Assembly: GCA_038087875.1 (NCBI GenBank)
Contig: CM075987.1
Coordinates: 26,476,001-26,540,000, forward strand
Reading direction: 5' to 3'
From: Malacoraja senta
Lineage: Eukaryota
Length of the DNA: 64,000 nt
Below are positions 1 to 64,000 of the stretch, in pieces. A program made the translations under genes and the position numbers. The notes beneath the pieces were generated by a model. It was given only the letters and a program-made list of their open reading frames with translations. It ran no database searches and was not told where the DNA came from. Positions within the stretch are counted from its first letter, which is position 1. Each line of letters starts with the position of its first letter.

Positions 1-121
1 GCAGATGCTGGTTTATACCGAAGATAGACTCAAAATGCTGGAGTAACTCAGCCGCCTAGGCAGCATCTCTGGATAGAATGAATGGGTGGCGTTTTGGGTC
101 GAGACCCTTCTTCAGACTGAA

Positions 122-865
122 CTGAATGTTGCAGTTGTATAAAACGTTGGTGAGACCGCATTTAGAGTATTGTGTTCAGTTCTGGGCACCGTGTTATAAG
201 AAAGACGTTGTCAAGCTGGAAAGGGTGCAGAGACGATTTACAGTATGAGGATGTTGCCAGGACTAGAGGGTGTGAGCTACAGGGAGAGGTTGAGTAGAAT
301 CATAGAGCATAAAGTTATACAGTGTGAAAACAGGTCCTTCGGCCCATCTCGCCCACACTGCCCAACAATGTCCAAGCTACACTAGTCCCACTTGCCTGCG
401 CTTGGTCCATATCCCTCCGAACCTGGCCTATCCATGTAACTGTCCAACTAGGCTGAGACTCTATGCCTTGGAGCGCAGGAGGATGAGGGGTGATCTTATA
501 GATGTGTATAAAAGAATGTGAGGAATAGATCGGGTAGACGCACAGAGTCTCTTGCCCAGAGTAGGTGAATCAAGGACCAGAGGCCATCGGTTTCAGGTGA
601 AGGGGAAAAGATTTAATAGGAATCCGAGGGGTAACGTTTTCACACAAAGGGTGGTGGGTGTTTGGATCGAGCTGCCAGTGGAGGTAGTTGAGGTGGGGAC
701 TATTGCAATGTTGAAGAAACAGTTAGACAGTTAGGTACATGGATAGGACAGGTTTAGAGGGATAAGGACCAATAGGTGGGCCTAGTGTAGCTGGGACATG
801 TTGGCCGGTGTGGGAAAGTTGGGCCAAAGGGCCTTTTTCCACGCTGTATCACTCTATGACTCTAA
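122..865 (+). mobile_element. CR1/HER1-type LINE 3' fragment, with an inverted CR1 tail inserted at about 298-450
   Basis: ORF pieces LERRRMRGDLI and RTRGHRFQVKGKRFNRNPRGNVFTQRVVGVW, followed by the 3' tail GGGCCAAAGGGCC. Confidence 0.85.
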
Positions 866-1241
866 AGGGGCTTTCCCACTGCGGCGACCTAATTGGCGAG
901 TTTAGAAGAGTTTAGGAGAGTTTGAAAAAATGTTATGTAGAAAACTATCTACGACTACCTTCGACTAACTTCGAGTACCTTTGACTATCCTCGACTACCT
1001 ACGACTAACATGCCGACCTACTACGACCTACTTTGACTAAACCTACGAGTAAAAAAAGTATCGATTTTTTCCATGGCGACCTTTTTTTACTCGCGGACAT
1101 TTTTCAACATGTTGAAAAATACGCCGCGACCTAGCCGAGGCGTCAAGTACGCGGGGACTACTCTCGAGCATGAAGGAGAGTTACAAAGACCTCCTAGGAC
1201 CTCGTGTCGACCATGCTGCGAGTATGAGTTGAGGGCAAAGT
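866..1241 (+). mobile_element. Truncated PIF/Harbinger-type MITE (left end) with an internal ~10-bp CGACTACCTT-like tandem array
   Basis: Starts TAA-AGGGGCTTTCCCACT, similar to the AGGGCCTGTCCCACT TIR of the other MITEs here. Cut off by a CR1 fragment at about 1242. Confidence 0.6.
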
Positions 1242-1519
1242 CGGTCCTAGACTCTCCCACTAGTGGGAACATCCTCTCCACATCCACTCTATCAAGGCCT
1301 TTCACTATTCGGTAATTCTGAATAAGGTCCCCCCTCATCCTTCTAAACTCCAGCGAGTACAGGCCCAGTGCCGTCAAACGCTCATCATATGTTAACCCAC
1401 TCATTCCTGGGATCATCATATGTTAACCTACTCATTCCAGTTCACAGGGCGGACAATAGTACTCCAACAGAAAGAGTACAATAAGGGGACATGCAAGTTA
1501 TTAATTTGGCTTTAAGAAC

Positions 1520-1975
1520 AGGGCAGCACGATGGCGTAACGTTAGGGCCTTACAGCTCCAGAGACCCCGGTTCGATCCTGACTACGGGATCTGTACGGAG
1601 TTTGTACATTCTCCCCTTCGTGATAGAGCTCTTAAAAATAGCAGAGTCAGGGGATATGGGGAGAAGGCAGGAACGGGGTACTGATTGGGGATGATCAGCC
1701 ATGATCACATGGAATGGCGGTGCTGGCTCGAAGAGCCCAATGGCCTACTCCTGCACATATTGTCTATTGTCTATTGTGACCTGCGTGGGTTTTCTCCGAG
1801 ATCTTTGGTTTCCTCCCACACTCCAACTGGTTTGTAGGTCAATTGGATTGGTTATAAATGTAAAATTGTCCCTAGTGTGTGTAGGGTAGTGTTAGTGCGT
1901 GGGGATCGCTGCTCGGCGCAGACTCGGTGGGCCGAAGGGCCTGTTTCTGCGCTGTATCTCCAAACTAAACTAAAC
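1520..1975 (+). mobile_element. HE1-like tRNA-derived V-SINE, interrupted by a CR1 3' tail (about 1620-1775)
   Basis: tRNA-like head (GGTTCGATCC B-box), V-domain-like core, CR1-shared tail GGGCCGAAGGGCCTGTTTC and (TAAAC)n. Confidence 0.8.
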
Positions 1976-2760
1976 AGAAAAGCAGGTAATTGTCATATAA
2001 AACGTATATTCAAGACTGTTCAATACAAGTGATGGCTGAGACCAGAATGCCATACAACAAACACAGAAGGTTAGTATGCAGGCACAGCCAGCAAAGCTTG
2101 CTCATTTGAAACTATTGGTCAGATACACTTTTCTAAATCAGTATGCATGAAAATACTAATTACATGCAGTTGTGAACACTCAGTACACACTGCATCGGAA
2201 TCCAATTTACAGATGCATTAATCACAATAATGTAAGTCATCAAGTTCTTAATTACGACTGTACATTGTCTGAGTATTTCACATTGATTTCCAAAGTAAAA
2301 TTAAACCCAGTAATGGAGTAACTTTAACAATTGTCGAGCAGGGCTGAATTTACGAGCACAAATGTCAGAGGTGTAATTATCAGTCCATTAATTTATTGCT
2401 CATAGGTCACACCAATTATGGAGAACAAAGTTTTGCACTCCAAGGTAGACACAAAATGCCGGAGTAACTCAGCGGGTGAGGCAGCATCTCTGGAGAGGAG
2501 GAGGAGTCGACCCAAAACGTCGCCCATTCCTTCTCTCCAGAGATGCTGCCTCACCCGCTGAGTTGCTCCAGCATTTTGTGTCTGCCTTCGATTGAAACCA
2601 GCATCTGCAGTTCTTTCTTCCACATAAAGGTTTGCACTCTGTGTGAACAAGTTGGTGAAAGAATAGACATCTTCTGTAACCGCGACATCATGATTTCACT
2701 TCAATAACTGACCATTGGTGGTGTTGACATGGATCCAGCACCTACGCTTTCAAAAGTTCA

Positions 2761-4445
2761 AATTTTATATCTATTCCAGTCAATTCCGATATATTTACCA
2801 AAAATAAAAAAATAAATGTTTTTTAAACTGGATGCTGATATTACAAATTTTATATGGGACTATAAATCCCACAGAATCCAAAGATGACATCTGTGCAAAC
2901 CTAAAGAATCTGGCGGATTATCACTCCCTCATTTTTTATATTATTACTGGGCCACAAATGTCAAAAATATGATTCACCTGTTGGACAATTCGGCCCAGCA
3001 GGTGGATTGGATAGTAATGGAGAGAGAGGATTGTTCCCCTTTTAATATAGGAGCGATCCTTCTCTCACCAACAAAAATGAAGAATACAATATACAGTAAA
3101 AATCCAATTATTCATAGTACAATTAGAATTTGGAAACAAATAAAATTAACTTTAAAATTAAGAAATCAATCACTTCTCTCACCTATAATGAATAACCCTT
3201 CGTTTAAACCTTCTATGATAGATACATCTTTTACAAACTGGGATAGATTAGGAATTAAAACGTTTGGAGATATGTATGATAATGGAAGTTTTTTAACATT
3301 TCACCAACTACAACTTAAATATAACTTGAATAGTAATCAATATTTTAAATATTTTCAAATACGTGACTATTTGAAAAAATATACACGAGAATATCAAAAT
3401 ATGTCTCCAGACCTATTAGACGAGATAATGAATATAAAAGCGGAATCAGCTAATTTAATATCATACCTATATAATACCATTTTAAACATAGAAATTCCAT
3501 CATCTGATAGGATTAGAAGAGATTGGGAACAAGAACTAGCTATAAAAATCTCGAAAGAGAGTTGGGATAAACACCTGTTATATGTGCATAAATGCTCGAT
3601 TAACGTAAGACATACTCTAATTCAATTTAAAATTTTACATAGATTATACTATTCAAAAGCTAAATTAAGTAAATTTTACCCAAATACCTCTTCTATCTGT
3701 GATAAATGTCTAACCCAAGAAGCAAATATAGCACATTCTTTTGTTTTTTGTATAAAAATCCAAAATATTTTGGAATGAAATCTTTGAAATTTTCACGAAA
3801 TTATTCAAAATAAAACTGAAACCGAATGCAGAACTGATCATTTTTGGAACAATCGAAGCCAGTTTGGAGCTGACTTCGTTTCAAAGGAATTTTCTTAATT
3901 TTGGCTTAATAACGGCAAAAAAACTGATACTGAAATTTTGGAAAAACGCTCCCACACCAACGACAAAAATGTGGACTTCTAATATGTCGGAACTGTTACA
4001 TCTAGAAGATATGAGATTCCTCTTAGCAGGTAAACCAGACCAATTCTAAAAGATTTGGCCTCCATTTATCGACATTACAAATATAGGGTGCAACAAAATG
4101 TTGATAATAAATGGTTTCAGGACCTGGCGAGGGGTGAGTAAAGATATGAAGTAGGTACATCCCTTTTATATTGTCCTATCTTATCTTACCTTTTCTCTTT
4201 TCTTTTTCCTGCTCTTGGTTTTTCCCTTTTTTTAAAACTATTTCTTGTGGTTTAGGTCCATATGGGTGTTCCTGGACAACTCTTTCAATCACTCACTTAC
4301 TATCTTTACTAACTCTTTCTATCCTTTTCTCTTATTAAAGTTTAAAATAAGAAGTGGTACAAGAAAAGTATAAACTTATGTTTATTAGAGATCACTGTAA
4401 TGTACAATACTTCTAATTAAAAAATAAAAAATACAAATAGAAATA
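2761..4445 (+). mobile_element. 5'-truncated L1-clade LINE (ORF2 C-terminus, 3' UTR, A-rich tail)
   Basis: ORF 2969-3778 contains QFKILHRLYYS and a CDKC..H..C zinc motif typical of L1 ORF2. Pyrimidine-rich UTR and A tail. TSD AAAAGTTCA at 2752-2760 and 4446-4454. Confidence 0.88.
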
Positions 4446-4460
4446 AAAAGTTCATTTCCC

Positions 4461-5110
4461 TAAGTTGTAGGAGCAGAATTAGGCCATTCGGCCCATCAAG
4501 TCTCATCTGCCATTCGATCATGGCCGATCTATCTCTCCCTCTCAACCCCATTCTCCTGCCTTCTCCCCGTAAACTCTGACGCCCGCACTGATCAAGAATC
4601 TGTCAATCTCCGCCTTAAAAATATCCAGTGACTTGGCCTCCACAGCCTTCTGTGGCAATGAATTCCACAGATTCACCACCCTCTGACTAAAGAAATTCCT
4701 TTTAGGTCCTAGAAATTCCTCTGGTCTTTGACTCTCCCACTAGTGGAAACATCCTTTCCACATATATACTCCATCCAGGCTTTTTGTTTTTCAATGAAGT
4801 TCCCCCTCATCCTTCTGAACTCCAGCGAGTACAGGCCCAGTGCAGTCAAACGCTCATCATATGTATGAATGAATGATTGAATGAATAAGTTTATATGCCA
4901 AGTATGTACACATACAAGCAATTTGCCTTGGTGCTCCGCTCGCAAGTAACAACAGGACATACAGTAGACAATTAAGAATGACACATAAAACATTAAACAT
5001 TGTGAACCCAATCATTCCTGGGATCGTTCTTATAAACCTCATCTAGACCCTGTCCAACACCAGCACATCCTTCCTCAGATATGGGGCCCAAAATGGTTCA
5101 CAATACTCAA
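4461..5110 (-). mobile_element. CR1 LINE 3' fragment
   Basis: YDERLTALGLYSLEFRRMRG on the minus strand plus the CR1 tail. Confidence 0.8.
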
Positions 5111-5194
5111 GAGAGTACCTCAAGAGAGTCAAGAGTGTGTTATTGTCGTATGTCCCGAAAAGGAACAATGAAATTCTTACATGCAGCAGCATCG

Positions 5195-5502
5195 TCATTT
5201 AGTTTATAGATACAGCATAGAAACAGGCCCTTCGGCCCACCGAGTTTGTGCCGACCAGTGATCCCCGCACATTAACACTATCCTACACACACAAGGGACA
5301 ATTTACATTTATACCAAACCAATTAACTTACAAAGCTGTGAATCTTTGGAGTGTGGGAGGAAACCAGGGATCCCGGAGAAAACCCACACAGGCCACGGGG
5401 AGAACGTACAAACTCCGTACATACAGCACCCGTAGACAGGATCGAACCCGGGTCTCTGACGCTGTGAGGTACTAACTCTACTGCTGCGCCACCGTGTTGC
5501 CC
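5195..5502 (-). mobile_element. HE1-like SINE
   Basis: Full head-to-tail copy, reverse complement. Confidence 0.85.
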
Positions 5503-5865
5503 AATCCATCAGGATTGTCCTGGAATCTCCAAGAGTTCAAGATTAACCATTAATTATTACAGGAATACGGGGGAAGGAATCACAAGAGAACAAAGAGTAT
5601 ATTTTCTTTCTTTGTCTTGAAAAACATGTTTTGCTCCATTGCTTGTTCTTCATAATCATAAAGATTAAAATGTTTTTTTCTCCAAACGCGTCTGTGAGAA
5701 TTCTCTAGCTCGTCGCCTCCAGCAATGCATCAATTCAGCATGAGAAGCCATGCACTATTTGGTTGGTTACCAAGACCATCAATAATTTAATTTTCATTGT
5801 TCCAAATGAAACATTGTCCCCTGTCTGTGATGTAAGGTCTGTGATGTAAGGTCTGTGATGTAAGG

Positions 5866-6515
5866 TTGGCCTTCATAGCAAGAGGATTTGAGTATAGGAG
5901 CAGGGAGGTTCTACTGCAGTTGTACAGGGTCTTGGTGAGACCACACCTGGAGTATTGCGTACAGTTTTGGTCTCCAAATCTGAGGAAGGACATTATAGCC
6001 ATAGAGGGAGTGCAGAGAAGGTTCACCAGACTGATTCCTGGGATGTCAGGACTTTCATATGAAGAAAGACTGGATAGACTTGGCTTATACTCGCTAGAAT
6101 TTAGGAGATTGAGAGGGGATCTTATAGAAACGTACAAAATTCTTATGGGGTTGGACAGGCTAGATGCAGGAAGATTGTTCCCGATGTTGGGGAAGTCCAG
6201 GACAAGGGGTCACAGCTTAAGGATAAGGGGGAAATCCTTTAAGACTGAGATGAGGAAAAACTTTTTCACACAGAGAGTGGTGAATCTCTGGAACTCTCTG
6301 CCACAGAGGGTAGTTGAGGCCAGTTCATTGGCTATATTTAAGAGGGAGTTAGATGTGGCCCTTGTGGCTAAAGGGATCAGGGGGTATGGAGAGAAGGCAG
6401 GTACGGGATACTGAGTTGGATGATCAGCCATGATCATATTGAATGGCGGTGCAGGCTCGAAGGGCCGAATGGCCTACTCCCGCACCTATTTACTATGTAT
6501 CTATGTATCTATGTA
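5866..6515 (+). mobile_element. Young CR1 LINE 3' fragment (RT C-terminus, intact 182-aa frame)
   Basis: [19 protein letters not shown]...RGDLIETYK...FFTQRVVNLWNSLP, ending in a (CTATGTAT)n tail. Confidence 0.92.
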
Positions 6516-6890
6516 AAATATGCAGATGTTAAACTTTTTCTGAGTGTCACAACACAAGTTGTGATCCCATAGACTGCCCCACAATCACTTTAAAGACATG
6601 GTTTGCTGTCAAATGCACATCCAGAATTTTTTTTAATCAATCTCTTCCAAGGAATGGATGTGCAGGTTTGGAGGTTAATTGACTTGGTTGTCCCCTGTGT
6701 GTGTAAGATAGCGTTAATGTGTGGGCATTGCTGGTCGGTGTGGACTAAGTGGGCTGAAGGGCCTGTTTCTGTGGTGTATCTGAAAGACGAAAACAAAAAA
6801 AACTAAAAGCCCAGCCTATCAGGTCCATCAAGTCCCCCTAATCCATAATCAGTCTGAAGAAGGGTCTCGACCCGAAACGTCACCCATTCC

Positions 6891-7405
6891 TGCCAACATG
6901 TCCCATCTACACTAGTCCCACTTGCCTGCATTTGTTCCATATTCCTCCAAACCAGTCCTATCCATGTACCTGTCTAACTGTTTCTTAAACGTTGTCTCAA
7001 CTACTTCCTCTGGCAGCTCGTTCCATACACCCACCACCCTTTGTGTGGAAATGTTACCCCTCAGATTCCTATTGAATCTTTTCCCCTTCATCATAAACCT
7101 ATGTCTTTTGGTCCTCGATTCACCTACTCTGGGCAAGAACCTGTGCATCTACCCGATCTATTTCTCTCGTGATTTTATACACTTCTACAAGATCACTCCT
7201 CATCCTCCTGCACTCCAAGGAATAGATTGCCAGCTTATTCAACCTCTCCCTATAGCTCAGACCTTCTAATCCTGCGAATCTTCTCTGTACCCTTTCCAGC
7301 TTGACAACATCTTTCCTATAACATGATGCCCAGAACTGAACACAATATTCTAAATATGGCCTCACCAACGTCTTATACAAGTGCAACATGACCTCCCAAC
7401 TTCTA
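6891..7405 (-). mobile_element. CR1 LINE 3' fragment
   Basis: [17 protein letters not shown] on the minus strand. Confidence 0.8.
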
Positions 7406-7421
7406 GTTGAACCAAAGGGCC

Positions 7422-8183
7422 TGTTAATCCTGGCCAAATTGGAGAAGATAGGACCCCAAAATTGAGTAAAGGCTTCTGGGCGGCTAGGCCATTTGGCCAA
7501 TTTAAAAGTGCTTTCTGTAGAAATGGGACAAGCTGCAGAATGGTGCCAGTTTGTCTAGAGCCTAGATCAGAGCTGCAGGAAGAGAATGGGAGCATCTGCA
7601 GACCCTGACAATTAGGTGCAAAATGCATAGAATGGATTGGATGAATGCAAACCAGACATACACATTGTAAATAATGTTGCAAAGCTTTACTTAGCTGAAT
7701 GTTGATTGGATTAAGTATTGAGCCTTGTCTGGTTTCCTTGCATATCAGGGCACATGTTGCAATGTTCGTTTCCTCTGCGAAACACTGTTTGAATACAATG
7801 TATTAGCCACTGTATTGTTGGGTTAGGGAAATGTCTGTCATGTACGTGGTTAATTGATATCTGTAATTGGATGGTAAAGAGACCACCTCCATGTGGTTCG
7901 GCCCTCGAGGTCCGGGGACCTATAAAAGTCCGCTGCCGCGAGTCCCCGCGTCGATCTTCTGGGAGAGCGCTTGGGACTGCGTGACCTTCTGGAGTGTCTC
8001 TGTTTAAGCGAGGCCTAGAGGGCTTGATCAGGCAGATACGAGGATCGAACCCGCGGTGGTTAGGTACAGTATTTGGAACTGTAATTGTGTTTTGTCAAAA
8101 TAAAGTTTAGATGCGCAAGTGCTTGATTCAGTGGTTTTTGACTGAAACTAGACTGGGGTGAAGCTTAGAACGAGCTATTTACA
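7422..8183 (+). mobile_element. Solo LTR (762 bp)
   Basis: TGT...ACA termini, 4-bp TSD GGCC (7418-7421 and 8184-8187), TATAAAA at 7921, AATAAA near 8099. A second copy lies at 47084-47814. Confidence 0.88.
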
Positions 8184-8204
8184 GGCCTGTATCTGTGCTG
8201 TGTG

Positions 8205-8371
8205 ACTCTGTGTCTCTGTATCTCAGTGTCTCTCTGCGTCTCTGACTGTAACTCTATGTCTCTGCGTCTCTGTGACTGTGTCTCTGTGTCTCTCTCTGTG
8301 TCTCTGTCTGTGTCACTCTGTCTCTGTATCTCTGACTAACTCCGTCTCTGTGTCTCTGTCTCTGTGTCTCT
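8205..8371. repeat. Degenerate (TGTCTC)n simple repeat
   Basis: Seen directly. Confidence 0.8.
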
Positions 8372-8827
8372 TGCATGATCGACACCTTTCTACACGATCT
8401 ATTCTGCCCCTTGGAATGCACATTCCTGTCATTTGACTCAAAGCAATTAAATTGCAAGTGAAAAATGTATTCTTGTTCATCAAGCAAAAATACCGTCAAC
8501 CTTTTCTCAAGCTAACTTTTGCACAAGGAACAGACAAGAACTGACTGCGTATTCCACACAAGATTGGGTCCAACGCCATCTAATGGTCAAGTTGGCATTG
8601 CAGTTTCTTGCAACGTGAATGTGAAAATGATTTGTGAATTCGAAATATTGTTTATGCCTTGTCGAGTTCCATCATTGTATCTGAATTTAAAGAGGGGTCA
8701 GGAACTCAAACCTTGACACATCAGGTGCAAGATAGTTTTACATTTTAAGTGGAGGATCTGCTGTACACAGCTACATTTATTAAGCAGAAGAAGAAATGTG
8801 CAGGGGATGACCATTGTATTACTATTG

Positions 8828-9116
8828 GTAGATAAAAATGCTGGAGAAACTCAGCGGGTGAGGCAGCATCTATGGAGCGAAGGAATAGGTCTCGACCCGA
8901 AACGTCACCTATTCCTTCGCTCCATAGATGCTGCCTCACCCGCTGAGTTTCTCCAGCATTTTTATCTACCTTTGATTTTTCCAGCATCTGCAGTTCCTTC
9001 TTAAACATTGTATTACTGTTGGTACACAAAAATGCTGGAGAAACTCAGTGGGTGCAGCAGCATCTATGGAGCGAAGGAAATAGGCAACGTTTCGGGCCGA
9101 AACCCTTCTTCAGACT
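8828..9116. mobile_element. Penelope-derived short repeats: a fold-back copy (8828-9005) and a minus-strand copy with a hammerhead-like core (9084-9115)
   Basis: AAAAATGCTGGAGAAACTCAGCGGG and its reverse complement flank a central CCCGAAACGTC. The minus strand reads GTCTGAAGAAGGGTTTCGGCCCGAAACGTTGC. Confidence 0.7.
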
Positions 9117-10021
9117 GTTGTTTAGTTTCATTTAGTTTAGAGATACAGCGCGGAAACTGGCCCTTTGGCCACCGAGTCCACGCCGACCACCGATCCCTGC
9201 ACACTAGCACGATCCTACACACACCAGGGACAATTTACAATTCATAACAAATGAAAGGTCATCTCATGGACCTCTCGACTGAAGTACTGATGTCTGAAGG
9301 AAGTGTCCACTGCACACGGTTGTCTACTGAAGCTGCATCTAGCCAAAAGGTAAAGCAAAATGCTGACTGACATTCGTTTGGTTTAGAGATACAGCGCGGA
9401 AACAGGCCCTTCAGCCCACCGAGTCCGCGCCGACCAGCAATCCCTGCATGCTCGTCAACTGACACTGCTTCTAACCAAAACAAAATGCTTACTGACTTCA
9501 GGCAAGATGTTTGGTGGCAAAATCAACTTTGATGGTGGAAAAATCATAGGGGGACCCTGCGTGGGAGGGGGGGGGAGAATTAAGAGGGACCCCGTGTGGG
9601 GGGGGGTTAAAAAGAAGGTATGAGTACTCTTTGTAACTTTGTTGGCGTGTGGTTGTACCAAACGCGGGCAGGTGGGACTAGTGCAGCTAGGACATGTTGG
9701 TCAGTATGGGCAGGTTGGGCCGAAGGGCCTGTTTCCACGCTGTATCACTCTATGACTCTCAGACTATGACTCTTTTTTGGACTTTGTGTGCAAAAACAAA
9801 GATTATCACTTCACCAAGCTAAGTTCAAGTGACAACAAGATATCCACATCTTCAACCTCAACAGCAGCTAACCCTGCCATTTGAACAAAGGGTCTGAAGA
9901 GGTGTTTAAGAAAGAACCGCAGATGCTGGTTAAATCGAGGGTAGGCACAAAATGCTGGAGTAACTCGGCGGGTGAGGCTGAGTTAGCCCGCTGAGTTACT
10001 CCAGCATTTTGTGTCCACCTA

Positions 10022-10420
10022 CAATAGACAATAGGTGCAGGAGTAGGCCATTCGGCCCTTCGAGCCAGCACCGCCATTCAATGTGATCATGGCTGATCAT
10101 CCCCAATCAGTACCCCGTTCCTGCCTTCTCCCCATATCCCCTGATTCCACTATCTTTAAGAGCCCTGTCCAGCTCTCTCTTGAAAGTATCCAGAGAACCT
10201 GCCTCCACCACCCTCTGAGGCAGAGAATTCCACACACTCACAACTCTCTGTGAGAAAAAGTGTTCCTCGTCTCCGTTCTAAATGGCTTACCCATATTCTT
10301 AAACTGTGGCCCCTGGTTCTGGACTCCCCCAACAATCAGGAACACGTTTCCTGCCTCTAGTGTGTCCAAACCTTTAATAATCTTTTATGTTTCAATGAGA
10401 AACCCTCTCATCCTTCTCAA
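10022..10420 (-). mobile_element. CR1 LINE 3' fragment
   Basis: Reverse complement of the CR1 tail (CTATTGT repeats) and the RT C-terminus. Confidence 0.8.
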
Positions 10421-10791
10421 CTTCTCATCCATCGGTATGAAGAGGTGTATCTGTCGTCAAAAAAAAATGTTTTTCCTTGCAAAGATAAAAATAATGAGAT
10501 TATTTTCCTACGATCTCCACAATACATCATACAAGTAACACACACATGTATAGTGGCATTAATCCTCCTTGAAATAATAATGCATTGTCGAATTTTTCCA
10601 TCATCAGCAAGTGAACACAATTGCACAGAATAGTCGGGTCTATTGCACAGGCTGTTTTGCTGGAATAATTTCTGCTTTCTACATTTGCTGCTAAACGCCT
10701 TTTTGCAAAAATCAGCGTTATTATTGTCATCTCCACTCGACAAAAGCGGACCGCGCGCGTTCAAAGCGACGGATGAAATTGTAATCATTAC

Positions 10792-11009
10792 CTATATATT
10801 TTATTATCTTGTTGTGTATCCTTGACGATATCTTTCCACAAAGGATAAATATCCCCTCGAATTGTGGAATGGACCCCGGTCCGATATAAGCCAATCAAAC
10901 TGCTTAGTGACATGATTCTGGGCAGCTGCAGGATTCTGGCGGAAGGTTTTACTGTTATATGGTCCCATATAAACAGCAGGTAGATGAATTCAATTAACCT
11001 CCAGTTCAT
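10792..11009 (-). CDS. BRINP1: BRINP1 (DBC1/FAM5A) first coding exon, coding part (218 nt), containing a compensating -1/+1 indel pair
   Basis: The ATG frame starts [23 protein letters not shown] and ends KIY(R). An offset frame (10938-10807) reads [44 protein letters not shown]. Together they match the BRINP1 N-terminus as I recall it ([73 protein letters not shown]). Donor AG|GTAATG at 10792/10791. Confidence 0.93.
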
Positions 11010-11048
11010 GCTTTTCTTTCAGCCACTTTCTGTTCATTCTTGCTCCAT
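10990..11048 (-). promoter_or_regulatory. Two upstream ORFs in the BRINP1 leader: MEQE* (11048-11034) and [15 protein letters not shown] (11037-10990, overlapping the main ATG out of frame)
   Basis: Read directly from the minus strand: AACATGGAGCAAGAATGAACAG...AAGCATGAAC. Regulatory function is inferred. Confidence 0.5.
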
Positions 11049-11059
11049 GTTGCGGGGTC
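11010..11059 (-). other. BRINP1: 5' UTR part (50 nt) of the BRINP1 first coding exon
   Basis: The minus strand has a polypyrimidine tract and acceptor CTCTCCTTGTTTCCCCTCTAG|GACCCC (AG at 11061-11060), 50 nt upstream of the ATG. Confidence 0.75.
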
Positions 11060-11189
11060 CTAGAGGGGAAACAAGGAGAGGTTTCGTTACAACACGACTC
11101 ACTGAGTACGCGACAGAATCCATTGTTAGACACAAATAGATGGAGTAACTCAGCGGGACAGGCAGCATCTCTGGAGAGAAGGAACGTCC

Positions 11190-11540
11190 CTGATAGGACA
11201 ATGAAATTCTTGCTTTGCTTTAGCACACCAGAACATAGTAGGCACAAATACACAACAGATCAGTGTATCCATATACCATTGTATAAATATATACACACAT
11301 GAATAAATAAACTGATAAAGTACCCAAATAAACAGATTATTGGCTATCAATGTTCAGAGTTTTGTCCGAGCCGAGTTTAATAGCCTGATGGCTGTGGGGA
11401 AGCAGCTGTTCCTGAACCTGGTCGTTGCAGTCTTCAGGCCCCTGTACCTTCTACCTGAAGGTAGCTGGGAGATGAGTGTGTGGCCCGGATGGTGTGGGTC
11501 CTTGATGATACTGCCAGCCTTTTTGAGGCAGCGACACAAA
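11190..11540 (-). mobile_element. Rex1/Babar LINE 3' fragment
   Basis: KKAGSIIKDPHHPGHTLISQLPSGRRYRGLKTATTRFRNSCFPTAIRLLN, a typical Rex1/Babar C-terminus. Confidence 0.8.
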
Positions 11541-14489
11541 GCCTTTTTGAGGCATCTTCATAGAATGCGTGGATCCCAAAATCTATACATTCATCATGAA
11601 TGCAGAGATTTTAGTCCCACGCATTCTATGACGATAAACCTGAACCATATTAGATTTAGCGGGACAGGCGGCATCTCTGGAGAGAAGGAATGGGTGGCGT
11701 TTCAGGTCGAGACCCTTCCTCAGACTGTAGGTTAATTGGTTTGGTATCAACTAAACAATGGGTTTGTTGGACTTGACATCAGCGTTCCTGGATGGGAGAG
11801 GGACGGATTTGGGGGGGGGGTGAGGCACTAACACTCAGCTACTCAGGCAGAACTTGTGCGGAGAAAAGGGACATCTCAAGAAGGTTCTTGACCCAAATCA
11901 CCACCCGTTCTTTCTCTCCAGAGATGCTGCCCGTCCCGCTGACTTACTCCAGCATTTTTTGTGTCTATCTTCGGTTTAAACCAGCATCTGCAGTTCCTTC
12001 CTACACATAATTAACAACTTTTCTTGGCATAAAAATCATTTTTCTTTCCAAAAACCTTAACTGACTATTCCAAATGATTAGATGAAATTATATTTTTTCT
12101 CAGAATCTTCGTCTTTGTGTGACCTTAGCTTTCATTTTCCTTATCAAGGCTGCTTTAATTTTATTTTGTTTAATTTATCGGGCGGCACGGTGGCGCAGCG
12201 GTTGAGTTGCTGCCTTAGAATGCAAAAGACCCGGGTTCAATCCCGACCACACAGAATCCATTGCCTCCATTTCCCACTGACTCTCAGCATCACATCTCTG
12301 CTTTTGTATTCCAGTCCTCTTGATATAAATGCTAGCATTGAGTTTCCCTTCCCTGCTACCAATTCGACTTGCAAATTAACTTGTTTAAGAAGGAACTGCA
12401 GATGCTGGAAAATCGAAGGTAGACAAAAGTGCTGGACAAACTCAGCGGGTGCAGCAGCATCTATGGAGAGAAGGAAATAGGCAACGTTTCGGGACGAAAC
12501 CCTTCCGGGTTTCGGCCCGAAACGTTACCAATTTCCTTCCTGAAAGGTAGCGACACAGATGCTGCTGCACCCGCTGAGTTTCTCCAGCACTTTTGTCTAC
12601 CTTGCAAATTAAATTTTTGGGAGTCCTGCACCAGCATTCCCAAGTCCCTTTTGCACCTCCGATTTCTGGATTCCCTCCCCATTTCTAATCATAAAATAAT
12701 CGACACCTTTATTCTTATTACCAAATTCGATTGTCTCCATTCCCATTGTCTTCCGAAGGGCCTGTTTCCATGCAGTATGACCCAATGACTAAGTCTTCCA
12801 ATATTAAGATGTTTTAATCCCTGTAATAAAATGATGGTTTTAACTTTTTAGTTTAGGGGGGAAATAATCAAATGGGCTGAATTCATGTTTGCATCTTGTT
12901 GCTAAACCCTGGCTTGGTTAGACTTAGAGTCACAGAGTCCTAGAGTGTGGCAATAGGTCCTTCGGCCCAACTTGCCCACACCGACCAACATGTCCCAGCT
13001 ACACTAGTCCCACCTGCCCGCGCTTGGTCCATATCCCTCCAAACCTGTCCTATCCATGTACCTGTTTACTGTTACTTAAATGTTGGGATAGTCCCACCCT
13101 CAACTACCTCCTCCAGCAGCTCGTTCCATACACCCACCACTCTTTGTGTGGAAAGGTTACCCCTCAGGTTCGTATTAAATCTCCCCCCCCCCCCTTCACC
13201 TTAAACATATGTCCTCTGGTTCTCGATTCCCCAACTCTGGGCAAGAGGCTCTGTGCGTCTACCCAATCTATTCCTCCCATGATTTTGTACATGGCTATAA
13301 GATCACCCCTCATCCTCCTGCACTCCAGGGAATAGAGTCCCAGCCTTGGGATAGTCCCTGCCTCTACCTCTACTGGTAATCTACTGCAATCTAAAACACT
13401 CTTCGCGTCACTATGATCCAGGGTCTGAAGAAGGGTCTCAACCCCAAGCGTCACCCATTCCTTCTCTCCGGAGATGCAGCCGGTCCCGCTGAGTTACTCC
13501 AGCTTTTTGTGTCTATCTTCGGTTTAAACCAGCACCTGCTGTTCCTTCCTACACAATTCATAGGTTAAAGGTTGGGCCTATTAACCCTGGAATTGTGAGG
13601 CCTTTGGCCTTTTAAGCCTGGTTGATTAAATATGACCCCAACAGCCTGCCCTTGCAAATGGATTGCTGGAAACACTAGCACCTCAAGGTCTCAAATAAAT
13701 CAGCTAATATTTGTTCAGTCGAGTCTCTTACAGTGGAACAAACACAAGAGATTAGCTCAGGTTCACCACACCTGCATTGCAGTTACATCCTGCAAATGGC
13801 TTCACTAAACCTTCAGGTTATCCGAACACATTTGACAAATAATAAAACACTTCTTCCTTGTTAGCGTGTTTCAGACTGGCAAGCACAAACAGCAGATTAC
13901 ACTCATGCACTGAAAGAACTTGTCCTGGATTACAGAAGTCACTGCTTTAAGCCACAATGTAGGTATACACTTGTGTGCACGGCGTTTGTACGTTCTCCCC
14001 ATGACCTGCGTGGCTTTTCTCAGAGATCTTCGCTTTCCTCCCACACTACAAAGATGTACAGGTTCGCAGGCTAATTGGCTTGGTGTGAATTGACTGGGAA
14101 GTGTACATTGTCCCTAGTGTGTGTAGGATAGTGTTGGTGTGCGGCGATCGCTGGTCGGTGCGGATTCGGTGGGCCGAAGGGCATGTTCCCGCGCTGTATC
14201 TCTAAACTAAACTAAACCTGCATGGGGTTTTCTTTGGGATGACCCAGTTTCCTCCCACACTGTAGGTCAGGAAGTCCAGAAGCCATTTGTTGATGGAGGT
14301 CCCAAAGCCAAGGCCTAGAAGCTTTGAGTTGAACTGAAATGGTGTTACAGCATGAATGTTGAGCTGTGGTCCAGGAACAGTCTCCTGGCACGTGCGTTCG
14401 TGTTGTCAAGGAGATCCAAGGGTGCAGTGGATGGAAGGTTTGGAAAGATCTGGTTCAATCATTCATTGCCAGATGTGTCCTGTCAATAG

Positions 14490-14785
14490 AGGGACGGCAT
14501 GGTGGCGCAGCGGTAGAGTTGCTGCCTCACAGCGCCAGCGACCCGGGTTCCATCCTGACAACGGCTGCTGTCTGTACGGAGATTGTACGATCTCCCCGTG
14601 ACCTGCGTGGGTTTTCTCCTGCCGCTTCTCGGTTTCCTCCCACACTCCACAAAGACGTGCAGGTTTGCAGATTAATTGGCTTGGTGTGAATGTAAATTGT
14701 CCCTGCTGTGTGTAGGATAGTGTTGGTGTGTGGTGCTGACTGGCCGGGCTAAAGGGCCTATTTCCACACTGTATCTCCAACCTAA
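14490..14785 (+). mobile_element. HE1-like SINE
   Basis: GGTGGCGCAGCGGTAGAG A-box region, B-box and CR1-type tail. Confidence 0.85.
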
Positions 14786-15371
14786 AAATCTGCCGCTACA
14801 CTAATATAGAATATTAATGGCCATTGCTATCATCTGGCAAGTCTGCTCATTATCCCTGGCAGCTGACAGAATGCTTCCATGACAGCTGCTACCATCTCCA
14901 CACGCAGTCTTCTTCCACTCTCATCTCATCATACTCACAAAATTACCTGCAACGGGCTTATTTCCCAATCCTGCATGTTATTTAGTTTAGTTTTAGAGAC
15001 ACGGCGCGGAAACAGGCCCTTCGGCCCACCAAGTCCGCGCCGACCAGCGATCCCCGCACATTAACACTATCCTATAAGCGCTGGGGACAGTTTACACCTA
15101 CACCAAGCCAATTAACCTACAAACCTGCCCGACTTTGGAGAAACCGAAGATATCGGAGAAAACCCACGGGGAGAAGGTACAAACTCCGTACAGACAGCAC
15201 CCGTAGTGGGGATCGAACCCGGGTCTCCGGCGCTGCGAGGACTGTAAGGCAGCAACTCTATCGCTGCGCCACCGTGCCGCCCACGTTGGCGATGTATCTC
15301 CGGAGTATCTCTAGTTTCTTGGCATGCAGAATCACCCCCTTTTCCACATTCTCCACCAGGGACTGGCAAGG

Positions 15372-16570
15372 GAGCAGAGAAGATTTACAAGGACGTTGCC
15401 AGGACTCGAGGGTTTGAGCTATAGGGATAGGTTGAGCAGGCTGGGACTCTATTCCACGCAGCGCAAGGAATAGAGTGTAGAGTTATAGAGGTGTACAAAA
15501 TCATGAGAGGAATGGATCGGGTAGACGCACAAAGCCTCTTGCCCAGAGTTGGGGAATCGAGAACCAGAGGACATAGTTTTAAGATGAGGGGTGAAAGATT
15601 TAAGAGAAACCTAAGCGTTGACTTTTTTACACAAAGGGTGGTGGGTGTATGGAACGCGCTGCTGGAGGAGGTAATTGAGGCAGGGACTATCGTAACATTT
15701 AAGAAACATTAGGGCAGGTACATGGATAGGACAGGGTTGAGAGGGATGTGGGCCAACGCAAGCAGGTGGGGACAAGGGGGTACGTCGGCCACTGTGGGCA
15801 AGTTGGGCCGAAGGGCCTGTTTCCACGCTGTATCACTCTCTATGACTCTACTACCAGGGCGGCCCAATGGCGCAGCGGTAGAGTTGCTGTCTTATGGTAC
15901 CAGAGACCCAGGTTCGATCCCGAATACGGGTGCTGTCTGTACGGAGTTTGTACGTTCTCTCCGTGACCTGTGTGGGTTTTCTCCGGGTGCTCCGGTTTGC
16001 TCCCACACTCCAAAGAAACATAGAAACATAGAAAATAGGTGCAGGAGTAGGCCATTCGGCCCTTCGAGCCTGCACCGCCATTCAATATGATCATGGCTGA
16101 TCATCCAACTCAGTATCCTGTACCTGCCTTCTCTCCATACCCCATGATCCCTTTAGCCACAAGGGCCACATCTAACACCCTCTTAAATATAGCCAATGAA
16201 CTGGCCTCAACTACCTTCTGTGGCAGAGAATTCCACAGATTCACCACTCTCTGTGTGAAAAATGTTTTTCTCATATTTCCCCCTTATCCTTAAACTGTGA
16301 CCCTTTGTTCTGGACTTCCCCAACATCGGGAACAATCTTCCTGCATCTAGCCTGTCCAAACCCTGAAGAATTTTGTAAGTTTCTATAAGATCCCCCCTCA
16401 ATCTTCTAAATTCTAGAGGTGCAGGTTTATAGGTTAATTGGCTTGGTGTAATTGTAAATTGTCCCTAGTGTATGTCGCATAGCGTTAGTGTGCGGGGATC
16501 GCTGGTCGGCGCGGATTCGGTGGGCCGAAGGGCCTGTTTCAGCACTGTATCTGCAAACTAAACTAAACCA
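15372..16570. mobile_element. Cluster: CR1 3' end (+, 15372-15849), then HE1-like SINE (+, 15857-16570) interrupted by a young CR1 tail (-, 16015-16417)
   Basis: CR1 RT C-terminal ORFs on both strands; the SINE resumes after 16417. Confidence 0.8.
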
Positions 16571-19500
16571 AAAAAATGAAAATACATCTAAATTTTGCTT
16601 TTAAGCTCCATGATCAGGGTATTGAAGAGCTCACTTCAAATGGAGTTCATTAATGATTGACTCCAACTGCCTGCCCCAAAAAGCTGCAGTCACTCAGCGG
16701 GACGGGTAGCATGTCTGGAGAGAAGGGATGGGTGACTTTTCAGGTCGAGAGCCTTCTTCAAAAGAAGTCATTTTGTGTCTATTCTTCGGTTTAAACCAGC
16801 ATCTGCAGTTCCTTCCTACACACGGCATCTGTCTGAAATGGTCTATGGCCTTGGCATCATTGTCGACCTCCATAGATGTGCCAAGCATTTACACTTTGTA
16901 AATACTGCCATTTTTGGTACAACAAATAAACTGCTCATTTGCCCATGAGGTTTTCATCCACGTCCTATTTACTTTAGACTTGGAAGTTCCATCGTAGTCC
17001 TGGCCAATCTTCCTTCTTCTACCCTCCGTAAAACTGGCACAATTCAGTCTCTGCTGACCGCTTCAAACCAATTATCGCTGTTGAAAGATCAGGTTAATTT
17101 GACTGTGCTCCGCTTTCCTCCCAAAGACGTGCAGGTTTGTAGGTAAATTGGCTTTGGTTAAAAATTGCATATTGTCCCCAGTGTGTGTGTGTGTGTAGGA
17201 CAGTGCTGGTGCACGGGATGATCGCGGGTCGGCGCCGACTCGGTGGGCCGAAGGGCCTGTCTCCTCGCTGTACCTCTCAAGTCTGAAGTAGAGGTGGATT
17301 ATCGCAGCGATTCCGAGTCGCTTTCCAGTGGCTCGTTTAAAGACGCATTTGGGCTGATGGCCCGACGATAGCTAAAATGCCGCAAGTTATTGCATTGTTG
17401 AGGGCCGACGAGAAAATCATTTTCACATCAAGGGAAAAAGAATGATTCTACCCAATTTTCATTAGCGATGCTATGTAGTCCACGGAGTCACGAGGGAAGC
17501 AATTTGTAACCCACTCACTGCAAAGGCGCACATGAGGTCAGGTTACTAATGGCATGTAAAACCATGTCTCTTGGGTCATTATGTTTTTCAGCTTCTGTTT
17601 TTCTTCGGGGGAACGGTAGATCCTGCTGATTTGATCACATTTTATTCGCAATACATTATTTTCAGTCATGATTCATGCCGGTTTGTCATTACTTCACTGC
17701 AGCTCAAGAGGACAAGTTGTCTGAAAGATTTATAAAAGCATGCAAAACGTACCCTTGCTCCAGTTAAGGAACTGCTAGTCAGGAATGATCCTCGACGAAG
17801 GCCACAAATTACCTGTCATTTCTCTCACTGGCCGCTCGTGGTTAGTTTAGTGTAGAGACACTGCGCGGAAACGGGCCCTTCAGCCCACCGAGTCCGTGCC
17901 GACCAGCGATCCCCGCACATTAACATGTCCAGAACCAGGGGCCACAGTTTAAGAATAAGGGGTAAGCCATTTAGAACAGGGACGAGGAAACACTTTTTCT
18001 CACAGAGAGTGGTGAGTCTGTGGAATTCTCTGCCTCAGAGGGCGGTGGAGGAGGGTTCTCTGGATGCTTTCAAGAGAGAGATAGATAGGGCTCTTAAAAA
18101 TAGCGGAGTCAGGGGATATGGGGAGAAGGCAGGAACGGGGTACTGATTGGGGATGATCAGCCATGATCACATTGAATGGCTCGAATGGCCGAATGGCCGA
18201 TTCCTGCACCTATTGTCTATTGTCTAACATTACACTACACACACCAGGGATAATGTATAATGATACCAAGCCAATTAACCAACAAACCTGCACGTCTTTT
18301 GGAGCGTGGGAGGAGACCGGAGGTGCTGGAGAAAACCCACACGGTCCACGGTGAGGATGTACAAACTCCGTACAGACACCAGGATCGAACCCGGGTCTCT
18401 GTGCATCGTGAAACATCAACTCTACCGCTACTGGGGCTTTACTGAGCATGAAATAAAAGCAGAGAAGCTGAGATTATTCATAAAATATCTCAGCATAAGA
18501 ATGGATCACCGTTCACCGTTCACACCGTACATCATAATTTCATCAGTACTGGGGAGATATGTACGAAGGAACTGCAGATGCTGGTGTACCCCGAGGACAG
18601 ACACAAGGTACAGTGAAAAGCTTTTGTTGCGGGTTAACCAGTCAACGGAACGACAATACATGATCGCAATCGGGTCATCCACAGTGAACAGATACAGGGT
18701 AAAGGGAATAGTGAAAGGCCTGGATAGAGTGGATGTGGAGAGGATGTTTCCACTACTGGGAGAGTCTAGGACCAGAGGCCACAGCCTCAGAATTAAATGA
18801 CGTTTCTTTAGGAAGGAGATGAGGAGGGATGTCTTTAGTCACAGGGTGGTGAATCTGTGGAATTCATTGCCACAGAAGGCTGTGGAGGCCAAGTCAGTGG
18901 GTATTTTTAAGGCAGAGATTGATAGATTCTTGATTAGTACGGGTGTCAGGGGTTATGGGGAGAAAGCGAGAGAATGGGTTGAGGAGGAAGAGATTTCCCA
19001 GCCATGGTTGAATGGCGGAGTAGACTTGATGGGCCGAATGGACTAATTCTGCTCCTAACACTTATGAAGTTAGGAATAGGCAATGTACCACAGGATGAAT
19101 AAAGAAAGATTGCTGCAGCATTAAAAGCTTTTAGGCAGATCATCTAAGAAATGCCTGTACACATTTGGCCATGCCTTTGTATGGAAATTAAACACAGCAT
19201 TCAATCATCAACTCCCAAGGAGCTGTACAGAGCAAAGCAAACAGTTATCAGGCCAAATTTATTTTGTGAGCTGAACTGATTAAGTAAACTGCATCACAAT
19301 GCCAAACAGACACTGCTTTGGGAGGTCATGAAACATTCGCTGTGGAATGACAGAGCTCTTTAACTAAATTGAAACGCTTCCTATGTGCAACTTCCAGCTG
19401 GGGGTGGGGATTGTGTGAAGGCATCCCTGACACTTATCACAATCTGTTTTAATTTGGTGTCGCTGCAGTTGCTTCCCTTCTGTCTACAGTAGACTTTGCA

Positions 19501-19633
19501 ATAATGACAGCCAAGGTTCGTTGGAAGCATCGACCAAGCCCTAAAACTGTAACGTCCAGGTTCACCAACAGCTTCTTCCCCACAGCCACCAGGCTATTAA
19601 ACTCCACAACCTCAAATACGCTCCAATCTACAT

Positions 19634-19724
19634 TGTGTGTATGTGTGTGTGTGTGTGTGTGTGTATGGGTGTGTGTGTATGGGGGTGTGTGTGTGTATGG
19701 GTGTATGTGGGTGTGTGTGTATGG

Positions 19725-19766
<42 letters not shown>

Positions 19767-19818
19767 ATGTGTGTGTGTATGGGTGTGTGTGTGTGTGTGT
19801 ATGGGTGTGTGTGTGTGC

Positions 19819-19853
<35 letters not shown>

Positions 19854-20104
19854 GGTGTGTGTGTATGGGTGTGTGTGTATGGATGTGTGTGTGTATGGGT
19901 GTGTGTGCGCATGGGTGTGTGTGTGTGTATGGGTGTGTGTGTGGGTGTGTGTGTGTATGGATGTGTGTGGGTATGGGTGTGTGTGTGTGTGTGTGTGTAT
20001 GGGTGTGTGTGTGCGCGTGTGTGTGTGTATATGGGTGTGTGTGTGTGTATGGGTGTGTGTGTGTGTGTATGGGTGTGTGTGTGTGTGTATGGGTGTGTGT
20101 GTAT

Positions 20105-20151
<47 letters not shown>

Positions 20152-20250
20152 GGTGTGCGTGTGTATGGGTGTGTGTGTGGGTGTGCGCGCGCATGCGGGT
20201 GTGTGTTTGTGTAGATATGTATGTGGGTTTGTGTGTGTGTGTGTATGTAT
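19634..20250. repeat. (GT)n microsatellite punctuated by ATGG units
   Basis: Seen directly; it produces the poly-VC and poly-HT pseudo-ORFs. Confidence 0.95.
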
Positions 20251-20366
20251 GAATTTGTGTTTATATGTAAAGGAAGGAACTGCAGATGCTGGTTTAAACC
20301 GAAGATAGACACAAAATGCTGGAGTAACTCAGCGGGACAGGAATCATCTCTGGAGAGAAGGAATGG

Positions 20367-20398
20367 GTGACGTTTCGGGTCGAGACCCTTCGTCAGAC
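20367..20398 (-). ncRNA. Minimal type I hammerhead-ribozyme-like motif in a Penelope-derived repeat (representative copy)
   Basis: Minus strand GT-CTGACGA-A-GGGTC TC GACCC-GAAA-CG-TC-AC: CUGANGA box, stem II, GAAA, and a palindromic ACGU stem III with a GUC triplet. Stem I is only about 2 bp. Confidence 0.55.
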
Positions 20399-21127
20399 TG
20401 AGAGTCAGATTAGAAGGAACTAGTATAAAGAGATACAAAGAATGAAAGGTAAGCACAAGAACCTCTCCCTGATCATCGTTGTTGGCTTTGATTTGACCTT
20501 TTGCTGAGCTTTCATTCAGGTACGGTAACCTTGAAATTCATTTAAGCCACTTACTACAGGAATAGATGACGTTTCAGGTCGGGAGCTTTCTTCAGACTTC
20601 AGTGTACATAAACACACACTCAACTATTTGTTTCTGCGTTTATTATATTATGTTTACATATTGTGTTGTGCTGATGCAAGTAAGAATGTCATTGTTCTAA
20701 CTGGGACATTTGACCATAACCCACTTGACTTTTGAGTGACGTGATAATCAAATTCTGATTGTACATTTGAAACCAATGCAGACAGCAGAGGGTGAAGGAA
20801 GGACGCATGGTTCTGACATTAATCTTGCACTAAACATTATTCCCATTATCGTGTGTCTGTACACTGTGGACGGCTCGATTGAAATCATGTAATCTGCTGA
20901 CTGGTTAGCACGCAACACGCAACAAAAGCTTTTCACTGTACACGTGTAAATAAACTAAACTCTTGATTAGTGCGGGTGTCAGGGATTATGGGGAGAAGGC
21001 AGGAGAATGGGGTTAGGAGGGAGAGATAGATCAGCCAAGATTGAATGGCGGAGTAGACTTGATGGGCCGAATTACCTAATTCAGCTCCTATTCCTTATGA
21101 ACTTAAACACAAACTTAGATTGTTTTG

Positions 21128-21552
21128 ATATACTCGCTAGAATTTAGGAGATTGAGAGGGAATCTTATAGAAACGTACAAAATTCTTATGGGGTTGGACA
21201 GGCTAGATGCAGGAAGATTGTTCCCGATGTTGGGGAAGTCCAGGACAAGGGGTCACAGCTTAAGGATAAGGGGGAAATCCTTTAAGACCGAGATGAGAAC
21301 AAACTTTTTCACACAGAGAGTGGTGAATCTCTGGAACTCTCTGCCACAGAGGGTAGTTGAGGCCAGTTCATTGGCTATATTTAAGAGGGAGTTAGATGTG
21401 GCCCTTGTGGCTAAAGGGATCAGGGGGTATGGAGAGAAGGCAGGTACGGGATACTGAGTTGGATGATCAGCCATGATCATATTGAATGGCGGTGCAGGCT
21501 CGAAGGGCCGAATGGCCTACTCCTGCACCTATTTTCAATGTATCTATGTATA
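21128..21552 (+). mobile_element. Young CR1 3' fragment, near-identical to 5866-6515 and 31635-32171
   Basis: The three translated ORFs are almost identical. Confidence 0.9.
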
Positions 21553-21632
21553 TGTTCAGACATTTGACATCGCATGGATCAAGGATTGATCTGCAGTTAC
21601 CACAGTGGCGTAGGAAGACCATATGTATCCTT

Positions 21633-22116
21633 TTACGAGAATGATCCCAGGAATGAGTGGGTTAACATATGATGAGTGTTTTTTTGTCGGCACTGGGCCT
21701 GCACTCGCTGGAGTTGAGAAGAATGAGGGGGGACCTCATTGAAACGTACAGAATAGTGAAATGCCTGGATAGAGTGGATGTGGAGAGGATGTTTCCACTG
21801 GTGGGAGAGTCTAAGACCAGAGGTCACGGCCTCAGAATTAAAGGACCTTCATATAGGAAGGAGATGAGGAGGAATTTATTTCGTCAGGGGGTGGTGAATC
21901 TGTGGAATTCTTTGCCACAGACGGTGTGGAGGCCAAGTCAGTGGACATTTTTAAGGCAGAAATTGATAGATTCTTGATTAGTACGGGTGTCAAGGGTTAT
22001 GGGGAGAAGGCAGGAGAATGAGGTTGGGAGGGAGAGATAGATCAGCCATGATTGAATTGCAGAGTAGACGATGGGCCGAATGACCTCATTCTGCTACTAT
22101 CACTTCTGAACTTATG
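21633..22116 (+). mobile_element. CR1 3' fragment (second subfamily)
   Basis: SLELRRMRGDLIETYRIVK...RVDVERMFPLVGES. Confidence 0.85.
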
Positions 22117-24361
22117 AAAAAGGAGGCCAGTCTTCAGACTAATCTTAGAGCAGGAAAATGCAACAAATTATCACAAGAATTGGGATTGCAGGTGAGAAAA
22201 TTAATGTTTTCACTAAAAGGTCATAATAAAATCCTCCCAATCAATTATTAAAGCAGCACTGTTCCTTAAAAATATGTTTTAGATTCTTTGCTTTTAACAC
22301 CCACATTCTTGTCTTTTCGGCACAGGCTTAAGGTGGCACAGTGGCACAGCGGTGTGGAACACCACAGCACCAGAAACCCGGGTTCCATCCCGATTTACGG
22401 TACTCTCTGTATGGCGTTTGTACATTCTTTCTGTGAACTGCGTGGGTTTTCTCCAGGTGCATTGGCTTCCCCCCCCACATTCCAAAGGCGTACAGGTTTC
22501 TATGTTGATTGGCTTCGGTAAATTGTGCCAAATGTGCAGGACAGAACTAGCGCACGGGGTGATCGGTTGGTCGGCACGGACCCGGTGGGCCGAAGGGCCA
22601 GTTTCCACACTGTATCTCTAAACTAAACTAACCTCAAAGAGAAAGGATTTCTGTTGAGGTACCTTCTTTCACCAGATAAACTGCACAGCCAAGGGCATAC
22701 ATTATGACACACAGAAGAAGGGTCTCGATCCGAAACGTCACCCATTCCTTCTCTCCAGAGATGCTGCCTGTCCCGTTGAGTTACTCCAGCGTTTTGTGTC
22801 TATCTTCGGAGTAAACCAGCATCTGCAGTTCCTTCCTACACGTAACGTTTGGCAGATCCAGTTGCCAAAGAACTGGCATGCGGGGGAATTCCGGATGGGG
22901 AGGGGGGGGTTCAAGTGTACTCCCATGATTTTCTCTGGACTAAAGGAGATGCCGGCAGGGGAGAAGGCAGGAACGGGGTACTGATTGTGGATGATTAGCC
23001 ATGATCACATTGAGTGACGGTGCTGGCTCGAAGGGCCGAATGGCCTACTCCTGCACCTATTGTCTATCAACATTATCCTACACACACTAGGGACAATTTT
23101 AACATTTATACCAAGCCAATTAACCTAAAAATCTGTACGTCCTTGGAGTGTGGGAGGAAACCGAAAACCCACGCAGGTCACGGGGAGAACGTACAAACTC
23201 CACACAGACAGCACCAGTAGTCAGGATGGAACCTGCGTCTCTGGCGCTGTGAGGCAGCAACTCTACAGCTGCTCCACCGTGCCGCCTACTGGGGAACTGG
23301 CATGGGAGGGAGGGGGGAATTACGGGAGAAGTTTATTAACCAGAAGTATGAGAATGATAAAGGAACATTTTGAATGAAGATCCACCCTTCTCGCTGGAAC
23401 TGATGCTGAGCATAGATAGTCGCTTATTTACAAGTCTATTCGATGCAATTATAAGTGACTGATTGATGTAAATGTGTCCCGTGTCGATGAAGAGATGTCT
23501 ATAATGGGAAAGGTCTCACTGATCACTGATCCAAGGGGATATCTCAGCTGGGTGAACAGGTGCAATGCTATAATATCCTAGCGAGCATGCCCAGTGACTG
23601 AACAAAATGTCCATCGAAACCTGGCTGGATCACTGCACGCCAGGTGTGACGAGATGATGCATTCAGATTATTATTTTAAAAATTACAGATTTATTAGTGC
23701 GTCAAGGAACGGCGTTCAGCCCATCAACTCCACCGCTCCTCTCCTCTCAAGTTCACAAGTTACAGGAGTAGAATTAGGCCACTCAGCCCATCGAGTCTAG
23801 TCCGCCATTCAGTCATGGCTGATCACTGCCTCCTAATCCCATTTTCCTGCCTTCTCCCCACAACCCTTGACACCTGTTCTAATCAAGAATTTGTCCATCT
23901 CTGCCTTAAAAACATCCTCTGACTTGGCCTCCACAGTCCTCTATGGCAATGAGTTCCATAGACTCACCACCCTCTGACTGAAGAAATTCCTCCTCATCTC
24001 CTTTCTAAAGGTATCTCTAAAAAATCTAGAAACATTGCTACCCTCCTCACCTCCTTTCTAGAGGAGCGCCCTATAATTCTGAGGCTTTGACCTCTGGTCC
24101 TAGACTCTCCCACCAGTGGAAACATCCTCTCCACATCTGCTCTGTCTATGCCTTTAATTTGACTGTAAGTTTCAATGAGGTCCCCGCTCAACCTTCTAAA
24201 CCCCATCATGCAAACAGTATAGGAGTGTGAAAACGCCCACCTCCAGATTGTAAGCGTCCTTTAGGTGGCCACTATTTGCATACCTTGGTACGCAAGCAAA
24301 GAATTTCACTGTGACTTGTCACATGTGACAATAAAGTATTCATTCATTCATTCATTCATTC

Positions 24362-24640
24362 AGCGATAGTTTCTTCTCAGCTGTTATCAGGCAACTGAAC
24401 CATCCTACCACAACTAGAGAGCAGTGCTGAACTACTGTCTACCTCATTGGTGACCCTCGGACTATCTTTGATCAGACTTTGCTGGCTTTACCTTGCACTT
24501 AACATTATTCCCTTATGATATATCTGTACACTGTGGATGGCTCGATTGTAATCATGTATTGTCTTTCCGCTGACTGGTTAGCAAGCAACAAAGGCTTTGC
24601 ACTGCACCTCGGTACACGTGACAATAAACTAAACTGAACT
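24362..24640 (+). mobile_element. Rex1/Babar-type 3' end and UTR repeat; other copies at about 25825-26420, 33335-33585, 53170-53430 and 41695-42900 (-)
   Basis: Encodes an SFFxAVIRQLN-like end, followed by a shared UTR ending GGTACACGTGACAATAAACTAAAC. Confidence 0.65.
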
Positions 24641-26515
24641 CGACATTAGCAACAAAAAATGTGTGTTACATGGCCTGTGGACATTGCAGCTGTATGCCAG
24701 CAACTCCTACGCAGGGCATCTTCCTTGAAGAAGGGTCTCGACCCAAAACGTCACCCATTCCTTCTCTCCAGAGATGCCGCCTGTCCCGCTGAGTTACTCC
24801 AGCATTTTGTGTCGTTCTTCCTTTTCAACTCAATTATTAACCATGAATTAAATACAGCATTAATATAGTGATTAGAATTTGAGTCATTATCTTTGTGATC
24901 ATTCTTATATTTTCCTTCCTCATCTTTCTTCTTTCCAAACACGAGAAAACTTAGTGAATGAACTAGTCTGAAGAAGGGCCTCGACCCGAAACGTCACCCA
25001 TTCCTTCTCTCCAGAGATGCTGCCTGTCCCGCTGAGTTACTCCAGCATTGTGTGTCTATCTTTAACAGCAATCATTATTTTGTTAGCTCATCACTCTACC
25101 TAAAACCTATATCATGTCCCATCTCCTGTGGCGTTCTGTGCTGCATCTTGGTGGAACCAGTCTGTTGCTGAAGGTGTTCCTCAGGTTGACCAGTGTGTCA
25201 CGGAGGGGGTGAACTGTCCAGAATTACTACCTACCTATCTGTTGACCCTCAGACTATCTTTGATTGGACGTGACTGGGTTTACCTTGCTCATCACTCTAC
25301 TTAAAACCATTTTGTGTCTACCTTCGGTTTAAACCAGCATCTGCAGTTCCTTCCCACACAAAACTAATTTAAATCCCAAGTCATTAGCATGAGTAACCCA
25401 GCAATAGGGTGTCCAATAAACACGGATTTCAAAGGTTATTTTCTAACAACTATTTATTAAATTGTCATGGTAACAGCAAAAGACCCTTTGTGGCATTTGT
25501 CAGAAGCACGACTGAATCAACACCTTTCATTCGCTTTAACTACCCTGTAATTCTCGGCATTATTATTCTTTAGTACTAGTTTGCTAATTATGTCTGGGGT
25601 AAGGAACCCTTCCAGGAAACGCTGAATGTTCAAATAATACCATCATTGCACTCTTTAGACTTTAGAGATGCAGCGCGGAAACAGGCCCTTCGGCCCACCC
25701 AGTCCGCGCCGACCAGCGATCATCTCGTACGCTAACACTATCCTACACAGGCGAGGGACAATTTATAATTTCACCGTGTGGGAGGAAACTGCAACACCCG
25801 GAGGAAACCCACGAGGTCACGGCCAGCTTCAGCGGCAGTTCCCTCCCAGCTATTATCAGTCAACTGAACCATCCTACCACAACTACGATTCGATACGATA
25901 CGATAGAACTTTATTTATCCCAGGAGTGAAATTGATCTGCCAACAGTCGTAAAACACAAGATGCATGAAACATGAAATTAAAGTGACGAGTGGAAAGGAT
26001 TGGGGATGTGCAAAGATTGGGGGTGGGGGGGGAGGGGTGGGGGAGGGGAGTCTGTCTACCCCACGACGGAAAGTGGAGGAGTTGTATAGTTTGATAGCCA
26101 CAGGGAAAAAGGATCCTCTGTGCTGCATCTTGGTGGAACCAGTCTGTTGCTGAAGGTGCTCCTCAGGTTGACCAGTGTGTCACGGAGGGGGTGAGCTGTA
26201 TTGAATTACTATCTACTTATTTGGTGACCCTCAGACTATCTTTGATTGGACTTCACTGCATTTACCTTGCACTAAACGTTATTCCCTTATCATGTATCTG
26301 TACACTGTGGATGGCTCGATTGTAATCATGTATTGTCCTTCTGCTGACTGGTTAGCACGCAACAAAAATCTTTTCAGTGTACCTCGGCACACGTGGCAAT
26401 AAACTAAACTGAAACTGAAAAACATACAAACCTATGCATGTCACGGGGCGAACGTACAAACTCCGTACAGACAGCACCCGTAGTCAGGAACGAACTGGGG
26501 TCTCTGGTGCTCTAA

Positions 26516-27052
26516 TGGGCCTGTCCCACTTGGCGATTATTTATGCAGCTGCCGGCGACTGTCATAGTCATAGCAGGTCACTGAAAAACCGGCGACAACC
26601 CACGTCATCCTGGCGACAACCTACGACAGCACCTACGTCAGGAGTAGACAAGCTGCGCTCGTTGGCGTCAAACCCACTGTCGCCAAAAATGTTTCAACAT
26701 GTCGAAAATTTAGCGGTGACCAGAAAGACGCTACGACTTTTTGCGCGACTGAGGAGACGACTCCCGGTGACCATGTGGTGACAAACCATAGACAATAGAC
26801 AATAGGTGCAGGGGTAGGCCATTTGGCCCTTCGAGCCAGCACCGCCATTCAATGTGATCATGGCTGATCATCCACAATCAGTACCCCGTTCCTGCCTTCT
26901 CCCCATATCCGCTATTTTTAAGAGCCCTATCCAGCTCTCTCTTGAAAGCATCCAGAGAACCTGCCTCCACCGCCCTCTGTGGCAGAGAATTCCACAGAGT
27001 GAAACTAGTCGCCTGTAGTTGCCTAAAAAATCGCCTAAGTGGGATAGGCCCA
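26516..27052. mobile_element. PIF/Harbinger-type MITE interrupted by a CR1 tail (about 26788-27000)
   Basis: TIRs TGGGCCTGTCCCACTT and AAGTGGGATAGGCCCA, flanked by TAA and CAA. Confidence 0.75.
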
Positions 27053-27226
27053 CAAGGCAGCAACCACCACCCTGCCGCCCATACTTGCTGTGTTTCCAGA
27101 GGCACCTATCCGTTAGTGTAATGGATGTGGGAGTTATCCAATAAACTCCAGAAACACCAGCATTAAAAACTAACCCTGAGCTGGTGCCACACTGCAGAGG
27201 CGCTGTTTTTGCAGATGAGATAAGAG

Positions 27227-27670
27227 TCTTAGAGTGATACAGTGTGGAAACAGGCCCTTCGGCCCAACTTTCCCACATCGGCCAACATAGTCATTGAGAA
27301 TCTTAGAGTGATACAGTGTGGAAACAGGCCCTTCGGCCCAACTTTCCCACATCGGCCAACATAGTCATTGAGAATCTTAGAGTGATACAGTGTGGAAACA
27401 GGCCCTTCAGCCCAACTTGCCCGCATCAGCCAACATAGTCATTGAGAATCTTAGAGTGATACAGTGTGGAAACAGGCCCTTTGGCCCAACTAGTCCACAC
27501 TGGCCAACATGACCCAGCTACACTAGTCCCACCTGCCTGCGTTTGGTCCATATCCCTCCAAACCTGCCCTATCCATGTACCTGTCCAAATGTTTCTTAAA
27601 CATTACGATAGTCTTTGCCTCAAATACATCCTCCGGCAGCTCGTTCCATACACCCACCACCCTTTGTGTG
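27227..27670 (-). repeat. 74-bp tandem repeat of a CR1 3' terminus (three units, plus a fourth that runs into the CR1 body)
   Basis: TCTTAGAGTGATACAGTGTGGAAACAGGCCC starts at 27227, 27301, 27375 and 27449. Confidence 0.9.
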
Positions 27671-28214
27671 TAAGTCTGGAAGCTTTGGTGCTGATTAATG
27701 TTTGTCTTGTCATTTCAGGTCTTTTAAATCCTCCCTTGTCATCACTCAGTTTTATCTGAGTTCACCAAAATTATTATTATATTTCACCATGATATGAATG
27801 CGCCGACAGATATTATTTTTTGTCTGGGTACCTGTAGCAGACGCGTAACAAATCATTTCCTTGCTCTTGAAATCCACGCAAAATAGAATGTATTTTAATC
27901 TTCCATTAAAATCACCCCTCAATATCTGCTTAATGTTTCCACTCTTTTTCCGACTTCTCCTGAGAATATCACATTAGCAATATTGTCCCGAACATTGCAC
28001 ATTTAAGCCATGTTTTTGTCACCGAGTCACTGGTTTTACGACTGCTTAGCAGCCTGAGGATTTTCATGCTGTTAGCAGCTGAGGCAGTGCGGAATGCATT
28101 TTGAAAAATCACAGACATTTTATGACCCGTTTTTCCCCCTATATTCCTGCAGGGCACAGAGATGGTTGAGAGGGGCATGTGCTCGGAGCTTTTGAAGATA
28201 TTAGCTTCAGACTT

Positions 28215-29410
28215 GCACGGTGGCGCAGACCCGGGTTCGATCCTGACTACGGGGGGCTTGTGTGTGCGGAGTTTGTACGTTCTCCCCGTGACCTGCGCGG
28301 GTTTTCTCCGGGTGCTCCGATTTCCTCCCACTCTCCAAAGACATGCAGGTTTGTCGGCTAATTGGCTTTGACAAAATTGTGAATTGTCCCTAGTGTGTGT
28401 AGGATAGTGTTAGTGTGCGGGGATCGCTGGTCGGCACGGACGCGGTGGGCCGAAGTACCTGTTTCCACGCTGTATCTCTAAACTAAACGAAACTTTAGAG
28501 TGACAGCGCAGAAACAGGCCCTTCGGTCCACCAGGTCTGTGTCGGCCAGCGATCCTCCTACACTAACACTATCCTACACACTGTGGACAATTAACAATGT
28601 TGTAAAAGCCAATTAACCTACAAACCTGCACATCTTTGGAGTGCGGGAGGAAGCCCACGCGGGTCACGGGGAGAACGTCCAAACTCCATAAAGACAGCAC
28701 CCGTAGTCAGGATCAATACCGGGTCTCTGGCCCTGTAAAGCAGCTACTCTACCGCTGCGCCACCGTGCCGCCCTTAATTTCACCAGTGTTTGTAAGCTCG
28801 AGAAGGAGTGACAAGTGTGGTTCAAAGATGTATTCTTTAAAATGAGAGCAGAGCACAATGCATCCATCTCACAATTTGTAAAACAAGCCATCAGATATCC
28901 ATGCGGTAATAATTGCTTGCTCAATCCTTAGGGTGGCACGGTGGCGCAGCGGTAGAGTTGCTGCCTCACAGCGCCAGAGACCCGGGTTCGATACCGACTA
29001 CAGGTGCTGTCTGTACGGAGCTTGTACGTTCTCCCCGTGACCTGAGTGGGTTTTCTCAGAGATCTTCGGTTTCCTCCAACACTCCAAAGACGTACAGGTT
29101 TGTAGTTTAATTGGCATGGTACAAATGAAAATTGTCCTTAGTGTGAGAGAGAGCTAGATAGGGCTCTTAAAGATAGCGGAGTCAGGGGATATGGGGAGAA
29201 GGCAGGAACGGGGTACTGATTGGGGATGATCAGCCATGATCACATTGAATGGCGGTGCTGGCTCGAAGGGCCGAATGGCCTACTCCTGCACCTATTGTTT
29301 ATTGTCTATTGTGTGTGTTGGGTAGTGTTAGTGTGCAGGGAGCGCTGGTCGGTGCGGACTCGGTGGGCCAAAGGGCCTGTTTCTGCGCCATATCTCTAAA
29401 CTAAACTAAA
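28215..29410. mobile_element. HE1-like SINE cluster: tail-to-tail pair (28215-28490 +, 28495-28773 -) and a copy at 28931-29410 (+) interrupted by a CR1 tail
   Basis: SINE head, core and tail motifs as in the other copies. Confidence 0.8.
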
Positions 29411-31634
29411 CCTTTGGACGTTGAAGAATCTCCTGAGCATCATGTCTGAGTATCGCCACAGTGGTGCATTTAGCTGGCAAGCATTTGTTGCAGTCATTTA
29501 GTCCTCTAATTGCAAACAGGCATTGTTATGGGCAAGCAGAGACTTGGGGGAGAAACTAGCCCTTGACAGAGACATTTTACCTTCTTGATCTTTGTGGGGA
29601 GTTCTTTCGTTGTAATCAAAACAACAGCATTAAAACCATCGAGCTCCAGAGCCATAAAACCTAACATCGCTAATCCTCGAGCTTAGCAGTTCACACAACT
29701 GCCTGAAGGAGTATGAATTCAGCAGCTTCAGTGCTCTCTGCAAGAGACACAATACGAATCGCAAACTAGCAGCTCAGTCTTACACTCCAGACGCTACTGA
29801 GCGGAAGAGACGATGAGCGTGGCTTGAAATAGTCATAGAGTGATACAGCGTGGAAACAGGCCCTTTGGCCCAACTTGCCCACACTGACCAACATGTCCCA
29901 GCTACACTAGTCCCACCTACCCGCGTTTGGCCCATATCCCTCCAAACCTGTCCTATCCATGTACCTGTGTAACTGTTTCTTAAACATTAGGATAGACCTT
30001 GCCTCAACTACCTCCTCTGGCAGCTCATTCCACACACACACACACACACACACACCACCCTCTGTGTGAAGTGTGTGTTAATCTTTGCAGAAATCAAATT
30101 GGGTTTTGCGAGAATGTCTTTCTCCCTCTCCTGAAATCTTCTGTAGTATCAGCCACTTACAGCTTGGTAGGTGACCTTCGTGCCAACCTTCGAATGAAAG
30201 GGCGTCCTGGGGGTGGAATTGGATTCATTGGAGGTGGTCTTGGAGGGGAGGATGCTCCTCAAACTGACCAAGATCACATTGTAATTCTTAATCACCATCT
30301 TCATTGTCCACAATACCACTGTCGCATGCAAACGCACTAGTTAATAATTCATTGTCACAGACGTCTGTGGAGGCCACGCCTTTGGTCATTTCTAAAGCAG
30401 AGATCGATAGTGTCTTGATTAATACGGGTGTCAACGTTTATGTGGAGAAGGCAGGAGAATGAGGTTGAGAGGGAAAGATAGATCAGCCATGATTGAATGG
30501 CGGAGCAGACTTGATGGGCCAAGGGGCCTAACTCTGCTCCTAGAACACATGTACAGTATAAAAACAAAGAAACTAATAAACAGACAATAATAGTACAAAA
30601 ATACCATCCCCAAGTCAATATAGTTCAGAGCCTATTTGGAGGTTGTTGTGTTTAATAATCTGTTGGCTGTAGGGAAGAAGCTGTTCCTGAACCTGGACGT
30701 TACAATTTTGACTAGATACTAAAAGAACATTTAAAGACACACATGGATTGAAAGATTGAAAGGGATAGGACCCAAACATGGGCAAATGGGACTTGGTCGG
30801 CATGGTTCAGCATGGGCTTATTTGGGCATCTAGGTCACCATGGACAAGTTGGCCTGAAAGTCCATTGTTTTTGCTGTATGATTCTATCTACTCAGGCCCA
30901 GGAGATGTATCTACCTTCACACATCTTAAGAAGGTCCAGCACCTCCTGGACCGTAATACGGATTGTTCTCACGACATCAACAATAATTTCCCCACATTCC
31001 CTTGTCTTCATGTCTCTCTCCGTGCTAGAAGCAAAGAAGGAGGATTCGCAGAGGAAATATTCACTTCCGCAGTTGGCCTTTTCTCACTAAAGTCCACATA
31101 CCCGGTGCCCTCCAGCGGTCCATTCCTCATGGATGCTGATCACCCCTAGATTTACTATTGACCCACAGCCCAAATTCATTAAACATCTGGCCAAATGACC
31201 ACTGTTAAAGAAAACTTTAAAACAGCAACACAAAGATCGGGCTTGACAATCCAGACTTTATTTAAGAGCACCAAAGATAGTGATCACTAGGAGTAATCTA
31301 GGAGATTGCTCCACGAACAAAGATTCATATACAGAACTTTCCTTTGATGTTTTGATTATTGCAGAAGGCACTTTAGAAATGTTCCTTCTTCCAAATGGTC
31401 GTATAAAAAATATACATCATGCCCCTCCGAAAGGCACAGCAGAGTAAACACGGCCCAATTCCAACCCATTACAGATAAGCAAATGTCCTGTTACACTTTC
31501 GACCCTAATTAATGGTTTTACGATTGCCACTTGTCCTTTGACAACAGAGAAGTGAATCTGACTAAAGTCGAGCGCAGTTAGTAGGAAAGAACCGCAGATG
31601 CTGGTTTAAATCGAAGATAGACTGAGGAAGGACA

Positions 31635-32171
31635 AATCTGAGGAAGGACATTATTGCCATAGAGGGAGTGCAGAGAAGGTTCACCAGACTGATTCCTGGG
31701 ATGTCAGGACTGTCTTATGAAGAAAGACTGGATAGACTTGGTTTATACTCTCTAGAATTTAGGAGATTGAGAGGGGATCTTATAGAAACTTACAAAATTC
31801 TTAAGGGGTTGGACAGGCTAGATGCAGGAAGATTGCTCCCGATGTTGGGGAAGTCCAGGACAAGGGGTCACAGCTTAAGGATAAGGGGGAAATCCTTTAA
31901 AACCGAGATGAGAAGAACTTTTTTCACACAGAGAGTGGTGAATCTCTGGAACTCTCTGCCACAGAGGGTAGTCGAGGCCAGTTCATTGGCTATATTTAAG
32001 AGGGAGCTAGATGTGGCCCTTGTGGCTAAAGGGATCAGAGGGTATGGAGAGAAGGCAGGTACGGGATACTGAGTTGGATGATCAGCCATGATCATATTGA
32101 ATGGCGGTGCAGGCTCGAAGGGCCGAATGGCCTACTCCTGCACCTAATTTCTATGTTTCTATGTTTCTATA
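31635..32171 (+). mobile_element. Young CR1 3' fragment inserted into a Penelope-derived repeat
   Basis: 134-aa CR1 RT C-terminus, (CTATGTTT)n tail, ATAGAC flanking both sides. Confidence 0.9.
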
Positions 32172-34535
32172 GACACAACATGCTGGAGTAACTCAGCGGG
32201 ACAGGCAGCATCTCTGGAGAGAAGGAATGGGTGGCGTTTCGGGTCTCGACCAGAAACATCACCCATTCCTTCTCTCCAGAGATGCTGCCTGTCCCACTGA
32301 GTTACTCCAGCATTCTGTGTCTGTTATAGAATACAATACCATTTTTTTTATTGTCTTTTTTTTTGTCTTTTGGACAAATTTGTCATTCGGACCCCGTTGA
32401 GGTCCAAACGAAATGTCGTTTCTGCAGCCATACATTACAAAACGAAGAAGACCCGAGACACAACACAATTTACACATACATCCATCACAGCGCTGTGATG
32501 GAAGGCAAAAAAAACGTATCTCTCCACTGTGGAGAGTGTCATTTACACATGCTCAGTTTCAACCTTCTCTAAAGCACAGAATTATTATAACACATGAAGA
32601 GGACTTTAAACATCTTAAACACTCTACCTACCCCTATCCCTTGCTGTCATCTTGAAGCTTTGCAATTCATCTTTGACACCACCAGCATCAATAAGAAATG
32701 CCACAGCATAAAGAATGTGTGTACTACAGACAGCTGACCAATTTGTCTTTGCATCCCCCTACTTTAATACAGAAAACAAATTTAATACAGAGATGCGGTC
32801 ACGGTGGTGCAGTGGTAGACTTGGTGCCTCACGGCGAATGCAGTGCGGGAGACCCAGGTTCGATCCCGACGACGGGTGCTGTCTGTGCGGAGTTTGTACG
32901 TTCTCCCCCGTGGGTTTTCTCCAAGATCTTCGGTTTCCTTCCAACAATCCAAGGACGTACAGGTTTGTAGGTTAATTGGCTTGGTAAATGTAAAAATTGT
33001 CCCCAGTGGGTGTAGGGTGGTGTTGGTGTGCAGGGGTCGCTGGTTGACGAGGACCGATGGGCCGAACGCTCTGTTTCCGCGCTGTATCTCTAAACTAAAC
33101 TAAACCTTTGGACGTTGAAGAATCTCCTGAGCATCATGTCTGAGTGTCGCCACAGTGGTGCATTTAGCTGGCAAGCATTTGTTGCAGTCATTTAGTCCTC
33201 TAATTGCAAACAGGCATTGTTATGGGCAAGCAAAGACTTGGGGGAGAAACTAGCCCTTGACAGAGACATTTTACCTTCTTGATCTTTGTGGGGAGTGGTA
33301 GGTCCCAATGTTCAACTGAGCTCACCGTTGGGAACAGGCAACTGAACCATTCTACCACAACCAGAGAGCAGTCCTGACCTACTATCTACCTCATTGGTGA
33401 CCCTCGGACTATCCTTGATTGGACTTACCTTGCACTAGGCGTTATTCCCTTTATCCTGTATCTGTACACTGTAAATGGCTCGATTGTAATCATGTATTGT
33501 CTTTCCGCTGACCAGTTAGTACGCAACAAAAGCTTTTCACTGTACCTCGGTACACGTGACAATAAACTAAACTCACTGAAACTGAAGTAATTGGTTGCAG
33601 GTGACAAGTAATTACTTGCCCCACAGCCGAGGCCTGAGACTGATGAGGTAACGAGTTATAATTGATTACTGGGTCCAATTCATCCAAATTGCCATCGATG
33701 ATACAGCGATCTACAAATAGATCAGGGCAGGTCGACCTTCTCCCTCCAAGTGTGTTCAACTATTGGAGGGAGAAACGCTTCAAGGCTGCCCGCTTTACTC
33801 CAACAAATTGGCATTGTTTCCCACCCATTGCCCTTGTTTCATTTCTTATCCACATTCACCGCACATCCTTCCACAAATTGCTGAGATAAATGGGAATAAA
33901 GCTGGCTGATGCAACGCTGGTGACAGAATTAGACTGTTCTGCGTGCTGCACCTGGGGGAATTGTCTCGTTATTTTGCTTCTAATAACAGAAAGCAAGCGC
34001 AGGAATCTCCAGCAACCTCGTGCAAGAACCCGAGCTGATTATTCTTCTCCCGGTCAGAGTCCCGGTCGGTCATCAGTCCCAGATGGAGAGTGACACGGTT
34101 AATTCTGAGACGAGGGTCCCGAACTTAAAGGAAGGAGACATTGGTGGCTTGAGCCGAGAATTGGCTTGGATAGACTAGCAAATGATACTTAGAGGGTTGA
34201 CGGTGGAGTTGCATTGCCAAAGATTTAAAGAGCGCGTGGATGAACTACAAAAAAATTGTTCATCCCTGTCTGGCGAAAAAATAAAACGGGGAAGGCGGCT
34301 GAACCGTGGCTGACGAGGGAAATTAGGGATAGTGTTAAATCCAAGGAAGAGGTATATAAATCAGCCAGATTATACTGCATCTACCATGCATCTGCCCACA
34401 CACCCAACCTTTCCAAGTCATCCTGCAGCCTCTTAGCATCCTCCTCGCAGCTCACACTGCCACCCAGCTTTGTGTCATCCGCAAACTTGAAGATGTTACA
34501 TTTAATTCCCTCGTCTAAATCGTTAATGTATATTG

Positions 34536-34985
34536 TACAGAGAAAGGTTGAACAAGTTAGGGCTTTATTCTTTGGAGCGCAGAAGGTTAAGGGGGGACTT
34601 GATAGAGGTCTTTAAAATGATGAGAGGGATAGACAGAGTTGACGTGGATAAGCTTTTCCCACTGAGAGTAGGGAAGATTCAAACAAGAGGACATGACTTG
34701 AGAATTAAGGGACAGAAGTTTAGGGGTAACATGAGGGGGAACTTCTTTACTCAGAGAGTGGTGGCTGTGTGGAATGAGCTTCCAGTGAAGGTGGTGGAGG
34801 CAGGTTCGTTTTTATCATTTAAAAATAAATTGGATAGTTATATGGACAGGAAAGGAATGGAGGGTTATGGTCTGAGCGCAGGTATATGGGACTAGGGGAG
34901 AATACGTGTTCGGCACGGACTAGAAGGGTCGAGATGGCCTGTTTCCGTGCTGTAATTGTTATATGGTTATATGGTTATATGGTTA
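34536..34985 (+). mobile_element. CR1 3' fragment with an (ATATGGTT)n tail, nested in an older minus-strand CR1 RT fragment (about 34380-35108)
   Basis: ORF YRERLNKLGLYSLERRRLRGDLIEVFK; TATTGTA on both flanks. Confidence 0.8.
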
Positions 34986-35626
34986 TTGTAAATAACTGGG
35001 GTCCCAGCACCACGTTTACGGCACCCCACTAGTCACTGCCTGCCATTCTGAAAAGGACCCGTTAATTCCTACTCTTTGCTTCCTGTCTGCCAACCAGTTC
35101 TCTATCCACGCTATCGGTGGGCTGAAGGGCCTGTTTATGCCCTGTATCTTTAAACTAAACTAAACAGTCAGCTGCAGGTAACTCCATTTAATAATCTGAG
35201 AGTGAGTTGGAAACGCTAAAATATGAGACAGTTACTCTCATGATCATTGTGGTTATAGACTCATTGAGTCATATAGTGTGGAAACTGGTCCTTTGGCCAA
35301 CTTGCCTTCACCAACCAACTACACTCGTCCCACCTGCCTGTGTTTGGCCCATATCCCTCTAAAACTGTCCTATCCAAGTACCTGTCCAAATGTTTCTTAA
35401 CCATTGCAATAGACCCTGCCTCAATTGTAAATCACTTCAGACTGTATAAGATTTACACACATCTTTAATCAGCACAGTAACTTGGCAGCATGACAAAACG
35501 AGGTGTTGTCAGTACATCCTGGCTGCTTCAACTAACGGTGCTGGGGATGGGCGTTAGTATAAATGTTATAATGGGGTGGAGTTAGTGATGCTGGCTAAGT
35601 GTGATTGATTCACATGCATCATCAAT

Positions 35627-36323
35627 TGCTGGACCAGGTGCCCTTCGTCGATCCAGAACATTCCGTTATGCTCCGGCTATCCGTGATGCCAATGACCAGG
35701 TAATTACACCGGCGGAGTCTCCTACTGACCCTAATGTTTTGCTGCGTAAACTAGGCCACATCTGTGACCTGCCCTCAAATCACATTTTGGACAGGGCAAG
35801 GTTTTTCTCTCGTCGTCAACTTCCCGGGGAACGAGTTGACTCACTTATTTCTTCTTTGATGTATCTAGCCCAACGTGGCCGATTTCAGGAAATGCCGTTG
35901 GATCAGTTGACTGATCAGTTAACGAGGGATATTTTAGTGAATGGTATCACCGATCAAAAGCTCAGATCAGAGCTCCTGAGACGGCCAGAGTTATCACTAG
36001 AGGACGCGGTGCACGCATGTAGAACAGCTGAACTTGTCGATCCCATAGACATTTCGCATGAAAGCAATACCATCAATCTGACGGGCCTCACTAGGCAGCG
36101 GACATACACAGATAACAGCCGATTTATGACCCAAGCTAGCCAGGCAGCTCTCAGCGGTCCTCCCCAGAAATGTCCTAACTGCGGCTATCTACACAACAGG
36201 CAATCCACCTGCCCCGCCCTCGGGAAGGCTTGTAATTACTGCAAAAAAGCTAAATCATTTTGCCTCAGTCTGTCGGGCTGCAATCAGGGCCCGAGGAAAG
36301 AATGCGCCCAGTCCCAAGTCTAA
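35627..36323 (+). pseudogene. Gypsy gag remnant
   Basis: DRARFFSRRQLPGERVDSLISSL, RDILVNGITD and a CCHC knuckle; frameshifted near 36245. Confidence 0.8.
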
Positions 36324-36467
36324 TCTCAATTTTTTGCAACGAGACAGCAACATACTGACTCCCCATTTCCAGCTCAAAGCCGCCCCCGAATATATTCCAA
36401 TTAACTCGCAAGACGACCCAACTGTTTACACGTTACAGCATTCTGCTGCCAAGAACTCTGATCTACA

Positions 36468-37101
36468 GTGACGATATCTGTAAACAATGTTGTTTTTGGC
36501 GCGAAATTGGATACTGGCGCGAATGTCAACACAATGTCAATCAACCTTTTTAACAAGATTAGAGCTAACGAGCCACTTGTCAAGGACGCGTCCACTTTAC
36601 ATGCTTTTGGTGGGGAGGTGCTAGTTCCTCTGGACAAAACCAACTTGAAATGTGTACTGAAGAAAACAACGAGGGAATTGACCTTCTATGTGTTGAACTT
36701 TAATTCAGTTACTCTGCTTGGCAATCGTGCCTGTCAGGAACTGGGGCTGATTTCCTTTGATAAGACTGTCCACAAACTGCAAGTTTCTTTTGATCCACTG
36801 AATGAATTCCCTGGTCTCTTCGACAACAACCTAGGCAAGTTGCCTGTGCCCCACAAGATTATTACTGACCCCGATGTGACACCCGTAATCCGAGCCCCGC
36901 ACCGATTGTCATTTGCCATGACTGACAGGGTTCACTCTATGCTGAAGGACATGGTCTCCAAAGGCGTAATTGAATTAGTCAGCGACCCCACCGGCTGGGT
37001 CTCAACCATGATTGCCACAGTCAAGAAGGGAAAGGATGAAATCCGCCTGTGCATTAATCCCAAAGACCTGAACACTGTCATTAAGCGCCCACACCATCCC
37101 A
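36468..37101 (+). pseudogene. Gypsy protease and N-terminal RT remnant
   Basis: LDTGA, LLGNRACQELGLI, GVIE..PTGWVS, RLCINPKDLN. Confidence 0.85.
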
Positions 37102-38188
37102 CTTCTGACACCATGTAAATTACTTCAGACTGTATAAGACTTACACACATCTTTAATCAGCACAGTAACTTGGCAGCATTACAAAACAAGGTGTTGTCAG
37201 TACATCCTAGCTGCTTCAACTAACGGTGCTGGGAATGGGCGTTAGTATAAATGTTATAATGGGGTGGAGTTAGTGATGCTGGCTAAGTGTGATTGATTCA
37301 CAAGCATCATCAATCTACATCAACTACTTCCTCTGGCAGTTTGTTCCATACACCCACCACCCTTTGTGTGAAAAAGGTACCCCTCAGAATCCTATTAAAC
37401 CTATGTCCTCTGGTTCTTGATCCCCCTACTCTGGGCACGAGACTCTGCGTCCACCCGATCTATTCTTCTAATGATTTTGTACACCTCTATCTTCTTCTTG
37501 CGTATGGCGTGCACAGCCTAAAGTTGTAGAGCAAGGATACACATCCAGGCCAGGACAGCATCAGTTACTGGGTGGGTGGCTTTGATGCCCCCAAGGAAAA
37601 AGCCTCAGTGAGCGGTCATTCACAAGAACACCTCTATAAGATCACCCCTCATCCATGGAATAGAGTCCCAGCATGTTCAACCTCTCCCTATAGCTCAGAC
37701 CTTCAAGTCCTGGCAACATCCTCGGGAATCTTCTCTGCACCCTCTCCAACATCCTTCCTCCAACACGGTGCCCAGAAATGAACACAATACTCTAGATGCA
37801 GCCTCACCAACGATATATACAACTGCAACATGACCTCCCAACTTCTATACTCAATATTCTGACTGGTGAAGGCCAATGTGAAGGGATATGATGAGGTTGT
37901 GATGGAAATCTGACCCAAAGCAGAGAAACAGACCCATCATCTGTCAGGAAGTCACCCAAGGTCAATGCTATTGTTGATCTGACAACTTCCATTGTCAACT
38001 TCTATTTTGTCAAAACAAATTCAATATCTTTTACCATCATGTCCTTTCACTGAAGGAAACTTGATTCATAATCACTTCTGACCAGACACCAATGCACTCC
38101 AATAAAATGGTCATTTTCGCCAGGTTTCGTGGTTCATATCCAAAGATCTGCATCAATTTTTCAGAAATCTTACGTTGAAGAACAGATG

Positions 38189-38508
38189 TGGGCGGCACGG
38201 TGGCGCAGCAGTAGAGTTGCTGCCTCACAGCGCCAAAGACCAAGGTTCGATCCCAACTACGGGTGCTGTCTGTACGGAGTTTGTACGTTCTCCCCGTGAC
38301 CTGCGTGGGTTTTCCTTGGATGCTGCTGTTTCCTCCCACACTCCAAAGACGTGCAGGTTTGTAGATTAATTGGCTTGTGTAAAAATTGTAAATTGTCCCT
38401 AGTGTGTGTAGGATAGTGCTAATGTGCGGGGATCGCTGGTCGATGCGGACTCGGTGGGCCAAAGGGCCAGTTTCCACGTTGTATCTCTGCACTAAACTAA
38501 ATTAAACT
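38189..38508 (+). mobile_element. Full-length HE1-like SINE
   Basis: GGGCGGCACGGTGGCGCAGC head through to the (TAAAC)n tail. Confidence 0.88.
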
Positions 38509-38787
38509 GATGGTGTTAAAACAATAATTGCAAGTGTTCATTATCTTTTGATGTTGTGAAGACATCCATTGTCACGATCTGAATCCCAAAATAGGATGTT
38601 AAAGAGGAGCCTTATAAATTGAAAGCAATCCAGAACTGTGAGGTAATGCGGGAAGGTTTTAACATTCCATTGAGCTAGATCAGTATATAAATTATAACTG
38701 TACAGTTTAGTTTAGAAATACAGCACGGAAACAGGCCCTTCGGCCCATCGAATCTTCACCGAACAGCGATCCCCGCACACTAACACC

Positions 38788-39327
38788 ATCCCAATTTGAG
38801 GAAGGACATTCTTGCTGTTGAGGGAGTGCAGCGTAGGTTTACAAGGTTAATTCCCGGGATGGCAGGACTGTCATATGCTGAGAGATTGGAGCAGCTGGGC
38901 TTGTACACTCTGGAGTTTGGAAGGATGAGAGGGCATCTCATTGAAACATATAAGATTGTCAAGGGCTTGGACACGCTAGAGGCAGGAAACATGTTCCCGA
39001 TGTTGGGGGAGTCCAGAACCAGGGGCCACAGTTTAAGAATAAGGAGTAAGCCATTTAGAACGGAGACGAGGAAACACTTTTTCTCACAGAGAGTGGTGAG
39101 TCTGTGGAATTCTCTGCCTCAGAGGGCGGTAGAGGCAGGTTCTCTGGATGCTTTCAAGAGAGCGCTAGATAGGGCTCTTAAAAATAGCGGAGTCAGGGGA
39201 TATGGGGAGAAGGCAGGAACGGGGTACTGATTGGGGATGATCAGCCATGATCACATTGAATGGCGGTGTTGGCTCAAAGGGCCAAATGGCTTACTCCTGC
39301 ACCTATTGTCTATTGTCTATTGTCTAT
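38788..39327 (+). mobile_element. CR1 3' fragment inserted in a SINE tail
   Basis: 144-aa CR1 RT C-terminus with a (CTATTGT)n tail. Confidence 0.88.
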
Positions 39328-39603
39328 ACACACTAGGGACACCAGCATCTGCAGTTCCTTCCTACACAAAATGCAGGTCCTTTTTACTAGTGTTGCATAT
39401 TTTTCCAAATTATCCACAATGTAAAAGCAAAGAGGTGAGAACTCTAGGCTTGATCTATAAAAATTCTAATTCCTTACATTACGGAAAGGGTGCTGGGTGT
39501 TTTAAATTGACTTTGGCACTTATATTGGCTCCTCATTTAACAATATTTCCAGCATCTGCAGTTCCTTGTGACACACTTTGCAGAACCACACAGATGAGGC
39601 TAA

Positions 39604-39737
39604 AGGGCCAGTATAGTCGTGAGAGGTCTCCAAAGAGTCGTAGCGTCTTTCTGGTCACCGCTGAATGTTCAACATGTTGAAAATTTCGGCGACCTATGAA
39701 ATTTGCCTGTAAAGGTCGCGTAAGTGGGACAGGCCCT
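39604..39737. mobile_element. Short internally deleted Harbinger-type MITE
   Basis: TAA-AGGGCC ... AGTGGGACAGGCCCT-TAA. Confidence 0.65.
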
Positions 39738-41910
39738 TAACAATACAGTATAGAAGGAAAATATTTGTGTTTCCCTTTCAATTTATGTTCAAATACCTCA
39801 TTGGAGACCCTTGGGACTTCACTGGCCTTCATCTTGCCCTAAACTTTATTCCCTTATCATGTGTAGGAAGGAACTGCAGATGCTGGTTTAAATCGAAGAT
39901 CGACACAAAAAGCTGGAGTAACTCAGCAGGACAGGCAGCATCTCCGGAACGGAGGAAAGGGTGACGTTTCGGGTCGAGACCCTTCTTCAGACGGGTTAGG
40001 GATAAGGGCAATGAGAGATATAGACGTTACCTTTATCAGCGTTACTTTTTTGCATATCTTTCATTCATTGCTCTTTTTCCCTCTACATCATAGTCTATAT
40101 CTCTCGTTTCCCTTATCCCTAACCAGTCTGAAGAAGGGTCTCGACCCAAAACGTCACTCACTCCTTCTCTCCAGAGATGCTGCCTGTCCCGCTGAGTTAC
40201 TCCAGCTTTTTTGTGTCCATTTTCCTTTATCATATATCCAAATTAAATTGAATACTTGATTGTCACATGTGACAAGTCAAAGTGAATATTCCTCGCCTGC
40301 CAAGGTATACAAATAGTCGCTATATAAAGGGCGCTTACAAGTTACAAACTCCCCACACCTCCCCGTGCCAGTTTCCCCTTTGTTCTTACTCCTCCCTCAC
40401 TGCGGTCTCCCCCCACATTGGGTCCTCCATTGCCCATCTGTAAACTGTGGACGGCTCAATTGTGATCATGTATTGTCTTTCCGCTGAATGGTTAGCACGC
40501 AACAAAAGCTTTTCACTCGGTACACGTGACAATCAACTAAAACTGAAATAAAATTATAAAACAAAGGCAGGCTGACAAATGCGGTATGAATCAAGGAATT
40601 CTAAGGATGTTCGAAATGGCAGAATAAAAGCTACCTGACCCTCTCAATTACAGATTGTATCCCCTGGTCTACCATCTGTTACTGTTTCTAAATATATCCA
40701 GGAGACATTTCTCCTTGCGAGATCCAGTGAACCCAGAAAGCTGCTCAAACACGATTCAATTACAAGAGCGTGTCGGAAGGAACTGCAGATTTTAGTTTTT
40801 TAGTTTAGCGATACAGCACGGAAACAGGTCCTTCGTCCCACCGAGTCTGCACCGACCGGCGATCCCCGCACACTAACACTATCCTACACACAGTAAGGAC
40901 AATTCACACTTATACCAAACCGATTACCCTACAAACCTGTACGTCTTTGGAGTGTGGGAAGAAACCAAAGATCTCGGAGAAAACCCACGTGGTCACGGGG
41001 AGAACGTACAAACTCCACACAGACAGCACCTGTGGTCGGGATCGAACCTGGGTCTCTGGCGCTGTGAGGCAGCAACTCTACCGCTGCGCCACCGTGCTGC
41101 CGTAAACCTAAGATAAACACAAGATGCTGGAGTAACTCAGCGGGACAGGCAGCATCTCTGGAGAGAAGGGATGGGTCGTCTGACGAAGGGTCTCGACCCG
41201 AAACGTCACCCATTCCTTCTCTCCAGAGATGCTGCCTGTCCCGCTGAGTTACTCCAGCATCTTGTGTCCATCTTCAATCACAAGAGCTGGCCGTCCGCGA
41301 ACAAAATCCCAAAGCAGCATTACCGACATCCCACACAGGAATCATCCATCTGTATAAAAACCAACAGGCCAAGTAAATCGACTTAGCCATCTGAAAAACA
41401 ATGCAAATTGTGCAAGCTTGGGTTCCATTGTAAGCAGGATAAAATGTACAATGTGAATACTTCCGACCCCCAGGGCAGGGATTCAAGGAAGCACTGTCAG
41501 AGTTTGATGGAGGGTGAATCAGTTTTCTAATGACAGGATTGATTGAGAACACTGAATGTACCCCACTTAGAAACCCAAACAGTTTACTGTTTTAGAGATT
41601 CAGTGCAGAAACAGGCCCTTCAGCCCACCAAGTCCGTGCCGGCCAGCGACCCCTGTACACCAGCACTATCCTACACACAAGGGACAATTTACAATCAGTT
41701 TCAGTTCAGTTTAGTTTATTGTCACGTGTACCGTGGTACAGTGAAAAGCTTTTGTTGCGTGCTAACCAGTTAGTGGAAAGACAATACATGATTACAATCG
41801 AGCCGTTTACATGATAAGGGAATAACATTTAGTGCAAGGTAAACGCAGCAAAGTCCGATCAAAGATAGTCTGAGGGTCAGCACTGCTCTCTAGTTGTGGT
41901 AGGATGGTTC

Positions 41911-42854
41911 TTAGGCCCCCTTCGGTCATGGCTGATCATGTGTGTCTTCAGGGTGCTATTCCCTATATGGAGGATGCCTGTGCGTGACTTTGTGTAACGT
42001 GGGGAGACTGGTGCACAGACAGCCACCCCACGGTCCTTGACAGATCTGGGTCAGGATCCAGTGGCGTGGAGTCCAAGACAACCGGAGACCCTTTTCTGCT
42101 GCAGCCTTCATCCGCCTTCCCAGCCGTTGTGACGCTCCACTAAGGTCAGCCATCGTCCTCCGCCTGTTCCACCGTTGAGGTCTTGGTTGGATTGGCTCTT
42201 TGTCAGAGACCTCCCCCTCTACCTCACCGCCATGGGTGGCCCTACCAGGAGCAGAGCTCCAGACGGCATCGCTCTCAGGATCTCAGGTCCACACAAGCTT
42301 CTCCACCACGACAAGGTGACAATCCATGTTATACCAACTATTAAAATGTGGATTAGGAATATGACGGACATAGCACACCTTGAAGAAATGAGACTCCGCC
42401 TAATAGATAAATATGACCAATTTTTAAGGAGTTGGTCCCCTTTCATCGACTTTTTGGAATCATGTGGTGCAGCAGTACCGTAAAGATTACTGATTTCAGA
42501 TCAGGTCGTGGATAGATTTACATCTCCAAACAAAGATTTGAAAATTTCTTTTTTAAGGGTCTTTTTCTACTATTTCTACTTTCTATTTTTTCTTTTCTTA
42601 TATACACACTTCACGTTTTTCTATTTTCTATTTATTTTTCCTCTTTCTTCTCTCTATTTTTTTCTTTCTTTTTTAAAACTTTTTACCTCCTTTTCAAAAA
42701 CATAAAACTAGAGGTTGTACATAGAATGCATTACGTTATGACATAGTTGGCACCTAAAATTAGGTGCCACTGTATTGTTTTGTATTGTATTAACTTCTAA
42801 TAAAATAAACAAAAACAAAAAAAACAAAAACAAAAAAAGGTGACAATCCACGGA
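41911..42854. mobile_element. RTE/Expander-like fragment containing an L1 3' end (42327-42836, +)
   Basis: The L1 end (MWIRNMTDIAHLEEMR, poly-A) has TSD AAGGTGACAATCCA at 42313-42326 and 42837-42850. The outer element is flanked by GATGGTTC at 41903-41910 and 42855-42862. The RTE assignment is from recall. Confidence 0.7.
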
Positions 42855-43399
42855 GATGGTTCAGTTGCCTGATAACAGTTCGGTAGAAACTGTTCGTGAA
42901 TCTGGAGGTGTGCATTTTCACACTTCTATACCTTTTGACCGATGGGAGAGGGGAGAAGAGGGAGTGGCCGGGGTGCGACTGGTCCTTGTTTATCCTGCTG
43001 GCCTTGCCGAGGCAGCGTGAGGTGTAGATGGAGTCAATGGAAGGGAGGTAGTTTAGTGTGATGGTGAAACTGTAGACCTTTAGACTTTAGAGATAGCACA
43101 GGCCCTTCAGCCCACCGAGACCGTGCTGACCAGCGATCCCCGCACGCTGCACTAAACCCTACACACTGGGGACAATTTACATTTTATTTTAGACCAACGC
43201 CAAATCAACTGACAAACCTGCACGTCTTTAGAGTGTGGGAGGAAACCGGAGCACCCGGTGAAAACCCACGCAGTCACGGGGAGAATTTACAAACTCCGTA
43301 TAGACAACACCCGTAGTCAGGATGAAACTCAGGTCTCTGGCGCTGTAAGGTAGTAACTCTACCACGGCGCCATCGTGCCGCCCTGACTCCAATTTACAT

Positions 43400-43780
43400 T
43401 GGACATGGTCAGCTTACAACCCAGTGGTATGAATATTGATTTCTCTATCTTCAAGTAACCCCTGCATCCAATCTCTCTCCATCCCTCCCCCACCCTAGTC
43501 ATCCTACTAGTTTCACTGTCATGCTGTTGAGTTCCACTCTCTGTATAACTCCTTATCACCTATCGCACAGCCAACAACAGACCATTGTGGGCTCCACATT
43601 TCCTTGATTATTGTTGCTTTCTGCATATCCTGCATTCATTTGTCCTAAGTACCTCTATATCTCTCATTCCCCTTGCCCCCTGACTCTGTCTGGAGAAGGG
43701 TCTCTGAGCCGAAACGTCACCCATTCCTTCTCTCCAGAGATGCTGCCTGTCCCGCTGAGTTACTCCAGCATTTGCTGCCT
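43400..43780 (+). mobile_element. Penelope-like element 3' end
   Basis: Encodes LQPSGMNIDFS-like GIY-YIG C-terminus, followed by a degenerate CTGGAGA..GAAACGTC core and the short repeat. Confidence 0.65.
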
Positions 43781-44545
43781 GTCTCCAATTTACATTTGTC
43801 CATTTTCCTTGGCAACCAATTTAAAAATGATTGAATTCCACTAAATTCACCAGGAGGTGATGGTTTAATATTTAATAAACAACATATTTTTATTATATGA
43901 CAACTTTTACAGTAAAACATCCCAAGGCATCGGAAAGGATGTTTATCAAATACAATTTGTTGCAAAGCTATATATTAAGAAAGAGATGCTAAAGAAGGGG
44001 TGGTATGGTGGCGCAGCGGTAGAGTTGCTGCCTTGCAGCGCCAGAGACCCGGGTTGAATCCTGACCACGGGCGCTCTCTGTACGGAGTTTGTACGTTCTC
44101 CCCGTGACCTGCGTGAGTTTTCTCCGAGACCTTCGGTTTCCTCCCACACTCCTAAGACGTACAGGTTTGTAGGTTATTTCGATTGGTATAAATGTAAATT
44201 GTCCCTAGTGTGTGTGTGTGTAGGTTAGTGCTGATGTGCGGGGATCGCTGGTCGGTGCGGACTCGATGGGCTGAAGGGCCTGTTTCCACGCTGTATCTCT
44301 AAACTAGACTAAGCTAAAAGCCTTGGCAGCTAGTTTTTTCAGTCTTGCTAAATGACAAGTTACACGGGGGCTTTCATGTACCAGAAGCTGGTTGACGTAC
44401 AGTAATCCTGGAAATCAAAATCCATCATTGGTTAAATCAGCTATCGCTCGTCCAGTTTGAGCGCCGGTGCTAATAAAATGGAATTACAGAAAATCTTGAA
44501 GCCACGGAATTACTTAAACAGAGATGTCAGCTTGACATTTTTTTT

Positions 44546-44849
44546 TAGTTTAGTTTAGTTTAGAGATGCAGCGCGGAAACAGGCCCTTCGGCCCACCGAG
44601 TCCGCGCCGACCAGCGATCCCCGCACATTAACACTATCCTACACACACTAGGGACAATTTAAACACACACCAAGACAAACCTGTACGTCTTTGGAGTGTG
44701 GGAGGACATTGAAGGTCTCAGAGAAAACCAACGCAGGTCACGGGGAGAACGTACAAACTGTGCACAGACAGGCACCCGTAATCGGGATCGAACCCGGGTC
44801 TCTGGCGCTGCAAGACAGCAGCTCTACCGCTGCTCCACCGTGCCGCCCA
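44546..44849 (-). mobile_element. HE1-like SINE flanked by a ~150-bp direct duplication
   Basis: SINE motifs; flanks at about 44390-44540 and 44852-44998 are homologous. Confidence 0.85.
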
Positions 44850-45896
44850 TATTGGTTGACGTAATCCTTGAAATCAAAATCCATCGTTGCCTAATCAGAT
44901 ATCGCTGGTGCAGTTTGAGTGGCGGTGCTAACGAAATAGAATTACAGAAAATCTTGAAGCCGCGGAATTATTTAAACAGAGATGTCAGCTTGACATTCCT
45001 CATCATTTAATGCACCTAAACCCATCCGAATTCCATTAGTGTCAACCCCTATATCGTCTGACATGACGTGGGTTATCTGATCATCGTTCAGCAAAAACTC
45101 CTCCATAGTGCCGGGCCTCACAGATCTTGACGTATAATTGCCAGGTAAACGCTGGTTTTTATTTTGGCAAACTGTCCAAAAGGTGATTCAGTTGATCTGG
45201 TATGCATCTGCTCCAGTCCACTATGAAATATCAATTTTCTTTCTCAGCCTGATATTAACTCAAACTGATGGAAGAATGAAGGACGGTTTCGTTACAGCGC
45301 TGCGTCTTTTATCTTCGTTTCCCTCTGTCACAACATGCCATTTCTCTTTTAAATTCTCAAGTGTGTATCCCCTTTCACAGTCGCTCTATTTCTCTGAGCT
45401 TCTCAGCTTTTACAACTCTCTTTCACTCTGTGTTCTTCCATTAGTGGCCTTGCTTGATTTTTATCGCTGGCATCTCAATTGTTTTCGTTTTAGAGGTACA
45501 GTTCAGAAACAGGCCCTTCAGGCCACCAAGTCCGTGCCAACCAGCGATCCCTTTACTATCCAACACACTCGGGACAATTTACGATCAGTTTCAGTTCAGT
45601 TTAGTTTATTGTCACGTGTACCGAGGAACAGTGAAAACCTTTTTGTTGCCTGCTAACCAGCCAGCGGAAAGACAATACATGATTACAATCGAGGCATTTA
45701 CAGTGTGCAGATAGATGATAAGGGAATAACGTTTAGTGCAAGGTAAAGCCAGCAAAATCCGATCAAAGATAGTCGCTACTGAAGCCAATTAACCTACAAA
45801 CCTGTACGTCTTTGGATAGTGGGGGGAAACCGGAGCACCTGGAGAAAACCCACATAGTCATAGTGAGAACGTACAAACTCCGTACAGACAGCACCC

Positions 45897-46292
45897 GGTT
45901 TCAGAACCGGGTGAGGGTTGGGTAAAGTTATTAAATAGGTTAATCTCTCTCTTAATCTCTCTCTTTTTTTTTCCTTCCTTTTTTTTTCTCGACTTCTTTT
46001 TCCTACTGTTTTTTTTTTTTTTCTTTACCATTTTCTACCTTTTTGTTTACCTGTTTCTTTCTTCGGGCTTTCTTAACTATTTCACGAACTAACACTTTCA
46101 CCACTTTTTACGATCCTCTCTTTTCCCCTCTATCTTTCTTATCTTCATTTTCTGTTTCATTGTTAAATTAAAAATAAGAAGTTGTACATGAACTGTAACA
46201 TCTCAGTGTGTATTAGGTACTTATGTACTACAATATTGTACTTACTTCTAATAAAAATAAATTAAAAAAAAAAAAAAAAATTTAAATAAAAA
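45897..46292 (+). mobile_element. L1 3' UTR fragment with poly-A tail, inserted in a SINE
   Basis: T-rich UTR with an ACTTCTAATAAAA end shared with the other two L1 ends; AGACAGCAC/AGAGAGCAC flanks. Confidence 0.7.
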
Positions 46293-46872
46293 GAGAGCAC
46301 TTGTAATCAGGATCAAACCCGGATCTGTGGCACAGCGAGACTGAGCAACTCTACCGCTGCACCACCGTGCCGCCTTTATAGTCGGCAATAAAGGACACGC
46401 CTTATTGGTTCTTTATTGTCACGTGTACACACGAATGCGCAGACGCCAGAATGTTGTCACTGCTTAGAAAAAGAAAACAAACTGCAAAAAGTCCAAAGTG
46501 CAAAGTCCAAAGTTGCAACGTGCTGGAAGTCCTGCGGCACCCCCGATCCAGGTAAGCCCAGGTAACCCCAGGTAAGCCTGATATCCCTCTGCTTCTTCAA
46601 AATGCTCCTTAAAGATCAAATGTTTCATCAAGCCTTTGTTTCATATTTAAAGAGGCAGACAGTACGGAAACAGGCCCTTCAGCCACAAAGGACCGTTTCC
46701 TTTATCATCGTCACTTTTTTCCATATCTTTCATACATTTGATCCACATCTCTCTACATCACCGCCTGTATATCTCTCGTTTCCCTTTCCCCTGACAGACA
46801 GCGGGACAGGCAGCATCTCCGGAGAGAAGGAATAGGTGACATTTCGGGTCGAGAGCCTTCTTCAGATTGAGA

Positions 46873-48046
46873 TAAGTTCGCCAACTCTCCCGTAGTAGCC
46901 GGGACGTCCCGTATATTGGGCTAAATTGGTTTGTCTCGTACGGGACAGACCTTGTCCCGTACTTGACTACTACTGCTCGGGTTGAGGGAACTGTCGGGTT
47001 GGAGCGCCGCGTCCGGCCCCGCCTCACCGGTCCTGCCCAGCCAGCTGTCCGACCTTCAGACCTTCACTTACCGCCGACACCACTGTTAATCCTGGCCAGA
47101 TTGGAGAGGCTAGGACTCTAAACTTGAGTAAAGGCTTCAGGGCTGCTGGGACATTTGGTCAATTTGAAAGTGCTCTCTGTAGAAATGGGACAAGGTGCAG
47201 AATGGTGCCAGTTTGTCTAGAGCCTAGATCCGAGCTGCAGGAAGAGAATGGGAACATCTGCAGACCCTGGCAATTAGGTGCAAAATGCACCTAATTGTAA
47301 ATAATGTTGCAAAGCTTTATGTTACTGAATGTTGATTGGATGAGGTATTGAGCCTTGTCTGGTTTTCTTGCATATCAGGGTAAATGTTGTGAAGTTCGCT
47401 TCCTCTGAGAAACACTGTTTGAATACAATGTATTAGCCACTGTATTATTGGGTTAGGGAAATGTCTGTCATGTACGGGGTTAATCGATATCTGTAATTGG
47501 ATTGTAAAGAGACCACCCCCATGTGGTTCAGCCCCTCGAGATCCAGGGACCTATGAAAGTCCGCTGCCACGAGGTCCCGCGTCGATCTTCTGGGAGAGCG
47601 CTTGGGACTGCGTGACCTTCTGGAGTGTCTCTGTGTGAGCGAGGCCTAGAGGGCTTGATCAGGCAGATACGAGGATCGAACCCGCGGTGGTTAGGTACAG
47701 TAGTTGGAACTGTAATTGTGTTTTGTCAAAATAAAGAATATTTGCGCAAGTGCTTGATTCAGTGGTTTTTGACTGAAACTAGACTGGGGGGAAGCTTAGA
47801 ACGAGGTATTTACAGCACCACCCCTCCTTCTCATGGCCGATCATCGGTTCATGAATTGGATGGGGCGCCGGACTTTGCGCGTGACGTCGCGCGGGCCAAA
47901 ACTCCTCAGCTGGCCCGCCGGCTGGGCTTTGCGTGCAGTCCAGCACCCGGGCCAACTCATCATTCACCCAGCCACGGCCGAGTCTGTCAACGAATTGCCG
48001 TTGGGATTTTGTCCCTTATTTGGGAGTGAGAAAGTTGGCAACTCTA
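46873..48046. mobile_element. hAT-like non-autonomous DNA transposon carrying a nested solo LTR
   Basis: Ends TAAGTTCGCCAACT and AGTTGGCAACTCTA (TAGGGTTGCCAAC-type TIR). 8-bp TSD GATTGAGA at 46865-46872 and 48047-48054. Confidence 0.75.
47084..47814 (+). mobile_element. Solo LTR (731 bp), same family as 7422-8183
   Basis: TGTTAATCCTGGCCA...TATTTACA, flanks CCAC/GCAC, colinear with the first copy. Confidence 0.88.
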
Positions 48047-48362
48047 GATTGAGAGTCGGGGGAAAGATAAACGAGCGATATAGACGGTGATTTATATATA
48101 GATGAATGAAAGATATGTAAAAAAGTTAGGATGATAAAGGAAACAGGCCATTGTTATCTGTGGGCTAGGTGAAAATGAGTTACAGACAACGAGACTCAAC
48201 AAGACGACTTTGAAGCTGGTAATATGATTGGGGGAGGAGGGACAGAGAGAGAGGGGATGCAAGAGAAATCAATATTCATACCGCTGGGTTGTAAGCTGCG
48301 CTGGTCCCATGTAAATTGCAGTCAGGGCGGCAAGGTGGCGCAGCAGTAGAGTTACTGCCTTA

Positions 48363-48689
48363 AGCCCCTGTTCCACTGTACGAGGTCATTCACGAGTTTT
48401 CCCCTGATTCGAACTCGGAGAATGTCCGTAGCGGGTCTGTAGGAGTTCGTGGATGTCTCGTAGCGGCTCGTAATGCTAACGGTAGGTACTCGGGACATCC
48501 GGTAAATTCGTGACGTTTTTTCATCCATGTAAAAAATGTCCACGAGTAAAAAAATACTCGTGATGATAAAAATCATTACTTTTTACTCGTACGAGCCGCT
48601 ACGAGACATCACTACGGACATTCTCCGAGTTCGAATCAAGGGAAACTCGGGAGAACTCTTGAATTACCTCGTACAGTGGGACAGGGGCT
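48363..48689. mobile_element. PIF/Harbinger-type MITE
   Basis: TIRs AGCCCCTGTTCCACTGTACGAGG and CCTCGTACAGTGGGACAGGGGCT; TTA TSD. Confidence 0.8.
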
Positions 48690-48724
48690 TTACAGCTCCA
48701 GAGACTCGGGTCCAATCCTGGCTA

Positions 48725-49022
48725 AAGGTCCTGTCCCACTGTACGAGGTAATTCAAGAGTTCTTCAGAGTTTCCCTTGATTCGAACCAGGAGAATTACGG
48801 TAATAGCCGTTCGTAGGTACTCGGGGCTCTCGTGGACATTTTTCACAGCGCTGAAAAAGCTTCACGAGTTACCGCGTTTCCCGAGTACCTGCCGTCAGCG
48901 TTACGAGCCGCTACGAGACATCCACGAGCTCCGACGTAGCCGCTACGTACATTCTAGGAATTTGATTTTTTTTTAAAGTCGGGAGAGCTCTTGAATTAGC
49001 TCCTACAGTGGGACAGGACCTT
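48725..49022. mobile_element. PIF/Harbinger-type MITE (second insertion in the same SINE head)
   Basis: TIRs AAGGTCCTGTCCCACTGTA and TACAGTGGGACAGGACCTT. Confidence 0.75.
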
Positions 49023-50137
49023 TCGGGTGCTGTCTGTGTGGAGATTGTATGTCCATTTGGCCCAAGCGAAATATGAGATGCTGGTCCTCCAATTTGCGCT
49101 GGGCCTCACTCTGACAGTGGAGGAGGCCCAGGATAGAAAGGTCAGTGTGGGCAAGTTGGTCTCTGTCCCAAATGGACAGCGTGCAGTAGGTTCCCCTGGA
49201 GGGCAGACAACTGACAGCCGACTGCCTGCTGTGTGGGAGGATTAAAACAGTCCCTTTTGGCAATAAGTCAGTCACTTGACATTTTAATGGCAGATTTATG
49301 TGGAGCTGACAAAACCTAATTCCTCATTGTTTTTTGGAAGTTCAATCAGTGTCATTGTACATGCAAATTTGCAGTGAATCCCTCCACTGCAATGTCTAAA
49401 AATACACCAAGTCGTGCACTGACGACCAGTTACCCAAATAAACACCGGCAAGTGAGAAGATAGATACTCAAGGCTGGAGGAAACCGGAGATCTTAGAGAA
49501 AATCCACACAGGTCACGGGGAGCACACACAAACTCCGTACAGACAGCCCCCGTGGTCAGGATCGAACCCGGGTCTCCGGCGCTGCAAGGCAGCAACTCTA
49601 CCGCTGCGCCACCGAGCCGCCGTAAACAGTAGCTCAGCGGGACAGGCAGCATCTCTGGAGAGAAGGAACAGGTGATGGTTTGGGGTCTGAGAGTGAGGGG
49701 AGAGGGAAACTAGAGATATGGAAGGGCAAGGTGTAAAAACTGCAGAACGAAGCGGTTGATAATCAAGGAAATGTTCACAAGGTTTACAAGTTATAGGAGT
49801 AGATTAGGCCATTCGGCCCATTGTGTCTACTACACCATTCAATCGTGGCTGATCTCTCTCTCCATCCCAATCCCATTCTCCTGCCTTCTCCCCATAACCT
49901 CTGACACCCGTTCTACTCAGGAATCTGTCTGTCTCTGCCTTAAAAATATCCACTGACTTGGCCTCCACAGCCCTCTGTGGCAATGAGTTCCACAGATTCA
50001 CCACCCTCTGACTAAAGATGTGATGTAAGTGTAGATTGCTTCATTGTGTAGGAAGAAACTGCAGATGCTGGTTTACACCGAAGATAGATACAAAAAGCTG
50101 GAGTAACTAAATGGGTCATTTTTGGCTTTGGGGCTTC

Positions 50138-50637
50138 TGTATGCGTGCTTGCATGTGTGTGCATGTGTGCGTGCATGCGCGTGTGTGTGTGTGTGAGTGT
50201 GTGCCTTGTGTGTGTGTGTGTGTGTGTGTGTGCGTGCATGTGCGTGCGTATGTGTGTGTGTGTGTGTGCGTGTGTTTGCGTGCATGTAGGTGCGTGTGTA
50301 TGTGTGCGTGCGTGTGTATGTGTGCGTGCGTGTGTATGTGTGCGCGCGTGTGTATGTGTACGTGTGTTTGCGTGCGTGTGTTTGCGTGCATGTAGGTGCG
50401 TGTGTATGTGTGCGTGCGTGTGTACGTGTGCGTGCCTGTGTATGTGTACGTGTGTTTGCGTGCGTGTGTTTGCGTGCATGTAGGTGCGTGTGTATGTGTG
50501 CATGCGTGTGTATGTGTGCGTGCGTGTGTATGTGTACGTGTGTTTGCGTGAGTGTGTGCGCGCGCATGTGTTTGCATGTATGCATGCATGTGCACGTGTT
50601 TGTGTCCATGCGTGTGCGTGTGCGTGCATGTGCGTGT
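50138..50637. repeat. Complex GT/GC/AT alternating purine-pyrimidine microsatellite
   Basis: Seen directly; it has higher-order units such as GCATGTAGGTGCGTGTGTATG. Confidence 0.95.
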
Positions 50638-51256
50638 TGAGCTGCCTTTTCTGACGTTACCCTTGTCCATCCATCACTGGGCAGCGGTCAACACCCATCT
50701 ATTGGCCGCTGCACTCACTTCTGCATCTTTATTCCATTGGCTGACGTGAAACACAAGCACACATTCACTGGAGAACTTCTCACCCCTGGTCTTTAAATAA
50801 GGTCATGAAATATTTAGCATTCATTCAATCCATCAAAGCAGCGAAACAGATCTAATTTAAAAATCATTAATTTCTGATATCACCAGTGATGCTGAAAACT
50901 CCAATTGCCCATGAGAAGGTGGGAGTGAGTTTCTTCCAGTAAACCATGAATTTCTATCATTGCTTTTGTCAATAGCAGTCTAGTTTAATTTAGTTTAAAG
51001 ATACTGCGCGGAAACAGGCCCTTCGGCCCACCAGGTCTGCGCTGACCAGCGATCCCCGCACATTAACACTACCCAACACATAATTTACCAAGCCAAATAA
51101 CCTACATACCTGTACGCCTTTGGTGTGTGTGGGGGAAAGCAAAGATTTCGGACAAAACCCACAACATCTTCGTGAATCTTCTCTGCACCCTTTCCGACAA
51201 GGACAAGATTCATGCTTGCCAAATATATGTATATACTTCACTTTGTCAAGTTACAA

Positions 51257-51618
51257 TCAATATAACTCCCCCTCCCATTCCGTATCTGACCTCTCTGTCC
51301 TGGGTCTCCTCCATGGCCACAGCGAGCAACACCGGAAATTGGAGGAAATGCACCTCACATTCCGCTTGGGCAGTCTACATCCTGGGGGATGAACATTGAA
51401 TTCTCCCAATTCTGCTAGCACTTGCTGTCCTCTCCCCTTCATCAGCCCTCTGGTTGTCTCCTCCCATCCCCTAGCCCTCGGGCTCCTCCTCTGCCTTTTT
51501 TCCTTTTTTCCTTTCTTCTCCCCACCCCCTATCAGTCTGAAGAAGGGTTTCGGCCCGAAATGTTGCCTATTTCCTTCGCTCCATAGATGCTGAGTTTCTC
51601 CAGCATTTTTGTGTACCA
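51257..51618 (+). mobile_element. Penelope-like element 3' end (GIY-YIG C-terminus, UTR and hammerhead-like motif)
   Basis: DLSVLGLLHGHSEQHRKLEEMHLTFRLGSLHPGG, then GTCTGAAGAAGGGTTTCGGCCCGAAATGTTGCC at about 51535-51567. A related peptide lies on the minus strand at about 49060-49150. Confidence 0.75.
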
Positions 51619-51682
51619 TCAATATAAGGGATTTGCAAGAATATTAAGATTTCCTCTGGACCACCTAATGGGTTAAACCTAG

Positions 51683-52180
51683 AAGCATAGAAAATAGGTC
51701 CAGGCGTAGGCCATTCGGCCCTTCGAGCCAGTACTGCCATTCAATATATTCATGGCTGATCATCCAAAATTTTCGCTTTTTCCCCCATATCCCTTGATTC
51801 CTTTCGCTCAAAAAGTGAAATCTAACTCTTTCTTGAAAACATCCAGTGAATTGGCCTCCACTGCCTTCCGTGGCGGGGAATTCCACAGATTCGCAACTCT
51901 ATGGGTGAAAAAGTCTTTCCTCATCTCAGTCCAAATTGGCCTACCCCTTATTCTTCAACTGTGTGACCCCTGGTTCTGGACTCCCCCAACATCGGGAACA
52001 TTGTTCCCACACTTTGCCTGTCCAATCCTTTAAGAATTTAACGTTTCTATCAGATCCACTCATCCTTCTAAATTCCAGTGAATACAAGCCCAGTCGACCC
52101 ATTCTTTCATCATATGTCAGTCCTGCCATCCTGGGAATTAACCTGATGAACCTACGTTGCACTCCCTCAATGGCAAGAAT
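51683..52180 (-). mobile_element. CR1 3' fragment
   Basis: ILAIEGVQRRFIRLIPRMAGLTYDERMGRLGLYSLEFRRM. Confidence 0.85.
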
Positions 52181-53430
52181 GGGCGTTGGGCCACTGTGCA
52201 TTGGGCCGACTCGATGACTCTACAACTTGTCAAGAAGCAAGATTGCAAACAACTAAACCCTTTCATTTACAACGGCTCACTGCACCTTGCACCTTGCACC
52301 TATCCTCCTGGAATCCTGATGTACACCTTCGCTGCTTAATATAGAGAGCTAAAGTTAACCCGTTAGCCCGAAGAGCTGTGTCTAATTCTTTCTTGAATAC
52401 ATCTCTAATTCTCTCTTGAACACATCCATATGTATATCCATTACAAGCAACACATAATGGGGACAAGAGAGCTCAAAGAACATGTGACCACAGAATCCCA
52501 GCCTGCTCAACCTCTCCCTATAGCTCAGACCCTCAAGTCCAGGCAACATCCTCGTAAATAGACTAATGGTTGCTCTCTCTCTCTCTCTCTCCACTGCGTG
52601 GGATCCTTACTTTGAACCACTAATCACAGCTGTACAACCATCCATTACCGAGAAGATTGCAAGAAATTTCAGACAGGAGAAGGCAATTTGTCTATCCAGT
52701 TATCCGCTGCGTTCTTTATAACAGTTAACAATCTTGAATTGTTTGAGATGAAGCAATGAATCTATTTTTTGGATGAACTAATCATTCTCATTCCAGTGCA
52801 CACATCAGCATTTCTTCTGTATCAATAACATTTTGTCTGAATTGTCTTCAGTTTGAATCTTGAGCCCTGTTAGTTTAGTTTAGAGATACAGCGCAGAAAC
52901 AGGCCCTTCGGCCCACCGAGTCCGTGCCGACCAGCGATCCCCGCACATTAACACTATCCTACACACACTAGGGACAATTTTTACATTAACCAAGCCAATT
53001 AACCTACAAACCTGTACGTCTTTGGAGTGTGGGAAGAAACCGAAGATCTCGGGGAAAAACCCACACAGGTCACGGGGTTAACAGACAGCACCCGTGGTCG
53101 GGATCGAACCCGGGTCTCTGGTGCTGTGAGGCTGCAACTCTACCGCTGCGCCACCGTGTTATTCTTGCAACTGTTCTTCCCGGCTGTTATCAGGCAACTG
53201 AACCATCCTACCACAACCGGAGAACAATGCTGATCGACTATCTACCTCTTTGGTGACCCTCGGACTATCCTTGATCGGACTTTGCTGGCTTTACCTTGCA
53301 CTAAATGGTAATCCATTATCATGTATCTGTACACTGTAAATGGCTCGATTGTAATCATGTCGTCTTTCCACTGACTGGATCGCACGAATCAAAAGCTTTT
53401 CACTGCACACATGACAATAAACTAAACTAA

Positions 53431-53668
53431 AGGGCCGGTCCCACTTGGCGATTTTTCCGGCGACTACCAGCATCATTGACTGATGTATCAGGCCACCGGA
53501 TTTTTTTTTGGCATGACACGGTGTGATGACGTATTGACGCGCGGTGTTTTTTCAAGTGTCGCAACATTTCTTTGTCACCGCTGGATTTTGAAATGCTCAA
53601 AATCTTTTGGCGACACTGATATGACGAAAAAAATTGCCGAAAAAAATCGCCGAGTGCGACAGGCCCCT
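53431..53668. mobile_element. PIF/Harbinger-type MITE
   Basis: TAA-AGGGCCGGTCCCACTTGGCGATTTTT ... AAAAATCGCCGAGTGCGACAGGCCCCT-TAA. Confidence 0.75.
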
Positions 53669-54840
53669 TAAAACTCTGCAAATAGCGGAGAATCTGTTTG
53701 ATTTTAACTTGCAAGTAAATCTCCTTGAAATCTTCGGAATCAAACCTTCTCCTCCAGAGAGCAAATCCCAAGTTGTTGCATTCCATTTTTGCAGCTCACA
53801 AGCTTTTAAGTTCGACATTGGCCACAGAGGCCCTCTGCATAGCTTCCCTTTCAAGTAATGTATGTGAGTTACTCCATATACTGCATTTAATATTTTATAA
53901 ACTTCGGTAAAGCTCTATTAGCCATCTTGCTTTCCTGCCCCCCTAGACAGCAGCTTGTAAACCTCGCTGCCTGCGTTCAGCTGGGGATTCAGTCCGTACT
54001 GTAAGAGCCAGATGGTGTCAAATTAAATTAACCTGCTTGACACCTAGGTTCAAGCCCGCTACTGTATGCTGAGTCTCTTGCCCTTCACAGCTCATTATTC
54101 ACACCAGATCAGTTTTGTGCTCAGTGACCTTGTTGAAGCCTCAGGTACAGCGTGTTGCTGCAAAGACTGGTCCAATTACAAGAACACCCCGCATCAAATC
54201 TCTCATATAGACAAATTCATTTTCTTTCTTGAGTGTCATTTGTTTGGGGCGGCACGGTGGCGCAGCGGTAGAGTTGCTGCCTCACAGCGCCAGAGACCCG
54301 GGTACGATCCTGACCACGGGTGCTGTCTGGACGCAGTTTGTGACCAGCGTAGGTTTTCTCCCAGATCTTCGGTTTCAATAGACAACAGGTCCCTTCGAGC
54401 CAGCACCGCCATTCAATGTGATCATGGCTGATCATCCCCAATCAGTACCCCGTTCCTGCCTTCTCCCCATATCCCCTGACTCCACTATCTTTAAGAGCCC
54501 TATCTAGCTCTCTCTTGAAAGTATCCAGAGAACCTGCCTCCACCGCCCTCTGAGGCAGAGAATTCCACAGACTCACAATTCTCTGGGTGAAAAAGAGAGT
54601 TTCCTCCCATGTTCCAAACATGTGCAGGTTTGTAGGTTAAGTGGCTTGGTATAAATGTAAAATTGCCCCTAGTGTGTGTAGGATGGTGTTAATGTGCGGG
54701 GATCGCTGGTCGGTGCCGACTCGGTGGGCTGAAGGGCCTGTTTCCGCGCTGCATCTCAAAACTAAACTAGTTGTCACGTGTACCAAGGTACATTGATACA
54801 CTTTTTTGTTGCGTGCTAACCAGTCAGCAGAAAGACAAAC

Positions 54841-54872
<32 letters not shown>

Positions 54873-54913
54873 AAGATAGAAAGATAGAAAGATAGAAAGA
54901 TAGAAAGAAAGAT

Positions 54914-54952
<39 letters not shown>
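54841..54952. repeat. (GATA)n/(GAAA)n compound microsatellite at a CR1 tail
   Basis: Seen directly. Confidence 0.95.
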
Positions 54953-55435
54953 AACTAGGTGCAGGAGGAGGCCATTCGGCCCTTCGAGCCAGCACCGCCA
55001 TTCATAGTGATCATGGCGGATCGTCCCCTATTAATAACCCGCGCCTGCCTTCTCCCCATATCCCTTGACTCCACTAGCCCCTAGAGCTCTATCTAACTCT
55101 CTCTTAAATCCATCGATGGTATACATTTTTTTGTGTGGCTACAGGGTGAAGTTTTAACGTGAGTGGGTAACTTGCAATTTACGATCGGTATTGGTCCTCA
55201 TAGCTTTATGAGGCTGAGCATAATGCGGGTCGATGGTATACAGTCAGTTTACAACCAGGCTAGACAGCAACTGAATTCCTTCCATTCTCGTGAAATCTTC
55301 AAAGTACAATCTTAGTTGACAGGTGAAAAGCTTAGTCATAATTGTCATTTTTCAAAAAGAAATATTTGCATTTATCTAATGCCTTTTACAATGCCCCAAA
55401 GCAGTTTCCAGCCATAGAAAGAATTGAGAGATTTA

Positions 55436-55821
55436 AGGGCCTGTCCCACTGTACGAGGCAATTCAAGAGTTCTCCCAAGATCTCCCCTGATTCGAACTCG
55501 GAGAATTACGGTAATAGCCGTTCGTAGGTACTCAACACTGTGAAAAATGTCCACGAGTAAAAAAATACTTGTGATGAAAAAAATGGTTACTTTTTACTCA
55601 CACGAGCCGCGACGAGACATCCACGAACTCCTGCGGACCTGCTACGGACATTCTCCGAGTTCGAATCAAGGGAAAACTCGGGAGAACTTTGAGTCTGAAG
55701 AAGGGTTTCGGCCCAAAACGTTACCTATTTCCTTCGCTCCATAGATGCTGCTGCACCCGCTGAGTTTCTCCAGCATTTTTGTGTACCATCTTGAATTACC
55801 TCGTCCAGTGGGACAGGCCTT
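55436..55821. mobile_element. PIF/Harbinger-type MITE with a nested Penelope-derived repeat (about 55693-55789)
   Basis: TTA-AGGGCCTGTCCCACTGTACGAGG ... CCAGTGGGACAGGCCTT; body homologous to 48363-49022. Confidence 0.75.
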
Positions 55822-58800
55822 TTGGGCTTGAAGAATAAAGCTCATCCAAGACTTTGTGTAAGCATTCTCCTGACTTTCTTTGAATTCATCCATGGTATGC
55901 CCTATACTGAGTAGTAGGCTGGTTTAAACCGAAGATAGACACAAAATGCTGGAGTAACTCAGGCAGGACAGGCAGCATCTCTGGAGAGAAGGAATGGGTG
56001 ACGTTTCGGGTCGAGACCCTTCTTCAGACTGATATCACCCATTCCTTCTCTCCAGAGATGCTGCCTGTCCCGCAGAGTTACTCCAGTGTATTGTATACTC
56101 TATATTCACCTCAGGAGGTAGGCAGGGCCGGCGAGTGCAGCAGTTCAGCGGTTCGACACTGCAGCTTAGTTTTTGAGCTCCAAGTATCTGAGGTGGGATT
56201 TGGATGCAAATCTCTGAGGGACGGGATGCTTTGACAGAGCCACGGTTGATCACACAGGCAAGGAGGGGGGCCATTAGACGATGCAACCCCTCTGCTTCCA
56301 GAGTCAACGCAAGTCAGCCCCAGCACATGTTTAACTTCTCCCCAAGGGAGGCTGCATTGTTCTGGGTCTCTGGGCTGTTGGAACTGGTATAAATAGACCA
56401 TTATCAGCAGTGCAGGGTTGAGCCCACAGCTGAGCTGACCTGGTACAGCTGCACAGAGTGGAACCAATTCATCTCAACAGGCGTTTGGAGATAATTATGG
56501 ACAAACAAAATGTTAGAGACACTTGTAATCTCGCACATCGTAAACTAATCCTTTGATGGTTCTCCGTGCTTGGTGATGAAAGCATCAGAGCTAAGCAGGC
56601 ATGAAACATGTCAAACTCCCTCCTTTCATTATAGTCTGGTTAATCATTTGCAATGAAGCAATGCTCTCAATACACACGTCAGCATTTGTCTAGGTACTTC
56701 AAGGAAATGCACTTCTCCATTAAATATTGTAACAAAATATATTCCTTGTTCCTTTTTTTTTCTTTCAGACGTTTAACACTCGCGTGTTAAAGTTTCACAC
56801 CCTACTTTTCCTTATCTCTGTTCAAGAAAGAAATGCAGATGCTGGAGAAATCGAAGGTGGACAAAAATGCTGGAGAAACTCAGCGGGTGAGGCAGCATCT
56901 ATGGAGCGAAGGAATAGGTGACGCTTCGGGCTGAGACCCTTCTTCAGTCTGAAGAAGGGCCTCGACCCGAAACGTCACCATTCCTATCCCTATCTCTGTG
57001 TCTCCCTCTCCCCTGACTCTCAGTCTGAAGAAGTGTCTCGACCCGAAACATCACCCATTCCTTCTCTCCACAGATGCTGCCTGTCCCGCTGAGTTACTCC
57101 AGCATTTTGTGTCCATCTTCAAAAATAGGCCAGTTGGCCCGGCCCATCATCCGGTCCAACCATCAGGAACTAGAGGCAGGAAACATGTTCCCGATGTTGG
57201 GGGAGTCCAGAAACAGGGGCCACAGTTTAAGAATAAGGGGTAAGCCATTTAGAACGGAGACGAGGAAACACTTTTTCACACAGAGAGTTGTGAGTCTGTG
57301 GAATTATCTGCCTCAGAGGGCGGTGGAGGCAGGTTCTCCGGATACTTTCAAGAGAGAGTTAGATAGAGCTCTTAAAGATAGCGGAGTCAATGGATATGGA
57401 GATAAGGCAGGAATGGGATACTGATTGGGGATGGTACACAAAAATGCTGGAGAAACTCAGCGGGTGCAGCAGCATCTATGGAGCAAAGGAAATAGGCAAC
57501 GTTTCGGGCCGAAACCCTTAAGGGAATAGGCAACCCTTAAGGAAATAACCCTTAAGGAAATAGGCAACGTTTCGGGCCGAAACCCAAGGGTTTCGGCCCG
57601 AAACGTTGCCTATTTCCTTCGCTCCATAGATGCTGCCTCACCCGCTGAGTTTCTCCAGCATTTTTGTGTACCTTCGATTTTCCAGCATCTGCAGTTCCTT
57701 ATTAAATACTGATTGGGGATGATCAGCCGTGACCATATTGAATGGTGGTGCTGGCCTGAAGGGCCGAATGGCCTACTCCTGCACCTATTGTCAATTGTCT
57801 CCCACTCCCCTGACTCTCAGTCTGAAGAAGTGTCTCAATCCGACCATCACCCATTCCTTCTCTCCAGAGATGCTGCCTGTCCCGCTGAGTTACTCCGGCA
57901 TTTTGAAGGTAGGAATGCAGGAGTTACTTGAAGTTAGAGAAATCAATATTTTCCCAAGCCTGTCCGACTAAATAAGAGATTAAAAAATTGAAAGCCAGTC
58001 TTTCAGAAGCTTGCAATTGCGCCCATCACTTGGAGGTGTGCAACCAAAATAAACAAGCAATCACAAAGAATTGCTTACAATTGATTCTCAGGAGATTCAT
58101 AAGTCCATGTGATAGGAGCAGAATTAGGCCAATCGGCCCATCAAGTCTATTCCGCCATTCAACCATGGCTGATCTATCTCTCCCTCCTAACCCCATTCTT
58201 CTGCCTTCTCCCCGTAACCCCTGACACCCGTACTAATCAAGAATCTATCTATCTCTGCCTTGAAAATATCCACTGACGGCCTCCACAGCCTTCTGTGGCA
58301 AAGAATTCCACAGATTCACCACCCTCTGAGTCACAGAATTCCTCCTCATCTCCTTTTGAAATGAACATCCTTTTATTCTGAGGCTATGGCCTGTGGCCCA
58401 AGACTCTTCAACTAGTGGAAACAGAAACTCTCCATCCACCCTATCCAGGCCTTTCACTAATCAGTAAGTTTCAATATCAATAACAATGGATATTTTTAAG
58501 ACAGTGATGGGTAGATTCTTGGACACAAAAAGCTGGAGTAACTCAGCGGGACAGGCAGCATCTCTGGAGAGAAGGAATGGGTGACGTTTCGGGTGGAGAC
58601 CCTTCTTCACAAAACTCCAGCTTTTTTGTGTGTCTGTCTTCGGTTTCAACCAGCATCTGCAGTTCCTTCGTACACATGGATAGATTCTTGATTAGTATGG
58701 GCGTCTAATCTCTTATGATCTAATGCACTAGCTGCATGGATGCTTTGAAAATTAAGTCTTCGTAAATTTGAACAGGAATGGCATGCTCTCTGTAAAAGTG

Positions 58801-60177
58801 CCGACATTAAAGATGATCCATGCTTTCTGCATTTTGGTCTCAATATCCACCCCCTCCATTGTGTTATAATTTCAGAGCTTGAGACGAAAGAAGGCTTTGT
58901 GTGTAATGTCATTTGTAATGGCATTCATAACCATTGGATATCCTAAATTGATTAACAGCTAATTAAGTATTTTTGAGGATTCATTTAGAAAATGCATAAT
59001 TTGTCCACTGGCAATTTATTACAAAGTACAATGAAATAATTGCCCAAATCAGATTGTTAATGCGTAGGTAGTTGAGTAAATCTTGGCCGGGACTCTTGGA
59101 GAAGCAATTTCTCTGAACCATGTAAATGACTGAAGCCAAATTCAGAGAGTTGTGAGTCTGTGGAATTCTCTGCCTCAGAGGGCGGTGGAGGCCGGTTCTC
59201 TGGATACATTCAAGAGAGAGCCAGATAGGGCTCCTAAAGATAGCGGAGTCAGGGAATATGGGGAGAAGGCAGGAACGGGGTACTGATTGTGGATGATCAG
59301 CCATGATCATATTGAATGGCGGTGCTGGCTTGAAGGGCTGAATGGCCTAATGCACCTATTGTCTATTGTCCCCCACTCCCCTGACTCTCAGTCTGAAGAA
59401 GGGTTTCGACCCGACACATAGCCCATTCCTTCTCTCCAGAGATGCTGCCTGTCCCGCTGAGTTACTCCGGCATTTTGAAGGAAGGAATGCAGGAGTTACA
59501 TAAAGTTAGTGAAATCAATATTTTCCCAAGCCTGTCCGACTAAATAAGAGATTAAAAAATTGAAAGCCAGTCTTTCAGAAGCTTGCAATTGGGCCCATCA
59601 GTTGGAGAAATACTGTTAGAATATACATGTATTTAATTCAGCAACTGAGTGGAGGCAGACACAAAATGCTGGAGTCACTCAGCGGGTCAGACAGCATCTC
59701 TGGAGAAAAGGGAATAGTTGACGTTTCGGGTGGACCTGAAATGTCACCCATTCCTTTTCTCCAGAGATGCTGCCTGTCCCGCTGGGTTACTCCAGTATTT
59801 TGTGTGGTCTCGACCCGAAACGGCACCTGTGAACTACAGTAAGTTCATATGTTCATTAGACACAGGAGCAGAATTAGGCCATTCAGCCCATCGGGTCCAC
59901 CCCACTTTTCCATCGTGGCTGATCTATCTTTCCCTCTCAACTCCTTTCTCCTGCCTTCTCCCCATAATCTTTAATACCGTAAAAAAGGCCCGCTAAACTT
60001 TATTAAAAGTTGTCTGGCTTCTTAAAAGTGTCTCCACTCCTCCCCCCCCCTTTTCTCCCCCCCTTTTCTCCCCTTCTCTCCCCCTCCGCGCTCTCTAAAG
60101 GACTTACCAAACTGTGCCAGCCGTCTTTTACCTTCCTGTTCACCGTGGGTGTGAATTTCAGACAGCGCTCCCCCGCC

Positions 60178-60932
60178 GTGTGTGTGTGCGTGTGCGTGTG
60201 CGTGTGTGCGTGTGTGTGTGTGTGTGTGCGCGTGCGTGCGCGTGTGTGTGTGTGTGTGTGCGCGTGTGTGTGTGTGTGCGTGTGTGTGTGCGCGTGTGTG
60301 TGTGTGTGTGCGTGTGCGTGTGTGTGTGTGTGCGCGTGCGTGCGCGTGTGTGTGTGTGTGTGTGCGTGTGTGTGTGTGTGTGCGTGTGTGTGTGTGTGTG
60401 CGCGTGTGTGTGCGCGTGTGTGTGTGTGTGCGCGTGCGTGCGCGTGTGTGCGTGTGTGTGTGTGTGTGTGTGCGTGTGTGTGTGTGCGCGTGTGTGTGCG
60501 CGTGTGTGTGTGTGTGTGTGCGTGTGTGTGTGTGTGTGCGTGTGTGTGTGTGCGCGTGCGTGCGCGTGTGTGTGTGTGTGTGTGCGTGTGTGTGTGTGTG
60601 CGTGTGTGTGCGTGTGTGTGTGTGCGTGTGCGTGTGTGTGTGTGTGCGCGTGCGTGCGCGTGTGTGCGTGTGTGTGCGTGTGTGTGTGTGCGCGTGTGTG
60701 TGCGCGTGTGTGTGTGCGTGTGCGTGCGCGTGCGTGCGCGTGTGTGTGTGTGTGTGCGTGTGTGTGTGTGTGTGTGCGTGTGTGTGTGTGTGCGCGTGTG
60801 TGTGTGTGTGCGCGTGTGTGTGCGCGTGTGTGTGTGCGTGTGCGTGCGCGTGCGTGCGCGTGTGTGTGTGTGTGTGCGTGTGTGTGTGTGTGTGTGTGCG
60901 TGTGTGTGTGTGTGCGCGTGTGTGTGTGTGTG
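60178..60932. repeat. ~750-bp (GT)n/(GC)n alternating microsatellite, apparently inside a MITE-like element that ends with a TIR near 61005-61019
   Basis: Seen directly; AGTGGGACAGGCCCT lies downstream. Confidence 0.95.
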
Positions 60933-63009
60933 CTGACGGTCGATCCAGCTCGAGGTTTTCCAGGCGAGTGCCCTCGAGCTTGAAGGTCGAAGACATTTGC
61001 GTTAGTGGGACAGGCCCTTTATGATCGACTACAGGCGACTGCCACAAACTTTTCAACTTGTTGAAAAATTTTTGGCGACAGTGGCGACAATTTTTGCTGT
61101 CGTAGGTTGTCGCCAGGTGTCGTAGGTGGATTCCGTTAAAACTAGTCCCTGGCAGTCGCCTGAAGAGTCGCCTAAGTGGGACAGGCCCTTTACTAATCAA
61201 GAACCTAGCAATCTCAACTTTAAAAATACCAAAAGCTTTGGCCTCCACAGCCGGCTGTGGCAATGAATTCCACAGATTCACCACTCTCTAGCTAAAGAAA
61301 TTCCTCCTCATTTCCTTTCTAAATGTACATCCTTTTATTCTGAGGCTGTGCCCTCTCGCCTTGGAGTCTCCCCCAGATGGAAACACCCTGCTAACATTCC
61401 CTCTATCCAGGCCTTTCTTATTCGGTAAGTTTCAATGAGATGTGTAACGCAACCTATATACATAATATAACATTCAACAGAAATTCAACAAATTAATAAC
61501 CCAAATACCAGTGAAAAAGTCCTTAGTGAAACCAGAGATAGACATAAATGCTGGAGAAACTCAGCGGGTGAGGCAGCATCTATGGAGCAAAGGAATAGGT
61601 GACGTTTCGGGTCTCGACCCGAAACGTCACCTATTCCTTCGCTCCATAGATGCTGCCTCACCCGCTGAGTTTCTCCAGCATTTTTGCCAACCTTCAATTT
61701 TTCCAGCATCTGCAGTTCTTTCTTAAACATTAGTGTAACCAAAGATCAGTCCAAAGCTCATCAGTTAATTATAACAGATGAAAGAGAGAGGAAAAAGTAA
61801 CAAGCATTTGTATCGGAAAGAAAAAAAGTGAATGTACATAGTAAGATAGACACAAAGTCAGGCTGCATAGTCAGAGAGTGATGCAGAATAAACAGGCCCT
61901 TCGGCCCAACTTGCCCACACCTGCCAACATCTCCCAGCTACACTAGTCCCACCTGCCTGCGTTTGGTCCATATCCCTCCAAACCTGTCCTATCCATGTGC
62001 CAGTCTAACTGTTTCTTAAACGTTGGGATAGTCCCAGCCTCAACTGCCTCTTCTGGCAGCTCGTTCCATACACCCACCACACTGTGTGTGAAAATGTTAC
62101 CCCTCAGATTCCTATGAAATCTTTTCCCCTTCTTAGGGTCTCCACCCAAAACGTCACCCATTCCTTCTCTCCAGAGATGCTGCCTGTCCTGCTGAGTTAC
62201 TCCAGCGTTTTGTATCTATCTTCAATTACAAGAGTTGACTGTCCACAAAAAAAAACAAAGCACAATTACTGGCATCCTGCACAGGAATTATCCATCTGTC
62301 TAAAAACCAAGAGGCCATTGTACGTTGGGCCGAAGGGCCTGTTTCCACGCTGTATGACTCGATGACTACAACTCGTCAAGAAGCAAGATTGCATGCAACT
62401 AAAGCCTTTGGTTTACAATGGCTCACTGCAACTTGCACCTTCGTTGCTTAATATAGAGAGCTAATGTTACTTGTGAAAAATATACATCCTCTAGATGCGC
62501 TGGGACGCATCCTCGGTGATGCGATCGAGTCTCACAACATCAGACACCCTCGCCCAGGCGACCCAGCCGGGGTTGATCAGGCCCCGACTTGTGTCCCAGC
62601 AGCAACCGCCCACGGATCAGCCATCTTAATAACTACTCTGCAGGGGTTGGGAGATTCTAGTGCGTGGAGGCACTGGGCTCTGTGGGGTGAGTCCTGGCCG
62701 GGCTCCTCCTGCGTCTCACCATGAAGAAATCATGCGTTTTGCCCGGCATGAATATTACATCTCTGTCGATCATCTTGTCACCACAAGGTGCCCCAGAGGT
62801 TCCTGACACCCCAAAGTATTGCCAAAGTAGTCTGAACTCTGAAACCTTTACTTCATATCGTGCTGCTGCTAGGATACCCAGCCACTTCAAAAAATGTGGT
62901 GATAATCAGTCTTAATCATACATTTGAATTTGTGTCGAGAGACAGCTAGCTTATCCTGACTAAGGCCAACTTGGCATCAATTTCAGAGTTCCAGGATCAT
63001 TAACAGTAA

Positions 63010-63385
63010 AGGGCCTGTCCCACCAGCATGCGACCTGCATGTGGCGAACGCGACCAAACCGGAAGCGGGGGCCGCGCGGAGGTCGAGTGAGTGACGTGAA
63101 GTTCGAGCGAAGTCCGCGGGAAGTTCGCGCGTGACGTACGGCGTCGAGACGCAGCGCACGGCCGTCGAGGCGGTGCGTACGGCGTCGAGGCGGCTGCGGG
63201 CCGGCAGGCCGTTGCCGCGCGGAATTTTTGAACAGTGTCAGTTTTTCGGTGTCGGAACCAGCTCCGCACAACTCCATACGGCTCCAGCGATCGAAGTGGG
63301 ACCGGCTCCGCGAGGCCGTACGGCCCAAGCAACCACGGTAGGTCGCACTTGCCGCATGCAGTTGCATGCTCGTGGGACAGGCCCT
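63010..63385. mobile_element. GC-rich PIF/Harbinger-type MITE, intact
   Basis: TAA TSD at 63007-63009 and 63386-63388; ~30-bp imperfect TIR AGGGCCTGTCCCAC(C/G)AGCATGC; CpG-rich interior. Confidence 0.85.
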
Positions 63386-63407
63386 TAACTGGCAGGAGAG
63401 AATCAAT

Positions 63408-63773
63408 TTAGTTTAGTTTAGAGATACAGCGCAGGCCCTTCGGCCCACCGAGACGGCGCCGACCAGCGATCCCCGCACGCTAACACTATCCTACACACAT
63501 TAGGGACCGTTTTACATTTACACCAAGCCAATTAACCTACAAACCTGTACGTCTTTGTAGTGTGGGAGGAAAGCGAAGATCTCGGAGAAAACCCACGCGG
63601 GTCACGGGCAGAACGTGCAAACTCCGTACAGACAGCAAAGACGTACAGGTTTGTAGGTTAAATGTAAATTGTCCCTAGTGGGTGTAGGATAGCGTTAATG
63701 TGCGGGGATCGCTGGTCGGCACGGACCCGGTGGGCCAGTTTTTGCGCTGTATCTTTAAACTAAACTAAACTGA
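63408..63773. mobile_element. Inverted (fold-back) HE1-like SINE
   Basis: A minus-strand SINE 3' part (63408-63637) is joined directly to a plus-strand SINE 3' part (63638-63773). Confidence 0.75.
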
Positions 63774-64000
63774 ACCTGGAATATGAGCTCAGTATCTCCT
63801 CCCACAGATGCTGCCTGATCTGCTGAGTATTTACAGCATTCCCTGTTTTAATGTGGAGAGCTTCACTGATCTGGTGGACAGAATGTTCTAGCATCAGAGC
63901 ATGTATTAGTATTGGACAGGATCATAGCGAAGATCCACCAGAATAATAATGTGCTTTAAATTGAGGATAAGTTGCATAAACATCTTTTGTATTCCCTTCA

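What the first reader, a model, noticed from the sequence alone, without database searches (positions are those of the whole stretch)
10792..11009. BRINP1 first coding exon carries a compensating frameshift pair that puts 44 conserved codons out of frame
Seen: reading from the ATG at 11009 (minus strand), the frame matches BRINP1 for 23 residues ([23 protein letters not shown]). It then turns into unrelated sequence ([46 protein letters not shown]) and returns to KIY(R) just before the GT donor. The conserved BRINP1 peptide [44 protein letters not shown] is intact but offset, at 10938-10807, and ends in TAA at 10806-10804. Adding one base near 10940/10941 (TCC GCC AG to TCC CGC CAG) and removing one A at 10804/10805 (AGA TAA TAAA to AGA TAT AAA) gives a gap-free match to BRINP1 residues 1-73 as I recall them. 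The net indel is zero, so the coding length (218 nt), phase and splice sites are unchanged, there is no premature stop, and a gene predictor would call the exon normal. Inference: either the protein has residues ~24-69 replaced between the signal peptide and the MACPF-like region, or the two indels are sequence or assembly errors, or (least likely) recoding or editing restores the frame. The offset frame shows no decay, so the event is very recent or artefactual. I see no canonical X_XXY_YYZ slippery heptamer at the first site.
Basis: partly seen in the sequence, partly recalled or inferred. Interest (0 to 1): 0.9.

Follow-up and report, generated by a model that had tools for sequence, protein, structure and literature searches.

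The report
Assembly indel errors in skate BRINP1
The apparent pair of compensating frameshifts in the first coding exon of BRINP1 in this skate-like genome is almost certainly two single-base homopolymer mistakes in a draft assembly, not a change in the animal's protein.

Summary
On the minus strand, 11009-10792 reads BRINP1 residues 1-23 in frame. It then reads 46 unrelated codons, while the conserved 44-residue BRINP1 peptide sits intact in another frame, and it returns to frame before the GT donor. The biology is not supported. Contigs of four public runs were laid on the exon. A base is put in behind 10940 in 4 of 4 runs, and one base is left out at 10804 in 3 of 3 runs that cover it. That is exactly the canonical frame. 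The closest run (X1) differs from the window by 5 substitutions and 5 single-base indels over 752 nt. Wherever a second organism covers the site, it agrees with X1 against the window at all 5 indels, and all 5 lie in homopolymer runs. The same assembly has a third, uncompensated homopolymer frame break in another BRINP1 exon, although the 500 codons after it are about 99% identical to Amblyraja radiata BRINP1. The locus is built of 30-90 kb pieces joined by 200-N gaps, and exon 2 lies on the wrong side of exon 1. Verdict: consensus errors in the assembly. Caveat: the source animal's own reads were not identified.

The parts
10792..11009 (-). Coding part of the first coding exon of BRINP1 (residues 1-73; the last two bases begin codon 73).
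   Evidence: It matches P0122 (Amblyraja radiata BRINP1) in two frames.
11010..11063 (-). 5' untranslated part of the same exon. An AG acceptor lies at 11061-11060, so the exon starts at about 11059-11063.
   Evidence: A 2942-nt contig of run X15 lies only on 10805-11063 (its positions 556-815). The DNA contig of the same organism (X3) runs on into both flanks. The X15 contig is therefore read as a spliced mRNA, which is an inference (tables 2 and 8).
10790..10791 (-). GT splice donor.
10940..10942 (.). First break. The assembly has a 2-base run (GG on +, CC on the coding strand), and the laid contigs have one base more.
   Evidence: table 4: 'put in behind G' at 10940 at full depth in X1, X2, X3 and X15 (4 of 4). 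Context. The extra base gives the R24 codon of P0122.
10804..10805 (.). Second break. The assembly has TT on + (AA on the coding strand), and the laid contigs have one base fewer.
   Evidence: table 4: 'left out 1' at 10804 in X1 (depth 23.1 of 40.3), X2 (23 of 23) and X3 (9.37 of 9.37). The X15 contig stops at 10805. Context. Removal gives the Y69 codon of P0122.
10807..10938 (-). The 44 conserved BRINP1 codons (residues 25-68) that the two breaks put out of frame.
10763..10765 (.). Intronic A3 run that is one base short in the window compared with X1, X2 and X3.
   Evidence: table 4 (10762, put in behind A). Context.
10669..10671 (.). Intronic T3 run that is one base short in the window compared with X1 and X2. 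X3 has no cover there.
   Evidence: table 4 (10668). Context.
10459..10467 (.). Intronic A9 run that is one base short in the window compared with X1 and X3. The long X2 contig starts only at 10472.
   Evidence: tables 4 and 8 (10458). Context.

Best explanation
The two frame breaks are consensus errors of the assembly. One base is missing from a short C run near 10940/10941, and one base too many was called in an A run at 10804/10805 (coding strand). The animal's real exon most likely encodes the ordinary BRINP1 N-terminus, identical over residues 1-73 to Amblyraja radiata BRINP1. The pair looks compensating only by coincidence: a locally high density of homopolymer-length errors put two of opposite sign into one 218-nt exon, and the alternative frame of this gene is poor in stops. 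Shown here: independent contigs carry the canonical frame, the window alone differs at five homopolymer sites, the same gene has a third break, and the locus is of draft quality. Inferred: the cause is miscalling of homopolymer length in noisy long reads with incomplete polishing.
For: (1), table 4. A base is put in behind 10940 in 4 of 4 runs at full depth, and one base is left out at 10804 in 3 of 3 runs that cover it. These runs come from three differently coded organisms.

(2), tables 3, 4 and 8. The nearest run, X1, gives one 755-nt contig on 10403-11154 with 5 other letters and 5 gaps, all of them listed. At all 5 gap sites at least one further organism agrees with X1 against the window. 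X1 has no indel of its own. Only 1 of the 5 substitutions (10658) is shared with another organism. The window's own lineage therefore shows 5 indels to 1 substitution. With an assumed natural indel share of 1 in 9, P is about 9e-5. A 5:0 split of indels between the two lineages has P 0.03.

(3). All 5 sites lie in homopolymer runs (A9, T3, A3, TT, GG on the + strand). Four are undercalls and one is an overcall.

(4). There are no substitutions between the window and X1 within the exon.

(5). In the same assembly the exon for residues 227-307 is split between two frames at a G4 run where the conserved frame needs G5 (C11:26407007-26407010). This break is uncompensated and the exon is 236 nt. 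Even so, residues 382-761 are 99.2% identical to P0122 with no stop.

(6). The exon-1 piece is a 90,337-base contig between 200-N gaps, the next piece is 30,487 bases, and the exon for residues 73-137 lies 103 kb on the wrong side of exon 1. This is a draft-quality locus.

(7). No deposited protein holds the replaced peptide.

(8) The coincidence is mild. From the indel density of the flanks alone (3 in 482 nt), P(2 or more in 218 nt) is 0.39. In this gene's other exons, 200 of 368 windows of 46 codons are open in the same alternative frame.

(9) Homopolymer-length errors are described as the commonest residual errors of long-read assemblies (abstract of PMC8812927). They are described as causing frameshifts that pseudogenize genes (abstract of PMC12007338). 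Both were seen in the listing.
Against: The runs are coded, and none is shown to come from the animal or even the species of the assembly. X1 has 4 substitutions of its own in 752 nt, so it is another individual or a sister species. Strictly, then, the indels could be private to the sequenced animal.

At 10804 only 23.1 of 40.3 depth units in X1 carry the gap. A second, unlisted X1 record overlaps that place without it. It adds depth to the single bin 10770-10806 only, in an AT-rich stretch, so it is short and probably unrelated, but I could not see it.

Logan contigs drop rare variants.

The error density is uneven. The 1140-nt last exon has no break at all.

That two errors cancel and leave an open frame is a coincidence of roughly 1 in 10 to 1 in 20 by my estimates. 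A real, selected compensated allele would show this by necessity.

The sequencing technology of the assembly is unknown to me.
Confidence: 0.93

Rival explanations
1. This is a real, very recent pair of compensating frameshift mutations in the sequenced animal or its species. BRINP1 would then carry 46 new residues between the signal peptide and the rest of the protein.
For: The frame is restored exactly, with no stop in between and with length, phase and donor unchanged. X1 is not proven to be the same species. Real compensatory pairs do exist in vertebrates (PMC8935012, abstract passage seen).
Against: Of the runs that cover each site, 4 of 4 (10940) and 3 of 3 (10804) carry the canonical state. 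Three more window-only homopolymer indels lie in the adjoining intron, and the window lineage shows 5 indels to 1 substitution. A third, uncompensated break further down the gene would make the compensation pointless. The replaced segment is nearly invariant from sharks to birds. The offset frame shows no decay at all. In the cited survey only 6 of 624 candidate gene pairs passed quality filtering (PMC8935012 abstract).
Confidence: 0.03
2. BRINP1 is a very young pseudogene in this lineage: three real frameshifts, two of which happen to cancel.
For: There are three frame breaks in one gene. Exon 2 is displaced relative to exon 1 in the scaffold.
Against: There is no stop or other damage in the remaining coding sequence. 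Only about five amino-acid differences from Amblyraja radiata were seen over the aligned exons. The window has zero substitutions against X1 in the exon. All three breaks are homopolymer-length changes. The exon displacement coincides with 200-N scaffold joins. BRINP1 is kept in every elasmobranch listed.
Confidence: 0.02
3. The genomic indels are real, and the frame is restored at expression by two programmed ribosomal frameshifts or by insertion/deletion RNA editing.
For: Only that the conserved frame is intact.
Against: No slippery heptamer lies at the first site (by eye). Two opposite shifts within 135 nt would be needed. Relatives encode the peptide in one frame in DNA (X1, X2, X3) and in a spliced transcript contig (X15), so no such mechanism is ancestral. 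Insertion/deletion editing of nuclear mRNA is not known in vertebrates (my own knowledge, not tested).
Confidence: 0.005

Closest known systems
Homopolymer-length consensus errors in long-read genome assemblies
   Same: The changes are single-base length changes confined to homopolymer runs. Indels far outnumber substitutions. The errors cluster in a locus made of short contigs. They produce frameshifts in otherwise perfectly conserved exons, and independent read-derived contigs disagree with the assembly. The literature describes these as the commonest residual errors and as a cause of apparent pseudogenes (abstracts of PMC8812927 and PMC12007338, seen in the listing).
   Different: Here two errors happen to cancel within one exon and leave an open frame, so the usual warning signs (a stop, a changed length) are absent. 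The sequencing platform of this assembly is not known to me.
Pairs of mutually compensatory frameshifting mutations (pCFMs) in vertebrate genes (PMC8935012)
   Same: The formal pattern is the same: a -1 and a +1 indel a short distance apart, with the frame restored and the segment between them read in another frame.
   Different: A genuine pCFM is present in the organism's DNA and is usually shared by a clade. Here the closest independent contigs and two relatives lack both indels, and the gene has a further uncompensated break. That paper's abstract reports 6 of 624 candidates surviving quality filters.
BRINP1 (BMP/retinoic acid-inducible neural-specific protein 1, also called DBC1) first coding exon
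   Same: Residues 1-23 and 25-68 are identical to the Amblyraja radiata protein. The exon ends at the same place in the protein as the next exon's match begins (residue 73). The remaining exons lie on the same contig and strand.
   Different: Only the two single-base differences, which are attributed to the assembly.

Membership tests
BRINP1 orthologue, first coding exon | The N-terminal sequence matches BRINP1 of related species. | tested here: met
   23 of 23 and 46 of 48 residues are identical to P0122 in two frames, E 5e-34. 116 of 116 candidates scored at E<=0.01.
BRINP1 orthologue, first coding exon | The remaining BRINP1 exons lie nearby on the same strand. | tested here: met
   Exons for residues 73-761 were all found on C11, minus strand, within 200 kb. 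The exon for residues 73-137 is out of order across scaffold gaps.
Assembly homopolymer indel error | Independent read data disagree with the assembly at the site. | tested here: met
   Site 10940: 4 of 4 runs. Site 10804: 3 of 3 runs that cover it. None of these runs is proven to be from the assembled individual.
Assembly homopolymer indel error | The site lies in a homopolymer run and the change is one unit of run length. | tested here: met
   5 of 5 window-only indels, and also the third exon break, G4 against the needed G5.
Assembly homopolymer indel error | There is an excess of indels over substitutions, on the assembly's side only. | tested here: met
   Window lineage: 5 indels to 1 substitution. 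X1 lineage: 0 indels to 4 substitutions (statistics).
Assembly homopolymer indel error | The raw reads of the assembled individual show the correct run length. | not testable with these tools
Real compensatory frameshift pair (pCFM) | The reading frame is restored without a stop between the two indels. | tested here: met
Real compensatory frameshift pair (pCFM) | Both indels are present in independent DNA of the species or clade. | tested here: not met
   They are absent from every contig that covers them in X1, X2, X3 and X15. Whether X1 is the same species is unknown.
Real compensatory frameshift pair (pCFM) | The rest of the gene stays intact, so that compensation has a purpose. | tested here: not met
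   An uncompensated break lies in the exon for residues 227-307.
Programmed ribosomal frameshifting | A slippery heptamer (X_XXY_YYZ) lies at the shift site. | tested here: not met
   The codons around the first site were read. No pair fits the pattern.
Programmed ribosomal frameshifting | The two-frame arrangement is conserved in relatives. | tested here: not met
   Relatives encode the segment in one frame.

The most novel reading that the evidence does not exclude
The sequenced skate, or its species, really carries the -1/+1 pair. It would then make a BRINP1 whose 45 most conserved N-terminal residues are replaced by 46 unrelated ones, or BRINP1 is being lost in this lineage. That would be a natural knock-out or replacement allele of a neural gene otherwise nearly invariant from sharks to birds.
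Probability: 0.04. Interest if true: 0.5.

Novelty: not a real feature. Interest (0 to 1): 0.04.

Why it matters
As biology it does not matter: the exon is an ordinary BRINP1 exon. As quality control it does. This assembly carries homopolymer-length errors at a locally high density: 5 in 700 unique bases here and 3 within one gene's coding sequence. It also carries scaffold order errors at 200-N joins. Frameshifts, apparent pseudogenes, recoding candidates and odd exon orders seen elsewhere in this genome should be presumed artefacts until they are checked against reads. The case also shows that a cancelling pair of errors can pass the usual filters (no stop, length and phase unchanged). Frame-aware comparison with an orthologue is what reveals it.

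Tried and rejected
- **Pfam on the two peptides:** both the in-frame and the offset peptide gave 0 families, because they are too short and lie outside the domain models.
- **Earlier notes of this scan:** none exist for this genome.
- **RNA evidence for the window's own organism:** no RNA holder is listed. The one transcript-like contig (X15) belongs to another coded organism, so DNA against RNA in the same animal, which is the editing test, could not be done.
- **Second copy in the assembly:** a search of the own assembly for a second copy or haplotig of the exon found only the window's copy (1 match).
- **BRINP paralogues:** a search of the own assembly with Pfam PF19052, meant to widen the census of frame breaks, returned only the two BRINP1 exons already known (2 matches from 5 candidates). 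No wider error rate was obtained.
- **Other coding sequence in the window:** of 41 stop-to-stop ORFs of 130 aa or more, I scanned 10. Only two gave weak, below-threshold transposon hits, zf-RVT and gag-asp_proteas. Nothing was usable.
- **Rfam:** 0 matches in the window.
- **Composition-only estimate of an open shifted frame:** it gave 0.045. I set it aside in favour of the empirical count in this gene's own exons, 200 of 368 windows.
- **Programmed frameshifting and RNA editing:** considered and rejected for the reasons given under the rival explanations.

Full report
**The observation.** The minus strand of 11150-10700 was read and translated in all three frames.
- From the ATG at 11009, frame 1 gives [23 protein letters not shown]. 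It then gives 46 residues that match nothing, then KIY and two bases before the GT at 10791-10790. There is no stop, and the length is 218 nt.
- The third frame holds [44 protein letters not shown] at 10938-10807 and then TAA TAA.

**What the two frames match.**
- The offset 44 residues found 116 proteins at E<=0.01 among 116 candidates. Nearly all of the named ones are BRINP1, from sharks to mammals, and the best is 89% identical.
- The in-frame 72 residues found a single protein among 12 candidates, and only through the first 23 residues. Nobody has deposited the replaced peptide.
- The 90% cluster of the best hit holds elasmobranch BRINP1 proteins (15 of 32 members were listed).
- The N-terminus of the Amblyraja radiata protein P0122 equals the window's frame-1 residues 1-23, one R, the 44 offset residues, one Y, and then KIYR (tblastn, E 5e-34).
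- The window is therefore the first coding exon of BRINP1 in a skate very close to Amblyraja. The assembly departs from the expected exon by one base missing at the first break and one base extra at the second.

**Independent reads.** A search for public runs holding 10600-11300 listed 20 holders from 13 studies. One of them (X1, organism A) holds 0.64 of the sampled words. The others hold about a third, which is roughly the share of the exon. No RNA holder was listed. Contigs of X1, X2, X3 and X15 were laid on 10400-11500 at 90% likeness.
- Table 4 lists 'put in behind G' at 10940 at full depth in all four runs.
- Table 4 lists 'left out 1' at 10804 in X1 (23.1 of 40.3), X2 (23 of 23) and X3 (9.37 of 9.37). 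The X15 contig ends at 10805 and does not cover the site.
- X15 is a 2942-nt contig that lies only on 10805-11063, while the DNA contig of the same coded organism (X3) continues into both flanks. I therefore read X15 as a spliced BRINP1 transcript of a relative. That is an inference, and the tool itself guesses 'probably DNA'.

**Is X1 the same animal?** It cannot be told.
- Its 755-nt contig (10403-11154) differs from the window by 5 substitutions and 5 single-base gaps. All ten are listed, so the list for X1 is complete (tables 3, 4 and 8).
- Four of the five substitutions are X1's own: X2 and X3 agree with the window where they cover. X1 is therefore another individual or a sister species.

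**The pattern of differences.**
- At all five gap sites (10458, 10668, 10762, 10804, 10940) at least one further organism sides with X1 against the window.
- X1 has no indel of its own.
- Only one substitution (10658) is window-specific.
- The window's lineage thus shows 5 indels to 1 substitution, and X1's shows 0 to 4.
- With an assumed natural indel share of one in nine, five or more indels among six events has P about 9e-5. The 5:0 split has P 0.03.
- All five sites are homopolymer runs (A9, T3, A3, TT and GG on the + strand). Four are one base short and one is one base long.
- Within the exon there is no substitution between the window and X1.
- This is the signature of consensus errors in noisy long reads, not of evolution. 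Homopolymer-length errors are described as the commonest residual error of long-read assemblies, and as a cause of frameshifts that pseudogenize genes. I saw this only in the abstracts of PMC8812927 and PMC12007338, in the listing.

**The rest of the gene in the same assembly.** The window is G000:C11:26476001-26540000 in an assembly of 1.94 Gb and 6182 contigs. The exon occurs once. A search of the assembly with P0122 found all the other exons on the minus strand of C11.
- The exon for residues 227-307 is split between two frames. The assembly has a G4 run where the conserved frame needs G5 (C11:26407007-26407010). The exon is 236 nt and the break is not compensated.
- Residues 382-761 are nevertheless 99.2% identical to P0122 over 1140 nt without a stop. 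Over all aligned exons I count about five amino-acid differences.
- A gene with three real frameshifts and no other damage is not credible. Three homopolymer miscalls are.
- The last exon's clean 1140 nt also shows that the error density is uneven, and I report that as a point against a uniformly bad assembly.

**Draft quality of the locus.**
- The exon for residues 73-137 lies at 26589846-26590043. That is 103 kb upstream of exon 1 in the direction of transcription, so the order reads 2-1-3-...-8.
- Runs of exactly 200 N lie at 26466856-26467055, 26557393-26557592 and 26588080-26588279.
- The exon-1 piece is therefore a 90,337-base contig, the next piece is 30,487 bases, and exon 2 sits on a further piece.
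- Wrongly ordered pieces in the scaffold explain the arrangement. I did not test a real rearrangement.

**How odd is a cancelling pair?**
- From the flank density alone (3 indels in 482 nt), two or more errors in a 218-nt exon has P 0.39.
- A composition-only estimate of an open 46-codon shifted frame is 0.045. In this gene's own other exons, 200 of 368 such windows in the same alternative frame are open.
- With opposite signs required as well, the coincidence is of the order of one in ten to one in twenty. That is unremarkable for a scan that picks out the cases that look clean.
- In a published survey of compensatory frameshift pairs, 624 candidate genes shrank to six after quality filtering (PMC8935012, abstract passage seen).

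**Rivals.**
- A real compensated allele (about 3%) or a very young pseudogene (about 2%) stays open only because the assembled individual's own reads were not seen.
- One unlisted X1 record overlaps 10804 without the gap. It adds depth to the single bin 10770-10806 only, in an AT-rich stretch, and I could not inspect it.
- Recoding or editing (below 1%) has nothing in its favour. There is no slippery heptamer at the first site. Two opposite shifts would be needed. Relatives encode the segment in one frame in DNA and in the transcript-like contig.

**Verdict.** The sequence observation is confirmed. The feature is an assembly artefact (confidence 0.93). It is not novel, and its interest is low except as a warning about this genome.

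Noticed in passing
G000:C11:26407007-26407010 (L005:1656-1659), outside the window: There is a third BRINP1 frame break in the same assembly. The exon for residues 227-307 has a G4 run (coding strand) where the conserved frame needs G5. The exon is 236 nt and the break is uncompensated.
   Followed up: yes
G000:C11:26589846-26590043 against window 10792-11009; 200-N gaps at C11:26466856-26467055, 26557393-26557592 and 26588080-26588279: The BRINP1 exon for residues 73-137 lies 103 kb upstream of the first coding exon, so the order is 2-1-3...8, all on the minus strand. The pieces are separated by 200-N scaffold joins, so a scaffolding order error is the likely cause.
   Followed up: partly
window 11103-11500: A very high-copy interspersed repeat lies directly upstream of the exon. 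The summed contig depth is 1e5 to 5e7 in all four runs laid, against about 10-45 on the exon. Hundreds of contigs break off at 11141 and 11184 (tables 2 and 7). The family was not identified.
   Followed up: no
window 19634-20248 and 60178-60932: Long (TG)n and (GT)n microsatellites of about 300 and 380 units make these stretches open in all six frames.
   Followed up: no
window 27223-27510 and 50157-50632: A 74-nt tandem repeat (3.9 copies, 93% matches) and a GT-rich minisatellite with periods of 18, 88 and 106.
   Followed up: no
window 2888-3778 (+) and 36462-37118 (+): Open frames with weak, below-threshold Pfam hits to zf-RVT (E 0.005) and gag-asp_proteas (E 0.006). They are probably decayed retroelements.
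   Followed up: no
window 10870 and 10924: These are the only substitutions within the exon among the relatives laid. 10924 A>G occurs in X2, X3 and X15, and 10870 T>C in X2. The exon is nearly identical at the nucleotide level across at least three coded organisms.
   Followed up: no
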